IMG/VR virus record: IMGVR_UViG_3300036985_003045
Strand: one strand, 5' to 3'
Origin: a virus
Taxonomy: Duplodnaviria; Caudoviricetes
Length of the DNA: 64,000 nucleotides
Numbering within the stretch: position 1 is the first letter of the stretch; each line of letters opens with the position of its first letter. The notes under the pieces are model-generated. The model was not told the DNA's origin. It ran no database searches and saw nothing but the letters and a program-made list of their open reading frames with translations. Positions 1 through 64,000 of this stretch are shown here, in pieces. The translations under genes and the position numbers were made by a program.

Positions 1-608
1 AAATTTGAATTTACTGTAAAATCATTTGTAATAATATCTCCACTAGATGTAATATTACCAGTAACATCAACATCTCTCAATAAATCAAATTTAGTTTTAT
101 TGATTCTACCAACTATATTAGAAGATGTAGTTCCACCAGCAATAAGTACTGTAGAGGAATTGGATGATGCAGTACCAATAATTAAATTTCCATTATATGA
201 ACCAGTTAAGGACCCATGTACATAAAGATAACCATCAAGAGCATTCATTGATGAATATGCCGAATCATTAAAATTAGAACTATTAATTCCTAAATCTATA
301 AAATTATTAGCATCAGTTCCAACATCAGCAGTAGCTACATAATCACTTGAACCATTTTCATTAGTATTTTGTAAATTTATTTGAAGATATTCTTCATCAT
401 TTCCAGAAAATTGACCAGCAACTCCGGATAATACTATAGGATTTTGACCAACATTTAACACATTATTAGCAAATAAACTTGAAGCAACTTCAAATTCTGT
501 TACTTTTGCTGTTATTTGAGATTCTGTATCAACTACAACAAATAAAGTATTTGATGTGTTGGCATTTAATGTGATTGTTGGTAATTGTGATATTTTAACT
601 GTAGACAT
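1..608 (-). CDS. Virion structural protein (fibre/baseplate-associated), runs off the left edge
   Basis: Own translation MSTVKISQLPTITLNANTSNTLFVVVDTESQ..., open to position 1; Asn/Ser/Thr/Gly-rich; directly follows the wedge operon. Confidence 0.6.
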   Translation of the reverse strand, partial: MSTVKISQLPTITLNANTSNTLFVVVDTESQITAKVTEFEVASSLFANNVLNVGQNPIVLSGVAGQFSGNDEEYLQINLQNTNENGSSDYVATADVGTDANNFIDLGINSSNFNDSAYSSMNALDGYLYVHGSLTGSYNGNLIIGTASSNSSTVLIAGGTTSSNIVGRINKTKFDLLRDVDVTGNITSSGDIITNDFTVNSN

Positions 609-614
609 TTTATG

Positions 615-3600
615 TTAACCTAATAATATTAATGAACCATCTTCGGATATAAGTGAGTTTCCAGATTCATCTGTAATCTCAGGATAATATTGTTGACCAA
701 CTGGTCCAAATATTTTAATATTTTCACTTGTTGCAACAAATGTTCTAGTTACAGACATAAGTGAATTTACTGTATTTGCTAAACTTGTAGATAAATATAT
801 AGTTGAATTTGCATAGTCGATATTAGAAACTGTTTTGCTTGTGTTATTAGCAACTAATATAGCATCACCTACTCTAACAATATCTTTCAATGGATAATTA
901 GTATCACTATATTTACCATTATTTATAACATTATAAGAATTGGTTAAATATGATATATGTACAACATTGCTACTAGCATTTGCTGTAATTTGAGCAACAT
1001 TAGCAAAAGTTAACCAAACATCATCTTTAAGTGTTATAGTATTAGCTGAATTGTCCACACTTATAACTTCAGAATATATAAAATCACCCTTATCTGATGT
1101 AATGCCAATAGAATTATTAGTAGTTATGAAAGTTTCTAAATTAGCACCATATAAATTATTAAAATTTATAATATTATTACTTTGATTAATAAAATCTGCT
1201 GCTATAGATAATCCAGAATTGTGAGACCCTGTAAAATATGATAATACACTTCCTGTATTCAATACATTAGAAATCTTAAAATTATTTGCAGCATTAGATT
1301 TTAATGGATATCTACCAATAACTTTCATTCCTGTTGGATGTAATAAATCTAACAATACTTTTCTATATTTTGATATTTCTTTTTCTACAGTAATTTGATA
1401 AGTAAAATTATTATAATTTTGACTTTGTAAAATGTTATATGAACTTGGTTGGCCAGTAGTATCTAGATATTGTCCATTACTAATAGTTAAACCATTTAAG
1501 AAAGTAGCAGTAGCTTTTGCTGAACCATCTCCATATACCAAAACACCATTTTTAAATCTATCATAATTTAAACCATCCAATATACCATTTGTTATACCAC
1601 TTAATTCTATTTGATTCAATTGATTTTGTGTTAAATTTCCATAAATATTGAAACTTATAGGTTTAGATTCTATTTTAAATTGTGTAAATTTATCTGGTAT
1701 TGTATTATAATTAAAAATTCTGATTATGTATACAGATTGAGTTGGGTCTTCTTCTATAATTAATCCAATTACAGAATCGACTGAAGCTTTATATGTTGCA
1801 GTATTTAAACTTGGTCCTTGATATACCATATCTCCTTGTTGTGGTAAATATGATTCATCTTTACCAAGAAAGCCATATACTATAATATCTTGTATTTTTA
1901 ATGAAACTTTTGGTGGTGCAATATAGTCTTCACCAAAATCACTGACATTTACTTTAACAATATTACCAACACCATTATAAATTGGATTGAATAGAGAGCC
2001 ATTACCCAATATTCCTGGAATAATCATTACAGCATTAGAACCTGATGTATCGGGTGCTTTGATTAAAGGTAATCCCGAACTCAATTTATATCCACCAGTT
2101 TGTGCAATAGTATTCAATATAATTGTATTAGCAACATTTTGTGTTGGATATATTTCACCCACTTGATATCCTAAACCACCTAATGATATAATTCCATTAG
2201 CTACATATTCAACAGATGCAATAGACCCACTAGAATTAACACTAGTTATTTTTGCATTTGCTCCATGACCAGTACCACCAACAAATGTTATTATTGAATT
2301 ATTTGAATAACCAGTACCACCAGTTATTATTTGTATTGGTGCCAAAATTCCTAAATCTATAAGGTTTGCTTGTGTAAAACTTTCGAGTGCTGTAATAGTA
2401 TTTCCAACACATGTTTTATATAAAGATTCTGCTGTAACAACAGGAGGATTGCTGGAATCAATATTACCACCACCATTATCAACAACTATTGATGAAATTG
2501 AACCAGTTGAAAATGACAAAAAATTAAATGCATTAGCTAATGATGTATTTGCGTTAGCACTAAAATTATTTGCAAACATTATTGTATATTCAGCTGCACC
2601 AATTTGAATTCCTGAACCATTTACAATAGTTGCTGGTGCCCCTATTCCTTCGGGAGTAAGATTATTGGGATTATTATCATAATTTATAGGAATCATGTCT
2701 CTGGGTATAAAAGTCACAGTAGATGCGGTATTATGTGTTGTAGTAATACCCCCTACATGTGCTATAGCTCCACCAGAACGAATTATAGAAATATTAGTAT
2801 TAGCTATTACACTTTCATCCCCAATATCATTAGATTCGGAATATCCATAACCACCATTTTCAACTAAAATTCTTTTTATTGAACCTGTTGTAACTTCTTC
2901 TATTGTTGCTTTAGCTCCATGACCAGTTATTACATTTAATCCACCATCAAAAAGTACAGGGTCGCCAATATATCCAGTACTGGTATTAGCTCCTTGATAT
3001 CTTGAACCTTGAAATTTAGGATTTACAATAACTTGACTTATCTGGCCTAAAATTTTAGCACGTAATGGATAATTATCAAATAAAACATCTTGGTTATTAG
3101 AATCTACAATTCTAATATATTCACCCGATTGAAATAATCTTTCAATATCTGATATGAAAACTTCTATTCTTTTTCCCGAAATTACTGAATTTTCTATAGT
3201 TGCTATAGATTTTGTAGTTTCGCCAAAAATTCTTAAATTATCAGTTAATAAGAAATTTTCATTTGCATAACCTTTTGGAATATAAACTGATGCATTTGAT
3301 ATATCAATTACACCAGAGGGGATATAATCTGAAACATATGTAAATTCATTTAATGATGTTATTTCAGAAACTGTCCATGAACCATTGGGGGCATTTGTAC
3401 CAACTAAATCTGAAACAGTAAATTCGTCACCAATTAATAGATAATGTGGTAATGTGGTTTTAATTGTTATTGAAGTATAATCCGAAGATAATTCAGATAT
3501 ATACATCAAATCTGTTGCTAATTTTAAACTTTTTGCTACATACCATAATCCTGAAGATGCTTTTAAAGTAACATCTTTAGTATTAAGAAATTCAACATCA

Positions 3601-3947
3601 GAATTGTAAAGAATTCTGAATAGTAATTGATATGATGCAGGTGTGCCTTTATATTGGTATAATTGTTTAGCTAATTTAATAACTTCAACTTTATCTTCTA
3701 ATATGTCTTCAGGAAAATAAGAAAGAAAATCATTATAAAAATATTTTAAAAATTCATCAGTAGATTTATCAACATCTTTATAATTTAATAAATTCTTAGT
3801 TCTTTCTGTTATATTTCCATCTTCTTCTAACCATTCATAATATGCTTGTAAAAATACCACAAAATTAGCATAGGCAGGGTCATCCCGAATATGTTCAGGT
3901 AATTGTGAGGGTATGAGTAAACTAGTTAAATTATGATTGCTTATCAT
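615..3947 (-). CDS. gp7: Baseplate wedge subunit, gp7-like
   Basis: N-term LIPSQLPEHIRDD...FLQAYYEWLE, C-term YQNFTYQI...LLHPTGMKVIG, GGxGY repeats; follows gp6. Confidence 0.65.
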   Translation of the reverse strand: MISNHNLTSLLIPSQLPEHIRDDPAYANFVVFLQAYYEWLEEDGNITERTKNLLNYKDVDKSTDEFLKYFYNDFLSYFPEDILEDKVEVIKLAKQLYQYKGTPASYQLLFRILYNSDVEFLNTKDVTLKASSGLWYVAKSLKLATDLMYISELSSDYTSITIKTTLPHYLLIGDEFTVSDLVGTNAPNGSWTVSEITSLNEFTYVSDYIPSGVIDISNASVYIPKGYANENFLLTDNLRIFGETTKSIATIENSVISGKRIEVFISDIERLFQSGEYIRIVDSNNQDVLFDNYPLRAKILGQISQVIVNPKFQGSRYQGANTSTGYIGDPVLFDGGLNVITGHGAKATIEEVTTGSIKRILVENGGYGYSESNDIGDESVIANTNISIIRSGGAIAHVGGITTTHNTASTVTFIPRDMIPINYDNNPNNLTPEGIGAPATIVNGSGIQIGAAEYTIMFANNFSANANTSLANAFNFLSFSTGSISSIVVDNGGGNIDSSNPPVVTAESLYKTCVGNTITALESFTQANLIDLGILAPIQIITGGTGYSNNSIITFVGGTGHGANAKITSVNSSGSIASVEYVANGIISLGGLGYQVGEIYPTQNVANTIILNTIAQTGGYKLSSGLPLIKAPDTSGSNAVMIIPGILGNGSLFNPIYNGVGNIVKVNVSDFGEDYIAPPKVSLKIQDIIVYGFLGKDESYLPQQGDMVYQGPSLNTATYKASVDSVIGLIIEEDPTQSVYIIRIFNYNTIPDKFTQFKIESKPISFNIYGNLTQNQLNQIELSGITNGILDGLNYDRFKNGVLVYGDGSAKATATFLNGLTISNGQYLDTTGQPSSYNILQSQNYNNFTYQITVEKEISKYRKVLLDLLHPTGMKVIGRYPLKSNAANNFKISNVLNTGSVLSYFTGSHNSGLSIAADFINQSNNIINFNNLYGANLETFITTNNSIGITSDKGDFIYSEVISVDNSANTITLKDDVWLTFANVAQITANASSNVVHISYLTNSYNVINNGKYSDTNYPLKDIVRVGDAILVANNTSKTVSNIDYANSTIYLSTSLANTVNSLMSVTRTFVATSENIKIFGPVGQQYYPEITDESGNSLISEDGSLILLG

Positions 3948-6016
3948 TATTTTGTCAACATATTAACGGTGATTGCATTAGGGTCGTATGGGTCTATTGT
4001 AATTATTCTATTATATGTTGATGAAAAAATATTTGTTATAGGTGATGCACTTATAGTTAATTGTGCAAGTTTATCATCTATATCATATGGTTGGAAATTA
4101 TTTAATGTAATAATACCTTTCATATAATCTATCGTTCCAACATTAGTATCTAATATTGTTTTTATTTGATTTTTTATATAATAAGTTCTTAAAGTTCCAA
4201 CACTTCCTTGAAGAACTGCTATTGCAGCACCCAATTTTCCAGTTAAGTCTGTTGATTTTGATGTTATTGAAACTATTGCAGAAGTATATCCAGCACCAAC
4301 TGAATCAATAACTATTGATTGTATACTACCATTTACAATTATAGCATGTGCTGTAGCACCTTTTCCATCACCTAAAATAGTTACAATTGGTACAGCTGTA
4401 TATTGTGTTCCTGGATTTATTATTGATATAGATTCCACGCCATTAGTTGATATTGGAATTTCTTCTATATATACACCTTCAATAATATTTGTTAAATCCG
4501 TTTTATCTAAGAATTTCATAGATGGTGAACTAGAAACCCCACTAGAAAACATTCCTTTATTTAATGGTGTATCAAAATAAAAATTATAAGTTGATTCTGT
4601 GCTTAAATTTGGAAGAAACTTCTTTTGTAGTTTTAATTTTATATCATTTGAAAGTATAGATGAATCATTATTTTGTACAGTTGATAAAAATCCACTATTA
4701 TTATAAGATGAATTAAAATTGTTTAAAGTAGAAACCCCATAAGATTTAACTGCAGTTTCTATAGCTAATTTTAATTGTTCTGATGTATATGTTGTTTTAG
4801 AAGAATCATATAATACATTAATAGATAATGAAATATAAGTATAATCTGGGTCTATAATTGTTGGAGTTACAGTCATTACACCTATTGGACTAATAACTTC
4901 TTTAATCAATCTTTGTTTTTGTGTTTGAGTAATATTATAAGCACCAGATGGTTTCAATGATATAAAAACTTGTCCATAAACAGGTTCTTCATTTTCTTCT
5001 CCACCCCAAACACTAACAGCATCAAATGATATTCCTAATGTATTTTGTTGTATTGCCGTGATATAATCATCTTTAGTAACTGCTCTACTTTGTGCAGAAA
5101 ATGATTTAGGTGCTTGAAATTTAATAGAATCTATAGATTCTTTATCACTACCATTTGTTGCTGCAGATATTGATGTTATTGTAGTGTTTGCATAACCCTG
5201 AATTCCTTGTATTAAGGAAAAATTATTAGCACCATGAGAAGAGATACCTTTAGTTGAGATATAATTTACTCTAACAATATTACCATCTATTAATTTTTGA
5301 CCAAGTATACCATTACCAAAATAAATTTCATAATTTCCAGATAATCCTTCTTGTATGAAATAAACTTTAGAATTTCCATCCAATGTTGGATAATATGAAG
5401 CCAAGTTAAATGTTTCGGTATTTGTATTAACACCAGATTGTTGAATAGTCACAGTTAATGTAGATGTATCTATATTTGTATCTGGAATTTCAAAACTAAA
5501 TTTTGGATTATTTGTAGAATTTACAACAAATGAATAGTTAGAAGATGTTCCTTGTTTTATTAATACATTTTGAAATACTGCTGTGTCAAAATTAGTATTA
5601 ACTGTTATATCATCTTCTGTTAAAAAAGTATAATTTACTCCATCAATTGCTCTTGATATAAATGGGGTAAATTTTGGTATTGTTATAGATGATTCAGCAA
5701 CACCATGAACAGTAACATTAATAGTTGCAGATGGTGCTACAGATGATTTTGGAGTATAACCTAATACTTTTGCCTGAGATACGACTGAACTTCTTTGTAA
5801 AGCAGTATCTAAAAACATTTCATTAGACACCATGTTGAGATAGTATGCATTATACTGTGTATTGTATGCTAGAATATCCATTAATACTGAAAGACCAGAA
5901 CCCGCAAAATTATAATCTTTGAAAGTATCTTGACTTTGCATGAATTTAATCATATTAGATTTTATATCTTGAAAATCTAAACCAGTCATTTGTATGTTAC
6001 TATTTGCATTTGCCAT
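3947..6016 (-). CDS. gp6: Baseplate wedge subunit gp6
   Basis: LDFQDIKSNM...DYNFAGSGLSVLMDILAYNTQYNAYY, RAVTKDDY, VWGGEENE motifs. Confidence 0.92.
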   Translation of the reverse strand: MANANSNIQMTGLDFQDIKSNMIKFMQSQDTFKDYNFAGSGLSVLMDILAYNTQYNAYYLNMVSNEMFLDTALQRSSVVSQAKVLGYTPKSSVAPSATINVTVHGVAESSITIPKFTPFISRAIDGVNYTFLTEDDITVNTNFDTAVFQNVLIKQGTSSNYSFVVNSTNNPKFSFEIPDTNIDTSTLTVTIQQSGVNTNTETFNLASYYPTLDGNSKVYFIQEGLSGNYEIYFGNGILGQKLIDGNIVRVNYISTKGISSHGANNFSLIQGIQGYANTTITSISAATNGSDKESIDSIKFQAPKSFSAQSRAVTKDDYITAIQQNTLGISFDAVSVWGGEENEEPVYGQVFISLKPSGAYNITQTQKQRLIKEVISPIGVMTVTPTIIDPDYTYISLSINVLYDSSKTTYTSEQLKLAIETAVKSYGVSTLNNFNSSYNNSGFLSTVQNNDSSILSNDIKLKLQKKFLPNLSTESTYNFYFDTPLNKGMFSSGVSSSPSMKFLDKTDLTNIIEGVYIEEIPISTNGVESISIINPGTQYTAVPIVTILGDGKGATAHAIIVNGSIQSIVIDSVGAGYTSAIVSITSKSTDLTGKLGAAIAVLQGSVGTLRTYYIKNQIKTILDTNVGTIDYMKGIITLNNFQPYDIDDKLAQLTISASPITNIFSSTYNRIITIDPYDPNAITVNMLTK

Positions 6017-6408
6017 TATCGAGTTCTCTCCAGTAGAATATTAACCTCGGAAGGCGATGTATTGTTGCCGATAAAAAAACTCAAATTAACATAAAAAGCA
6101 TTAGCATCTTCAATAGCTACAACTTCAATATTATCAATCGCAACTCTTGGTTCGTAATTGGTTACCACATTTTTTATTTCAGTTTCTATTGAACTAGCAG
6201 TAATAGCACTAATTTGTTCAAATAGAAAAGCATTTAAATTAGAACCTAATGTAGGTTGAAATGGTCTTTCATAGAAATTAGTCATCAATAAATTACGAAC
6301 AGAACGAATAACTGATTGTTCATCATAACTCATAGATACATCTCCAGTTGCTGGATTTCGTGTAAATGTTAAATCTAAATCTGAGTATATTTTTTTTAAT
6401 GTGTTCAT
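6016..6408 (-). CDS. gp25: Baseplate wedge subunit gp25
   Basis: YSDLDLTF...RSVRNLLMTNFYERPFQP.LGS...YEPRV. Confidence 0.92.
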   Translation of the reverse strand: MNTLKKIYSDLDLTFTRNPATGDVSMSYDEQSVIRSVRNLLMTNFYERPFQPTLGSNLNAFLFEQISAITASSIETEIKNVVTNYEPRVAIDNIEVVAIEDANAFYVNLSFFIGNNTSPSEVNILLERTR

Positions 6409-6412
6409 GTTC

Positions 6413-6420
6413 TATTTATA
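6413..6420 (-). promoter_or_regulatory. T4-type late promoter TATAAATA
   Basis: Exact TATAAATA on the minus strand just upstream of gp25. Confidence 0.8.
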
Positions 6421-6429
6421 ATATTTAAC

Positions 6430-7242
6430 TTAAGGTAATTTAGAAGCACTAGTTTTAGCACTATCTCCCTGTTCCATATGTACATGATTAACAAGACTAA
6501 TTTTTTCAGTACCAGCCAACACATCAGTTTTTGATGTAATATCTTTTTCTGCATAAATTGTCCAGCCAGCAGTAATATATTGACCAATCTTCGCAAAACC
6601 ATCAGCAATCAAATCGTGTCCAGCTTTAATTGTTAGGTTAGCTACAATATTGCTTTGTGTTAGTATGTTGTCGGTCACTCGTAATATTCCAGCTATACTA
6701 AATGGACCAATAAATGTCCATTGTGTTGATTTAGCTGTGAATATACCTTCAACATCTAGATTAAAATTACCTTTTACAGTAAAATCTACATTCCCATCTA
6801 CTTGTGATTTTACATTACCCTGAATGTACACTTTAACATCACCTTGAATAGATTCTTGGTGATTGCCCATTATATAAACTTTATTGTCTTTTACGATAAC
6901 TATACAATGGTCATTAACAATGTGTTCAGTTTTGCTACCATCAGGGTGTATTTCTTGAAAAGTACCTGTTCTATGTTGAATATTTATGCGTTCACTTCCT
7001 GGAGAATCATCTAATTCAAATACATGACCAGAAGGTGTTGTTGTTGCATTATTATAAGGGTAAGTAGTATCATAAGGAACATCGGGTTGACTAAACAGAT
7101 TATTTGGGTCAACAGCAGCTTTAATCTGTTCTCCTTTAGGAACATAATTTTTTCTGAGATTTGTTTTACATTCTGTTAATTTCTCACCCTGAGCTAAAGA
7201 TAATTCAAGTGCTGTTTGGTAATCTTCTAATGATTGTGTCAT
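6430..7242 (-). CDS. gp5: Central spike gp5, C-terminal beta-helix part
   Basis: YPYNNATTTPSGHVFELDDSPGSERINIQHRTGTFQEIHPDG plus VxGN/VxG repeats; ends in an NHVH apex motif. Confidence 0.8.
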   Translation of the reverse strand: MTQSLEDYQTALELSLAQGEKLTECKTNLRKNYVPKGEQIKAAVDPNNLFSQPDVPYDTTYPYNNATTTPSGHVFELDDSPGSERINIQHRTGTFQEIHPDGSKTEHIVNDHCIVIVKDNKVYIMGNHQESIQGDVKVYIQGNVKSQVDGNVDFTVKGNFNLDVEGIFTAKSTQWTFIGPFSIAGILRVTDNILTQSNIVANLTIKAGHDLIADGFAKIGQYITAGWTIYAEKDITSKTDVLAGTEKISLVNHVHMEQGDSAKTSASKLP

Positions 7243-7245
7243 ATT

Positions 7246-8754
7246 TTATATCTCTGGTATTTTATTAGCTGCCACTTTAATTTTATCATCGTATGGTTTA
7301 ATATACGTTTCCAATTCCGATAATACTTCGGGTTTTCCATATGCTTCAGCTATTGAATTTTTCTGTGTTTTCAATTTAGCCCAGATTTTAGAATAATAGT
7401 TCATGGTGTTGAGTGCAACCCTATCCACAGTTCCACCAGAACTAAACCAATTTGAAGAATATGAAGCTTCTATTTGCACCAATGATTCTAATAATATTGG
7501 AAAAGTAACATTTACTGATGATTTCCATGTTGATATTGAATTCTCTAATGATTTTTCATGAGAACTTGGTATTTGTGATAAAGGTATCGCTGCTGGTAAA
7601 TCATGTGGAACTGGTAATGGGTAAGTTACTGCACCAACAACTGCTTTAGATATTTTTGTTTTTGGGTCAACTATAACTGGTAATTTTGTTGTAATTGATG
7701 CAGCAGATGGTGCAATACTTCCTAATATATAACACCCTAATGAACCACTTTCTAAAGACAAATCATCAATAGTTTTTTTCAATGAATCGGATGCCATCTT
7801 TTCATATTTTTTAGCGGTTAGTTCTAAGTTATGTAACTGCTCAGCAAGTTCTTTTTCTGCTGCAGCTTTCATATCATTCATTGCAGTTGTTGCTGTATCT
7901 ATTGCACCAGACACTGCTGAGGATGCAGAATCTATAGCACTACTGATAGTATTTAAACCATCAGTTATACCTAAACTTGATGCAGCACTTGCAGCAGCAC
8001 TTTCAATTTCAGAATTAATAAAATTTTCGGTATCTGCTAATAAATCTTTTCCAGATGTAATTAATTTACCAATATCCCCCAATAAACTTTTTTCATCTGG
8101 ACCACATTTCTTTTTCTCTGTAAGTTTTCCATCAGATTCTTTTTTGGTTCCTGCTGGTGATGTTGCAGCAGCAGCAGTAGCAGCAGCTGTTAATTTATCA
8201 CCAGTAGAAGCTGCATTTGGACCAAGTATATCATTAACTTTTTTATCCATTTTATCGGTAACACTTTTAGGCTTTGCTGTATCTAAATGCATTGCTTCTA
8301 AATTTGTTGTTGGTGCTCCGATAATTTTTGGAGTTGGTACAAATGGGTCATTTTTAATTGTTGAACCGCTACCATCTTTTTCTTGTTTAACAGTTGCAGT
8401 TGTTGCACCTTTAGTTTCGGGTGATTTAAATCCTTTATCTGGATTTTTTATTGTGTCTGGTGATATTACTCCAGGTAATACACCGAAATATGCTGGAAAT
8501 TGACCAGATTGTCCATCAAAGAAATAACCAGTTACCCAATCTCCCATTTGTGGAACATTGAATGAAAGTGAATTATTGATAGGAAGTACAGCATGTGACC
8601 ATGGTAAATCTGCAGTTGGTATTAAATTTTTATCTGATGTATGCCAACCAAAAATTCTAACACGACACCTAGCAATTCTTAATGGGTCATTATTATCTTC
8701 AACAACGCCAATCCACCAAACAAAATTATTCATTCCTAAAAATGCATTATCCAT
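7246..8754 (-). CDS. gp5: Central spike gp5, N-terminal OB-fold part with long Ala/Ser-rich extension
   Basis: FVWWIGVVEDNNDPLRIARCRVRIFGWH...LPWSH...GDWVTGYFFDG. Confidence 0.85.
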   Translation of the reverse strand: MDNAFLGMNNFVWWIGVVEDNNDPLRIARCRVRIFGWHTSDKNLIPTADLPWSHAVLPINNSLSFNVPQMGDWVTGYFFDGQSGQFPAYFGVLPGVISPDTIKNPDKGFKSPETKGATTATVKQEKDGSGSTIKNDPFVPTPKIIGAPTTNLEAMHLDTAKPKSVTDKMDKKVNDILGPNAASTGDKLTAAATAAAATSPAGTKKESDGKLTEKKKCGPDEKSLLGDIGKLITSGKDLLADTENFINSEIESAAASAASSLGITDGLNTISSAIDSASSAVSGAIDTATTAMNDMKAAAEKELAEQLHNLELTAKKYEKMASDSLKKTIDDLSLESGSLGCYILGSIAPSAASITTKLPVIVDPKTKISKAVVGAVTYPLPVPHDLPAAIPLSQIPSSHEKSLENSISTWKSSVNVTFPILLESLVQIEASYSSNWFSSGGTVDRVALNTMNYYSKIWAKLKTQKNSIAEAYGKPEVLSELETYIKPYDDKIKVAANKIPEI

Positions 8755-10157
8755 TATTTTTTAACTCCTGCTACAGTATTTTTCCATACTTGTGAATTAT
8801 TATCCACTTTATTGTAGGGTTTATTATTACTATCTTTAATTAATTCAATCACTGTATTATAACCACCAGTTTGTATGGTATGTCTTATAGATGAAATTAA
8901 ATATTTTCCAGAATAAAATTTATCATTTTCTTTTTGTTCATCTGGTGTGTTTGAAACTATGTCAAACATTGCAGTTTGACCAATAGAAACTGTTGGATTT
9001 CCAGGAATAACAATTTTCAATCTAGTATAATTGTTAATAGCTAATTGAGATTTTCTTTGTGTAACATAAGTTTCTGCAAAAATATCTTGTGAAACTGAAC
9101 CAGGCCTTGCTGCTATAAAAGGATTATCTGATTGATTTGAATTAGACATAGAAAGTCTGAGCAATCCTTCTGGTGTTTCATATAATGCTTGACCAAATCT
9201 ATTTTTTAAATTATTTACTACTGGACTTGAATTTAATGTTTTTTTGTTATTCAATATATAATTATAATCAGTAATATTTACAGAATGCTGTAATATATCT
9301 AATGATATTAATCTATTTGCAAAAGTACCATTGTGTATTCCATCAAGAACATCAAAAGTTTTATCATATTCATAAGATAAGACATTGAAGAAATAATCAT
9401 TAATATTATCAAATTCTTCCATAGGTCTATTTTTAACACCAAATTTAAAATTATATTCTGGTGTTTTTGAGAACATGGTTTGCATTGATGAGAAAACATA
9501 TCCATTTTTGGCATTTTCAAAAAACAACATATCAGAACCAACAAGTGAAGTATCAGCTGGTCTAGCATAATTTGATAACCATTGTATTGCTTCAAATGGT
9601 TTAAATCCAGGTATAATAAAACTATATGTACCTAATGTGTCTTGAATATTAGAAATATTAAATCTATCTTTTGGGACTTTCAAATAATTAACAAGAACAT
9701 CAATTATTATATCTTTAATAGATTTCCCAGGATAGGATTTACTAATTCTATATTGTTCCGATAATAACAATTCATCTGAACAGAAATGTATAATATATCC
9801 TTCAGTAGAATCATTATCCATTTTTTGTCTATCTGATATTTTATATACTCTAAAAATTTTATCAATGTATAATTCTGGGGAATCATCAGAATCTTTAGCA
9901 AAAGACATTCTTATATATTCATTTCCATGGAGTTGAGCATTTTCTATAACACCTAATGCATCGGAAATAAATAATTTACCGGATATTGCATGACTGTATA
10001 TATCTTCAAAATATGACAATTCAATCATCATATGTTTTAAATCTAAAGTACCTGCTATACCAGAAGATAAAAGATTAATAGCCCTTAGATTATAATCTTT
10101 ATGTTTTTGAGTTCCATCACTAGCTTCTGTGTGTTTTAATGTTGGCAATTGTGCCAT
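8754..10157 (-). CDS. Baseplate hub protein (gp27-like)
   Basis: YFEDIYSHAISGKL, FFEN..GY.F, YSGKYLISSIRH motifs; lies between gp53 and gp5. Confidence 0.55.
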   Translation of the reverse strand: MAQLPTLKHTEASDGTQKHKDYNLRAINLLSSGIAGTLDLKHMMIELSYFEDIYSHAISGKLFISDALGVIENAQLHGNEYIRMSFAKDSDDSPELYIDKIFRVYKISDRQKMDNDSTEGYIIHFCSDELLLSEQYRISKSYPGKSIKDIIIDVLVNYLKVPKDRFNISNIQDTLGTYSFIIPGFKPFEAIQWLSNYARPADTSLVGSDMLFFENAKNGYVFSSMQTMFSKTPEYNFKFGVKNRPMEEFDNINDYFFNVLSYEYDKTFDVLDGIHNGTFANRLISLDILQHSVNITDYNYILNNKKTLNSSPVVNNLKNRFGQALYETPEGLLRLSMSNSNQSDNPFIAARPGSVSQDIFAETYVTQRKSQLAINNYTRLKIVIPGNPTVSIGQTAMFDIVSNTPDEQKENDKFYSGKYLISSIRHTIQTGGYNTVIELIKDSNNKPYNKVDNNSQVWKNTVAGVKK

Positions 10158-10158
10158 A

Positions 10159-10779
10159 TTACACCTGCAACAATGATATTAATTGATTTTCCATATCTTT
10201 GGCATATATTGAATTCATAACATTAACAGACCTTTTATTTTCGTTTAATTGCAACTCATGGTCATATATAGTTTGTTCAAAAGTTGATGTAATTATAGTT
10301 GAAGTATAACCATTATCTAATGTTACTAAAAATGTTTGGCTTTGTGGAAGTTCTAGATATGTTTCATAATCAATTTGATAATCATCAGATGAAGTTGTCT
10401 GAGTATAAGAATCTATTGTGGTTATATTTTTATAATAATATTTAATATTTGTTTGAGTATATTCTAAAACAGTTTGATTATTTTCTGCAGCAATAGCTTT
10501 ATATTTAGCTTCTAAATGAGCATCAAATATTTTTGTAGATAAAACCAAATCCCATTGGGGGTCCATTATATTATTACTATAAAGAAATAACCAATATCTA
10601 TATGGGTCTCCATAATATTTTGAAGCCATTATTTCTGGTGTATCACCTTCTTGCATTTCATATTTATAAAATAATGAAGAATTATTTATAAGTGATGGCA
10701 ACAAATCAGTTCTTACCAATAAATTTGTAAGAACTTCTTTATTAGATATTAATTTTGGAAATGACCTGAAAAATTTCAT
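10159..10779 (-). CDS. gp53: Baseplate wedge protein gp53
   Basis: LysM-like EGDTPEIMASKYYGDPYRYWLFLYSNNIMDP. Confidence 0.85.
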   Translation of the reverse strand: MKFFRSFPKLISNKEVLTNLLVRTDLLPSLINNSSLFYKYEMQEGDTPEIMASKYYGDPYRYWLFLYSNNIMDPQWDLVLSTKIFDAHLEAKYKAIAAENNQTVLEYTQTNIKYYYKNITTIDSYTQTTSSDDYQIDYETYLELPQSQTFLVTLDNGYTSTIITSTFEQTIYDHELQLNENKRSVNVMNSIYAKDMENQLISLLQV

Positions 10780-19961: not shown

Positions 19962-20437
19962 GCATTTTCCTTTTTTGCAGTTAATGCTTTATAAAAATAA
20001 TGATTACCAATTTTTACACTGTGCTTTGGTCTCTTAGGATAATTATATTTAAAAGAATCAAATGAGTCTTTATTACCAATAGGATTTGGAAGTCTGCCAA
20101 ATAATAAATTTTTAGCAAGTTTATGATATTCTTCTTTATCTTCTCTCGGTATAAGTTTTTGTGTATACTGTTGTTTAACCACTGAACAAGCTGGTTTATG
20201 AAAGATTTTCTTTATCCTATTCATAATAGTATGACCAACTGCTAATTGACCTTTCAAAGATTCACCTCGTGCTTCTGAATAAATTGTTTCAGCAACACAA
20301 GAGATTTGTTTCATGTTAGATTTTGTAATTATATCGGTATGGGTTTTGGATATAATGTTCTTTTTGTTTGTTTCTGCCTGTACATTTACTGTAACAGCCA
20401 TTACTATACATAAGAGCATAAATTTTAGTGCTCGCAT
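19958..20437 (-). CDS. Cell-wall hydrolase, SleB/Hydrolase_2 family
   Basis: Signal peptide; CVAETIYSEARGES..GQLAVG..IMNR, IGNHYFY. Confidence 0.8.
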   Translation of the reverse strand: MRALKFMLLCIVMAVTVNVQAETNKKNIISKTHTDIITKSNMKQISCVAETIYSEARGESLKGQLAVGHTIMNRIKKIFHKPACSVVKQQYTQKLIPREDKEEYHKLAKNLLFGRLPNPIGNKDSFDSFKYNYPKRPKHSVKIGNHYFYKALTAKKENA

Positions 20438-20585
20438 GTGGTTCTCCTTTTATTAGTTACAGCATAATAAGAATTATTATGTTGCTTCCCGTATCAGTTG
20501 GACTCATTGCCTTTTTGATTTTTTTGGGATAATGATGTGTGTGGTCTATAGGCTTTCCTTTTATTAGTTTGTTTATATAAGGTAT

Positions 20586-20613
20586 ATTATATCACAAATA
20601 TACCTTATGTCAA
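20586..20613 (-). promoter_or_regulatory. Early promoter TTGACA-16-TATAAT (extended -10)
   Basis: TTGACA taaggtatatttgtga TATAAT, overlapped by an 11-bp inverted repeat. Confidence 0.75.
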
Positions 20614-20616
20614 GTG

Positions 20617-21030
20617 TTACTTACACCAAGATTCTTTCTTATCACCAAAATAATGTCTAGCAAAACCTTGTTTAATTAATTCTTCTGATAGGCTTTTATC
20701 ATCTAGCAATACATCACCTAATACTCTACCACCATACTTATCCCATTTTACTAATGAAACTTGTTGTTTCTTGCTATCTGCAACCAATTTCTTAGTAAAT
20801 TTTGAAGCAGCTTCACCTAATGCAGCTTCTTCTGGACACATTGCTCTATGTCCTTTTTCTGGGGTATCTACACCTAATACTCTAATTGATAAAACAGGTT
20901 TTAATGGTTTTGGTAAAAAGGGTGCTTGAAATTCTACAGTATCACCATCAATAACTCGTGTGATAGGAAAATCATAAATTTCAGCATGTGCAGTAGTTGA
21001 TAGTAATAATAATAACAATAATTTATTCAT
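20617..21030 (-). CDS. Thermonuclease (SNase-like) with signal peptide
   Basis: RVIDGDT, IRVLGVDTPE, DKYGGRVLG, GFARHYFG; likely start MNKLLLL. Confidence 0.85.
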   Translation of the reverse strand: MNKLLLLLLLSTTAHAEIYDFPITRVIDGDTVEFQAPFLPKPLKPVLSIRVLGVDTPEKGHRAMCPEEAALGEAASKFTKKLVADSKKQQVSLVKWDKYGGRVLGDVLLDDKSLSEELIKQGFARHYFGDKKESWCK

Positions 21031-21031
21031 A

Positions 21032-21733
21032 TTATGCAATAGCTCCAGCAACTCTACCTGCAGCAGAACCTAATCTTTCAGCACCAGAACTAACTGCACT
21101 TTTAAATTTATTCTTTACATTGGTAATACCAGTATCAATTTTGCTTGCTAACCCTGCAGTATCCGCTGATTGCTTCCTCATTGCACCTTGTGCTTCACGA
21201 GAAGATTGTGCTGCTGCTTGAGTTGCTCCTTTTGATTTTTCATAACGGCTAGATAATCCACCAACTTTTGCAGATTGAAATCCTGCTTTAATTTTACCAG
21301 ATAAACTACCTGTATCACTTGCAGGAACACTCTTAGCAACACCCAATTTACTACCTAATTTCTTTTGATTAATCAAAGATTTTTGATATTGACTAAGCAT
21401 TTGTTTTCCTTTTTGTTTAGCCAGTAAATTTTTAATACCATGTGCAGCACCAGCAACGAAAGTTCCAACAGATTCATCAAGCATCATTTCAATAATTTCA
21501 TCGAACAATTCTTGATTAACATCAATACCAGTTAATGCTTGATATGCAGATTCTTTTAATGATAAATGTTGATAATTTTCCATGAAATAATCCATTAGAA
21601 TAGATGTCATATAGGCATCATCTTCAGTCATTTCATATGATTCATCCATATCATAATGGTCATTAGAAATTGATTCTACTAATGCAATAAATAATTCTTC
21701 TGATTGTAATTTTTGTGCTTCGGTTAAATACAT
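21032..21733 (-). CDS. Hypothetical protein, possible head core/internal protein
   Basis: Acidic N-half with repeated LxE/xES motifs; Lys/Ala/Ser/Gly-rich basic C-half. Confidence 0.5.
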   Translation of the reverse strand: MYLTEAQKLQSEELFIALVESISNDHYDMDESYEMTEDDAYMTSILMDYFMENYQHLSLKESAYQALTGIDVNQELFDEIIEMMLDESVGTFVAGAAHGIKNLLAKQKGKQMLSQYQKSLINQKKLGSKLGVAKSVPASDTGSLSGKIKAGFQSAKVGGLSSRYEKSKGATQAAAQSSREAQGAMRKQSADTAGLASKIDTGITNVKNKFKSAVSSGAERLGSAAGRVAGAIA

Positions 21734-21750
21734 ATGGGTTCCTTAATTAA

Positions 21751-22269
21751 TTAATCTTTTTCTATATGGGGAACAATTTCTTTATCCCAATAATTCTTAA
21801 ATCCAGTTTTTCTGTTTATATCGGTAGTTGTTTGTCCAGTTTTATCTGCAACTTTTTTGATTGCTGTTTGATACTTTTTTGTTCTATCTTTACTTTTTTC
21901 TACATCAAAACCTTTATGGTCATCCCCTACCATTGTCCATTTTTGGTGATAAATTTGTGGACTAGCAGTAGTTTTTCTAAATTTATGTTCCCCTGTTGAA
22001 GTTACCTTTACAGAATCACCAACAGTGGGTTCATGAGCAGTATTCCAATCAGGAGAATGTAAAAATGAAACATCATTAGTTTTAGCATTATGTTTAACTA
22101 TAGTATGATGAAAATCTGGATAATTCTTTTTCACCACTGCTAATGCTTTATCATGTACATCTTTTGGTATATTGGTTTTATCAACATAATCCTTATGTAC
22201 ATAAAAATCTGATGGAGTTTTCTTTCCTATTTTCCTTTCTTCAGATAAAAAGGTTTTAAATGATATCAT
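21751..22269 (-). CDS. Putative internal head protein with a domain resembling the accessory part of phosphorothioation-associated MTases
   Basis: N-term MISFKTFLSEE; KK.P..FYVH, SFL.SPDW...HEP, PQIYHQK. Confidence 0.5.
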   Translation of the reverse strand: MISFKTFLSEERKIGKKTPSDFYVHKDYVDKTNIPKDVHDKALAVVKKNYPDFHHTIVKHNAKTNDVSFLHSPDWNTAHEPTVGDSVKVTSTGEHKFRKTTASPQIYHQKWTMVGDDHKGFDVEKSKDRTKKYQTAIKKVADKTGQTTTDINRKTGFKNYWDKEIVPHIEKD

Positions 22270-22697
22270 TTTATTATTTTCCTAGTTACAATTCCATGAG
22301 CAACATCTTTTTCACTAGACCATCTTTTAGCATGTGTTATAGGATACATATATTTAACACCACCTGGTTTAATATCAAATGCACTATCTTTTGGAACTAA
22401 GTGTTGATGTTCTCTTGCTCTAAAATCATGTTCGCCTACAACAATGGGTTCACCAATCTTACAATGTCCTATTGCTTTAGCTTTACCTTCACCAGTTCTA
22501 ACAATACCTACTTTCTTACCCACTAAATGTTTAAGTGAATGAGAATTTCTAGTTTCATATTGTTTTTTACCATCAACTATTGCATCAGCATAAGAAATAC
22601 CAGCTTTCTTGTCACTACGAACATTCAAACCCATTTTAATATCATCTGATTCAATGATAAAGCATTCTTCAGATATAAATTCTTTAAATGATATCAT
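22266..22697 (-). CDS. Putative internal head protein, ASCH/PUA-like domain
   Basis: N-term MISFKEFISEE; YADAIVDGKKQYETR, G.AKAIG. Confidence 0.7.
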   Translation of the reverse strand: MISFKEFISEECFIIESDDIKMGLNVRSDKKAGISYADAIVDGKKQYETRNSHSLKHLVGKKVGIVRTGEGKAKAIGHCKIGEPIVVGEHDFRAREHQHLVPKDSAFDIKPGGVKYMYPITHAKRWSSEKDVAHGIVTRKIIK

Positions 22698-23266
22698 TAT
22701 CTTTGTCTAATGATAATATGACCACTTTTATGGGTTACTTCGTGTGTACTATCTGGAAATACTTTCTTAATCTCAGGCATATATGTATCAGTTTTTCTGT
22801 GGTTTTGCCAAGAACTACCTCTACCCTTATCATTTTTGGTTTGTCTTTCATTACCGGATTTATCACCTTCATATGTAGTTATATGAGCAATACCAGTTTT
22901 AGGTTTCATAAATGATTTAACTTGATGTAATGCTGCTATTCTATGTTCAGGTTCTTTAATTACATTTAGAACATTATGCATACCAGTATAATCAGCATTT
23001 CCTTCAGCATTTTTCTTTACATCCTTGTTGTGCCCTTCTGTTCTATTAAACGGGTCGTGAACATGTAGTTTTGCCCCTTTAATGCTACTTTCTACATGTT
23101 CTTTACCAGCATCATATTTACCGCCACCATTTTCAACATTTACACTATTTGGTTTTATTAAACCTTTAGAAACTGCATGTCTTATGCCAGCAGATACTTG
23201 ATTTAATGAGGTATCTGCACTGGTATGTTCTTGAGCTTCTTCTAAATATTGTTTAAATGATATCAT
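22697..23266 (-). CDS. Putative internal head protein, SAM-dependent methyltransferase fold
   Basis: N-term MISFKQYLEEA; ENGGGKY (motif I-like), HDPF, ADY...NVLNVI. Confidence 0.65.
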   Translation of the reverse strand: MISFKQYLEEAQEHTSADTSLNQVSAGIRHAVSKGLIKPNSVNVENGGGKYDAGKEHVESSIKGAKLHVHDPFNRTEGHNKDVKKNAEGNADYTGMHNVLNVIKEPEHRIAALHQVKSFMKPKTGIAHITTYEGDKSGNERQTKNDKGRGSSWQNHRKTDTYMPEIKKVFPDSTHEVTHKSGHIIIRQR

Positions 23267-23541
23267 TGGATATCCTTGAACTTTCCATATTGAACCTCGT
23301 GGTCAAATTTAATAGCATCTTTTGCTTTATCTATATTCTTAAATTTGCGTTGACCCAACTTGCCACCAGTTACATAAAAATTATTACCCCCATGACGACT
23401 TATTTGCGGGGTTTCTGTGGTCCATTTATGTCCACTGAGTGGGCTTTTATGTGATGTTGTATTAGTTTCTTTTGAAATGTGGCAATGCATAAACTTACCA
23501 CATCCATCAGATTCGTTAATAAATTCTTTAAATAATAACAT
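23263..23541 (-). CDS. Putative internal head protein, unknown function
   Basis: N-term MLLFKEFINES; basic, His-rich. Confidence 0.55.
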   Translation of the reverse strand: MLLFKEFINESDGCGKFMHCHISKETNTTSHKSPLSGHKWTTETPQISRHGGNNFYVTGGKLGQRKFKNIDKAKDAIKFDHEVQYGKFKDIQ

Positions 23542-23574
23542 GAAATATCCTAATAAATTTTACTAATATATATC

Positions 23575-23582
23575 TATTTATA
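23575..23582 (-). promoter_or_regulatory. T4-type late promoter for the internal-protein cassette
   Basis: Exact TATAAATA overlapping the phoH stop codon. Confidence 0.75.
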
Positions 23583-24348
23583 ATCCTAAGTTTTCTTTAG
23601 CTATAATATACTGTTTAACCAAACTAGACCTAACAATATCTTCACTTGTAAAATGTATACGACAAAATTCATCCATACTATTTGCAATTTGAATGAATGT
23701 AGGCATACCAGAAACTTCAGATGATTTCTTAAGTAAATCATTTTGACCAGTATCACCAACAAACAAAATCTTTGATTGATGACCTATACGAGTTACAACA
23801 GTATCTAATTCTTGAAAAGTACAATTTTGACATTCATCTAATATAACTACTGAATTATCAAAAGACATTCCACGCATAGCAGTTGTAGTAGTAAATTCAA
23901 TAAAACCTTGTTCTTTCAATCTCTGATAAGCATCTTTCTTACCAAATAGAATTGAACAAATTTGAATATAAGGGTCTTCATAGATTGAGGTTTTTTCTTC
24001 AAGAGAACCTTTGAGGAAACCAACATCCCTTGTTTGAACTGCTGAACGAACAAGTAATACTTGGTTAAATGAATTGCTTTTATCCATAACTTCTTCTAAT
24101 GCTTTATAAAGAGCAATGAAAGATTTTCCTGTACCTGCACTACCGGATAACATCATAAAATATTCACCTAAATTATAGGATTCAAAGAATGATTTCTGAT
24201 TTTCGGTTAGTGGTTTAAATGTTTTTAAATCTTCTATACGCATTTTTAGCCGATTTGATTGTATTCCTTGTACTAGTTTATCATTGGAAGGTTGGTATTT
24301 TGATAAATCTTCAAAATGTGTATCTACAATCTTAGGTCTACGTGCCAT
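23578..24348 (-). CDS. phoH: PhoH-like ATPase
   Basis: GSAGTGKS, GFLKGS, RGMSF, DECQN, TRIG, GDTGQND, IVRSSLVK. Confidence 0.95.
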   Translation of the reverse strand: MARRPKIVDTHFEDLSKYQPSNDKLVQGIQSNRLKMRIEDLKTFKPLTENQKSFFESYNLGEYFMMLSGSAGTGKSFIALYKALEEVMDKSNSFNQVLLVRSAVQTRDVGFLKGSLEEKTSIYEDPYIQICSILFGKKDAYQRLKEQGFIEFTTTTAMRGMSFDNSVVILDECQNCTFQELDTVVTRIGHQSKILFVGDTGQNDLLKKSSEVSGMPTFIQIANSMDEFCRIHFTSEDIVRSSLVKQYIIAKENLGL

Positions 24349-24416
24349 ATAAATCCTTATTAGTTGATGAAAAGTTATGTTAGAAATTGTATACTAACAT
24401 AACTATATATCATTAA

Positions 24417-24584
24417 CTAATAAGTCAATCTTTCTATTTCTAATTTATTATCTTGCCATTGATATTCATAATATTTCAGTTCACGTTCATGTTCCCTTTG
24501 TATTAAAGCAAATTCAAATTTACTTCTTTCAATAATATCTTCTAAAGCTTCTTGGTCCAGTTTAGCTCTTTCTAATTCAAACAT
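24417..24584 (-). CDS. Hypothetical protein, 55 aa
   Basis: Own translation MFELERAKLDQEALEDII..., with an RBS. Confidence 0.5.
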   Translation of the reverse strand: MFELERAKLDQEALEDIIERSKFEFALIQREHERELKYYEYQWQDNKLEIERLTY

Positions 24585-24593
24585 AATATATTC

Positions 24594-24875
24594 CTACCAT
24601 TCTCGTGAACAAACAGTCTTATGACCATCTTTGATTGTGTTTTGACCTACATTCTCTTTCATTCTACCAATTACATATTTTTCAAAAGAAGAATCAGCTT
24701 TCTTAGTACCTGGAACACTCATTCTCATAGCATCAGATAACACAGGCAGATTACCCCCAGTAAAATACATTTCTAAATGTGGATTGTTCTCTTTGAAATC
24801 ATCCAATTTAGTATAAGACATGGTATATTCTTTTACTTCTCCGGTATTTTTGTTTATAAAATCATAATTAGCCAT
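24594..24875 (-). CDS. Conserved phage hypothetical protein (FmdB-like N-terminus)
   Basis: MANYDFINKNTGE...MSY..LD.FK..NPHLE. Confidence 0.6.
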   Translation of the reverse strand: MANYDFINKNTGEVKEYTMSYTKLDDFKENNPHLEMYFTGGNLPVLSDAMRMSVPGTKKADSSFEKYVIGRMKENVGQNTIKDGHKTVCSREW

Positions 24876-25299
24876 TCATTTCCCCAAATGTGGGTAATAG
24901 TTCTAAAAATTGATTATGTGTAATTATTTTTACTTTAGGATGATGAAATCTTTTTGATAGAAACCATTCATTGTTTAATAGTGTCCAACCTATACCACCA
25001 CAAACTATATATGCACTATCATAGTTGTATTCTTCACAGGCATATTGTAACATATGCCATTCATTAGCTACTTTTTCTTCAGCAGTACCTTTAACATTTT
25101 GTAATTTAGCAGATATTATAACACGTTCATTATATAAAGTATCTACAATAAATTTACTACCTGTAGGTTTTTTACCTATACATTTTTGAGCAACCACAAA
25201 ACCATTTTGTTGCTTCAATAAATTTACTAAATGTTTTTCATAGATTTTGTCATTTTTAAAAGGATTTGTTGGAATTTTTTCACCGAATACATTCATCAT
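24868..25299 (-). CDS. PD-(D/E)XK nuclease-like protein
   Basis: VD....IISAKLQNVKGTAEEK, YIVCGGIGW. Confidence 0.6.
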   Translation of the reverse strand: MMNVFGEKIPTNPFKNDKIYEKHLVNLLKQQNGFVVAQKCIGKKPTGSKFIVDTLYNERVIISAKLQNVKGTAEEKVANEWHMLQYACEEYNYDSAYIVCGGIGWTLLNNEWFLSKRFHHPKVKIITHNQFLELLPTFGEMNG

Positions 25300-25305
25300 A
25301 CTTCC

Positions 25306-25641
25306 TTATTTAATTGTTGCAGGTCTTCCTGCTTTTCTTTTAATAACATCATTGATGGTTTCAGCCAAATCATCACTAGGTGATACAAATGTACTGGGTT
25401 TTGAGATTGATTCAATTCGTTTAGCAATATCATCAACAGAAACTGTTTGAACTACAAATTGTTTAAATTCATCATAGTTATTTTTAACATTCATTGCTAA
25501 TCTTGCAGGGTCAATCATTGGGTCTTTTTCAAAAAATAAAGCACATCCACCATCTTTTAGTGGTGCAATTTCTAATACTTTTTCCAAATCAATAATAACT
25601 TTGCAACTTTTCTCTACACTATCCACTTCTACAAATAACAT
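25306..25641 (-). CDS. Hypothetical protein
   Basis: ORF in operon; C-terminal KRKAGRP. Confidence 0.6.
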   Translation of the reverse strand: MLFVEVDSVEKSCKVIIDLEKVLEIAPLKDGGCALFFEKDPMIDPARLAMNVKNNYDEFKQFVVQTVSVDDIAKRIESISKPSTFVSPSDDLAETINDVIKRKAGRPATIK

Positions 25642-25922
25642 TAACCTTTCCCCATAAAATAAAATAATTGAAATTTTAAACTTTCTACAAATGTATATAG
25701 TTGATTATAAAATACATATACTAATAATTCTAAAACTAATAATAATATTGTAGTTATCATTAGCATCTTAATAGATTCTTCTTTATAATATGAAATTTCT
25801 AATTCAATCATATCACCTTGTGCTTCTAACATTGGATTATCATCACCCATAGTCAATAAGTCTTTTTTAAGTGCAGCTAATCGTTTTTTGGCATACCAAT
25901 AATAATATATACTTTTCACCAA
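25641..25922 (-). CDS. Hypothetical membrane protein
   Basis: One hydrophobic helix; first gene after a promoter. Confidence 0.6.
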   Translation of the reverse strand: MVKSIYYYWYAKKRLAALKKDLLTMGDDNPMLEAQGDMIELEISYYKEESIKMLMITTILLLVLELLVYVFYNQLYTFVESLKFQLFYFMGKG

Positions 25923-25950
25923 TCTTCCTCTTTAGTAATGTTTATTTAAT

Positions 25951-25978
25951 ATAATATCATAGATATGTATATTGTCAA
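25951..25978 (-). promoter_or_regulatory. Early promoter TTGACA-16-TATTAT
   Basis: TTGACA atatacatatctatga TATTAT. Confidence 0.65.
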
Positions 25979-26001
25979 GGTATCATTTTACTAATTGTAA
26001 A

Positions 26002-26268
26002 CTAAAACCACTCGGATTCAGTTAATTCAAAAGATTTTTCTTTTAAAGTTTTTTGTTTAAAGGATTTGCGTGGGTTCATACACATGACACAATCTGGGTC
26101 ACCACAATTCATAGCTTTAGTTTTAGCATATCTATGTGATTCATATTCATGTTCAGGTACATTATGACATTTTGCAATTCTTTGTTGTTTCTTTATAAAA
26201 TTATCAGTTTCTTGTCTTCGTTTTGAACGTTTTGTTTCTTGTATTTCATCTAAATAAAGTTCTATCAT
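26002..26268 (-). CDS. Conserved phage hypothetical protein with Cys cluster
   Basis: AMNCGDPDCVMCMNPRK. Confidence 0.65.
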   Translation of the reverse strand: MIELYLDEIQETKRSKRRQETDNFIKKQQRIAKCHNVPEHEYESHRYAKTKAMNCGDPDCVMCMNPRKSFKQKTLKEKSFELTESEWF

Positions 26269-26277
26269 TTTCTTATC

Positions 26278-26505
26278 TCAAGTTAAATCCCATTCTATTT
26301 TCAATTTTCCGATGTATTGATAATCTTCTATAGAATTCTGTATATCTTTTGGTGCAGTTGATGGAGCAATAAAAATATAATCTGAATGGTCACCTTCTTT
26401 AGGAGATAATATATCATTCAAATATTTTAAAGCATCTAAGGCAGAATGGAAAGTTTTCATACCTTTGTTGTTATATAAACTTGGTTTGCATATGTAATTA
26501 AGCAT
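26278..26505 (-). CDS. Hypothetical protein (start trimmed relative to the track)
   Basis: MLNYICKPS...; the upstream extension overlaps a better ORF in another frame. Confidence 0.55.
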   Translation of the reverse strand: MLNYICKPSLYNNKGMKTFHSALDALKYLNDILSPKEGDHSDYIFIAPSTAPKDIQNSIEDYQYIGKLKIEWDLT

Positions 26506-26668
26506 TTTCGTATATTCTGGTTTTAGGGTTATAAAGCATCCCTTTTTTAGGGTCATAATAAAAAACAATTCCATTTTGTCGTATTGGTCCAAGAAATCCT
26601 TCTCGTTTTGTATATCCATCTAAATTAATACTAGGTTCTACAGCTATTGGTTTAAACTGAAGTTGCAT
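26498..26668 (-). CDS. Small conserved phage protein, 56 aa
   Basis: AGGA RBS; GFLGPIRQNGIVFYYDPKKG motif. Confidence 0.6.
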   Translation of the reverse strand: MQLQFKPIAVEPSINLDGYTKREGFLGPIRQNGIVFYYDPKKGMLYNPKTRIYENA

Positions 26669-26675
26669 TTTTATC

Positions 26676-27773
26676 CTATTTTATAGAGGTTAATAATACC
26701 ACATCTACATTGATTCTCCCATTCAGTAAAGATTCAACAGAATTAATGTCAGACATGACCTTTTTTAATATGGTTTTTTTACCTTTAATAACATTAGGTA
26801 TAATATCTAATGGTTTCCTTAAAGTTTTTTGTATTGACAATTCTTTATTATAATTATCAATAGTAGAACCTTTAATACTTAATCCAGATTCATCATTAGA
26901 AATATATATACCAAGCTTTCTGGTTTTTGTATTAAAAATCCAAAGATTTTGACATCCAATAATACTTTCTGGTTTAATTGATACAATTTTATATTCAGGG
27001 TCTTCTTTTTTGTAATTTAATTTCAATACTTTTTTAGATATAGGTACAGCTTTTTTCTTACGAGGTGTTTTAGTTACTTTTGAATTTGTTTTAAAACCAT
27101 CACAATCGGACATAATCAAATCTAAAAACTGATTTAATTTCTTCAATTCATTTTTAGTGTAATTGGAATATCCTTCAATCAATTGTTCATCTTGTCCAAC
27201 AATAACTTCTTTAACCTCAAGACAGAAGGGTTTAAAATGTTCAATTATTTGTTTAACATGAAGTGTTTTACATTCTTGGGCAATAAGATATTCATATACT
27301 TTTAATGAATAATCACGAGCATCAATTTTATCTTCAATTTCATTAATAATATCAGTACATTGATTATAGATTTTGTCTTGAGTTATTTCTTTAGTTTTTA
27401 TGGGTTTATCAACTATAATAGATTGTATAGTAATTGGTTTATAATTAGCCAATTCATCTATTCTAATATTAATCCATGATAATTGTTCTATTGATGCTTG
27501 GTATCCACGAGAAATCATTCTTAAAATGTAACCAAGATTTTTAATATTCCATTCAGAAGCTATAGATATTTTATTTATAATCTTCGAATCATATTTATTA
27601 TTTTTTAAATATGTAAGAGTATAAATTTTTGAATCTTTATATGTTTTTATATTAGAATACCAATTTAAAGCCCTAACAAAACCACACACATCTTTTTGTG
27701 TAAAGTCTGGTTCAGGACCACCTTGAAGTGCATCTAAAGCACGACCTTTAAGTTTCTTAACAGTTTCAGCCAT
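26676..27773 (-). CDS. Conserved T4-like hypothetical protein
   Basis: ALNWYSN, QLIEGYS, LWIFNTKTRKLG, QKTLRKP, LNGRIN. Confidence 0.7.
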   Translation of the reverse strand: MAETVKKLKGRALDALQGGPEPDFTQKDVCGFVRALNWYSNIKTYKDSKIYTLTYLKNNKYDSKIINKISIASEWNIKNLGYILRMISRGYQASIEQLSWINIRIDELANYKPITIQSIIVDKPIKTKEITQDKIYNQCTDIINEIEDKIDARDYSLKVYEYLIAQECKTLHVKQIIEHFKPFCLEVKEVIVGQDEQLIEGYSNYTKNELKKLNQFLDLIMSDCDGFKTNSKVTKTPRKKKAVPISKKVLKLNYKKEDPEYKIVSIKPESIIGCQNLWIFNTKTRKLGIYISNDESGLSIKGSTIDNYNKELSIQKTLRKPLDIIPNVIKGKKTILKKVMSDINSVESLLNGRINVDVVLLTSIK

Positions 27774-27774
27774 A

Positions 27775-28170
27775 TTAATTCTCTACAATTTCAACTAGAG
27801 TAACTGAATCGACTCTAAAAGACCTATATCCATCTTTTTCAATATCATAAACTACAACAACATTTTCATTAGTAGCTTTTCGTTCTTGTTTTTCCACAAT
27901 AGATTCAATAGCTATTTCTTCAATGATTTCTTTTTTAGGAAGAAATTCAGATTTCAATGTTCCCTTTAAAACTCTAACTTCACCATTAAGTTTAGTAAAA
28001 GTAATATTAGCAACATTATTATATAGTAATTCTGTTAATTCAACTTTAGTCATTTTATCACCTATTTTAGGGATAGATTTATTACCAAATATCCTATCCC
28101 AATTATCATCATATTTTTGTTTATCGGTGGGTCTAGTTCTTGAACCTTTACCCCCATGTGTTACTGTCAT
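27775..28170 (-). CDS. WYL_2/SH3-like fold protein with an N-terminal GGKGS extension
   Basis: ITFTKLNGEVRVLKGTL, VYDIEKDGYRSFRVDSV. Confidence 0.7.
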   Translation of the reverse strand: MTVTHGGKGSRTRPTDKQKYDDNWDRIFGNKSIPKIGDKMTKVELTELLYNNVANITFTKLNGEVRVLKGTLKSEFLPKKEIIEEIAIESIVEKQERKATNENVVVVYDIEKDGYRSFRVDSVTLVEIVEN

Positions 28171-28180
28171 ATATTATTAC

Positions 28181-28684
28181 CTATCCAAAATTAGCAAATT
28201 CGCCATGATATTTTATTGCTGCTTTTTTATAAGCTTCATATGCTTCTTCTGCAGTAATAAAAGTACCTAAGTGCATTGAGGAGTTTCCACCAACACGAAT
28301 TCTAGCATGAAAATTTTTATTTTTTTTATTAAAAGATACTCCTTTAAATCCAGTAGTATTATTTTTGTAAAGTTTGCTATTATATCCATTTTGTGGATTT
28401 GTTGCTGGTCTTAAATTTTTAATCAAATTATTATTTCCATCACCATCAATATGGTCAACTTTTCTAGGTAAATGTCCATGATGCATCAAAAATATAAGTC
28501 TGTGTGCTAGATAATTTTTTTCATGTATTTTTATGCAACGATATTTACCTTTATTTTGACTAAATCCCGCTTCAACACCAATTACTTCTTTAGAACATTT
28601 TATATATCTAATATCTATTTTCCAAAATAATTTCCCATCTTTATATTCAAATAATTCATGTAATGATTTTTGTGTTATTTTCAT
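28181..28684 (-). mobile_element. HNH homing endonuclease with AP2-like domain
   Basis: AHRLIF..HHG, VDHIDGDGNNNLIKNLR, GFKGV, LGTF.TAEEA.EAY. Confidence 0.88.
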
Positions 28685-29841
28685 AGTATACCTTCTTCTT
28701 CTAAATAAATTCTAGTGTTTTCAGCATAATCAGGGTTTTCGGGTTGTACATATTCCTGAGTCATTTTAGCATATAAATCTAAAAATCCTGCTTTAGTTTC
28801 ATCATCAAATCTATTTGTGCATAATGTAATTGCTTTAATTTTATCACCAAATATTTTATAAGATTTTGCAATATGAACTAATCGTCTAGTACTTATAATT
28901 TCATCAATTGCACCTTCCATATAAGTTTTTCTAATTACATCTGCCCATTTTACTAATTCATCAATAAAATCTACTTCATCAATTAATGGAGTAAGAATCT
29001 TTTTTTCAGTTTTTGCATCAGGAAATTCTTGTTCAACGGTAATAACGAAACGTTCAAGAAAAGCCCCATCTAATATTTGTGATAAATAATTACCATCTTC
29101 CGAACCTTTACCTTTTGTATTAGCAGTTGCAATTATATTAAAACCTTCTTTTGGGTAAACCATTTCCCCTGTTTTTTTGTTATAATGTCCATTACCTTCT
29201 AGGATTCCTTGTAAACACATTAATTTAGAACCATTACCACGGTCAACTTCATCAATAAGTAATATTGCACCACGTTTCATTGCAGTAAGAACTGGACCAT
29301 CACGAAACACTACATTGCCATCAATTAATGTATTTCCCCCAAGTAAATCTGATTCATCAGTTTCTATACTAATATTAACACGAATACATTCACGTTTTAA
29401 TTGTGCACATACTTGTTCTGCCATTAAAGTTTTACCATTACCTGATAACCCAGTAATAAAAACAGGATAAAATTGTTTTGATTTAATAACTGTAACTAAA
29501 TCTTTATGAAAACCAAAAGGTACGTAATCATTATATATTAAAGGAACTGCTGGAGTAGATTCATCAATCATTTTAGGTTGACGAAAATGCATAACTTGTG
29601 CTGACATATTCATAATAGGCTCATAATTAAGTTGTTCAAATTGTTTCTCTTCTTCCATACTAGGAACTTGATATTGTCCTCTATCTAATCTATATTCGGA
29701 TTTTGATACTAACCAATGTGGGAAAGGTAATCCGGTTTCAGTTATTATTTTTTCTATGTTTTCACGAGTAATAACAGCATTTTTACCATATAATTGTTCA
29801 CATGCTAAAATAAAATTTGTTGTTTTTTTATTAAGTATCAT
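28681..29841 (-). CDS. MoxR/CobS-like AAA+ ATPase
   Basis: GLSGNGKT, LLIDEVD, ATANTKGKGS, AFLERF, ISTRRL. Confidence 0.88.
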   Translation of the reverse strand: MILNKKTTNFILACEQLYGKNAVITRENIEKIITETGLPFPHWLVSKSEYRLDRGQYQVPSMEEEKQFEQLNYEPIMNMSAQVMHFRQPKMIDESTPAVPLIYNDYVPFGFHKDLVTVIKSKQFYPVFITGLSGNGKTLMAEQVCAQLKRECIRVNISIETDESDLLGGNTLIDGNVVFRDGPVLTAMKRGAILLIDEVDRGNGSKLMCLQGILEGNGHYNKKTGEMVYPKEGFNIIATANTKGKGSEDGNYLSQILDGAFLERFVITVEQEFPDAKTEKKILTPLIDEVDFIDELVKWADVIRKTYMEGAIDEIISTRRLVHIAKSYKIFGDKIKAITLCTNRFDDETKAGFLDLYAKMTQEYVQPENPDYAENTRIYLEEEGIL

Positions 29842-29870
29842 AATATATTTCCAAGTTTTGATTACAGACT

Positions 29871-29898
29871 ATTATACTATAAATGATGTTATTGTCAA
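29871..29898 (-). promoter_or_regulatory. Early promoter TTGACA-16-TATAAT
   Basis: TTGACA ataacatcatttatag TATAAT. Confidence 0.7.
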
Positions 29899-30050
29899 TC
29901 TTTTATTTCATCATCATTAATTTTAGTTTCATCAATTATATTTTTAACCAAATCTATATCACAATTTAATAAAGCTGATATATCTTCTTTAGAAATTTGT
30001 TCCGAATTTAATTCTTGTACTTTTTGAATAAAACTATTTATTTTTGACAC
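29895..30050 (-). CDS. Hypothetical protein, 51 aa (GTG start)
   Basis: AGGA RBS; MSKINSFIQKVQELN... Confidence 0.5.
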   Translation of the reverse strand: MSKINSFIQKVQELNSEQISKEDISALLNCDIDLVKNIIDETKINDDEIKD

Positions 30051-30058
30051 TTTATTTC

Positions 30059-31372
30059 CTATTTAATTTTATCAGATGTATCAGCAGTATCTTTATCTTC
30101 TCTTACTTCTAGAAAGATAGGGAGAAATAATGATTCTCCATCTTTCACATTTGTGATTCTAGCATTATACTTCACAGCAATGATTTTGCCATAATAATCG
30201 GATGGTGGTGCGTTTCTTTGTTCATCGGTAAATCCAGAGCCAACATATACCTTCACAACACCATCGGCAGATTCGCAATATAATGAACCTATCATATCAG
30301 CATATTTGCCAGTACCACTCAATACAGAAAGGACTTTTAAATCACAATCTAATTCAGCCTTGAATTTAATTTGTCCCTTTGACCTTTTGTTTTCCCATAA
30401 TGAGTTTGGGTCTTTGAGAATGATTCCTTCAAATCCATCATTAAGATAGTTCTGGAATATCTCTTGAGTTTGTTCTATTGAATGAACATCAAATGTTTCA
30501 ACAATTTGAATCTTATCAATAGGAAATCTATCAGCAAGATATTCTAATCGTCCAAATCTATAATTATAAGGTTGATAACATTTACCAGCAACAAAGTCTT
30601 CATATGGTATTTGGTCCCAAAGAGTAGCAACAACTCTATCTGCTTCTTCTTTTGATATAGTTCCCTTTACTGCTTTGTTTAGGATACCATTACCAGTTTT
30701 CCGGTCAAGATACTGATAATCATTTTCATCCATCACCAGAAGTTCACCATCAAACACAAGGTCTTTACCATATGCCAAGTCAATGAATTCTTGTTCAAGA
30801 CTACCTAGTAATGTAATTTCTTTACCATTCCTAGAACGAAACTCAACAGTACCTTTTAAATCTCTATCAAACTTAACAATGGCATTAAATCTCATACCAT
30901 CTTCTTTCTTTTGAACGATAGCAGGAAATACAATCTTATCAACCAATTTCTGTTCAAATGGAGAACACAACATACAAGGAAACTCAGGTATTAGATTTGG
31001 CCAGACTTTATTGATGGTTGAAGTATTAACACCACACTTCAAATCTTTCTGAATAATACGCTCAATGACCTTGGCATCATCGCTAGAAATACAAGACAAT
31101 ATTTCTTTTAAAACAAAAATAGCATTATTACCAGTAAACATTCTAGTAGATAATTTAGATAAACTATCAATTGCCCACTTTAACTCATAAGGTGAATCCA
31201 TAAGTTCATATTCATATTCAGGAATCTTTCTTTGATAGAACTGGGTGAATGGGTCATTAGCAAGACGACAAACTTCTTTCAGTAGTTCATTGTCTTTGTT
31301 TTTGGTCAACAACTCAATTTTGAAGTTTCTTGAGTTATTTGCTTCAAGTTCATTAAGTATTTGTAGTATCAT
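30059..31372 (-). CDS. gp30: ATP-dependent DNA ligase gp30
   Basis: KEDGMR (KxDG), FDGEL, EGIILK, WENKRSK, LFLPIF..VREDK. Confidence 0.95.
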   Translation of the reverse strand: MILQILNELEANNSRNFKIELLTKNKDNELLKEVCRLANDPFTQFYQRKIPEYEYELMDSPYELKWAIDSLSKLSTRMFTGNNAIFVLKEILSCISSDDAKVIERIIQKDLKCGVNTSTINKVWPNLIPEFPCMLCSPFEQKLVDKIVFPAIVQKKEDGMRFNAIVKFDRDLKGTVEFRSRNGKEITLLGSLEQEFIDLAYGKDLVFDGELLVMDENDYQYLDRKTGNGILNKAVKGTISKEEADRVVATLWDQIPYEDFVAGKCYQPYNYRFGRLEYLADRFPIDKIQIVETFDVHSIEQTQEIFQNYLNDGFEGIILKDPNSLWENKRSKGQIKFKAELDCDLKVLSVLSGTGKYADMIGSLYCESADGVVKVYVGSGFTDEQRNAPPSDYYGKIIAVKYNARITNVKDGESLFLPIFLEVREDKDTADTSDKIK

Positions 31373-31401
31373 TTCTTTGCTCTGTTGATTAATATGTGGC
31401 T

Positions 31402-31429
31402 ATTATATCACCGTCCTTGGTAATGTCAA
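31402..31429 (-). promoter_or_regulatory. Early promoter TTGACA-16-TATAAT (extended -10)
   Basis: TTGACA ttaccaaggacggtga TATAAT. Confidence 0.75.
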
Positions 31430-31435
31430 CATATT

Positions 31436-31621
31436 TTAATCAGAAACTAATTCTAAGATACCATTATTATAAACTTTGCGGGGTTTGTATTCTGGATAAT
31501 TTGCTTTCCAATTTGTAAAAGAATCATCATTTAATTTTAATATTGGCATTGGTGTTCTTTTCAATGTATCCAATAAATCATTGTAATCTTCACATGCTTT
31601 TCCTACAATATAACTTGCCAT
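31436..31621 (-). CDS. Hypothetical protein
   Basis: 61-aa ORF in operon. Confidence 0.55.
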   Translation of the reverse strand: MASYIVGKACEDYNDLLDTLKRTPMPILKLNDDSFTNWKANYPEYKPRKVYNNGILELVSD

Positions 31622-31649
31622 TATAATTCCTTAAATAGAATTATGTATG

Positions 31650-32135
31650 TTAGGCATATTCCCAAGGTTTCCATTTGACCACGGTAAATTCATTATATTC
31701 TATTTCTTCTACTATTCTAAATTTATAACCATTTCTTCTGTTCATACATGGAAGATAAATGTCACCTTCTGCTGGAAAGTTTAAGGTGGATATAATTGTA
31801 CAATCTGTAAGTGGCATAAACAATTTGTAAATTTCTGCACCACCACAAACCATATATTCTTTATCTGGATTTTGTTCGTATTCATATAGAAAGTTATCCA
31901 TAGACATTGTTTCAAATCCATCCAGTTTATACTGTTTGTTTCTTGATAGGACTATAGAATCTCTTCCTGGAAGTTTACCAACAGATTCAGCGGTAGTTCT
32001 GCCCATTATGAGAGTTTTACCCATTGTTTCAGCTTTGAAAAACTTTAACTCTTCTGAACAATGCCAAGGCATCTTATTGGTTTTTGAATCACCCATTACA
32101 TAATTGGATGAACGTGCTGCAATTAACGTTATCAT
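31650..32135 (-). CDS. frd: Dihydrofolate reductase
   Basis: LIAA, MPWH, FKAETMGK.LIMGRTT, LPGR..IVLSR, GGAEIY. Confidence 0.93.
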   Translation of the reverse strand: MITLIAARSSNYVMGDSKTNKMPWHCSEELKFFKAETMGKTLIMGRTTAESVGKLPGRDSIVLSRNKQYKLDGFETMSMDNFLYEYEQNPDKEYMVCGGAEIYKLFMPLTDCTIISTLNFPAEGDIYLPCMNRRNGYKFRIVEEIEYNEFTVVKWKPWEYA

Positions 32136-33118
32136 ATTGCTATTGGTGCTTTAATAGTTGGGTGATAATTGTATTTTTGTAAGTCATAAGATTCAATAGT
32201 GAAATCATCAATAGAATGATACTTTCTATCAATGACCAACTTAGGCAATTTGTATTCATATAAATCTCTACTCAATAGTTCATTAGCTTGTTCAATATGG
32301 TTCTTGTATAGATGCACATCACCAAAAGAGATATGTAATCTATCAGGAATCATATCCACAACATTAGCAATCATTTCTGTTAATAATGCATATGAAGCAA
32401 TGTTAAAGGGTAATCCCAAAAAGGTATCACAACTTCTCTGATATAAATGACAAGATAAAGCATATCTTGGTGTTTTCATATCATCCATTATCTTGTGATA
32501 TTCTTCTTCATAATATTCAGATGGTTGAATATCAGATGGACAATATTTGGTTCTTTCAAAAAATGATAACTTCCTAACACCAAATTGAAAGAACGCATGA
32601 CAAGGTGCTAATGCCATTCTATCATTAATAACATTTTCTTGTGGTGACCAGTGTTCATAGGGTATATCAGCAACATTCCAAGCAGATACAATATGTCTAC
32701 GACTAAATGGTCTTTCTATTAATCCTTCAATAAGATTATCAATTTGGTCAACATTAGATTCACCATCACACCACCACTTTCTCCATTGGTATCCATAGAT
32801 TGGTCCAAGGTCTCCATCTTCATCAGCCCATTCTTCCCAAATGGTTGGTTTATCATTACCATTCATTCTTCTTAATTGTTCATTATCTGTAGAACCAGAT
32901 AAGAACCAAAGTAACTCATTAGCCACCAATTTGAATGGAGTAAACTTTCCTGGTAGTAATGGAAATCCTTTCTTTAAGTCAAACTCAAGATGCTTACCGA
33001 ATAGACTTAAAGTTCCAGTACCAGTTCTATCATCTGAATCATTACCGTCTGCTAATAGTTCCTCAAGCAAACTATAGTAACGGTCCATAGGTCTATCCAT
33101 TGGTTCTATATCGTTCAA
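32132..33118 (-). CDS. td: Thymidylate synthase (ThyA type), no intron
   Basis: DRTGTGT, LGPIYGYQWR, LAPCH, YQRSCD.FLGLPFNIASY, GDVHLY. Confidence 0.97.
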   Translation of the reverse strand: MNDIEPMDRPMDRYYSLLEELLADGNDSDDRTGTGTLSLFGKHLEFDLKKGFPLLPGKFTPFKLVANELLWFLSGSTDNEQLRRMNGNDKPTIWEEWADEDGDLGPIYGYQWRKWWCDGESNVDQIDNLIEGLIERPFSRRHIVSAWNVADIPYEHWSPQENVINDRMALAPCHAFFQFGVRKLSFFERTKYCPSDIQPSEYYEEEYHKIMDDMKTPRYALSCHLYQRSCDTFLGLPFNIASYALLTEMIANVVDMIPDRLHISFGDVHLYKNHIEQANELLSRDLYEYKLPKLVIDRKYHSIDDFTIESYDLQKYNYHPTIKAPIAI

Positions 33119-33546
33119 AGTATTCCACCAAACTCAGTTATTATAGTGAACCCTGTGAGTGCAATATTCAACACTACAGAGAAGATAAAAATATCGTGTT
33201 TTATATCTGAGAATAGTTTCTTTTTAGCTTCTACTAATGCGTAATATAAAGAAGTATTTTTTTCTGACATATTATACAATTCTTCATCTTTTTGTCTTAG
33301 AATTTCCTCTAATGAAATATTTTGATTATTCATGCTATCAAGTAAACCTTGGTATTTAATATGAATTTCTTCAATTTCTTTTTGCTTAAGGATAATCGTG
33401 CTATTTCTTTCTTGAATAATATCAAGTCTAGAGGCAGCAAGGTCTTCTAACAATAATCTTTCTGATTCAAATAAGGAATACGAAACCCATTCTCCAGTTT
33501 TAGATTCTTTCATATTACCGAATAGCCCATTAGTATATCTTATCAT
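33115..33546 (-). CDS. Coiled-coil protein with C-terminal TM (paralog 1)
   Basis: MIRY...MKESKTGEWVSY, coiled coil, hydrophobic C-terminus. Confidence 0.6.
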   Translation of the reverse strand: MIRYTNGLFGNMKESKTGEWVSYSLFESERLLLEDLAASRLDIIQERNSTIILKQKEIEEIHIKYQGLLDSMNNQNISLEEILRQKDEELYNMSEKNTSLYYALVEAKKKLFSDIKHDIFIFSVVLNIALTGFTIITEFGGIL

Positions 33547-33845
33547 ATTTTTCCCATCATAGTCAATGCAACAATTGCTATTGTGATGAAATTTAAGGTA
33601 GATGAAATAACTAATAAAACAAATAGTTTAATACCTCTAAGTCTTGAATCTTCTAAATCATCACCAAATTCTTGACAAGTTTTTTTTAGATATTCAATTT
33701 CTTCATTGCGTTCTTTAATAACATTAAATAGCACATCAGCATTATGGTTAATTGTTTCGTCAGCTTCTTCATGTTTAACCCATTCACCAGTTTCACATTC
33801 AAACATTGTACCCATACCATTAAATCTTTGTTTATACCTTTTCAT
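33543..33845 (-). CDS. Coiled-coil protein with C-terminal TM (paralog 2)
   Basis: MKRY...MFECETGEWVKH, hydrophobic C-terminus. Confidence 0.6.
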   Translation of the reverse strand: MKRYKQRFNGMGTMFECETGEWVKHEEADETINHNADVLFNVIKERNEEIEYLKKTCQEFGDDLEDSRLRGIKLFVLLVISSTLNFITIAIVALTMMGKI

Positions 33846-33847
33846 TT

Positions 33848-34051
33848 TTACTCCATTGATTTCATTTCTGATAAATTATATATTTTATCTTTAACAAATA
33901 TCATCATTCCAATGTTTGTCATATGTAATTTATAATATTCAGTATTAATATGTTGATAAACACTAAAACCTGTGATAACTGAACCCATTATAAAACCAAT
34001 GATGCTAGATACAATTATTACTTTTAAATTATTTATTTTTTGAGTTGTCAT
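33848..34051 (-). CDS. Small membrane protein
   Basis: N-terminal TM helix. Confidence 0.55.
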   Translation of the reverse strand: MTTQKINNLKVIIVSSIIGFIMGSVITGFSVYQHINTEYYKLHMTNIGMMIFVKDKIYNLSEMKSME

Positions 34052-34064
34052 AATATATATACCC

Positions 34065-34334
34065 CTAAATCCAAGTAAACAAGAAAGACATTAATCCACC
34101 AAAAATGATGGCAGACATTATAATAACAGCAGTTCTTAAATTATCCACAGTTTTATTTTCTGATTTTAAATATTGATATTTTTGTATTTCTTCGGAAAAT
34201 CTATTATAAGCTTTTTCTATTTCTTTATTATGGGTAAGTTCACTAAGGTTGTAGTCTTCAAAAGTTACCCAATATCCATCCACACATTCTTCCATTTCTT
34301 TAGGTAAATCTTTATGGTTAAATCTTCTAATCAT
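34065..34334 (-). CDS. Coiled-coil protein with C-terminal TM (paralog 3)
   Basis: MIRRF...MEECVDGYWVTF, hydrophobic C-terminus. Confidence 0.6.
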   Translation of the reverse strand: MIRRFNHKDLPKEMEECVDGYWVTFEDYNLSELTHNKEIEKAYNRFSEEIQKYQYLKSENKTVDNLRTAVIIMSAIIFGGLMSFLFTWI

Positions 34335-34516
34335 TTAAGTCTCCAATAATCTTCATCACACAAAACAACATTTATAATTTTAATCATTTCTTCTCTTTGC
34401 AATACCAATTTATCTTTAGCATTTTCTGGTGAGGATGCTTCAAGGAAAGCAAAATTATTTTGTATTGTATCACCTGCAATAATTTGATATTCAATCATAT
34501 ATTCATTATACGACAT
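34331..34516 (-). CDS. Hypothetical protein
   Basis: 61-aa ORF in operon. Confidence 0.55.
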   Translation of the reverse strand: MSYNEYMIEYQIIAGDTIQNNFAFLEASSPENAKDKLVLQREEMIKIINVVLCDEDYWRLK

Positions 34517-34689
34517 TATTTCTTCCTTTTGATTTGTGGTTTTCGTTTAGGTTTTGGTATACCAGTTAAACATTCACAAGCTTCTGGTTTAACTTTACAT
34601 TTATTTCTAGTAGAACATATCTCAAGAAGTCTAAACAATTGCGATTCTGGAATAGTATATACATTTTCTTCGGTCATAATCTCTCTCAT
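34516..34689 (-). CDS. Hypothetical protein, 57 aa
   Basis: Own translation MREIMTEENVYTIP...; first gene after an early promoter. Confidence 0.5.
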   Translation of the reverse strand: MREIMTEENVYTIPESQLFRLLEICSTRNKCKVKPEACECLTGIPKPKRKPQIKRKK

Positions 34690-34707
34690 TTAAAATTATA
34701 TAGGATT

Positions 34708-34735
34708 ATTATATCACAAAAAGAATACTTGTCAA
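34708..34735 (-). promoter_or_regulatory. Early promoter TTGACA-16-TATAAT (extended -10)
   Basis: TTGACA agtattctttttgtga TATAAT. Confidence 0.75.
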
Positions 34736-34767
34736 GATATTTCGACTAAGTATTAATACTGATTTTT

Positions 34768-34775
34768 TATAAATA
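34768..34775 (+). promoter_or_regulatory. T4-type late promoter for the curli operon
   Basis: Exact TATAAATA followed by AAGGAGG RBS and ATG at 34794. Confidence 0.8.
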
Positions 34776-34793
34776 GTAGTATAAGGAGGGGTT

Positions 34794-35090
34794 ATGGATA
34801 TTGGAATACCTAATTTTGATTTTTTTGGTTTGGTACAGCAATGTGGATTTCCCATAGCTTTGGCTGTTGTATGTGGTTGGTTTATTATGCAAGCCATAGA
34901 ACTGGTGTTAGGTTCAGTTGTTAAATCTATTAAAAAACTGACAGGATTACTTCGGTCTATGGATGGTAGAGTTAGTCAAATGAACGTTGATATACTTGAT
35001 TTGGATGACCTGGTATCCCAATCATTAATAGTAGAATCTTTACCTAAAAAGATACATCATCAGGTGCATCAAGAAATGAACAAGTCATGA
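34794..35090 (+). CDS. TM plus coiled-coil protein (YvrJ/holin-like) 1
   Basis: GFPIALAVVCGWFI helix then coiled coil. Confidence 0.6.
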   Translation: MDIGIPNFDFFGLVQQCGFPIALAVVCGWFIMQAIELVLGSVVKSIKKLTGLLRSMDGRVSQMNVDILDLDDLVSQSLIVESLPKKIHHQVHQEMNKS

Positions 35091-35371
35091 ATCCGGAATA
35101 TGTAAAGTTTTTTTCGGATGTATTAACTCCAATATTAGCATCTTGTGTTTTGGGTAGTTTTATATTCACAGCACTTAAGTTTGTTTTGGGTGATGTTATA
35201 ACTTCGGTTAGAACACTGGCATCAATTGTAATGGCTCTGGAGAATAGAGTTAAAACTTGTTCTCACGAACTTATTAAGATTGATGTTACTATATCATCTG
35301 TACTAGGACTTAGACCAGATTTGGATAGAATATCCAGAATGGATGGTAAGAATGATGCTAGGAGAGATTAA
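35087..35371 (+). CDS. TM plus coiled-coil protein 2
   Basis: Hydrophobic helix; LENRVK...RISRMDGKNDARRD. Confidence 0.6.
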   Translation: MNPEYVKFFSDVLTPILASCVLGSFIFTALKFVLGDVITSVRTLASIVMALENRVKTCSHELIKIDVTISSVLGLRPDLDRISRMDGKNDARRD

Positions 35372-35634
35372 TGGATGTTACAGAAATAGGTAATCTCATA
35401 CAACAATATGGATTTCCAATTGTTGCGGCTGGATACATGTTAAAGATGGTAAAATATGTTTGGTCATTTACTATTGAACAGATTAATCCAGTATTAGGTG
35501 AAGCTTCAAAAGAATTGATTACTTTAATTGATAGAATACGATTATTGGATAATGATTTATTGAGACTTACTGCGAAATTGAATACCGTATTGCAGATGCG
35601 TGAAAATGCTCAGAAACAAAAGAATGAAAAATGA
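35371..35634 (+). CDS. TM plus coiled-coil protein (YvrJ/holin-like) 3
   Basis: QQYGFPIVAA, LIDRIRLLDNDL. Confidence 0.6.
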   Translation: MDVTEIGNLIQQYGFPIVAAGYMLKMVKYVWSFTIEQINPVLGEASKELITLIDRIRLLDNDLLRLTAKLNTVLQMRENAQKQKNEK

Positions 35635-36062
35635 AAACTATAATCTTATTACTGTTTATGTTCAGCAATGTCCAAGCAGAACAAAGTTTTTCGTTTAAAT
35701 CTCCAGCATTTAGTGGTATAGGATATTCTTCACATGTTCAAACAATAGAAAATACTGAAACTACTAGAAAACAAGCATTAGAGGCACAGAAATTACAAGA
35801 TGCCAAGGATGCTTCAGCATTAGCTAAGAACACTAATCTTAATAAGTTTCTGAATAACTTTGAAAGTCGTGTTTATGCTCAATTATCAACTCAATTGATT
35901 AACAACTTATTTGGTGAAAATCCAAAGAATAGTGGAACAGTTCAGATTGAAGGTAATACTATAACGTATACCAAGACAGCTGACCAAATATCAATGACTA
36001 TTACTGGTGCAGATGGTAATGTAACACAAGTAATAATACCTGTCGGTAGTTTTACATTCTAA
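35631..36062 (+). CDS. csgF: Curli assembly component CsgF-like
   Basis: Signal peptide; FSFKSPAFSG, NNFESRVYAQLS.QL...LFGE. Confidence 0.75.
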   Translation: MKTIILLLFMFSNVQAEQSFSFKSPAFSGIGYSSHVQTIENTETTRKQALEAQKLQDAKDASALAKNTNLNKFLNNFESRVYAQLSTQLINNLFGENPKNSGTVQIEGNTITYTKTADQISMTITGADGNVTQVIIPVGSFTF

Positions 36063-36850
36063 TGCGTATTATAGTATTATGCCTATTATTAACAGGATGT
36101 TCTGGTGGTATATTAACTCCCTTTAATGTATTCACTAATGAACCAGAAGTATTAGCAATAAATGAGAAACGAGAAACAATTCTACCTGCCCCTAAAGATG
36201 GTAAAGTAGTTGTTGCGGTATATTCATTTTTGGATAAGACAGGTCAAAGAAAAGATTCTGCTACTATTGCAAAATTATCATCTGCTGTAACACAAGGGGG
36301 TGAATCTATATTATTAAAATCATTGGAGGATGCTGGTGATGGTATGTGGTTTAGGGTTGTTGAACGAGTTGGTTTAGATAATTTATTAAAAGAACGACAA
36401 TTGATTCGTTCAGCGAGAGATGAAGCAAAGGATGATAAACAAATAGGTTCGATTCTTTATGCTGGTATGATACTTGAAGGTGCAATAGTATCATATGATA
36501 CCAATATCAGAACTGGTGGTATTGGATTAAGATATATGGGAATAGGACCCGATACACAATATCAGGAAGATATGGTAACTGTATCATTGAGAGCTATTAG
36601 TACACAAACTGGTGAGGTATTACTCACTATTAATGTACAGAAAACAATATTGAGTTATACAGTAGGTGTTGCTGTATTTAAGTTTTTTGATATGGGAACA
36701 CAATCATTCGAAAATGAAGTTGGTGCTACTAAGACTGAGGCAGGAATATATGCATTGAAATCGGCATTAGATTTAGCAGTTGAAGAATTAATTATTAAAG
36801 GTGAAAGAAAAAGATTATGGAAATTTTCAAAAACTTTTAGGAATAATTAA
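36062..36850 (+). CDS. csgG: Curli secretion channel CsgG (lipoprotein)
   Basis: Lipobox LTGC; VAVYSFLDKTGQRK, WFRVVERVGLDNLLKERQLIR, EGAIVSYD. Confidence 0.92.
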   Translation: MRIIVLCLLLTGCSGGILTPFNVFTNEPEVLAINEKRETILPAPKDGKVVVAVYSFLDKTGQRKDSATIAKLSSAVTQGGESILLKSLEDAGDGMWFRVVERVGLDNLLKERQLIRSARDEAKDDKQIGSILYAGMILEGAIVSYDTNIRTGGIGLRYMGIGPDTQYQEDMVTVSLRAISTQTGEVLLTINVQKTILSYTVGVAVFKFFDMGTQSFENEVGATKTEAGIYALKSALDLAVEELIIKGERKRLWKFSKTFRNN

Positions 36851-37561
36851 ATGAACATCATAAGAAATCTATTACTGTTTGTTATGCTTACAGTAATAAA
36901 TCAATCATCAATAGGAGATAGTGGTGGAAATTCTGTATACATTGACCAGACTAATGCAGATAACTCTACTGTAAATATTACACAAACAGGTGCAAATAAT
37001 ACTGTAGGGGACCCAGATTCTATTGGTTCACCATCTTTTCAAATAGAAGGCAACTCTATGTTGTTTACTATTATTCAAGATGGTATGAACAATGCTATAA
37101 CAGGTAATCTTATTGGTGGTGGAGCAACTGCTGATATTACTCAAACTGGTAATAGCAACTCTACTGATTTAAATATGGGCAATATGGGTACTGGTTCAGG
37201 TACTTTAAGTTTGGATTTAACAGGTAGTAATAATACAACTAATCTTAATATTGGATTATTGCATGATTCTGGAAACTATTCATATCTTTCAACTATTACT
37301 GGTAGTAATAACATTTTAACTAGCACTATTAATAGTAAATACACTGAGAATACTTTTATAGTAACGGGGTCTGGTAATGCAATCACAACTACTCAATCTG
37401 GTGCTAATGGCACTAATCTTATTGCTGGTAATAATATCGCCATATCCAATATTGGAAGCAATAATACCATAGGGATTAGCCAAGATGGAACAACGAATCC
37501 AAATTCGGCTATTGTCAATCTTACTGGTGATAATGCTATTGTTAATATCGAGCAACATTAA
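36851..37561 (+). CDS. Curlin-repeat protein (CsgA/CsgB-like)
   Basis: Signal peptide; repeated I.QxGxxN units; Asn/Gly/Ser/Thr-rich. Confidence 0.7.
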   Translation: MNIIRNLLLFVMLTVINQSSIGDSGGNSVYIDQTNADNSTVNITQTGANNTVGDPDSIGSPSFQIEGNSMLFTIIQDGMNNAITGNLIGGGATADITQTGNSNSTDLNMGNMGTGSGTLSLDLTGSNNTTNLNIGLLHDSGNYSYLSTITGSNNILTSTINSKYTENTFIVTGSGNAITTTQSGANGTNLIAGNNIAISNIGSNNTIGISQDGTTNPNSAIVNLTGDNAIVNIEQH

Positions 37562-38543
37562 GGCTGGTATAGGTTCAATAACAGAACATAAAGGTAATGC
37601 TTCTATTACAAGAGAGAAATCAGTATTAGAAGCAAAGAAGGATTCAAGTATTGATTCTATGGATACCATTGAAACTGGTAAAGGTGAAGTGGGTATATCT
37701 TTTGAGGATGATACTCAAGTAAAGGTAACAGAAAATAGTAAATTGGTTATAGATGATTTTGTCTATGACCCCAATAATAAAAGTGTTGGTAAATTGGCAT
37801 TGAAATGTGCTATAGGTACTGTAAGATATGCTTCAGGTAATATAGCACATGCTAATGCCAAGAATGTTGCTATCAATACACCTACAGCAACCATAGCAGT
37901 ACGGGGTACAGCATTTACCATGACTGTAGATGAAATTGGTCAGTCAATGATTATATTACTTCCAAATTTAGATGGGAGTGTTGGTGAGATTGAAGTTAGA
38001 ACTGCTATAGGTTCTGTTGTATTGAATCAAGCATTTCAAGCAACAGTAACGACTTCAAATGAAATTAAACCAACGAAACCAGTGGTGTTATTGATTAATG
38101 AATCAGCTATTACTAATATGATGATAGTAAAACCACCAAAAGAGATTACACAAAAACTAATTGAGGATAACAAATCAGGTTCAGCATTAGATTTTAATGG
38201 ATTAGATAAAGATGCATTATCAGTAAGAGTTTTTATAGACCCATTTGCAAAATTTAATGAATTAAGTGTTGATGCATTATTGATAGATTATTTAATAAAT
38301 GCTTTAGAAGATGCATTTTCAGTAGGTACATTTGCTGCTGGATATAATTCACAGAATCAAGTTTATATATTTGATAAGCAAACAAATTGGCAAGTCCAAC
38401 GAACAGTGAAACAAAGTGCTACATTATTACTTAACAAAGACCGTGGTTACAATATAACATTAGTACAAGATGGGACAACAGTGAAATTACAAAGTGCAGA
38501 TACAACCACTAATAATATTTCAATAAAACAAGGAGCAAACTAA
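37485..38543 (+). CDS. FecR-domain protein
   Basis: IGSITE.KG, D.IETG.G, F.DDT.V.VTENSKL.ID, TPTATIAVRGT; true start may be 37533. Confidence 0.85.
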   Translation: MEQRIQIRLLSILLVIMLLLISSNIKAGIGSITEHKGNASITREKSVLEAKKDSSIDSMDTIETGKGEVGISFEDDTQVKVTENSKLVIDDFVYDPNNKSVGKLALKCAIGTVRYASGNIAHANAKNVAINTPTATIAVRGTAFTMTVDEIGQSMIILLPNLDGSVGEIEVRTAIGSVVLNQAFQATVTTSNEIKPTKPVVLLINESAITNMMIVKPPKEITQKLIEDNKSGSALDFNGLDKDALSVRVFIDPFAKFNELSVDALLIDYLINALEDAFSVGTFAAGYNSQNQVYIFDKQTNWQVQRTVKQSATLLLNKDRGYNITLVQDGTTVKLQSADTTTNNISIKQGAN

Positions 38544-38821
38544 TGGCAATAGCTAAGAAAGAAGAAAAGAAAGAAGATTTTATGACATCAAAATGGCGAC
38601 CAATGATGGCAATATCATATATGGCTATTTGTTTGTTTGACTTTATGGCAGGTCCAATTCTATACAATGTTCTCCAGTATATGAATCCTGGACAACATCT
38701 AGAAATGTGGCAAGCAGTTACATTACAAGGTGGTGGGTTATATCATCTATCAATGGGTGCTATTATTGGTATTACTGCTTTTGGTAGAACTAAAGAGAAA
38801 TTAGCAGAAACTACTGAATAA
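38543..38821 (+). CDS. Holin-like protein (GTA 3TM-holin-like family)
   Basis: KWRPMM...Y..ICLFDF, LQGGGLYH.SMGAI.G..AFGRTKEK. Confidence 0.65.
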   Translation: MAIAKKEEKKEDFMTSKWRPMMAISYMAICLFDFMAGPILYNVLQYMNPGQHLEMWQAVTLQGGGLYHLSMGAIIGITAFGRTKEKLAETTE

Positions 38822-38827
38822 ATAGTT

Positions 38828-38920
38828 ATGTGGTACAGCTATCTAAGAATAAATCCTATTGTGATAATTTCAATATAGGAAAGTATGCATCGGGTCTTAG
38901 ATAGTTTGTACCGCATTTTT
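38828..38920 (+). ncRNA. Predicted long branched stem-loop ending in a U-run (structured terminator or small RNA)
   Basis: Arms 38828-38848 and 38895-38916 pair over about 20 bp with G-U wobbles on the plus strand; inner hairpin 38854-38880. Confidence 0.45.
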
Positions 38921-38993
38921 ACCTATTGAGAATATAACAAGTAACTTCAAATCCTAATCTGATATCTTTATAAGTCGGTGTTTTCCACTTCAT
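38919..38993 (-). CDS. pqqA: Coenzyme PQQ precursor peptide PqqA (not in ORF track)
   Basis: MKWKTPTYKDIRLGFEVTCYILNR, 24 aa, ExxxY core; AGGAG RBS upstream of the ATG. Confidence 0.9.
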   Translation of the reverse strand: MKWKTPTYKDIRLGFEVTCYILNR

Positions 38994-39108
38994 CTTGTTC
39001 TCCTAATTTATACATAAAGTCTAAGAATTCCTCAAATGTCAGACCTCCTGGCATTGAATAGAATGTACATTCAACAGATTCTTTCATTCTTTCTAAATCA
39101 AAATTCAT
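38968..39108 (-). CDS. Hypothetical protein, 46 aa
   Basis: MNFDLERMKESVECTFYSMPGGLTFEEF...; between the cyclase and pqqA. Confidence 0.5.
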   Translation of the reverse strand: MNFDLERMKESVECTFYSMPGGLTFEEFLDFMYKLGEQDEVENTDL

Positions 39109-39110
39109 AA

Positions 39111-41159
39111 TTACTTACTGGTGGCTACAAAAGTTCCCTTCCATTTCTTTGGAAAAGATTCATCAGACATATATCCTGTTATTCTTTTAGTCATCATATC
39201 ATAATAATAATCTAATTCACCATCAAATGAACCTTTCAATTCCATGCAATGTGTAATGGCATATGCCCATTCTTGTTTCTTATAATGCTTAAACATCTTA
39301 TTATGTAATGTTCTAGTATTGGCATATTCTAAACGATTGTATCTATCTGGTTGTAATACTGTATAAATGTCTAATCCAACAGTTTTACCTTTTACAGCAA
39401 TGTTGTCTAGCTTAATAACAAAGTATTCATCTTTAACAAGTTCAGCAGTTTCTGGACCAATGATTAATAATACCCCATAAGATTTGGTTTGGCCTTCCAA
39501 TCTTGCAGCTGTAGAAACTGAATCACCTAATACATCATATCCAAATCTAGTTTTTGAACCTATGTTACCTATAAGTGTTTGTCCAGTATTAACACCAGCA
39601 CCCATACCGACAATTGGTTTACCTTGTGCTATTAGAGTTTCATTAAATCCATTAACAGATTCAATCATTTCTAATGCGGTTTTAACAGCAACCTTGGCAT
39701 GGTTTACATCATCTAGTGGTGCATTATGTACATGAAGACTAGCATCACCAATGAACTTAATGATACATCCATCATTCTTCAATACTGGTTCTGATATGGC
39801 AGTCATATAATCATTCATAATATTGGTAAGACCTTCTACATCATCACCATAAGATTCACCAAGAGTGGTAAATCCCCTTAAATCTGTCATAACAATAGAA
39901 AGTTCTTTGCGTTCACCACCAAGTTTAATCAATTCTGGATTCTTCTGAAGCTTTTCTACCATGATAGGAGAAACATAGGAACCGAATTGTTTTTTAATTT
40001 GAAGTTTTTGTCCTAATTCAGATAGAAACTTTACGGTGTATGTGTGCCCATAGACCGCAACAATTGCGAATATAGGTATTGTAATGTCGAAAAGATAATA
40101 AAGAGTGGTATATAGATAATTAGAAATAGGATAAAGAGAGATAATGATGCTGCAAAATATAAGAATTCCATATTTCCACCTAGATAGTATTATTGATATT
40201 AATGAAAGAAAAAGTATTGTTAATAATTCTGCACCTGTAGTCCAATCAGGTCTTGATATATTTATACCTTTGGTAATAGTATCTAGAATTGATGCTTGAA
40301 TGTAATGAGGAAAGACTGCTCCATTAGAAGTCGCAACGGGGTTATTAAGTCCTTTTGCTGTGAGTCCGACAATAACGATTGCTCCGTTGAAGTCATTTGG
40401 TAAATTGACGGATGAAAATTGTCTAAATCCTGCGGGTTTAATCCAAAGTCTACCGAGGTCATCTGTTTGGATTTTACCGAACTTTGGTATTCTAACTGCT
40501 TGGATTGACCCTTCGTTGATTTTGACTTGGAATGATGGGTCTCCTGATGCCACACGCAAGGTTTCGAGACTGATACTCGGATACAATAATCCTTTGGAAC
40601 TGACCACCATTGGGATTCTTCGGGTAACGCCATCAATTTCTGGGAGTGTATTAACAACACCAATACCAGCAGCATTATCATTGAAAACTTGTATGTTGGG
40701 AAGTATGTTTTCATATTTAACTCCTACATCACCAGTACCTATAACTGATACACCTGGTCTAAATGGTTTATAAGTTTCAGTAAAAGCTTCATTAGTACCA
40801 GTTTGAGGTAATACTACTGGATATTCTTGAAGTACTTGTGTTAATGTATCATCTTTATCAAATCTATCTGCTTCAGGCATAAACAGATTAAAAACAACAA
40901 GACCAGCACCACGGATATACAGCTCCTTAATAAGATTAGCATATTCGTTCCGAGGGAATGGGAATTGACCTTTTTCTTTAAGTGTTGCATCATCTATATT
41001 TACCAATTGTATATCTGATTGTTGAATATCTTGGGTTAAAAGAGTATCAAAATATCTTAAACGAATAGATTCTACAAATGATGGGTCAACTACTCTTAAC
41101 CCAATGATTAAACCTAATGTTACTAACGATAACCATGGGGACAAGAATAGTTTTTTCAT
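39111..41159 (-). CDS. CHASE2-domain membrane class III adenylate cyclase
   Basis: VNIDD.TL...GQFPFPR (CHASE2), TM helices, TDLRGFT, IKFIGDA, YDVLGDSVSTAARLEG. Confidence 0.93.
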   Translation of the reverse strand: MKKLFLSPWLSLVTLGLIIGLRVVDPSFVESIRLRYFDTLLTQDIQQSDIQLVNIDDATLKEKGQFPFPRNEYANLIKELYIRGAGLVVFNLFMPEADRFDKDDTLTQVLQEYPVVLPQTGTNEAFTETYKPFRPGVSVIGTGDVGVKYENILPNIQVFNDNAAGIGVVNTLPEIDGVTRRIPMVVSSKGLLYPSISLETLRVASGDPSFQVKINEGSIQAVRIPKFGKIQTDDLGRLWIKPAGFRQFSSVNLPNDFNGAIVIVGLTAKGLNNPVATSNGAVFPHYIQASILDTITKGINISRPDWTTGAELLTILFLSLISIILSRWKYGILIFCSIIISLYPISNYLYTTLYYLFDITIPIFAIVAVYGHTYTVKFLSELGQKLQIKKQFGSYVSPIMVEKLQKNPELIKLGGERKELSIVMTDLRGFTTLGESYGDDVEGLTNIMNDYMTAISEPVLKNDGCIIKFIGDASLHVHNAPLDDVNHAKVAVKTALEMIESVNGFNETLIAQGKPIVGMGAGVNTGQTLIGNIGSKTRFGYDVLGDSVSTAARLEGQTKSYGVLLIIGPETAELVKDEYFVIKLDNIAVKGKTVGLDIYTVLQPDRYNRLEYANTRTLHNKMFKHYKKQEWAYAITHCMELKGSFDGELDYYYDMMTKRITGYMSDESFPKKWKGTFVATSK

Positions 41160-41167
41160 ATTATATC

Positions 41168-41944
41168 CTAGAATAAATCTGTAAAGAATTTAGAAACAGA
41201 ATCTAGAAAATCATCATCTTTCTCTACTGCTTCTGTATCAGGTATGGCAACTTCTTCTAATACAATAGGAGCAATAATTGCAGCAGCTACAGCAGGTGCT
41301 ACGACAGCAACCGGAACTGGTTTAGAAAATACATCTTCATCAATAGCACTTAATGCGATATCATAATGATGTTGTCTGTCTTTCAAACCAATAGTACCAC
41401 CATTAATTCTTTTAGTTAATGTAGTAAATTCACTAGAATCACAGAATTGATTTAGTTTATTAGTTTGCCAGAAGAATGCACCTGAACAAATAGCACCCTC
41501 TAATGTTTCACAATATGCAACAGTTTCATCTAATGATTTACCAATAGACTTTGCAAACTTTGAATAGTTATCTTTACCAGTTAATTGAATACAACCACGA
41601 CCACGGAATTTGAAACCATCTCCAGATGCTTCTGTTCCATTACCCATTCTATCAGCATAAACCTTGTTTGCAATCTTTTCTGGATTACGATTATAAGGAG
41701 CAGCCATTGCAACAGAGATAAATCTTTTTGGCCAAACTTTACAAAGACCATCAGCAGAATAATTAAGATTCTCTTTTAATGCTGTAAACTGAGCAGATTC
41801 ATGCCCACATTGAGCCAAGAAAGCAGCAACTCTTTTCTTGGTATTAATTTCATATTCAGGTAGAACTTTATTAAGAACCTCAAGTAATGCTTCGGGTTGT
41901 TTATTGTTCGGGCAAATCTTTTTCAGTTGTTCAAGTTTTAACAT
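41168..41944 (-). CDS. Glycoside hydrolase 19 endolysin
   Basis: AAFLAQCGHES, ENLNYS, YADRMGN, FRGRGCIQLTGKDNY, TKRINGG.IGL.DR. Confidence 0.92.
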   Translation of the reverse strand: MLKLEQLKKICPNNKQPEALLEVLNKVLPEYEINTKKRVAAFLAQCGHESAQFTALKENLNYSADGLCKVWPKRFISVAMAAPYNRNPEKIANKVYADRMGNGTEASGDGFKFRGRGCIQLTGKDNYSKFAKSIGKSLDETVAYCETLEGAICSGAFFWQTNKLNQFCDSSEFTTLTKRINGGTIGLKDRQHHYDIALSAIDEDVFSKPVPVAVVAPAVAAAIIAPIVLEEVAIPDTEAVEKDDDFLDSVSKFFTDLF

Positions 41945-42523
41945 TTATTTCTCCATTGTTTTCGGGTAAAATACAATAACGCCATCGTGCTTATTTATTA
42001 ATTCATAATCATGTGTATCAGATAATATATTTACAAACTTATCCCAATCAACATCAATCAAATGTTTTTCAGGGAGTTCGCCTTTAGTATATGTAGGATT
42101 TTTTGGTGAACGAAATGTTCTCATATCATCACACACAACGACATCTTTTGAATAATCTGGTTTTAATTTCTTAATTAATTCAATTTCAGGGATTAATGGT
42201 ATTCTAAATTCTTCTGCAAATTCATCTTCACCATAGATATCTGGAAAATGTGCATCTAACCAAAATAAAGTTTTATTGGTTTGATTTGGTAATAGATTAG
42301 TTAGATATGATAGGCTTTCAGAATGTTCTATATTTGCATATGGAAACTTTTGTTGACTCATTGTAACATATTCTAAACCAATATCACAAGAATATACTTC
42401 ATCATATCCAGAATCAAATGCATGACCTATACCAGCACCTTGCCAGCATCCAGTTTCTATAAAGTCTACTAAATTATATTTTTCTCGATATTTCTTTATA
42501 TCTATATGTGTAAGCCAAGTCAT
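41945..42523 (-). CDS. Class I SAM methyltransferase-like protein
   Basis: FIETGCWQG, FWLDAH, VVCDD. Confidence 0.6.
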   Translation of the reverse strand: MTWLTHIDIKKYREKYNLVDFIETGCWQGAGIGHAFDSGYDEVYSCDIGLEYVTMSQQKFPYANIEHSESLSYLTNLLPNQTNKTLFWLDAHFPDIYGEDEFAEEFRIPLIPEIELIKKLKPDYSKDVVVCDDMRTFRSPKNPTYTKGELPEKHLIDVDWDKFVNILSDTHDYELINKHDGVIVFYPKTMEK

Positions 42524-42538
42524 TTTCTTTCTCCAATT

Positions 42539-42640
42539 TTATAGGTAGATTTCAACTAATACCGCAATAGCTATCCAAAAAGAAAGGATTGCCAAAACTG
42601 GAATAATTGTAAATATTAAGGTTTCCATTGCTTTTTTCAT
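42539..42640 (-). CDS. 33-aa single-TM peptide
   Basis: MKKAMETLIFTIIPVLAILSFWIAIAVLVEIYL. Confidence 0.45.
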   Translation of the reverse strand: MKKAMETLIFTIIPVLAILSFWIAIAVLVEIYL

Positions 42641-42643
42641 AAA

Positions 42644-42757
42644 TTATAGAACCTTTAGAAATATAGTATTTAAAACAATAACAAGACTTAACAACAATCC
42701 TAAAGTTGTTATATCAATTATAATACCTATCGTTGATTCATTATAAAAATGTTTCAT
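42644..42757 (-). CDS. 37-aa single-TM peptide
   Basis: MKHFYNESTIGIIIDITTLGLLLSLVIVLNTIFLKVL; GAGGA upstream. Confidence 0.45.
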   Translation of the reverse strand: MKHFYNESTIGIIIDITTLGLLLSLVIVLNTIFLKVL

Positions 42758-42852
42758 TGCATATCCTCAATAACTCTAAATATAATAATAAAAAGGGCGA
42801 CTGAAGCCACCCAAACTGCTACTCGTAAAATAAATAAATTTAATTGTTTCAT
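42754..42852 (-). CDS. 32-aa single-TM peptide (paralog at 60500-60598)
   Basis: MKQLNLFILRVAVWVASVALFIIIFRVIEDMQ; frame conserved in the second copy. Confidence 0.65.
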   Translation of the reverse strand: MKQLNLFILRVAVWVASVALFIIIFRVIEDMQ

Positions 42853-42855
42853 ACG

Positions 42856-43074
42856 TTAATCTATATAAGTTATTGTTGGAACATATTCAAACTGTCTTTT
42901 ATGGTTGGATACTGCTTGTTTTGCTTCTTTCATACTATCGTACCAAACAATCCAGTCTGTATCTGAAATATCTTTCCATCTTGTTACATATCCACTCATA
43001 TCTATATATTCTGCTCTAAATTTTTCACCAGTCACAGACATAGCACTAATTACTCTATAATTTATCATATTCAT
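42856..43074 (-). CDS. Hypothetical protein (paralog at 60602-60817)
   Basis: Near-identical second copy. Confidence 0.75.
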   Translation of the reverse strand: MNMINYRVISAMSVTGEKFRAEYIDMSGYVTRWKDISDTDWIVWYDSMKEAKQAVSNHKRQFEYVPTITYID

Positions 43075-43083
43075 TGTTTCATA

Positions 43084-43281
43084 TTACCACTTATGGATTG
43101 TTGCTACTATTACTACAAGACATGTTATTATATGTAGGAGAATCCAACCAGTTCTAATAACTAATGAAAGTCTTGCTTCTTTTTGAGTTAATATTGGTAT
43201 AGTTGGTTCATCGTGGTCCGATTCACCCATAAGATGGTCAAAACTTCTACTCCAAACTCTTGTCCATCTAATTCTTTTCAT
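43084..43281 (-). CDS. Small membrane protein (start trimmed to MKRIRW)
   Basis: W.RSFDHLMG...; C-terminal TM. Confidence 0.6.
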   Translation of the reverse strand: MKRIRWTRVWSRSFDHLMGESDHDEPTIPILTQKEARLSLVIRTGWILLHIITCLVVIVATIHKW

Positions 43282-43451
43282 TTGTAACCCATTATAGTTT
43301 TGTAAATAAAATTGTATAATGGATAGAACCAAAATCCTGCCACCATAAACCACATATTAGATACACCATTTTGTTCCAAGGTAATACCCAAAAGACACCA
43401 TAAGGTTATACCAACAAGACAAGTTATCAACATCAATATTGTAAATCTCAT
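43278..43451 (-). CDS. 57-aa two-TM protein (paralog at 60814-60987)
   Basis: LWCLLGITLEQ.GVSN.WFMVAG.WFYP shared with the second copy. Confidence 0.7.
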   Translation of the reverse strand: MRFTILMLITCLVGITLWCLLGITLEQNGVSNMWFMVAGFWFYPLYNFIYKTIMGYK

Positions 43452-44071
43452 TATGAAACCCCTTCACTGAAATCACTCGCCATTTGTTTAGCATCTTCTA
43501 ATGTTTCTGCTGTCCATTCACCTCTACCATATTGTTCTGGATAAGGGGTAAAATTATTATGTGTGTAATCTCTGTCAGCACCTTTGAATTTAGTTTCAGA
43601 GACCAACATAAATCCAAGTTGACCATCTTGCATATAATTATCATCCAATGATACTAATGATGTTGTGCAAGTGACATCAGGTGATTCACATTCACGCCAA
43701 ATACCATCATCAATATTCCAAAACTTCAAAGATTCTTGAATATAATCTTCCTTACAAGTCGGGGAATATGCACAATCATCTCTACTTACTTTAGAACCAA
43801 CACCAAATCCATAAATTGCTCTATGACTCCAGCCATACCACTGCTTTACTGATGGGCTGAATCCAATTCCGTGTTGTAACTGCTCAGTGATTCCTCTCTT
43901 GACTAGGTGGGTAATAGTATCTTCCATACCAACTCTGGTAATATAACTATCATCGAATTTTGAGTAGTAAATTAAATCAGCATCTTCTGGTATTGTAGAT
44001 GGTCCTGTATAGGCAACCAAATCTAAGTATTCTTCATTTGTCATAATATAATTTCCTCTAATTAACTCCAA
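43451..44071 (-). CDS. Conserved phage hypothetical protein
   Basis: WYGWSHRAIYGF, TLEDAKQMA.DF. Confidence 0.7.
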   Translation of the reverse strand: MELIRGNYIMTNEEYLDLVAYTGPSTIPEDADLIYYSKFDDSYITRVGMEDTITHLVKRGITEQLQHGIGFSPSVKQWYGWSHRAIYGFGVGSKVSRDDCAYSPTCKEDYIQESLKFWNIDDGIWRECESPDVTCTTSLVSLDDNYMQDGQLGFMLVSETKFKGADRDYTHNNFTPYPEQYGRGEWTAETLEDAKQMASDFSEGVS

Positions 44072-44700
44072 AGACTTCTGTAATATTTCCCGAACAATTC
44101 AAATCCATTTTGGATTCTTGCTTCGTATTCTGCAATTCCAACCCAATCATATACTTGTGTATGTTTTGGTCCGTGTTTCATTTCCCAACAGGTATCACCC
44201 TCATATACTTCATCAGATTCAACCCAAATGGTATCAGATACACCAGATTTGAACTGTTCCATCCAATTATCTTCAATCTTAGATTCAAAGGCAAATATCA
44301 TTTCTCCCAAACACCATCCCCAGCGTTTGAAGAAGTTATCATCAGTATCCCATTCATTCTCACATCTTGGAGCATTCATAGATTTCAGATAATCTGGAAC
44401 ATCTTCATCATCAACACAAGGAGAACCATGTTTAGATTTCTGCAATTCTTTTAACATAGGTAGAATTATTGGAGCTAGAGTTGAGTCCATGCTCCATGTA
44501 TCCCAAGGGTCAATCTTTACATATTGAATTTTAGGATGAATTGTATCAAGAAACTTTTGGTTCCATTCACATAAAGTTTGTAACCATTTTGGTGGTTCTT
44601 TCTTATAGGCATCATAATCCTTTCTCCAATAGAAAAACTTCTCAAGGATAATATAAGGAGAAATCCAATGATTCCGGTAGTTTCCGATTAATATTTTCAT
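44062..44700 (-). CDS. Conserved phage hypothetical protein, 212 aa (paralog at 60989-61627)
   Basis: DPWDTWSMD.TLAPIILPMLK, GFELFGKYYRSLW. Confidence 0.8.
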   Translation of the reverse strand: MKILIGNYRNHWISPYIILEKFFYWRKDYDAYKKEPPKWLQTLCEWNQKFLDTIHPKIQYVKIDPWDTWSMDSTLAPIILPMLKELQKSKHGSPCVDDEDVPDYLKSMNAPRCENEWDTDDNFFKRWGWCLGEMIFAFESKIEDNWMEQFKSGVSDTIWVESDEVYEGDTCWEMKHGPKHTQVYDWVGIAEYEARIQNGFELFGKYYRSLWS

Positions 44701-44963
44701 AAATCACATAAGGCTGTTAAAGGTATTGCAGAATATATTACACCATTGACTACTGAGAATGCAATATATTTTGTTACAATTTCACCATCTTCTCTTAATA
44801 CTACTTTTACACCGATATAGGAATCCCCACTATTTCTTATTGTGGAACTAGTAATTGTAGCATCAATAAACATTCCTGCATCAATACATTCTTGTAGACC
44901 AAAGAATACATTATCAACATCAGTTTGTAATTTGTTACCTTTGTTTAAATTGTTTATATTCAT
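44697..44963 (-). CDS. Hypothetical protein
   Basis: ORF in operon. Confidence 0.55.
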   Translation of the reverse strand: MNINNLNKGNKLQTDVDNVFFGLQECIDAGMFIDATITSSTIRNSGDSYIGVKVVLREDGEIVTKYIAFSVVNGVIYSAIPLTALCDL

Positions 44964-45259
44964 TAATATTCCATCAGGTCATCATTATCAGTTGTTACAA
45001 ATGTTTCTAGTTTTGCTTCATCAGTCCAAGATTGGCAGTAATCGTTATCTTCATCACACAATCTTAACACTTCTTCTTTTGTTACTACTCTTGATGATAT
45101 AAGAGTTTCACCTAATGATAATTGAGAAAACTCTTTAGCTTCATCCATTACAACAGTATCATCAGCCCAAGCCAATTTACCCACAGGAACTTCAACAACA
45201 TAACGCATACGGTATTGTTGGATACATTCTACTAATACTAATTGTGTTTCTTCACTCAT
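44963..45259 (-). CDS. Conserved phage hypothetical protein
   Basis: VLVECIQQYRMRYVVEVP, EFSQLSLGE. Confidence 0.65.
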   Translation of the reverse strand: MSEETQLVLVECIQQYRMRYVVEVPVGKLAWADDTVVMDEAKEFSQLSLGETLISSRVVTKEEVLRLCDEDNDYCQSWTDEAKLETFVTTDNDDLMEY

Positions 45260-45422
45260 TTTCTTTCCTAATATAGTTGAATTTAATTAACTTTGATACA
45301 CCATTAACTTTTTCTAATCTAAAACAATCACCCTCTTTCCAACCTATTTCATCAGTATTAAGTTCTTCATCAAGAATAATACCAAAAGAAAATAATTCCC
45401 ATCTATAATCTAAGTAAATCAT
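45252..45422 (-). CDS. Hypothetical protein, 56 aa
   Basis: MIYLDYRWEL...LDEEL...GWKEGD.F. Confidence 0.55.
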   Translation of the reverse strand: MIYLDYRWELFSFGIILDEELNTDEIGWKEGDCFRLEKVNGVSKLIKFNYIRKENE

Positions 45423-45579
45423 CAGTTTTCCTCAGTGAAAACGACCCATCGCCATTATCTATCCAAATTATTTTATCACCATCAAACCATTCCAATTCTT
45501 CTAACAGTTCCTCTGGAAGTTTAATTATCAAATCATTATCTGGACCAAACTCATAGACTTCAGTTGTATATGTTTTCAT
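45403..45579 (-). CDS. AbrB/MazE-like small protein, 58 aa
   Basis: DLIIKLPEELLEELEW.DGD.IIW.DNGDGSF.L. Confidence 0.6.
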   Translation of the reverse strand: MKTYTTEVYEFGPDNDLIIKLPEELLEELEWFDGDKIIWIDNGDGSFSLRKTDDLLRL

Positions 45580-45881
45580 TATTCAACCCCAAAGTGTTCT
45601 TTTAATCCATCTGTAATTTGTGATACAGCATCATTATATCCTGTATTACTTCCCTTGATATATGCCCATTCTTCGTAATGTTCTCTAGTAGGATTTTCTG
45701 GAATAAACCCATCATAGATTGTTGTGGAATGATATTGTGATACTTCATTAATACATTCTTGGATAATCAACTTGGCAAACTTTTCCATATAAAATGTTTT
45801 GTTTTTATCCTCAAACAATTCCATTATATCTTCATTAGGCATACCGCATATATTGAATAGGTTTTTAATTTTCTCATTCAT
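45579..45881 (-). CDS. EKFAxLI...HFG family protein
   Basis: Shared family motifs. Confidence 0.7.
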   Translation of the reverse strand: MNEKIKNLFNICGMPNEDIMELFEDKNKTFYMEKFAKLIIQECINEVSQYHSTTIYDGFIPENPTREHYEEWAYIKGSNTGYNDAVSQITDGLKEHFGVE

Positions 45882-46105
45882 AATTCTGTTCCAAAATGTT
45901 TTAATATTGCTTTGGGGTAATCTTCCATTTCAACATACCCTGCCACTTTATTACCATTATCCATCATTTCCCAAACACTAAGATGTTCTTGGATAATCAA
46001 ATTAGCAAACTTCTCAATATATCTAGGATGGGGTAGGAAGTGTAAAGTTTCACCATTATCATCATGTATAGCTTGTTCTGAAAACTGTTTAATCTTTTTA
46101 TTCAC
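45878..46105 (-). CDS. EKFAxLI...HFG family protein
   Basis: Shared motifs; C-half nearly identical to 51570-51833. Confidence 0.7.
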   Translation of the reverse strand: MNKKIKQFSEQAIHDDNGETLHFLPHPRYIEKFANLIIQEHLSVWEMMDNGNKVAGYVEMEDYPKAILKHFGTEL

Positions 46106-46366
46106 TTATTCACCTTGATGGTATGTTGTAATTTTTGTAGGATTTCTATAAACAGAACCACACCATTCCTTTCCATCATATTGACATGGAAAGTAAACAT
46201 GCCAAGTAGTCCAAAGCGTAAATGGTAATCCTTCTGGCATCCCATAACTTTGGTCAAATTCAATATCCAATTCTTCTTCTGTTAAGGTAGTTACATAGTT
46301 ATTGATATCCTTATCTTCATTATACAACATCCTTTCCATTATTTCTTTGCGCCAAGTGGTTATCAT
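46106..46366 (-). CDS. Conserved phage hypothetical protein
   Basis: FD.SYG.PEG.PFT.WT...VYFP..YDG.EW. Confidence 0.7.
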   Translation of the reverse strand: MITTWRKEIMERMLYNEDKDINNYVTTLTEEELDIEFDQSYGMPEGLPFTLWTTWHVYFPCQYDGKEWCGSVYRNPTKITTYHQGE

Positions 46367-46395
46367 GATTTTCTCTCAAAATTTATATATAGGTA

Positions 46396-46423
46396 ATTAT
46401 AACATAGATATAAAATGTGTCAA
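46396..46423 (-). promoter_or_regulatory. Early promoter TTGACA-16-TATAAT (extended -10)
   Basis: TTGACA cattttatatctatgt TATAAT. Confidence 0.75.
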
Positions 46424-46426
46424 GAT

Positions 46427-46561
46427 TTATTCAGGATGATTATCAGAATTGCAGAAGGAAGGATTTGGAGAAAAAGTAGAGCATGGAGATTGTGAGGAAA
46501 TCTCCATGCTTAGATAGACAAATAGCAGAATTGCTATTAGAATGAGTGGTATTGCTTTCAT
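46427..46561 (-). CDS. 44-aa signal-peptide-bearing Cys-loop peptide, copy 1
   Basis: MKAIPLILIAILLFVYLSMEISSQSPCSTFSPNPSFCNSDNHPE; frame conserved in copy 2. Confidence 0.75.
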   Translation of the reverse strand: MKAIPLILIAILLFVYLSMEISSQSPCSTFSPNPSFCNSDNHPE

Positions 46562-46594
46562 AAATCACCATAAGTGTTATGAATTATTTATGTT

Positions 46595-47164
46595 TTATTT
46601 GAATTGAGGACCTGTAACCCATGCTACCAAACTATACCGTGTTCCTTCGGTAACAGGGGTAACTCTATGCAAAACATATGATGGGAAACATAAAAGTGTA
46701 CCTCTTGTTCTATGCAATTTTGTTTCATCATCACTGAGTTTTATTTCTAAATCACCACCAGCGTAATCATTTTCATCGGTTAGTTGCACAACCAAAGATA
46801 GTTTTCGTATTTTAAGGTCTTTTTCACTATCTGTATGGAATGAATAATGTCCTGTGGGTGCTTCATATTTTGTAAACTGTAGATTCTCACCAAATCCTTG
46901 TAAGTCAAAGTTAAAGAATTCTTTGTTTAGGTATTCGGTAACATCAGTCAATCTTTGAAATATCCATGTACTATTTTCATCAGGTGATAAAAATCTTGTA
47001 CTAGAGTTTCTTATGGTATCCGATTGAACTAAGTCACCCGTTTGACTTTTGGTTAATTTTGATTTGTTTCCGAGTTTTATAATTTTATCACATTCTTTGG
47101 CTGTAAATGCTTCTGAATATGCCCATGGTTGGGTTTCATCAATTTTAAATGGCCAATAACCCAT
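46595..47164 (-). CDS. 2OG-Fe(II) oxygenase (prolyl-hydroxylase-like)
   Basis: HTD, RKLSLVVQL, Y.GGDL, FPSYVLHRVTPVT.GTRYSLV.W. Confidence 0.92.
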   Translation of the reverse strand: MGYWPFKIDETQPWAYSEAFTAKECDKIIKLGNKSKLTKSQTGDLVQSDTIRNSSTRFLSPDENSTWIFQRLTDVTEYLNKEFFNFDLQGFGENLQFTKYEAPTGHYSFHTDSEKDLKIRKLSLVVQLTDENDYAGGDLEIKLSDDETKLHRTRGTLLCFPSYVLHRVTPVTEGTRYSLVAWVTGPQFK

Positions 47165-47243
47165 AATATAATTCCTATTTAGATGTTCCTAGTAAAATTC
47201 GTTTGTCAAATTTATGGTCTTTGTGTGGACCATTAGCATCAAC

Positions 47244-47615
47244 TTATGTTGTTTGCAAATTGTAAAATATAGTATCAATTTTAATATTTGATGTAGTACC
47301 TTCTTTTGATGCTGCTTTCATCAATTTCGAATGTTCTTTTTTATCTTTCTTTTTATCTTGTATAATATTAAGTAATACTTTTTGCAAATGGGTTTCAAAT
47401 TTGTTAGACCCCATCAATTTGATATTGTTTAGATTATCTGGTTTAGCATATAAAGTATAGGTAAATGTAAAATCTTGTATGCCTTCTGAATATGTTAAGA
47501 AAGAACTACCAAATTCTATAATAACATCTTTATAGTTGCCTGTTAAAAGTTTTACTCTAATTTGAAACAAATTTAAATCAGAATACTCATAAATGTAATC
47601 TTTTTCATTTTTCAT
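47244..47615 (-). CDS. Hypothetical protein
   Basis: ORF track. Confidence 0.55.
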   Translation of the reverse strand: MKNEKDYIYEYSDLNLFQIRVKLLTGNYKDVIIEFGSSFLTYSEGIQDFTFTYTLYAKPDNLNNIKLMGSNKFETHLQKVLLNIIQDKKKDKKEHSKLMKAASKEGTTSNIKIDTIFYNLQTT

Positions 47616-47631
47616 ATCAATTCTCTTTCTG

Positions 47632-47868
47632 TTATACTATAGCACTAACTTCATCACTTGTAGGTATACCTGTTTTTTGGTCTATATTTTTCCAAGATTC
47701 TGTACCTGTTTCTGGGTCAATATCAACTTGTAATATTGAAAACATTTCACTAACTTTGCTTTGAATATAATCTATAATATATTGTTGTCTTGCATCTTGT
47801 GCTAATTTTAATGTATCGAAAGATACTCGTTCATTAGTATTTTGGTCATGAATTAAATATGTTGACAT
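47632..47868 (-). CDS. Hypothetical protein, possibly tail-fibre accessory
   Basis: Directly downstream of the adhesin gene. Confidence 0.55.
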   Translation of the reverse strand: MSTYLIHDQNTNERVSFDTLKLAQDARQQYIIDYIQSKVSEMFSILQVDIDPETGTESWKNIDQKTGIPTSDEVSAIV

Positions 47869-47882
47869 TTTTTTCTCCTAAA

Positions 47883-48821
47883 TTATGAAACTGTGCCCCA
47901 CACTGTTCCTACTGTTATATATGCAACAGTTTTGCCGTTTAGACTTATCGCTTTTCCACCAGCACCTCCGGCACCACCAGCAGCACCCCATCCTCCTCCA
48001 CCGCCCGAATATGTACCACCACTGGCACCAGCACCACCACCACTACCACCACCACCTCCTGGCTTAGGCCCGCCTCCACCAGCACCCCCAGTTCCAGGCA
48101 ATATTCTACCACCACCGCCACCACCACCGCCACCAAATACAAAGGTGGTTCCGGCACCACCACCTGAACCACCTCCAGCACCCGCAAGTCCTGAGCCTTT
48201 AGTGGTGCCATTCGCTCCAGCAACACCAATTGCACCACCAGCACCTCCGGCACCACCAGAATTAACCCCTGTAGCACCATTACCGCCTCCGGCACCACCG
48301 CCACCACCACCGCCTCCAGGTTGGCCTGTTGTCCATCCACCACCTCCTCCTCCAGCAATGTAGCCATTATTTGTTATGGTTACTGGATAAGAAAGATTTA
48401 ATGCTGGACCGCCAGCTGCAGAACTAGCAGCACCACCCCTACCAATAATATATCCATTATTCACTAATTTTAATGTATCCCCTGCAGTACCCCCAGAAAA
48501 TGTTAATCCATAGTTTCCTGTTGTACTAGCCCATAAATAAATACCAGAATTAACTGTAACAGTAATATCACTATATCCAGCAATATATCCAGAAATTAAA
48601 GAAAGTGTTAAAGAAACATTAACAGCAGAAGTTGAATATATTACAAATAAAGATTTTCTTTGAGTTTTTCCATAAAAATTGCTCATGGAAATCCCACCAG
48701 ATGCTATACCAGCAAGGGTTCTGAATGCTGCAGCATTCAAGGAGTTGGTTGCTGTTGCAGATAGTCCCAATTCAACATTTATATTAGATATCGAAATTGC
48801 ACCAGAGGCTTGTAGTGTCAT
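47883..48821 (-). CDS. Glycine-rich gp38-like tail-fibre adhesin
   Basis: VNNGYIIGRGG, GGPAL, NNGYIAGGGGGG and polyglycine motifs; N-terminal adaptor-like domain. Confidence 0.65.
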   Translation of the reverse strand: MTLQASGAISISNINVELGLSATATNSLNAAAFRTLAGIASGGISMSNFYGKTQRKSLFVIYSTSAVNVSLTLSLISGYIAGYSDITVTVNSGIYLWASTTGNYGLTFSGGTAGDTLKLVNNGYIIGRGGAASSAAGGPALNLSYPVTITNNGYIAGGGGGGWTTGQPGGGGGGGGAGGGNGATGVNSGGAGGAGGAIGVAGANGTTKGSGLAGAGGGSGGGAGTTFVFGGGGGGGGGRILPGTGGAGGGGPKPGGGGGSGGGAGASGGTYSGGGGGWGAAGGAGGAGGKAISLNGKTVAYITVGTVWGTVS

Positions 48822-48852
48822 TAGTTGTTTCCTTTTGTATAAATATATATCG

Positions 48853-48860
48853 TATTTATA
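48853..48860 (-). promoter_or_regulatory. T4-type late promoter for adhesin cassette A
   Basis: Exact TATAAATA upstream of the ATG at 48821. Confidence 0.75.
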
Positions 48861-48866
48861 TGATAC

Positions 48867-50126
48867 TTATTTGTTTTGTATATTTTTATCCACACATGAT
48901 TTATATATATCAATCAACTTTTGTAGATTTTCAGCATACTCGACATCATCACCAGAATAGTTAAAATTTATTATAACAGGATTTTCATTAACGTATGCAA
49001 AAGTGTTATCAAATTTTATTTCAAAATATCCAGATGGGTCTCCCAATTCTTCCATAATATTTAAAACATTACGAATTTCTTCTATAAAAGTATTCTTGAT
49101 AAATTTGAAAATGGGTGTAATATTATCACTATTATGTTCTATATAATTAAAATTAGATATATTAGAATGTGATTGTGTGGTTTTATTTTTATAAGACCCT
49201 AATGCAATTGTATCTAAATTTATATCAGTCTTGTATTGAGGGTCCATAAAATTTGTTAAATTAATTAAATTATTTTGGAATTTTATATCTAATTCTTTTT
49301 TTATTAATCTAAAACATTTGTTATTGTTTGTATTTACACTTTCTAAAATACTCAAATCAATCTGTTGGATATCTTTATATATATTATCATTTTCAATTTT
49401 ATATTGATTATCGCTAATAAATTTGCTAGTCAATACTTCAGAAATACAAAGGGGTGTCCACTCTTTATTTTGATAAACTGTCTGTATGCTAATTTCTTCG
49501 GGATAAATGTGATTATATACAAGTTCTAAGTCATTTTTTAAAATATCAACATCACTATCTTTTCTATTCAAAAATGCTATGATATCAACAAAAACATTTA
49601 TGTTTCGTTTCTTCAACTCATTAGATAGATTTATAACACTCTCAAAATCTGCTGGTACTCTTTTTTGTGAGATAAGAGTTGTTCTATCGAATGTCTGAAG
49701 GCATATAGTTGCGTTATCAAACTTATATTTTTCTAACACATCTAACAAATCAGTATTCCAATATGCTGGATGAATTTCAAAAGTTTTAAATGCAGTTGAA
49801 TCTTTGAAATTTGGAAGAAGATTTATCACATTTTCCAAAGTTTCTGCTGACATCATTGATGGTGTTCCCCCACCAAAAAACCAATTTGATATTAAGTCTT
49901 TTTTATTTTCTAATATAGGACGATATAATTCTATAACTTTTGGTAAATATTTATCATAATAATCAGTGTATTGGTTTTTATTTTTTATTATGTTTCCAGC
50001 ATATATACAAAATTTACATATTGAAGGGCAAAATGGGCTATGGATATACACTCCTATTTTGTTTGTGCTTTTGTTAAATTTATTAACTATTAGTGAGAAG
50101 TCAATTTCATCGTATCGGTTTATCAT
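48867..50126 (-). CDS. HemN-like radical SAM enzyme
   Basis: VYIHSPFCPSICKFC (CxxxCxxC), FFGGGTPS. Confidence 0.85.
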   Translation of the reverse strand: MINRYDEIDFSLIVNKFNKSTNKIGVYIHSPFCPSICKFCIYAGNIIKNKNQYTDYYDKYLPKVIELYRPILENKKDLISNWFFGGGTPSMMSAETLENVINLLPNFKDSTAFKTFEIHPAYWNTDLLDVLEKYKFDNATICLQTFDRTTLISQKRVPADFESVINLSNELKKRNINVFVDIIAFLNRKDSDVDILKNDLELVYNHIYPEEISIQTVYQNKEWTPLCISEVLTSKFISDNQYKIENDNIYKDIQQIDLSILESVNTNNNKCFRLIKKELDIKFQNNLINLTNFMDPQYKTDINLDTIALGSYKNKTTQSHSNISNFNYIEHNSDNITPIFKFIKNTFIEEIRNVLNIMEELGDPSGYFEIKFDNTFAYVNENPVIINFNYSGDDVEYAENLQKLIDIYKSCVDKNIQNK

Positions 50127-50506
50127 TTTCTATATTCCAATTCATTTTCAAACACTTTCACAATATGACTTTTCAAATGTGTCTGAGTTTCTAATATGGC
50201 TTCAATATGTTCTGTATCTAATGATTTCAAAGGTATTAATACTAATGGTTGGTTGAGGTGTGCACCATTCTTACCATATGTGCCCCATTTAAAACTTTCT
50301 CTAATTACCTCATGTGTATCATCATCATGTACAAAAGCATCAACAGCTCTTTCTTTATTAACACTTCTTCTAACATAATCTAAACCACCATCAATCATAT
50401 ATTCTTCACCATTAGCATCAATATGTGTCTGATAATCATGTCTATGTCTTGATTCTAATCTTGTACCATCTGGTGTAATAATGGCATTAACCAATAAGTT
50501 TCTCAC
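50123..50506 (-). CDS. Conserved phage hypothetical protein (GTG start)
   Basis: NAI.TPDGT.LES.HRHDY, IDGG.DY.RR, WGTYGK.G. Confidence 0.7.
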   Translation of the reverse strand: MRNLLVNAIITPDGTRLESRHRHDYQTHIDANGEEYMIDGGLDYVRRSVNKERAVDAFVHDDDTHEVIRESFKWGTYGKNGAHLNQPLVLIPLKSLDTEHIEAILETQTHLKSHIVKVFENELEYRK

Positions 50507-50613
50507 AATAATCCTAATCCAAATATCACAGTTAATATTAATGTCATTGTCATCATTACCCAAGCGAATGTTGATATAACAAAAGCACCTTTCAATATTT
50601 TTTCAACAGTCAT
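50503..50613 (-). CDS. 36-aa single-TM peptide
   Basis: MTVEKILKGAFVISTFAWVMMTMTLILTVIFGLGLL; couples to both neighbours. Confidence 0.5.
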   Translation of the reverse strand: MTVEKILKGAFVISTFAWVMMTMTLILTVIFGLGLL

Positions 50614-50777
50614 TATCTATTCCTTAATCTCATTAATATATCATTTACAATTTCATCATTTTCAATCATATTATATAGTATTTCTGTAGATATAGCAATA
50701 TATTCTTCTTGTTCTTCATAAGTTAATATATCGTGTTTTTGGATTTCTGCCAATTCTTCATATCGTTTTAAATTCAT
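50613..50777 (-). CDS. Hypothetical protein, 54 aa
   Basis: MNLKRYEELAEIQK...; stop/start overlaps. Confidence 0.55.
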   Translation of the reverse strand: MNLKRYEELAEIQKHDILTYEEQEEYIAISTEILYNMIENDEIVNDILMRLRNR

Positions 50778-51025
50778 TATTCATCCTCTAGTAATGTATA
50801 ACAAGGAAACAGTTTAGGTAATCCCAATACAACATTATAGTTTTTATATTTCAATGATTCATTTAATTCCATTGAACGAACTTCACATTCATATTTACCT
50901 CCACGCCATTCTCTTTCAAGTTTAGCTTGTTTCAGCGATTCTTCTTCATTGTCAAATGCACCAACCACATAACTATGACTTTCTCTATCACCAAAACGAT
51001 AGGCTGTTACTACATAAATTAACAT
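50777..51025 (-). CDS. Hypothetical protein
   Basis: YVVTAYRFG...HSYVVG...RGGKY. Confidence 0.65.
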   Translation of the reverse strand: MLIYVVTAYRFGDRESHSYVVGAFDNEEESLKQAKLEREWRGGKYECEVRSMELNESLKYKNYNVVLGLPKLFPCYTLLEDE

Positions 51026-51573
51026 TGTATTACCTCTATAAAATCTGGAATTGGTCTATTCTTCCAATTATGTAAATGTTGTTTAGAACCATTATAGTAA
51101 TTCTTATATGATTGTATTGAATCACCTTTAATTATATATTCTTCTGGCATTGCTGGTGTTGGTTCAGTGAAGGTAGGATGTTCTTTAATTCCACTTGGCA
51201 CAAATCTTAATTGTTCTAATAAACCTTCACGTTCTACTTTATGTATTTTATTATATCTATATGTGTATTCTTTACATAAATCATCTAATAATAACCACAA
51301 CCATGCATAGTTATCACGGGATTGTCTGACCCATATGGCCGATGGATGATTCAGGTGTGTTGCTTTGTATAGAATATCATTACGTTTGTCTGGAAGAATC
51401 CAAGATGTAGTTTTACGACCAGTATCAGATATGCCTGTTAATAATACACCATCCAATACTCTATGTGCTGTAGATAATAGTTGGGCATACTCAACAATCA
51501 TCTTCACACAGTGCCTATCAACATGATATTCAGCGCATTTCTGAGTATTATTATCAAGATAAAATATATTCAC
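51019..51573 (-). CDS. Pyrimidine-dimer DNA glycosylase-like (DenV-related) protein
   Basis: MNIFYLD...H.DRH.VKMI.EYAQLLSTAH, HLNHPSAIW.R. Confidence 0.65.
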   Translation of the reverse strand: MNIFYLDNNTQKCAEYHVDRHCVKMIVEYAQLLSTAHRVLDGVLLTGISDTGRKTTSWILPDKRNDILYKATHLNHPSAIWVRQSRDNYAWLWLLLDDLCKEYTYRYNKIHKVEREGLLEQLRFVPSGIKEHPTFTEPTPAMPEEYIIKGDSIQSYKNYYNGSKQHLHNWKNRPIPDFIEVIQC

Positions 51574-51833
51574 TTCTTTTTCCTCTCATAATTAAATTTC
51601 TTTATAACAGCTTTTGGATAATCTTCCATCTCAACAAATCCAGATACTTTATTACCATTATCCATTTGCTCCCAAATAATAAGATGTTCATGCACTATTA
51701 GATTAATTAAATCCTCAAGCATATAACCCTTGCAATAATAAGAGTTATTTTCCTCTGACATACCAAAAGAAGTAACATCATTTAAAGGAATAATACCTAC
51801 TCTACGTGCAAGTTCTTTGATAGTTTCATTCAT
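51570..51833 (-). CDS. EKFAxLI...HFG family protein (divergent)
   Basis: MNETIKELA; WEQMDNGNKVSGFVEMEDYPKA. Confidence 0.7.
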   Translation of the reverse strand: MNETIKELARRVGIIPLNDVTSFGMSEENNSYYCKGYMLEDLINLIVHEHLIIWEQMDNGNKVSGFVEMEDYPKAVIKKFNYERKKK

Positions 51834-51866
51834 AAGTTTCCTATATAATATTAGAATTCATAATCT

Positions 51867-51894
51867 ATTATATACTATATTTTTAAGATGTAAA
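51867..51894 (-). promoter_or_regulatory. Early promoter TTTACA-16-TATAAT
   Basis: GTTTACA tcttaaaaatatagta TATAAT. Confidence 0.7.
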
Positions 51895-51905
51895 CATTTA
51901 TTTTT

Positions 51906-51913
51906 TATAAATA
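51906..51913 (+). promoter_or_regulatory. T4-type late promoter for the fibre gene
   Basis: Exact TATAAATA upstream of the ATG at 51960. Confidence 0.8.
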
Positions 51914-51959
51914 CATATAATATACCATTTCGAATTAGTCAACAACCGAGAATAAAAAT

Positions 51960-54794
51960 ATGGCAGCATCAACTATAACATTACGTAATATTAAAGGTAG
52001 TCCGTTGACCAATACGGAAATGGATACCAATATTTCTCTTTTGAATAGTTATTCAAAAGGTCATTTAAGTAAAACAATAACAACAAATGTAACATTAACT
52101 GATATAGAAGCGGAAAATTACTTTTTTAATATTTCCGGTACTTTAACTGCAGATGCTACTATAACAATACCAAGTATACTTATTAAGTCCTGGACAGTTA
52201 ATAATATAACTTCAGGCGGGTTTAGTATTACTGTAAAATATGCTACAGGTGCAGGTATTACAATACAAAATGGTACTAGATCTACATTTTATTTTGATGG
52301 CACTAATATGCTTAGTATTAGTTATAGTAATACTGTACGTATATCAGATACAGGTACTGTCACAAATACAATGTTAGCGTCAAGTACAATTTCAGGTGTA
52401 TCTCTTGGTTCAAATTTAAATGCATTAACTATTGGCACAGGATTATCAGGTACCACCTATAATGGTTCTTCTGCAGTTACTATTGCTATTGATTCTACTG
52501 TTGCCACATTAACAGGTTCTCAAACTCTTACTAATAAAACCCTTACCTCTCCAGTAGTTACAACTAGTTTAACTACTACAAACACAAGTTTTGCTTTACT
52601 TAATGCAACTGCAACAACTGTGAACTTTGCAGGTGCAGCAACCACATTAACTATGGGTGCATCTACTGGAACTTCTACAGTTAATAATGATTTAGTTGTT
52701 TCCGGTAACTTAACTGTAAATGGAACAACTACTACAATCAATACAGCTACATTGTCTGTTGATGACAAAAACCTTGAATTAGGATCTGTTCAAAATGCTA
52801 CAATTAGTGCAACAGGAACAGTAGGAACAATTACAGGGACAGGTCCTTGGGCAGCGATTGTTACTGGAATGACAACTACTACAGGATTGATAGTAGGTAG
52901 TTCTTTATCTGCGACTGTTGGAACTGGAAGTTTAGGTGGAAGTGGTTCATATATTATTACATCTATAGATAGTAAAACACAAGTATCATATAGTGCTACA
53001 GGCGGAACTACACCAGTGGCAGGAACAATCACTGCAATTACTACAACTGGATATAATAATATCACTGCTAATGGTGCTGGTATCACAGTCAAGGGTACTA
53101 CAGATAAGACGTTAAATTGGGTAAGTTCTACAACTGCTTGGACTTCCTCAGAAAACTTAGATATTGCACCTGGTAAATCTTATTCAATAGCTGGAACAAG
53201 TGTTCTTTCTTCTACTACATTAGGTTCGGGTGTTACTGCTTCTTCATTAACATCTGTTGGAACATTAGTTAATCCTGCATATTCTGGCACTTTGACTGGT
53301 GGAACTGGTATAATTAATATCGGTAGCGGTCAGATATACAAAGATGCTTCCGGTAACGTGGGGATTGGTACGAGTAGTATAACGCAATTATATTCTGCAA
53401 TAACTACTGCTGTAGCTGGTAACTTGCGATTAGGGTCATCGGCTACCACAGGGTTTATATCTTTTGGAGATCAAACATCAGCTACAAGTAATGTTGGTAT
53501 TTGGAGAGGGGCAGGTGGTAATTCGCTTGCCACAGGTAACTATTTGCAACTTGGTGGTTATGACGGTATTAGTTTTACCACAGGCAATGCTAGTTTAGCT
53601 TCTCAAACAGAGCGCCTACGCATCGACTCCTCCGGCAACGTGGGGATAGGTTATGCAATCCCTGCAAATACATTACATGTCGCTAATGGGGTAGACACTC
53701 AAATCAGAGTCAGTACGCCAACAAATAATTTTTATTTTGATATGGGTAGAGCTTCCGCTGATGGTCTATTTCAAATAAATGGCAATCAAGGATCGGGATA
53801 TAAGTGGCTTAATAATGGCACTGAGGCAATGCGTATTAGTGCTGCTGGCTACGTGGGGATTGGAACTACTAGTCCCGGTTCTATTGGTAAATTAGTTGTG
53901 TCCAACACAGCAACCACTGATAATAGCAGTATAGGTGTTGTGGCAACCGCATTTTTATCCACTCCTACGTATACAGGAACTTTTTTAAGTCAAGGTGATA
54001 CAGCAACGGCTGGAACTGTTTGTGGCTTACCTAAGGCTAACTTAGGGTCTTTACTGTTTCAAAATGTAAGCGCAGGGTTAATTTACACCAATAGTCAATC
54101 TTTAATATTCGGAACTGCTGGTGTAGAAGCCTTACGAATAAACACTACACAAGACGTATCCATCCCAGCAGGGCAACTTACAATAACCAACGCCAACAAC
54201 ACCGCAACAGGTGGTGGTCAGCTATACCTAAATGGGGCTACGGGCAATAGGATAGATTTTAATACTGCTGGAGTTGCTCCTCCTGCTTTTACTACAAGAA
54301 GTCTTGGTACTAAAATTGTTCTTTATCCAGGTGTAGCTGCCGCAGCAGTTGATTTTGCGTTAGGAATACAAGGAGGCGGAATGTGGCTTTCAGTTTCCAC
54401 AACCGCTGAAACTTTCAGATGGTATGGAGGTACAACAATTGCCGCTACTTTATCAGGTGCAGGTGATTTTGAAGCAACTGCAAATATAACAGCTTATTCT
54501 GATGAACGACTTAAAGAGAACATTAAAACTATTCCAAACGCATTAAATAAAGTCAATACTATTCGTGGTGTTACATTCACCCGTAATGATTTGGACGATA
54601 AAGAAAAAGTCCATACTGGTGTAATAGCTCAGGAAGTTCTGAAAGTATTACCAGAAGCAGTATCACAAAATGAAAATGGAATATATTCTGTTGCTTATGG
54701 TAATATGGTAGGTCTATTAATAGAATCAATCAAAGAATTATCTGAGCAAAATCAACAATTACTAAAAAGAATTGAAGCCTTAGAAAATAAATAG
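51960..54794 (+). CDS. Tail fibre with C-terminal peptidase-S74 intramolecular chaperone
   Basis: GNVGIGT repeats; SDERLKENI, GVIAQEV...LPEAV, LLIESIKEL. Confidence 0.88.
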   Translation: MAASTITLRNIKGSPLTNTEMDTNISLLNSYSKGHLSKTITTNVTLTDIEAENYFFNISGTLTADATITIPSILIKSWTVNNITSGGFSITVKYATGAGITIQNGTRSTFYFDGTNMLSISYSNTVRISDTGTVTNTMLASSTISGVSLGSNLNALTIGTGLSGTTYNGSSAVTIAIDSTVATLTGSQTLTNKTLTSPVVTTSLTTTNTSFALLNATATTVNFAGAATTLTMGASTGTSTVNNDLVVSGNLTVNGTTTTINTATLSVDDKNLELGSVQNATISATGTVGTITGTGPWAAIVTGMTTTTGLIVGSSLSATVGTGSLGGSGSYIITSIDSKTQVSYSATGGTTPVAGTITAITTTGYNNITANGAGITVKGTTDKTLNWVSSTTAWTSSENLDIAPGKSYSIAGTSVLSSTTLGSGVTASSLTSVGTLVNPAYSGTLTGGTGIINIGSGQIYKDASGNVGIGTSSITQLYSAITTAVAGNLRLGSSATTGFISFGDQTSATSNVGIWRGAGGNSLATGNYLQLGGYDGISFTTGNASLASQTERLRIDSSGNVGIGYAIPANTLHVANGVDTQIRVSTPTNNFYFDMGRASADGLFQINGNQGSGYKWLNNGTEAMRISAAGYVGIGTTSPGSIGKLVVSNTATTDNSSIGVVATAFLSTPTYTGTFLSQGDTATAGTVCGLPKANLGSLLFQNVSAGLIYTNSQSLIFGTAGVEALRINTTQDVSIPAGQLTITNANNTATGGGQLYLNGATGNRIDFNTAGVAPPAFTTRSLGTKIVLYPGVAAAAVDFALGIQGGGMWLSVSTTAETFRWYGGTTIAATLSGAGDFEATANITAYSDERLKENIKTIPNALNKVNTIRGVTFTRNDLDDKEKVHTGVIAQEVLKVLPEAVSQNENGIYSVAYGNMVGLLIESIKELSEQNQQLLKRIEALENK

Positions 54795-54816
54795 TCATAC
54801 ACTTCAAAATATTCTA

Positions 54817-54847
54817 ATCCTATGTATCCTCTTGGATTACATAGGAT
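54817..54847. terminator. Hairpin terminator between convergent genes
   Basis: ATCCTATGTA...TACATAGGAT 10-bp stem with A/T tracts on both sides. Confidence 0.7.
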
Positions 54848-54851
54848 ATTT

Positions 54852-55121
54852 TTATTTTAAATCATCTCCACCAAAATCGTCACAAACATCTTTTTTAAAT
54901 CTTTCAATAATATCCATAGCTTCCGTTATATCTTCATCAGTCGCATCTGGATATAATGATTTCAGTTTTTTTACACCTATACTTTTTAGTTCTTTATATG
55001 TATAGTCTTTTGTTTCAGTAACATGCCAAAGAGATAATACTTGATCATCCTTTGCAGAACCTTCTGAAGAACTATTATAAAAACTATACCAATTAGAAGT
55101 AGACCATCTTGCATAACTCAT
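54852..55121 (-). CDS. Hypothetical protein
   Basis: MSYARWSTSNWY...; first gene after an early promoter. Confidence 0.65.
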   Translation of the reverse strand: MSYARWSTSNWYSFYNSSSEGSAKDDQVLSLWHVTETKDYTYKELKSIGVKKLKSLYPDATDEDITEAMDIIERFKKDVCDDFGGDDLK

Positions 55122-55159
55122 TATATTTTCCTATAACATGATAAATTATTTATGATACT

Positions 55160-55187
55160 ATTATATCATACTTTCAGGAAATGTAAA
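55160..55187 (-). promoter_or_regulatory. Early promoter TTTACA-16-TATAAT (extended -10)
   Basis: GTTTACA tttcctgaaagtatga TATAAT. Confidence 0.75.
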
Positions 55188-55191
55188 CAAT

Positions 55192-55326
55192 TTATTCAGG
55201 ATGATTATCTGAGTTACAGAGAGAAGGATTTGAAGAAAAAGAAGAACATGGAGACTGTGCTGAAATCTCCATGTTTATATACATGAACAACAATGCTGCC
55301 AATAGAATTAGAGGTATTGCTTTCAT
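55192..55326 (-). CDS. 44-aa signal-peptide-bearing Cys-loop peptide, copy 2
   Basis: MKAIPLILLAALLFMYINMEISAQSPCSSFSSNPSLCNSDNHPE. Confidence 0.75.
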   Translation of the reverse strand: MKAIPLILLAALLFMYINMEISAQSPCSSFSSNPSLCNSDNHPE

Positions 55327-55354
55327 AATGTACCATTAGGTTATTATGGTTTAT

Positions 55355-56014
55355 TTATCCTTCATTTTTTAATAATAAACTAGGATTAATAGATGGAAAT
55401 TCTTGACCTAGTAATAATTGAGTTGGAGTGTCTGATCTCAATTTCAAGATTTCTTCAACAGGAACATTTTGCAACATCAATTGTTTTGTATTTTCAATTG
55501 CGGGTAATATTTCCGTCACAAAATCTGGATGCAATCTCATAGCACCAAATTGGTCAGTAGCAATGGCACCTGTAGTCAATAAACAATTTTCCGCACGATG
55601 AATAAATTCAAACTTCCACTCATCTCGTTGTGTTGCTTCATGAGCTTCGGCATCTGGCAAATGTGCATACTTTCTATGAGGTTGTACTCTTTCAATACAT
55701 AATTGTATAAACTCTAATTCTTTTATAGCGGCATTTGCACACCTATCTTCCATTTCTTTAGTATTTTCTGTCTCATTTTTTAATATTTCTCCATCAATTC
55801 TTTTCAATTCATCTTCACTATTTAATAGTTTTTGAATTTTAATATCATTTTTTTTCAGCATTAAGTCTCTATTTCTAAGAGTTCTGACCGAATGAAGTTT
55901 TTCTTCTTCTAAGTCCTTTAATAAAGCATATGCGCCGTCTGCTGTAAAACAAGACCCCACAAGAAAATGTAATATTTGAAAATCATGATTTGCTCTATTG
56001 TTTGATGCATTCAT
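55355..56014 (-). CDS. Conserved phage hypothetical protein (fibre-cassette associated)
   Basis: HDFQI.HFLVGSC.T.DGAY, EAHEA.QR.EW..E. Confidence 0.65.
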   Translation of the reverse strand: MNASNNRANHDFQILHFLVGSCFTADGAYALLKDLEEEKLHSVRTLRNRDLMLKKNDIKIQKLLNSEDELKRIDGEILKNETENTKEMEDRCANAAIKELEFIQLCIERVQPHRKYAHLPDAEAHEATQRDEWKFEFIHRAENCLLTTGAIATDQFGAMRLHPDFVTEILPAIENTKQLMLQNVPVEEILKLRSDTPTQLLLGQEFPSINPSLLLKNEG

Positions 56015-56037
56015 ATTGTTACCCTAAAAATTAAAAA

Positions 56038-64000: not shown

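Follow-up and report, generated by a model that had tools for sequence, protein, structure and literature searches.

Why should four late genes of a T4-like phage, whose products have otherwise unrelated bodies, all begin with almost the same ten residues? The question is raised by a stretch of 64,000 nucleotides (hereafter the window), AT-rich DNA from a freshwater T4-like myophage. Megablast revealed no close DNA relative of the window among deposited phages. A sequence-only reading had described an exact late promoter followed by four coupled ORFs, and direct reading of the sequence confirmed both the motif and the genes. The ORF read-out of the window places the four ORFs, here P1 to P4, on the minus strand at 21751-23541 (Table 1).

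Table 1. Features of the P1-P4 cassette and its flanks, in window coordinates.
Feature	Position	Strand	Detail
Late promoter motif, T4-type, TATAAATA	23575-23582	(-)	Exact match
P1	23263-23541	(-)	92 aa, starts MLLFKEFINES
P1 leader-coding segment	23512-23541	(-)	L003 and X10 deletion junction falls here
P2	22697-23266	(-)	189 aa, starts MISFKQYLEEA
P2 leader-coding repeat (ATGATATCATTTAAA...)	23237-23266	(-)	L003 positions 45-73 match P1 leader too
P3	22266-22697	(-)	143 aa, starts MISFKEFISEE
P3 leader-coding repeat	22668-22697	(-)	L003 positions 623-656 match P4 leader too
P4	21751-22269	(-)	172 aa, starts MISFKTFLSEE
P4 leader-coding repeat	22240-22269	(-)	Sequence comparison, including with L003
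Downstream ORF	21032-21733	(-)	233 aa, without leader

The exact TATAAATA motif precedes the P1 start codon by 34 nt and overlaps the stop codon of phoH, and it is kept upstream of the cassette in the sibling contig L003. This spacing is like that of the gp48-like baseplate gene (32 nt) and the head-closure gene (31 nt) of the same window, giving a range of 31-34 nt; a tail-fibre gene has its copy at 47 nt. The motif occurs 15 times in the window against 19 expected, a count not above chance, and 7 of the 15 copies stand 19-47 nt 5' of ORF starts. It is position before ORFs, and not motif count, that matters for TATAAATA as a candidate late promoter. Successive stop and start codons overlap from P1 through P4 (ATGA, TAATG and ATGA), indicating translational coupling. 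The cassette is predicted to be transcribed late, together with head genes. Prohead protease and scaffold genes were not found within the window, and PHROG scans of 30 window ORFs revealed no head-core genes.

The N-terminus common to P1 to P4 reads M-[IL]-[SL]-F-K-x-[FY]-[IL]-x-E; in 4/4 ORFs positions 4 and 7 are aromatic, position 8 is I or L and position 10 is E. In the T4 IPIII leader, experimental mapping assigned targeting to positions 4 and 7 and processing to positions 8 and 10 (PMC9026906). With all four positions kept, the proposed likeness to the T4 capsid targeting sequence was borne out. When the strict pattern M-x2-[FY]-x2-[FY]-[IL]-x-E was applied to the six frames of the window, 4 of 1425 Met positions matched, and these were exactly the P1-P4 starts. 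All four ORFs are thereby predicted to carry a T4-type capsid-targeting leader of about 10 residues with an (I/L)-x-E motif. Behind it the bodies do not resemble one another in pairwise comparison (best blastp E = 0.21), in agreement with the original description of them as unrelated. The mature proteins would be basic, with a predicted pI of 9.4-9.5 and a mass of 9-20 kDa.

The leader appears to be a modular add-on to protein bodies. We found 118 homologues of P2; the leader is carried by 45/66 close homologues and by 1/51 distant ones, many of which begin right at a conserved QE.TSADTS motif, near the predicted mature end. Across 41 P2 homologues the leader consensus is M-[KLI]-[TSN]-[FY]-[KR]-[QEN]-[FY]-[IL]-x-E, to be compared with MKTYQEFIAE in T4. 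In the P3 family the leader is present in two members and missing in four, and in the structure models of P2 and P4 the leader residues were of low confidence. Related phages also place the leader on an ADP-ribosyltransferase (PF03496, 27.9 bits) that resembles the packaged Alt of T4, and on a Zeta-toxin-like kinase.

We sought further clues in the relationship between P2 and P4. P4 was modelled as an alpha+beta domain with a helical bundle (pLDDT 94.7), and its conserved motifs are YVHKDY, SFLHSPDW, EP, QIYHQKW and GDDxxGFDV, with H25, E80, H108, K110, D122 and R129 as invariant polar residues. Fold searches returned no solved structural relative and the ESM Atlas feature search no match. The P4 domain, for which there is no Pfam model, is represented by 1058 cluster representatives and occurs within giant proteins, 1000 to 5700 aa in length. 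In seven loci of related phages (L003, L004, L006, L007, L008, L010 and L011) a P2-like gene stands next to a P4-like one. P4 homologues lie between gp14 and gp15 in L004, and in L015 gp13 and the sheath gene flank a P4-domain protein with a faint RNA 2'-phosphotransferase match; these positions speak for a late-gene setting. The P4 homologues of L007 and L008 have no N-terminal leader; thus the leader is not strictly needed by the P4 domain.

Both P2 and P4 were found to align to the fused proteins P0178 and P0186 (E = 1e-39 to 1e-41), and seven AlphaFold DB entries, fused in both domain orders, were common to the fold searches with P2 and with P4. With P2 and P4 mapping to common fused proteins, the earlier idea of a split domain pair holds. 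KVP40.0371 was considered as a further fused relative and dropped, having the P4 domain but lacking the P2-like part. The KVP40 group of Vibrio phages also encodes phi-Grn1_0181, a methyltransferase-like protein with the leader. Adjacency and fusion together argue that P2 and P4 form a conserved core two-protein unit, and we infer that they act jointly. A prediction of the P2-P4 complex gave a score of 0.00, which counts neither for nor against pairing.

Four late genes carry a T4-type leader, among them two whose domains are fused elsewhere, and loading of the products into the head and their injection with the DNA are therefore probable. The explanation that we favour, and regard as reasonably probable, takes the cassette of this freshwater T4-like myophage for a hypervariable internal-protein locus, comprising leader-tagged cargo with a P2-P4 core and accessory P1 and P3, in which leader DNA acts as a recombination site. 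According to this model, one late promoter would transcribe four translationally coupled genes, and the leader would dock each protein on the prohead scaffolding core. The prohead protease would then cleave at the (I/L)-x-E motif, on the C-terminal side of Glu10, and the small basic mature proteins would stay with the packaged DNA until their ejection into the next host cell, ahead of any phage gene expression. P2 and P4 would be the core cargo, a split form of fused proteins that include the bacterial TIGR04096-type near dnd genes, with the orphan P1 and the ASCH protein P3 as accessory cargo. Packaging, cleavage and injection of P1 to P4 are predictions from sequence, and the cargo may serve in early takeover or counter-defence.

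P1 is an orphan and an accessory gene, being missing from two natural variants (L003 and X10). Profile searches assigned it to no family, no homologue was found in the phage collection or the fetched loci, and the ESM Atlas gave no useful match. The predicted mature protein, of 9.3 kDa and pI 9.5, is rich in Cys and His near its start (DGCGKFMHCH). P3, which sits between P2 and P4 and is missing from L003, had been called ASCH-like. The description was upheld at the family level, where 7/7 P3 family members match the ASCH model PF04266 (PUA-like fold; best E = 6.7e-6), but P3 alone scores 14.4 bits (E = 0.065), under the Pfam gathering cut-off of 21.2 bits. Two P3 homologues have a precomputed PF04266 assignment, and TTHA0113 is a weak solved relative (E = 0.15); tblastn gave no match to P3 in deposited phages. 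We take P3 to be a putative ASCH-family protein present as an accessory insertion. We know of no ASCH protein with a capsid-targeting leader described so far.

P2 is predicted to be a class I SAM-methyltransferase-like protein, with a Rossmann-like fold, a glycine-rich motif I and an acidic residue ending strand 2. The SAM-methyltransferase fold first proposed from its motifs gained support from the structure model (pLDDT 87.6) and from fold searches, in which the top PDB and AlphaFold DB matches were all methyltransferases. Conserved motifs are QEHTSADTSLNQ, GGGKY, DPFNR, NVLNVIKE, YEGD and SWQ. Across 40 sequences there is no variation at GGG47-49 or D71, and DPFN71-74, which closes strand 2, occupies the position of motif II. 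The solved folds nearest P2 are tRNA, peptide and small-molecule methyltransferases, including Trm9, MnmM and CypM. Such matches, with TM ~0.5, are generic to class I methyltransferases. Motif IV of DNA amino-methyltransferases, (D/N/S)PP(Y/F/W), was not found in the P2 family alignment. Given this absence, and with methyltransferases of tRNA and of small molecules as the nearest solved folds, DNA is not an obvious substrate of P2.

What might packaged P2, working with P4, then act upon? One possible answer, which we hold only tentatively, is that the pair modifies host RNA, protein or a small molecule, for takeover or for neutralising a defence signal, while P3 acts on modified nucleotides or RNA. 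The fold neighbours Trm9, MnmM, CypM and the small-molecule methyltransferases point this way, although the matches are as generic as noted above and no substrate-specific motif was recognised in P2. The Alt-like ADP-ribosyltransferase and Zeta-toxin-like kinase of related cassettes are host-directed enzyme types and fit the same proposal, as does the faint RNA 2'-phosphotransferase match of the P4-domain protein in L015. T4 Alt itself modifies host RNA polymerase.

A less likely answer is that packaged P2 with P4 resembles DarB of phage P1, a head-borne DNA methyltransferase shielding incoming DNA in cis against restriction or phosphorothioate-linked defence. In concept there is a parallel: the Dar and polyvalent proteins are virion-carried enzymes delivered with the DNA and active before expression, and, as in the polyvalent proteins of phages and conjugative elements, the P4 domain is also found inside giant proteins. 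DarB, however, is a single protein that unites LPD36 with an N6-adenine methyltransferase and an SF2 helicase (PMC5512222). All three features are missing here, profile searches having found no helicase or LPD domain in the P1-P4 proteins, and in place of one multidomain polypeptide there are separate small leader-tagged proteins. The lack of DNA amino-methyltransferase motif IV and of a helicase partner, together with the tRNA, peptide and small-molecule enzymes among the best solved matches of P2, speaks against the parallel. So does the absence of dndC from 7/10 bacterial genomes that encode the P4 domain, and the likeness to HRDC is within noise.

The sequence-only reading had likened P2 and P4 to the two domain types of TIGR04096 (dnd_rel_methyl), a bacterial family named DNA phosphorothioation-associated putative methyltransferase. 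The resemblance stood for P4, which matches positions 319-447 of the model (29.2 bits, E = 3.9e-7) and aligns to residues 545-694, the C-terminal extension, of a true TIGR04096 protein (E = 1e-41). It was weak for P2, which gave no match to the model and aligns weakly to residues 68-140 of the methyltransferase part (E = 9.5e-4). With the curated cut-off at 150 bits and true members scoring 502-567 bits, both fall short, and neither P2 nor P4 is a TIGR04096 member by score. What is shared is the combination of a methyltransferase-like with a P4-type domain and, with P2, the NVLNVI(K/E)(E/D) region. P2 differs in belonging to another putative methyltransferase subfamily, marked by QEHTSADTSLNQ; moreover, TIGR04096 is one bacterial polypeptide, whereas here there are two phage genes, separated by P3 and each with a capsid-targeting leader.

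The P4 domain was accompanied by dndC in 3/10 bacterial genomes, and in 3/3 of these a TIGR04096-type gene lies 12-14 kb from dndC. A bolder proposal, which we consider doubtful, would make P2-P4 a virion-delivered two-component enzyme and the phage counterpart of TIGR04096 proteins. It would methylate incoming DNA or a defence component or signal and so neutralise phosphorothioate-linked or related immunity; P3 would handle a modified nucleotide, and the leader would be a plug-in address as well as a recombination site for swapping counter-defence enzymes. Searches of a literature library for TIGR04096 by accession and full product name yielded passing mentions and no functional study, and the cassette offers a testable handle on the function of both the P4 domain and TIGR04096.

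Returning to the internal-protein locus that we favour, the delivery system would be of the known T4 internal-protein type. As in T4, a leader of about 10 residues (aromatic at 4 and 7, I/L at 8, Glu at 10) precedes unrelated bodies that would mature to small basic proteins, the locus varies between close relatives, and a related cassette encodes an ADP-ribosyltransferase like T4 Alt. The leader itself differs (MKTYQ in T4, MISFK here), and the present phage is a distant, AT-rich, freshwater T4-like one. The cargo is new: that of T4 consists of small inhibitors, whereas recognisable enzyme domains are encoded here (methyltransferase-like, ASCH and the domain common with TIGR04096). T4 internal-protein delivery thus appears to reach distant freshwater T4-like phages, with real enzymes beside small inhibitors. 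If packaging is confirmed, the leader could be used as a sequence rule when genomes of uncultured phages are searched for injected effectors.

Comparison of natural variants revealed how the cassette changes. A four-gene form is present in the window and in contig X4. Contig X10 has a three-gene form without P1, with the joint at 23259->23535, and L003 (95-97% nt identity) has a two-gene form without P1 and P3, its leader at the P1/P2 junction being a chimera, MLSFKQ. Every deletion junction in L003 and X10 falls within a leader-coding repeat, and the first 15 nt (ATGATATCATTTAAA) are the same in P2, P3 and P4. The near-identical leader-coding DNA would serve as a recombination site, and therefore whole genes are gained and lost. 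The four-, three- and two-gene forms mark leader-coding DNA as the exchange point for cargo genes, and such exchange would be a simple route to fast turnover of injected proteins. The elements reported for the IP loci of T-even phages are built on early promoters (PMC2839356); here, by contrast, recombination has its junctions within the leader-coding DNA. The two-gene form was at one stage taken as the commonest, on a word share of ~0.63 in many lake metagenomes; this was dropped, as sequence divergence explains the share and X4 has four genes.

That the common N-terminus is instead a by-product of recent duplication or gene conversion, a translation-initiation or coupling element, or a pure recombination module, on proteins that are ordinary cytoplasmic late proteins, is improbable: the 15 nt common to 3/4 genes, the demonstrable use of the leader repeats as deletion/insertion sites and the overlap of start codons with preceding stop codons would all suit it, but diverged homologues keep the protein pattern, with the free positions varying and the four T4-critical positions fixed (PMC9026906), the leader heads unrelated bodies in phages with bodies 54-70% identical, and leaderless distant homologues start near the predicted cleavage point.

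Downstream of P4, the 233-aa ORF at 21032-21733 is probably co-transcribed with the cassette, no minus-strand terminator having been found between 24500 and 20300. Profile searches assigned it to no family. Its N-terminal half is acidic and its C-terminal half rich in Lys, Ser, Gly and Ala, and the protein contains five [LI]xE motifs.

The window derives from a T4-like myophage with a G+C content of approximately 30%. Among its products are tail fibres, a head-closure protein and baseplate proteins of gp5/gp6/gp48 type, together with a gp32-type SSB, a gp59-type helicase loader, DNA ligase, PhoH and a CobS-like protein. No close relative was found among sequenced phages on deposit; the stretch is present in public runs from nine studies of lake, freshwater and sediment metagenomes. 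The sequence-only reading had placed a cassette of four minus-strand ORFs here, and all four (P1 to P4) were recovered at exactly the positions it gave. Their bodies show no mutual relationship. Stop and start codons overlap from one ORF to the next, making the four translationally coupled. An exact copy of the T4-type late promoter motif TATAAATA stands before P1. In this AT-rich window the motif is no more frequent than chance predicts (15 found versus 19 expected); seven of the 15 copies lie 19 to 47 nt before an ORF start, and the cassette shares a spacing of 31 to 34 nt with the gp48-like and head-closure genes.

Features of the cassette and of the DNA downstream of it
Feature	Position	Strand	Description
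Late promoter motif TATAAATA	23575-23582	-	exact; 34 nt before P1 ATG; overlaps phoH stop codon
P1	23263-23541	-	92 aa, start MLLFKEFINES
P2	22697-23266	-	189 aa, start MISFKQYLEEA
P3	22266-22697	-	143 aa, start MISFKEFISEE
P4	21751-22269	-	172 aa, start MISFKTFLSEE
233-aa ORF	21032-21733	-	directly after cassette
SNase-type nuclease	20617-21051	-	apparent signal peptide; overlaps end of 233-aa ORF
Sigma-70 promoter	20586-20613	-	perfect (TTGACA, 16 nt, TG-TATAAT); after SNase gene

No minus-strand terminator was predicted downstream of the cassette as far as 20300, so the transcript probably runs on through the 233-aa ORF and the secreted SNase-like nuclease. The 233-aa ORF, which has no family match, is acidic in its N-terminal half and rich in Lys, Ser, Gly and Ala in its C-terminal half. 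Five [LI]xE motifs occur in it, among them LTE (residues 3 to 5) and LVE (18 to 20), and its product could be a further head-core or internal protein. An SNase gene likewise lies beside the cassette in a related phage locus, L011.

The first ten residues of T4 IPIII (MKTYQEFIAE type) suffice for incorporation into the prohead core, with targeting information at positions 4 and 7 and gp21 processing information at positions 8 and 10 (PMC9026906, PMC3012670). All four ORFs possess F at position 4, F/Y at 7, I/L at 8 and E at 10. Across six frames of the window, only four of 1425 Met positions match M-x2-[FY]-x2-[FY]-[IL]-x-E, and these are the starts of P1 to P4. The consensus of 41 leader-bearing P2 homologues is M-[KLI]-[TSN]-[FY]-[KR]-[QEN]-[FY]-[IL]-x-E, several of them carrying near-T4 leaders such as MKTYKEFIRE. 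The leader is present in 45 of 66 close P2 homologues versus one of 51 distant ones, many of which begin right at the conserved QE.TSADTS motif, near the predicted mature N-terminus. Of the P3 family, two members have the leader and four lack it, and the leader residues are of low confidence in both AlphaFold models (P2 and P4). In these comparisons the leader is modular. In their predicted mature form the proteins are small (9-20 kDa) and basic (pI 9.4-9.5), as are the T4 internal proteins. We consider it fairly likely that P1 to P4 are the cargo of a T4-type internal-protein locus and undergo packaging, trimming and injection.

Two P4 homologues (L007:8001-8528 and L008:2389-2898) are without an N-terminal leader, and at the C-terminus of each stands a peptide resembling the leader (..KSFKTFISEIYK and ..GKTFKDLLEQINYEK). 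It may be what is left of a recombination with the leader of the following gene, or else a targeting peptide relocated C-terminally.

Comparison with related contigs revealed gene turnover at the leader DNA. The IMG/VR contig L003 is 95 to 97% identical to the window at the DNA level and retains only the promoter, P2 and P4; its blastn segments overlap exactly within the repeats that encode the leaders, and the leader of its P2 reads MLSFKQ, a chimera of those of P1 and P2. In a lake-metagenome contig (X10) only P1 is missing, the joint (23259 to 23535) again falling within the leader, while a contig of another study (X4) has all four genes. The cassette thus exists side by side in versions with four, three and two genes, and genes are exchanged at the leader DNA. 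Its core consists of P2 and P4, with P1 and P3 accessory. In X4, an 81-nt stretch near the P2 5' end (window 23166-23248) is diverged at the same length between near-identical flanks, forming a local mosaic patch adjoining the leader.

In related uncultured phages, too, leader-bearing ORFs stand in runs, with bodies that differ from those here. Six follow phoH in L006, the same placement as in the window; a 704-aa LRV_2-repeat protein (L006:3561-5675, start VKTFKEYLRES) is encoded in or beside this cassette. Four stand in succession in L010, just downstream of a 484-aa Zeta-toxin/AAA_33-like protein (L010:4550-6004) whose start, MNFFDFLNS, fails the leader pattern. Further leader-bearing proteins are a 512-aa GP88-family protein (L011:4414-5952), a methyltransferase-like protein adjoining gp24 and gp55 in KVP40-group Vibrio phages, and a 286-aa ADP-ribosyltransferase (L007:8525-9385; PF03496 exoenzyme family, 27.9 bits, above cut-off), of which the packaged and injected T4 Alt is the obvious analogue. 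A shared leader ahead of diverse injected proteins is an established principle in T-even phages (PMC3012670, PMC2839356, PMC9026906); new relative to those systems are the nature of the cargo, its occurrence in a distant phage group and the gene exchange observed directly within the leader.

A P2-like gene adjoins a P4-like gene in L003, L004, L010 and L011, and the P4 homologues of L006, L007 and L008 each adjoin a member of a second Methyltransf_23-like subfamily (hhalign E = 8e-11). Furthermore, the two domains are fused in P0178 (P2 profile on residues 111-281, E = 2e-39; P4 profile on 304-456) and P0186 (122-300, E = 9e-41; 319-465), and seven AlphaFold DB entries common to the P2 and P4 fold searches hold them side by side, in either order. 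This adjacency and fusion is a Rosetta-stone case for a predicted joint function: the core cargo would be a split enzyme comprising a methyltransferase and a partner domain.

The P2 model (pLDDT 87.6) adopts a class I SAM-methyltransferase fold. P2 has 118 homologues, and the motifs invariant in its family alignment are Q12, S16, T19, GGG47-49, D71-P-F-N-R, N98-V-L-N-V-I-K-E, Y-E-G and W-Q. The leading PDB matches are all methyltransferases (Trm9, MnmM, CypM and small-molecule enzymes; E ~1e-5, TM ~0.5). Methylation of host RNA, protein or a small molecule is, tentatively, one possible activity of the P2 and P4 enzyme. The (D/N/S)PP(Y/F/W) motif is absent from P2, which is therefore not a typical DNA amino-methyltransferase; marking of DNA in the manner of DarB, the head-packaged methyltransferase-helicase of phage P1, would also fit, as a less likely activity.

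The P4 family (~170 aa) has strongly conserved motifs and no Pfam model. When its profile was run against 1.84 billion cluster representatives, 1058 relatives emerged (742 at E <= 1e-10): some stand alone, some are fusions of medium size and others form part of 1000- to 5700-aa proteins. The confident model (pLDDT 94.7) has an alpha+beta part and, after it, a helical bundle; Foldseek and VIA-align found no significant solved relative. In AlphaFold DB and ESM Atlas, it resembles a viral 348-aa cluster and the non-methyltransferase part of 'DNA phosphorothioation-associated putative methyltransferase' proteins (TM 0.7-0.8). A one-genome-per-species scan located the domain at 67 loci, mostly in Planctomycetota, where stand-alone genes of 160 to 210 aa are common (Pirellulaceae and relatives; e.g. 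L021, L045, L063). Giant P4-domain proteins (3000-5700 aa), frequent among the representatives, resemble polyvalent proteins; a 4485-aa ORF of a Bacillota MAG (L018:50-13507) has the domain at residues 3318-3472. Another myophage encodes a 673-aa P4-domain protein (L015:9277-11298), with a faint RNA 2'-phosphotransferase (PTS_2-RNA) match, between a gp13-type neck gene and the tail sheath gene.

As for the suggestion that P2 and P4 resemble the two domain types of TIGR04096, P4 matches model positions 319-447 (E = 3.9e-7) at a score far below the 150-bit cut-off, and P2 gave no match to the model. Three longer P4-domain proteins are true members (502-567 bits). In one, from L072, the part matched by the P4 profile (residues 545-694, E = 1e-41) lies outside the model, in a C-terminal extension, and the P2 profile weakly matches the methyltransferase part (E = 9.5e-4). 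True TIGR04096 proteins appear to hold two P4-domain copies, of which the one covered by the model is divergent and the one in the extension closer. Three of ten P4-domain genomes possess dndC, each 12 to 14 kb from the P4-domain gene (same contig confirmed for one), and seven lack it; the dnd link is therefore real and not obligatory. Searches of a literature library with the TIGR04096 accession and full product name found passing mentions and no functional study. A specific action of the P2 and P4 enzyme against phosphorothioation is a speculative reading of low probability.

P3 alone scored 14.4 bits against Pfam ASCH, below cut-off, and all seven P3 family members match ASCH (best E = 6.7e-6); TTHA0113 is a weak solved relative. 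A 222-nt freshwater metatranscriptome contig (X20) matches P3 at window 22286-22507 with one mismatch, a weak hint of expression because DNA carry-over is possible in a metatranscriptome. P1 is an orphan with a Cys/His-rich start.

Follow-up and report, generated by a model that had tools for sequence, protein, structure and literature searches.

Why would a phage carry, by itself, the gene for the substrate of a cofactor pathway? One PqqA peptide is consumed for each PQQ produced, and the enzymes of the pathway are reusable. The question is raised by an open reading frame (ORF) of 24 codons in a 64-kb stretch of viral DNA, the whole of which is called the window below. A first-pass annotation read this ORF as a phage-encoded pqqA that feeds the PqqB-E enzymes of the host and sustains methanol oxidation during infection, and supposed that such genes might be widespread and unreported.

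The supposition that they are unreported does not hold. A previous study described PqqA in T4-like Lake Baikal viruses of predicted Methylophilaceae hosts (population VP_266) (Coutinho et al. 2020, Microbiome 8:163; PMC7678222). The concept of a phage-borne pqqA is thus already published, and the new details are only two: a Cys type of the peptide found in phages only, and a stable slot beside the lysis genes. As to possible hosts, pelagic Methylophilaceae depend on a single PQQ-dependent methanol dehydrogenase, XoxF4 (PMC6794327), and the Methylophilaceae isolates compared carry 3-12 copies of pqqA against one pqqBCDEFG (Beck et al. 2014, PMC4109929). In a strain that overproduces PQQ, stand-alone copies of pqqA ranked among the most transcribed (PMC9851590). 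The answer favored here is that the ORF is probably a functional pqqA, maintained by the phage, that feeds PQQ synthesis in the host.

Results

Identification of a 24-codon pqqA

The gene and its ribosome-binding site are located as follows.

38919..38993, minus strand: pqqA, 24 codons plus TAA, with its ATG at 38993-38991; product MKWKTPTYKDIRLGFEVTCYILNR
39004-39000, minus strand: AGGAG ribosome-binding site, 6 nucleotides 5' of the pqqA ATG, inside the 3' end of a 46-aa ORF

Coordinates, AGGAG site, and translation agree exactly with those first quoted for the ORF, and its assignment to PqqA is upheld by full-profile matches to both curated models of the family. The peptide scored 39.9 bits (E 2.5e-10) against TIGR02107, over all 21 of 21 profile positions (cut-off 20), and 35.2 bits against PF08042, over positions 1-19 of 19 (cut-off 21.1). 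Both cut-offs were exceeded about twofold, far beyond what chance yields for small ORFs in 64 kb. The length of 24 aa and the Glu-X3-Tyr core agree with the description of the family (about 20-40 aa). In addition, the peptide retains the residues that are conserved across the PqqA sequences gathered, a W-x-x-P ... D-x-R-x-G leader and an E-x3-Y core. The leader residues W3, P6, D10, R12, and G14 (W-x-x-P ... D/E-x-R-x-G) are all present, and recognition of this leader by PqqD is predicted on that ground. The pair to be cross-linked is E16 and Y20 (E16-V-T-C-Y20), with Cys19 between Thr and Tyr. Judged by these features, the peptide is a genuine PqqA.

A lysis-gene neighborhood in a T4-like phage

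The window derives from a T4-like myophage with a GC content of 31%. It encodes the baseplate wedge protein gp6 (phrog_219, E 3e-150), a gp5-type hub, tail proteins, a tail fiber, DNA ligase, gp32, and thymidylate synthase. The closest cultured phages by gp6 are Pelagibacter phage Mosig (40%), Methylophilales phage Melnitz (40%), and HTVC008M (38.5%), and the phage is distant kin of the pelagimyophages and of the OM43 phage Melnitz. Because its DNA is present in lake, freshwater, and freshwater-sediment metagenomes from at least 12 studies, it is regarded as a freshwater phage. A megablast comparison of 8 kb with GenBank phages found nothing, and IMG/VR has no exact copy of the 75-nucleotide pqqA sequence. 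Phage genes, a holin and an endolysin, border pqqA on the two sides, and the T4-like structural and replication genes lie elsewhere in the window. The features around pqqA are the following.

41168..41944, minus strand: GH19-type endolysin (PF00182, 28.4 bits), opening the unit that pqqA closes
39111..41159, minus strand: CHASE2 plus class III adenylate/guanylate cyclase (PF05226, 131.9 bits; PF00211, 60.5 bits), upstream of and co-directional with pqqA
38968..39108, minus strand: 46-aa ORF (phrog_17259, E 6e-8), overlapping the first 26 nucleotides of pqqA
38829..38914, minus strand: long hairpin (-28.9 kcal/mol, z -5.8), in the 97-nucleotide gap between the pqqA stop and the holin stop
38543..38821, plus strand: 3TM holin (PF11351, 28.4 bits), convergent neighbor of pqqA and marker of the conserved slot
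41992..41999, minus strand: AATAAATA, a T4-type late-promoter-like motif, 47 nucleotides 5' of the endolysin start

As first described, pqqA is the last gene of the endolysin/cyclase strand: it closes the minus-strand run formed by the GH19 endolysin, the cyclase, and the 46-aa ORF. A plus-strand run, csgF-csgG-curlin-FecR-holin, ends at 38821 and converges on it. None of 200 shuffled sequences was as stable as the hairpin between the two runs, and strong hairpins, each of a different sequence, also lie 3' of pqqA in three relatives (L125, L092, and L101, described below). The hairpin is probably a two-way terminator or a stabilizer of the transcript end.

The AATAAATA motif is a candidate promoter of the endolysin-cyclase-orf46-pqqA unit; its 7-mer is not over-represented in the window. 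ATAAATA occurs approximately 25-35 nucleotides upstream of pqqA in several relatives, and both motifs were recognized from sequence only. TATAAATT, directly 5' of the AGGAG, was considered as a late promoter of pqqA itself and rejected for being too near the start codon. Upstream of pqqA in L031 and L091 there is a conserved, sigma-70-like TTGACA-N17-TA(A/C)AAT; transcription from it would start within pqqA, since its -10 box runs into the start codon. A contig (X20) from a freshwater metatranscriptome library covers 38918-39034 with six differences. Because this 3.4-kb contig extends across the convergent curli-holin genes as well, it may stem from DNA carry-over.

The family of the cyclase is very large, 6835 of the 8000 candidates scored having E<=1e-10. 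Among its best 120 homologues, none bears a bacterial name, one is from an 'uncultured Caudovirales phage', and some are on contigs of 100-175 kb; as no bacterial name was found there, these homologues were dropped as a clue to the host. The 46-aa ORF is a small phage protein outside the PQQ pathway, and among the relatives it occurs only in L125 (89%) and L101 (85%). It was tried as a PqqD-like chaperone and rejected: it has no family match of that kind, gave no BLASTP alignment to PqqD, and is missing from most relatives.

Some other genes of the window deserve mention in their own right. The curli module (35631-38821, plus strand) comprises CsgF, CsgG, a curlin-repeat protein (36851-37561; PF07012, 27.3 bits), and a FecR-domain protein (37485-38543). 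According to the Melnitz paper, the fiber subunits are missing from phage curli modules; in contrast, the curlin-repeat protein of the window is possibly a phage-encoded curlin. At 43451-44071 (minus strand), there is a strong match to Tad6, an inhibitor of Type I Thoeris (PF25188, 126.8 bits, E 9e-37). At 58481-60411 (minus strand), a GT4 glycosyltransferase adjoins a calcineurin-like metallophosphoesterase, an arrangement that suggests a PlcP/Agt-like lipid-remodeling pair. The window has no tRNA genes, nor does the 103.6-kb relative L125.

pqqA stands alone

The window pqqA is a stand-alone copy and not a member of a pqqABCDE operon. A tblastn search of the 64-kb window with PqqB-E of Acinetobacter gave only noise (E above 1), which agrees with the first report of no pqqB-E in this DNA. 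The sole radical SAM protein (48867-50126, minus strand; PF04055) was examined as a phage PqqE and rejected: it is HemN/HemW-like and gives no PqqE signal, its best NCBIfam matches being coproporphyrinogen dehydrogenase types with scores far below the cut-offs. Neither PqqE nor an XoxF-type dehydrogenase was found on the 103.6-kb relative, and an XoxF-type model found no methanol dehydrogenase in the window, in that relative, or in four large IMG/VR records. Moreover, at 228 low-GC IMG/VR loci the DNA examined around pqqA, up to 14.8 kb in length, contained no PqqB-E, and no locus examined carried two copies of pqqA.

Signs of selection in related phages

The nearest relative, L125 (G001:C1; CAYWLC010000001.1), is a T4-like phage of 103,585 bp and 32% GC. 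It carries the same cyclase (89% identity), the small ORF, one pqqA with a single substitution (L13I), and the holin. This contig is filed in an 'uncultured Luteolibacter' MAG; it is a mis-binned phage, a binning error in a public genome.

Altogether, pqqA was found in the same slot, within a few hundred bases of the holin or directly after the lysin/cyclase, in 12 relatives (L125, L092, L101, L079, L071, L054, L006, L017, L108, L104, L048, and L012). In seven of them (L125, L092, L101, L079, L071, L054, and L006), a holin homologue is no more than a few hundred bases from pqqA, and an endolysin 71-95% identical to that of the window has pqqA downstream in L125, L092, L079, L071, and L054. In L092, pqqA stands directly 3' of the cyclase, with no 46-aa ORF between. 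L079, L071, and L054 yielded no cyclase, and in these the lysin is approximately 300-400 bases 5' of pqqA. The genes next to pqqA have diverged more than pqqA itself in relatives, to 62% identity for the holin, 71-82% for the lysin, and 52% for the cyclase.

Compared pairwise with the window, the 12 relatives show 91 synonymous against 39 replacement codon differences, in pairs that are not independent of one another. The replacements are confined to a few variable positions, and W, P, D, R, G, F, E, V, T, and Y are invariant. Most of the copies inspected in the relatives are likewise preceded, at about the same spacing, by a GGAG-type site, the rest of the upstream sequence being unrelated. 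The synonymous excess, the invariant residues, and the copies' own ribosome sites point to purifying selection on a translated peptide rather than to a passenger. Thus, pqqA is kept by selection in the related phages. One copy departs from the rest: near 1088 of L054, ATA stands in place of the pqqA ATG, which could reflect an error in sequencing, the use of another start codon, or a recent loss of the gene.

Unannotated pqqA in cultured phages

With the TIGR02107 model, one pqqA was found in each of the complete genomes of three cultured phages of methylotrophs. All are stand-alone copies of 23-24 codons that score above the model's cut-off.

MZ577097.1, 76134-76205, plus strand: pqqA of Melnitz (OM43 myophage); product MKWTKPVAQEMRFGFEVTMYIMTR
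KX815270, 28085-28150: pqqA of P19250A (LD28 siphophage), without an annotated feature
OP830907, 43050-43115: pqqA of MEP402 (OM43, Zobellviridae), without an annotated feature

In two related myophages of SAR11, Mosig and HTVC008M, the same model found no copy, even at E<=1. In the Melnitz record, a hypothetical protein on the opposite strand (76100-76195) is annotated across pqqA. In P19250A, a diguanylate cyclase gene lies approximately 300 bases upstream of pqqA, with one small gene between; this pqqA was also found by tblastn, contrary to the statement of Coutinho et al. (2020; PMC7678222) that P19250A has none of such genes. The papers on Melnitz and on MEP401/402 make no mention of pqqA. 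The medium published for OM43 contains 1 nM PQQ, an amount that could hide an effect of the phage gene in culture.

The expectation that the gene is short enough to be missed by gene callers was thus confirmed, Melnitz, P19250A, and MEP401/402 being mis-annotated or blank at this position and PHROGs having no family that covers pqqA. Eight of the ten viral PqqA peptides checked are missing from a collection of 15 billion proteins.

A tblastn search of 50,697 GenBank phage records found pqqA only in Melnitz (four records), P19250A, MEP401/402, and two records named 'Acinetobacter phage MD-2021a'. One of the latter, L124 (CAKLQF020000010.1), was rejected as a phage; it is bacterial chromosome DNA that carries ppk and fur, with the complete pqqBCDE beside the match. 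The other, a 13-kb record (CAKLQH020000055.1), has a match of equal score.

Two types of viral PqqA

Two scans of IMG/VR were made. A degenerate motif, W-x2-P-x-[YF]-x-D-x-R-x-G-x-E-V-T-x-Y, gave at least 120 loci, to which four more contigs of the Cys type were added (124 loci analyzed). At least 108 loci of this set are of low GC (below 46%), with 64 distinct peptides, and 15 are of 50% GC or above. Glu and Tyr are invariant in the 64 low-GC peptides, the search motif having demanded both. Fourteen of the 15 high-GC loci encode enterobacterial-type peptides and are mostly near contig ends; these matches are probably host DNA at prophage borders and were set aside. The second scan, for the E-M-R type, gave at least 120 loci, all of 30-46% GC. 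The two scans together yielded at least 228 low-GC contigs with pqqA, which, with the cultured phages of methylotrophs, bears out the earlier guess that the gene is widespread. The contigs sampled encode portals, tail sheaths, and ribonucleotide reductases, and represent more than one phage architecture.

Viral PqqA comes in two types: x-[YF]-x-D-[ILVM]-R, in which the Tyr is preceded by M, C, L, or T, and x-A-x-E-M-R-F-G-F-E-V-T-M-Y. The window peptide (T-Y-K-D-I-R-L-G-F-E-V-T-C-Y) is of the former type, and the E-M-R type also occurs among kin of its phage lineage (L183, L210, L170, and L222). The Cys type was found in 18 IMG/VR contigs. Among 185,579 species genomes, the only match to the Cys-type motif was the L125 phage contig in the 'Luteolibacter' MAG, which argues that the Cys-type core evolved within phages.

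Discussion

On the favored reading, late transcription of the endolysin-cyclase unit would probably extend into pqqA as the last gene, and translation of pqqA from its own AGGAG would give the 24-residue peptide. PqqD and PqqE of the host would bind this peptide and cross-link Glu16 to Tyr20, and host proteases, PqqB, and PqqC would then complete PQQ. After a T4-like shut-down of host gene expression, PqqA would be the component most likely to run out, and the phage would therefore carry the substrate gene alone. PQQ-dependent periplasmic dehydrogenases, in methylotrophs mainly the XoxF methanol dehydrogenase, would stay supplied while virions are built. Since Methylophilaceae multiply the consumed substrate gene and not the enzymes, the phage gene may be the viral form of a host habit, a counterpart of their 3-12 copies. 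The supply of substrate that the first-pass annotation proposed fits both the purifying selection and the restriction of pqqA, among cultured phages, to phages of PQQ-dependent methylotrophs. Two points temper this account. Because PQQ is held tightly and can be reused, a single infection is not obviously limited by fresh synthesis of it; and the fit of the peptide with any host PqqD/E is assumed, the Cys type being absent from all bacterial species genomes searched.

The host is somewhat more probably a methylotroph than not. Candidates are the Methylophilaceae, among whose many pqqA copies there may be other types, and PQQ producers outside that family. The D-I-R / E-V-T-C-Y type of the window, against the E-M-R / E-V-T-M-Y type of the cultured phages, suggests that the host may differ from theirs. 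Substrate would then be supplied in the same way to some other freshwater PQQ-producing proteobacterium, not one of the pelagic Methylophilaceae, and the PQQ would serve glucose, alcohol, or other quinoprotein dehydrogenases, or the methanol dehydrogenase of a methanotroph. The sequence x-Y-x-D-I-R-L-G-F-E-V-T-C-Y is unlike the E-M-R peptide of any cultured Methylophilaceae phage and unlike those of at least 120 contigs in IMG/VR. PQQ dehydrogenases occur in approximately 20% of ocean MAGs, across 14 phyla (PMC11996626), and curli-bearing viral scaffolds from Lake Baikal have been assigned to the methanotroph Methyloglobulus (PMC7678222). However, every cultured phage found with pqqA infects Methylophilaceae, both sequence types may occur among the many pqqA genes of that family, and the E-M-R type turns up in kin of the window's own lineage. 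A host of this other kind is a minority possibility. Membership in the freshwater LD12 'fonsimyophages', which are without curli and radical SAM genes (PMC7029224), is argued against by the presence of both in the window.

A more doubtful proposal concerns the Cys type (D-x-R-x-G-F-E-V-T-C-Y) itself. Its occurrence in no bacterial species genome searched suggests that it may be a phage-adapted variant and not a copy of a host gene, that is, a lineage confined to phages and inherited vertically beside the lysis genes of a freshwater T4-like group. Such a variant may, for example, be processed faster by host PqqD/E or outside host regulation, or have a late role in the timing of lysis. In a wider form of this proposal, the type of viral PqqA (D-x-R versus E-M-R) may track the host lineage.

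It is improbable that the peptide has been put to another use, as a decoy occupying PqqD/PqqE of the host or as a precursor modified by a phage enzyme, possibly the HemN-like protein at 48867-50126, with Cys19 as part of the new function. In favor of such a use, the Cys-type core is missing from the 185,579 species genomes save for the one mis-binned phage contig, the radical SAM gene is 10 kb from pqqA, and pqqA sits in a lysis region rather than amid metabolic genes. Nonetheless, the position before the Tyr is naturally variable (M, L, T, or C) and belongs to the part of the peptide that is discarded, whereas neither the cross-linked residues nor any part of the leader changes, which is what a true substrate should show. 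The radical SAM protein resembles HemN/HemW and gives no PqqE signal, and pqqA is found in many other architectures, including phages with a different portal family, siphoviruses, and Zobellviridae.

That the ORF is a functionless passenger, a recently acquired scrap of host DNA or a chance ORF, could be argued from its tiny size, its terminal place in a transcription unit, its variable surroundings, and the ATA of L054, but this very improbable reading is effectively refuted by the HMM score, the slot kept beside holins, lysins, and cyclases that have themselves diverged, and the mostly synonymous change, to which are added the ribosome-binding site of most copies inspected, the presence of pqqA in several unrelated phage groups, and the lack of any bacterial source sequence of the Cys type in the genome collection.

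If phage pqqA does feed PQQ synthesis, viral infection in lakes and oceans would be tied to the turnover of methanol and to that of carbon through lanthanide-dependent routes. Because standard phage annotation misses pqqA, surveys of auxiliary metabolic genes under-count it. The gene also seems usable as a host marker for hundreds of uncultured phage contigs; if its type tracks the host, pqqA could separate phages of PQQ producers from their SAR11-infecting sister phages.

Relation to known systems

The Baikal VP_266 viruses resemble the window by description, not by peptide sequence: both are freshwater, T4-like, and of low GC, with pqqA and without pqqB-E. Their pqqA was interpreted in the same way, as an auxiliary metabolic gene that raises PQQ for methanol dehydrogenase; they also carry a methanol dehydrogenase gene, which was not found in the window. 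Melnitz is of the same broad myophage group and shares the stand-alone pqqA. However, Melnitz, P19250A, and MEP401/402 encode A-x-E-M-R-F-G-F-E-V-T-M-Y peptides in other genomic slots; in Melnitz, for example, pqqA lies between tRNA genes, upstream of the baseplate hub.

The multiple copies of Methylophilaceae are likewise extra genes for the substrate, and imply that the output of PQQ is set by the consumed peptide and not by the enzymes. They are chromosomal and under host control, whereas the window copy lies in a phage lysis region and has a Cys core. Operon-borne PqqA of Klebsiella, Acinetobacter, and Pseudomonas is like the window peptide in length, leader motif, and E-x3-Y core. The form x-D-[ILV]-R-x-G-F/L-E-V-T-x-Y is common to the window peptide and the enterobacterial-type peptides at IMG/VR prophage borders, which presumably match Klebsiella PqqA. 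In the Acinetobacter contig, the operon pqqA is followed by pqqBCDE; in contrast, no pqqB follows the window pqqA.

A parallel outside PQQ synthesis is psbA (D1) of cyanophages, in which the phage carries just the fast-consumed component of a host energy system, so that this system stays active after shut-off. The likeness is an analogy only, with no relation in sequence or pathway: D1 is a subunit that is turned over, and PqqA is a substrate that is sacrificed.
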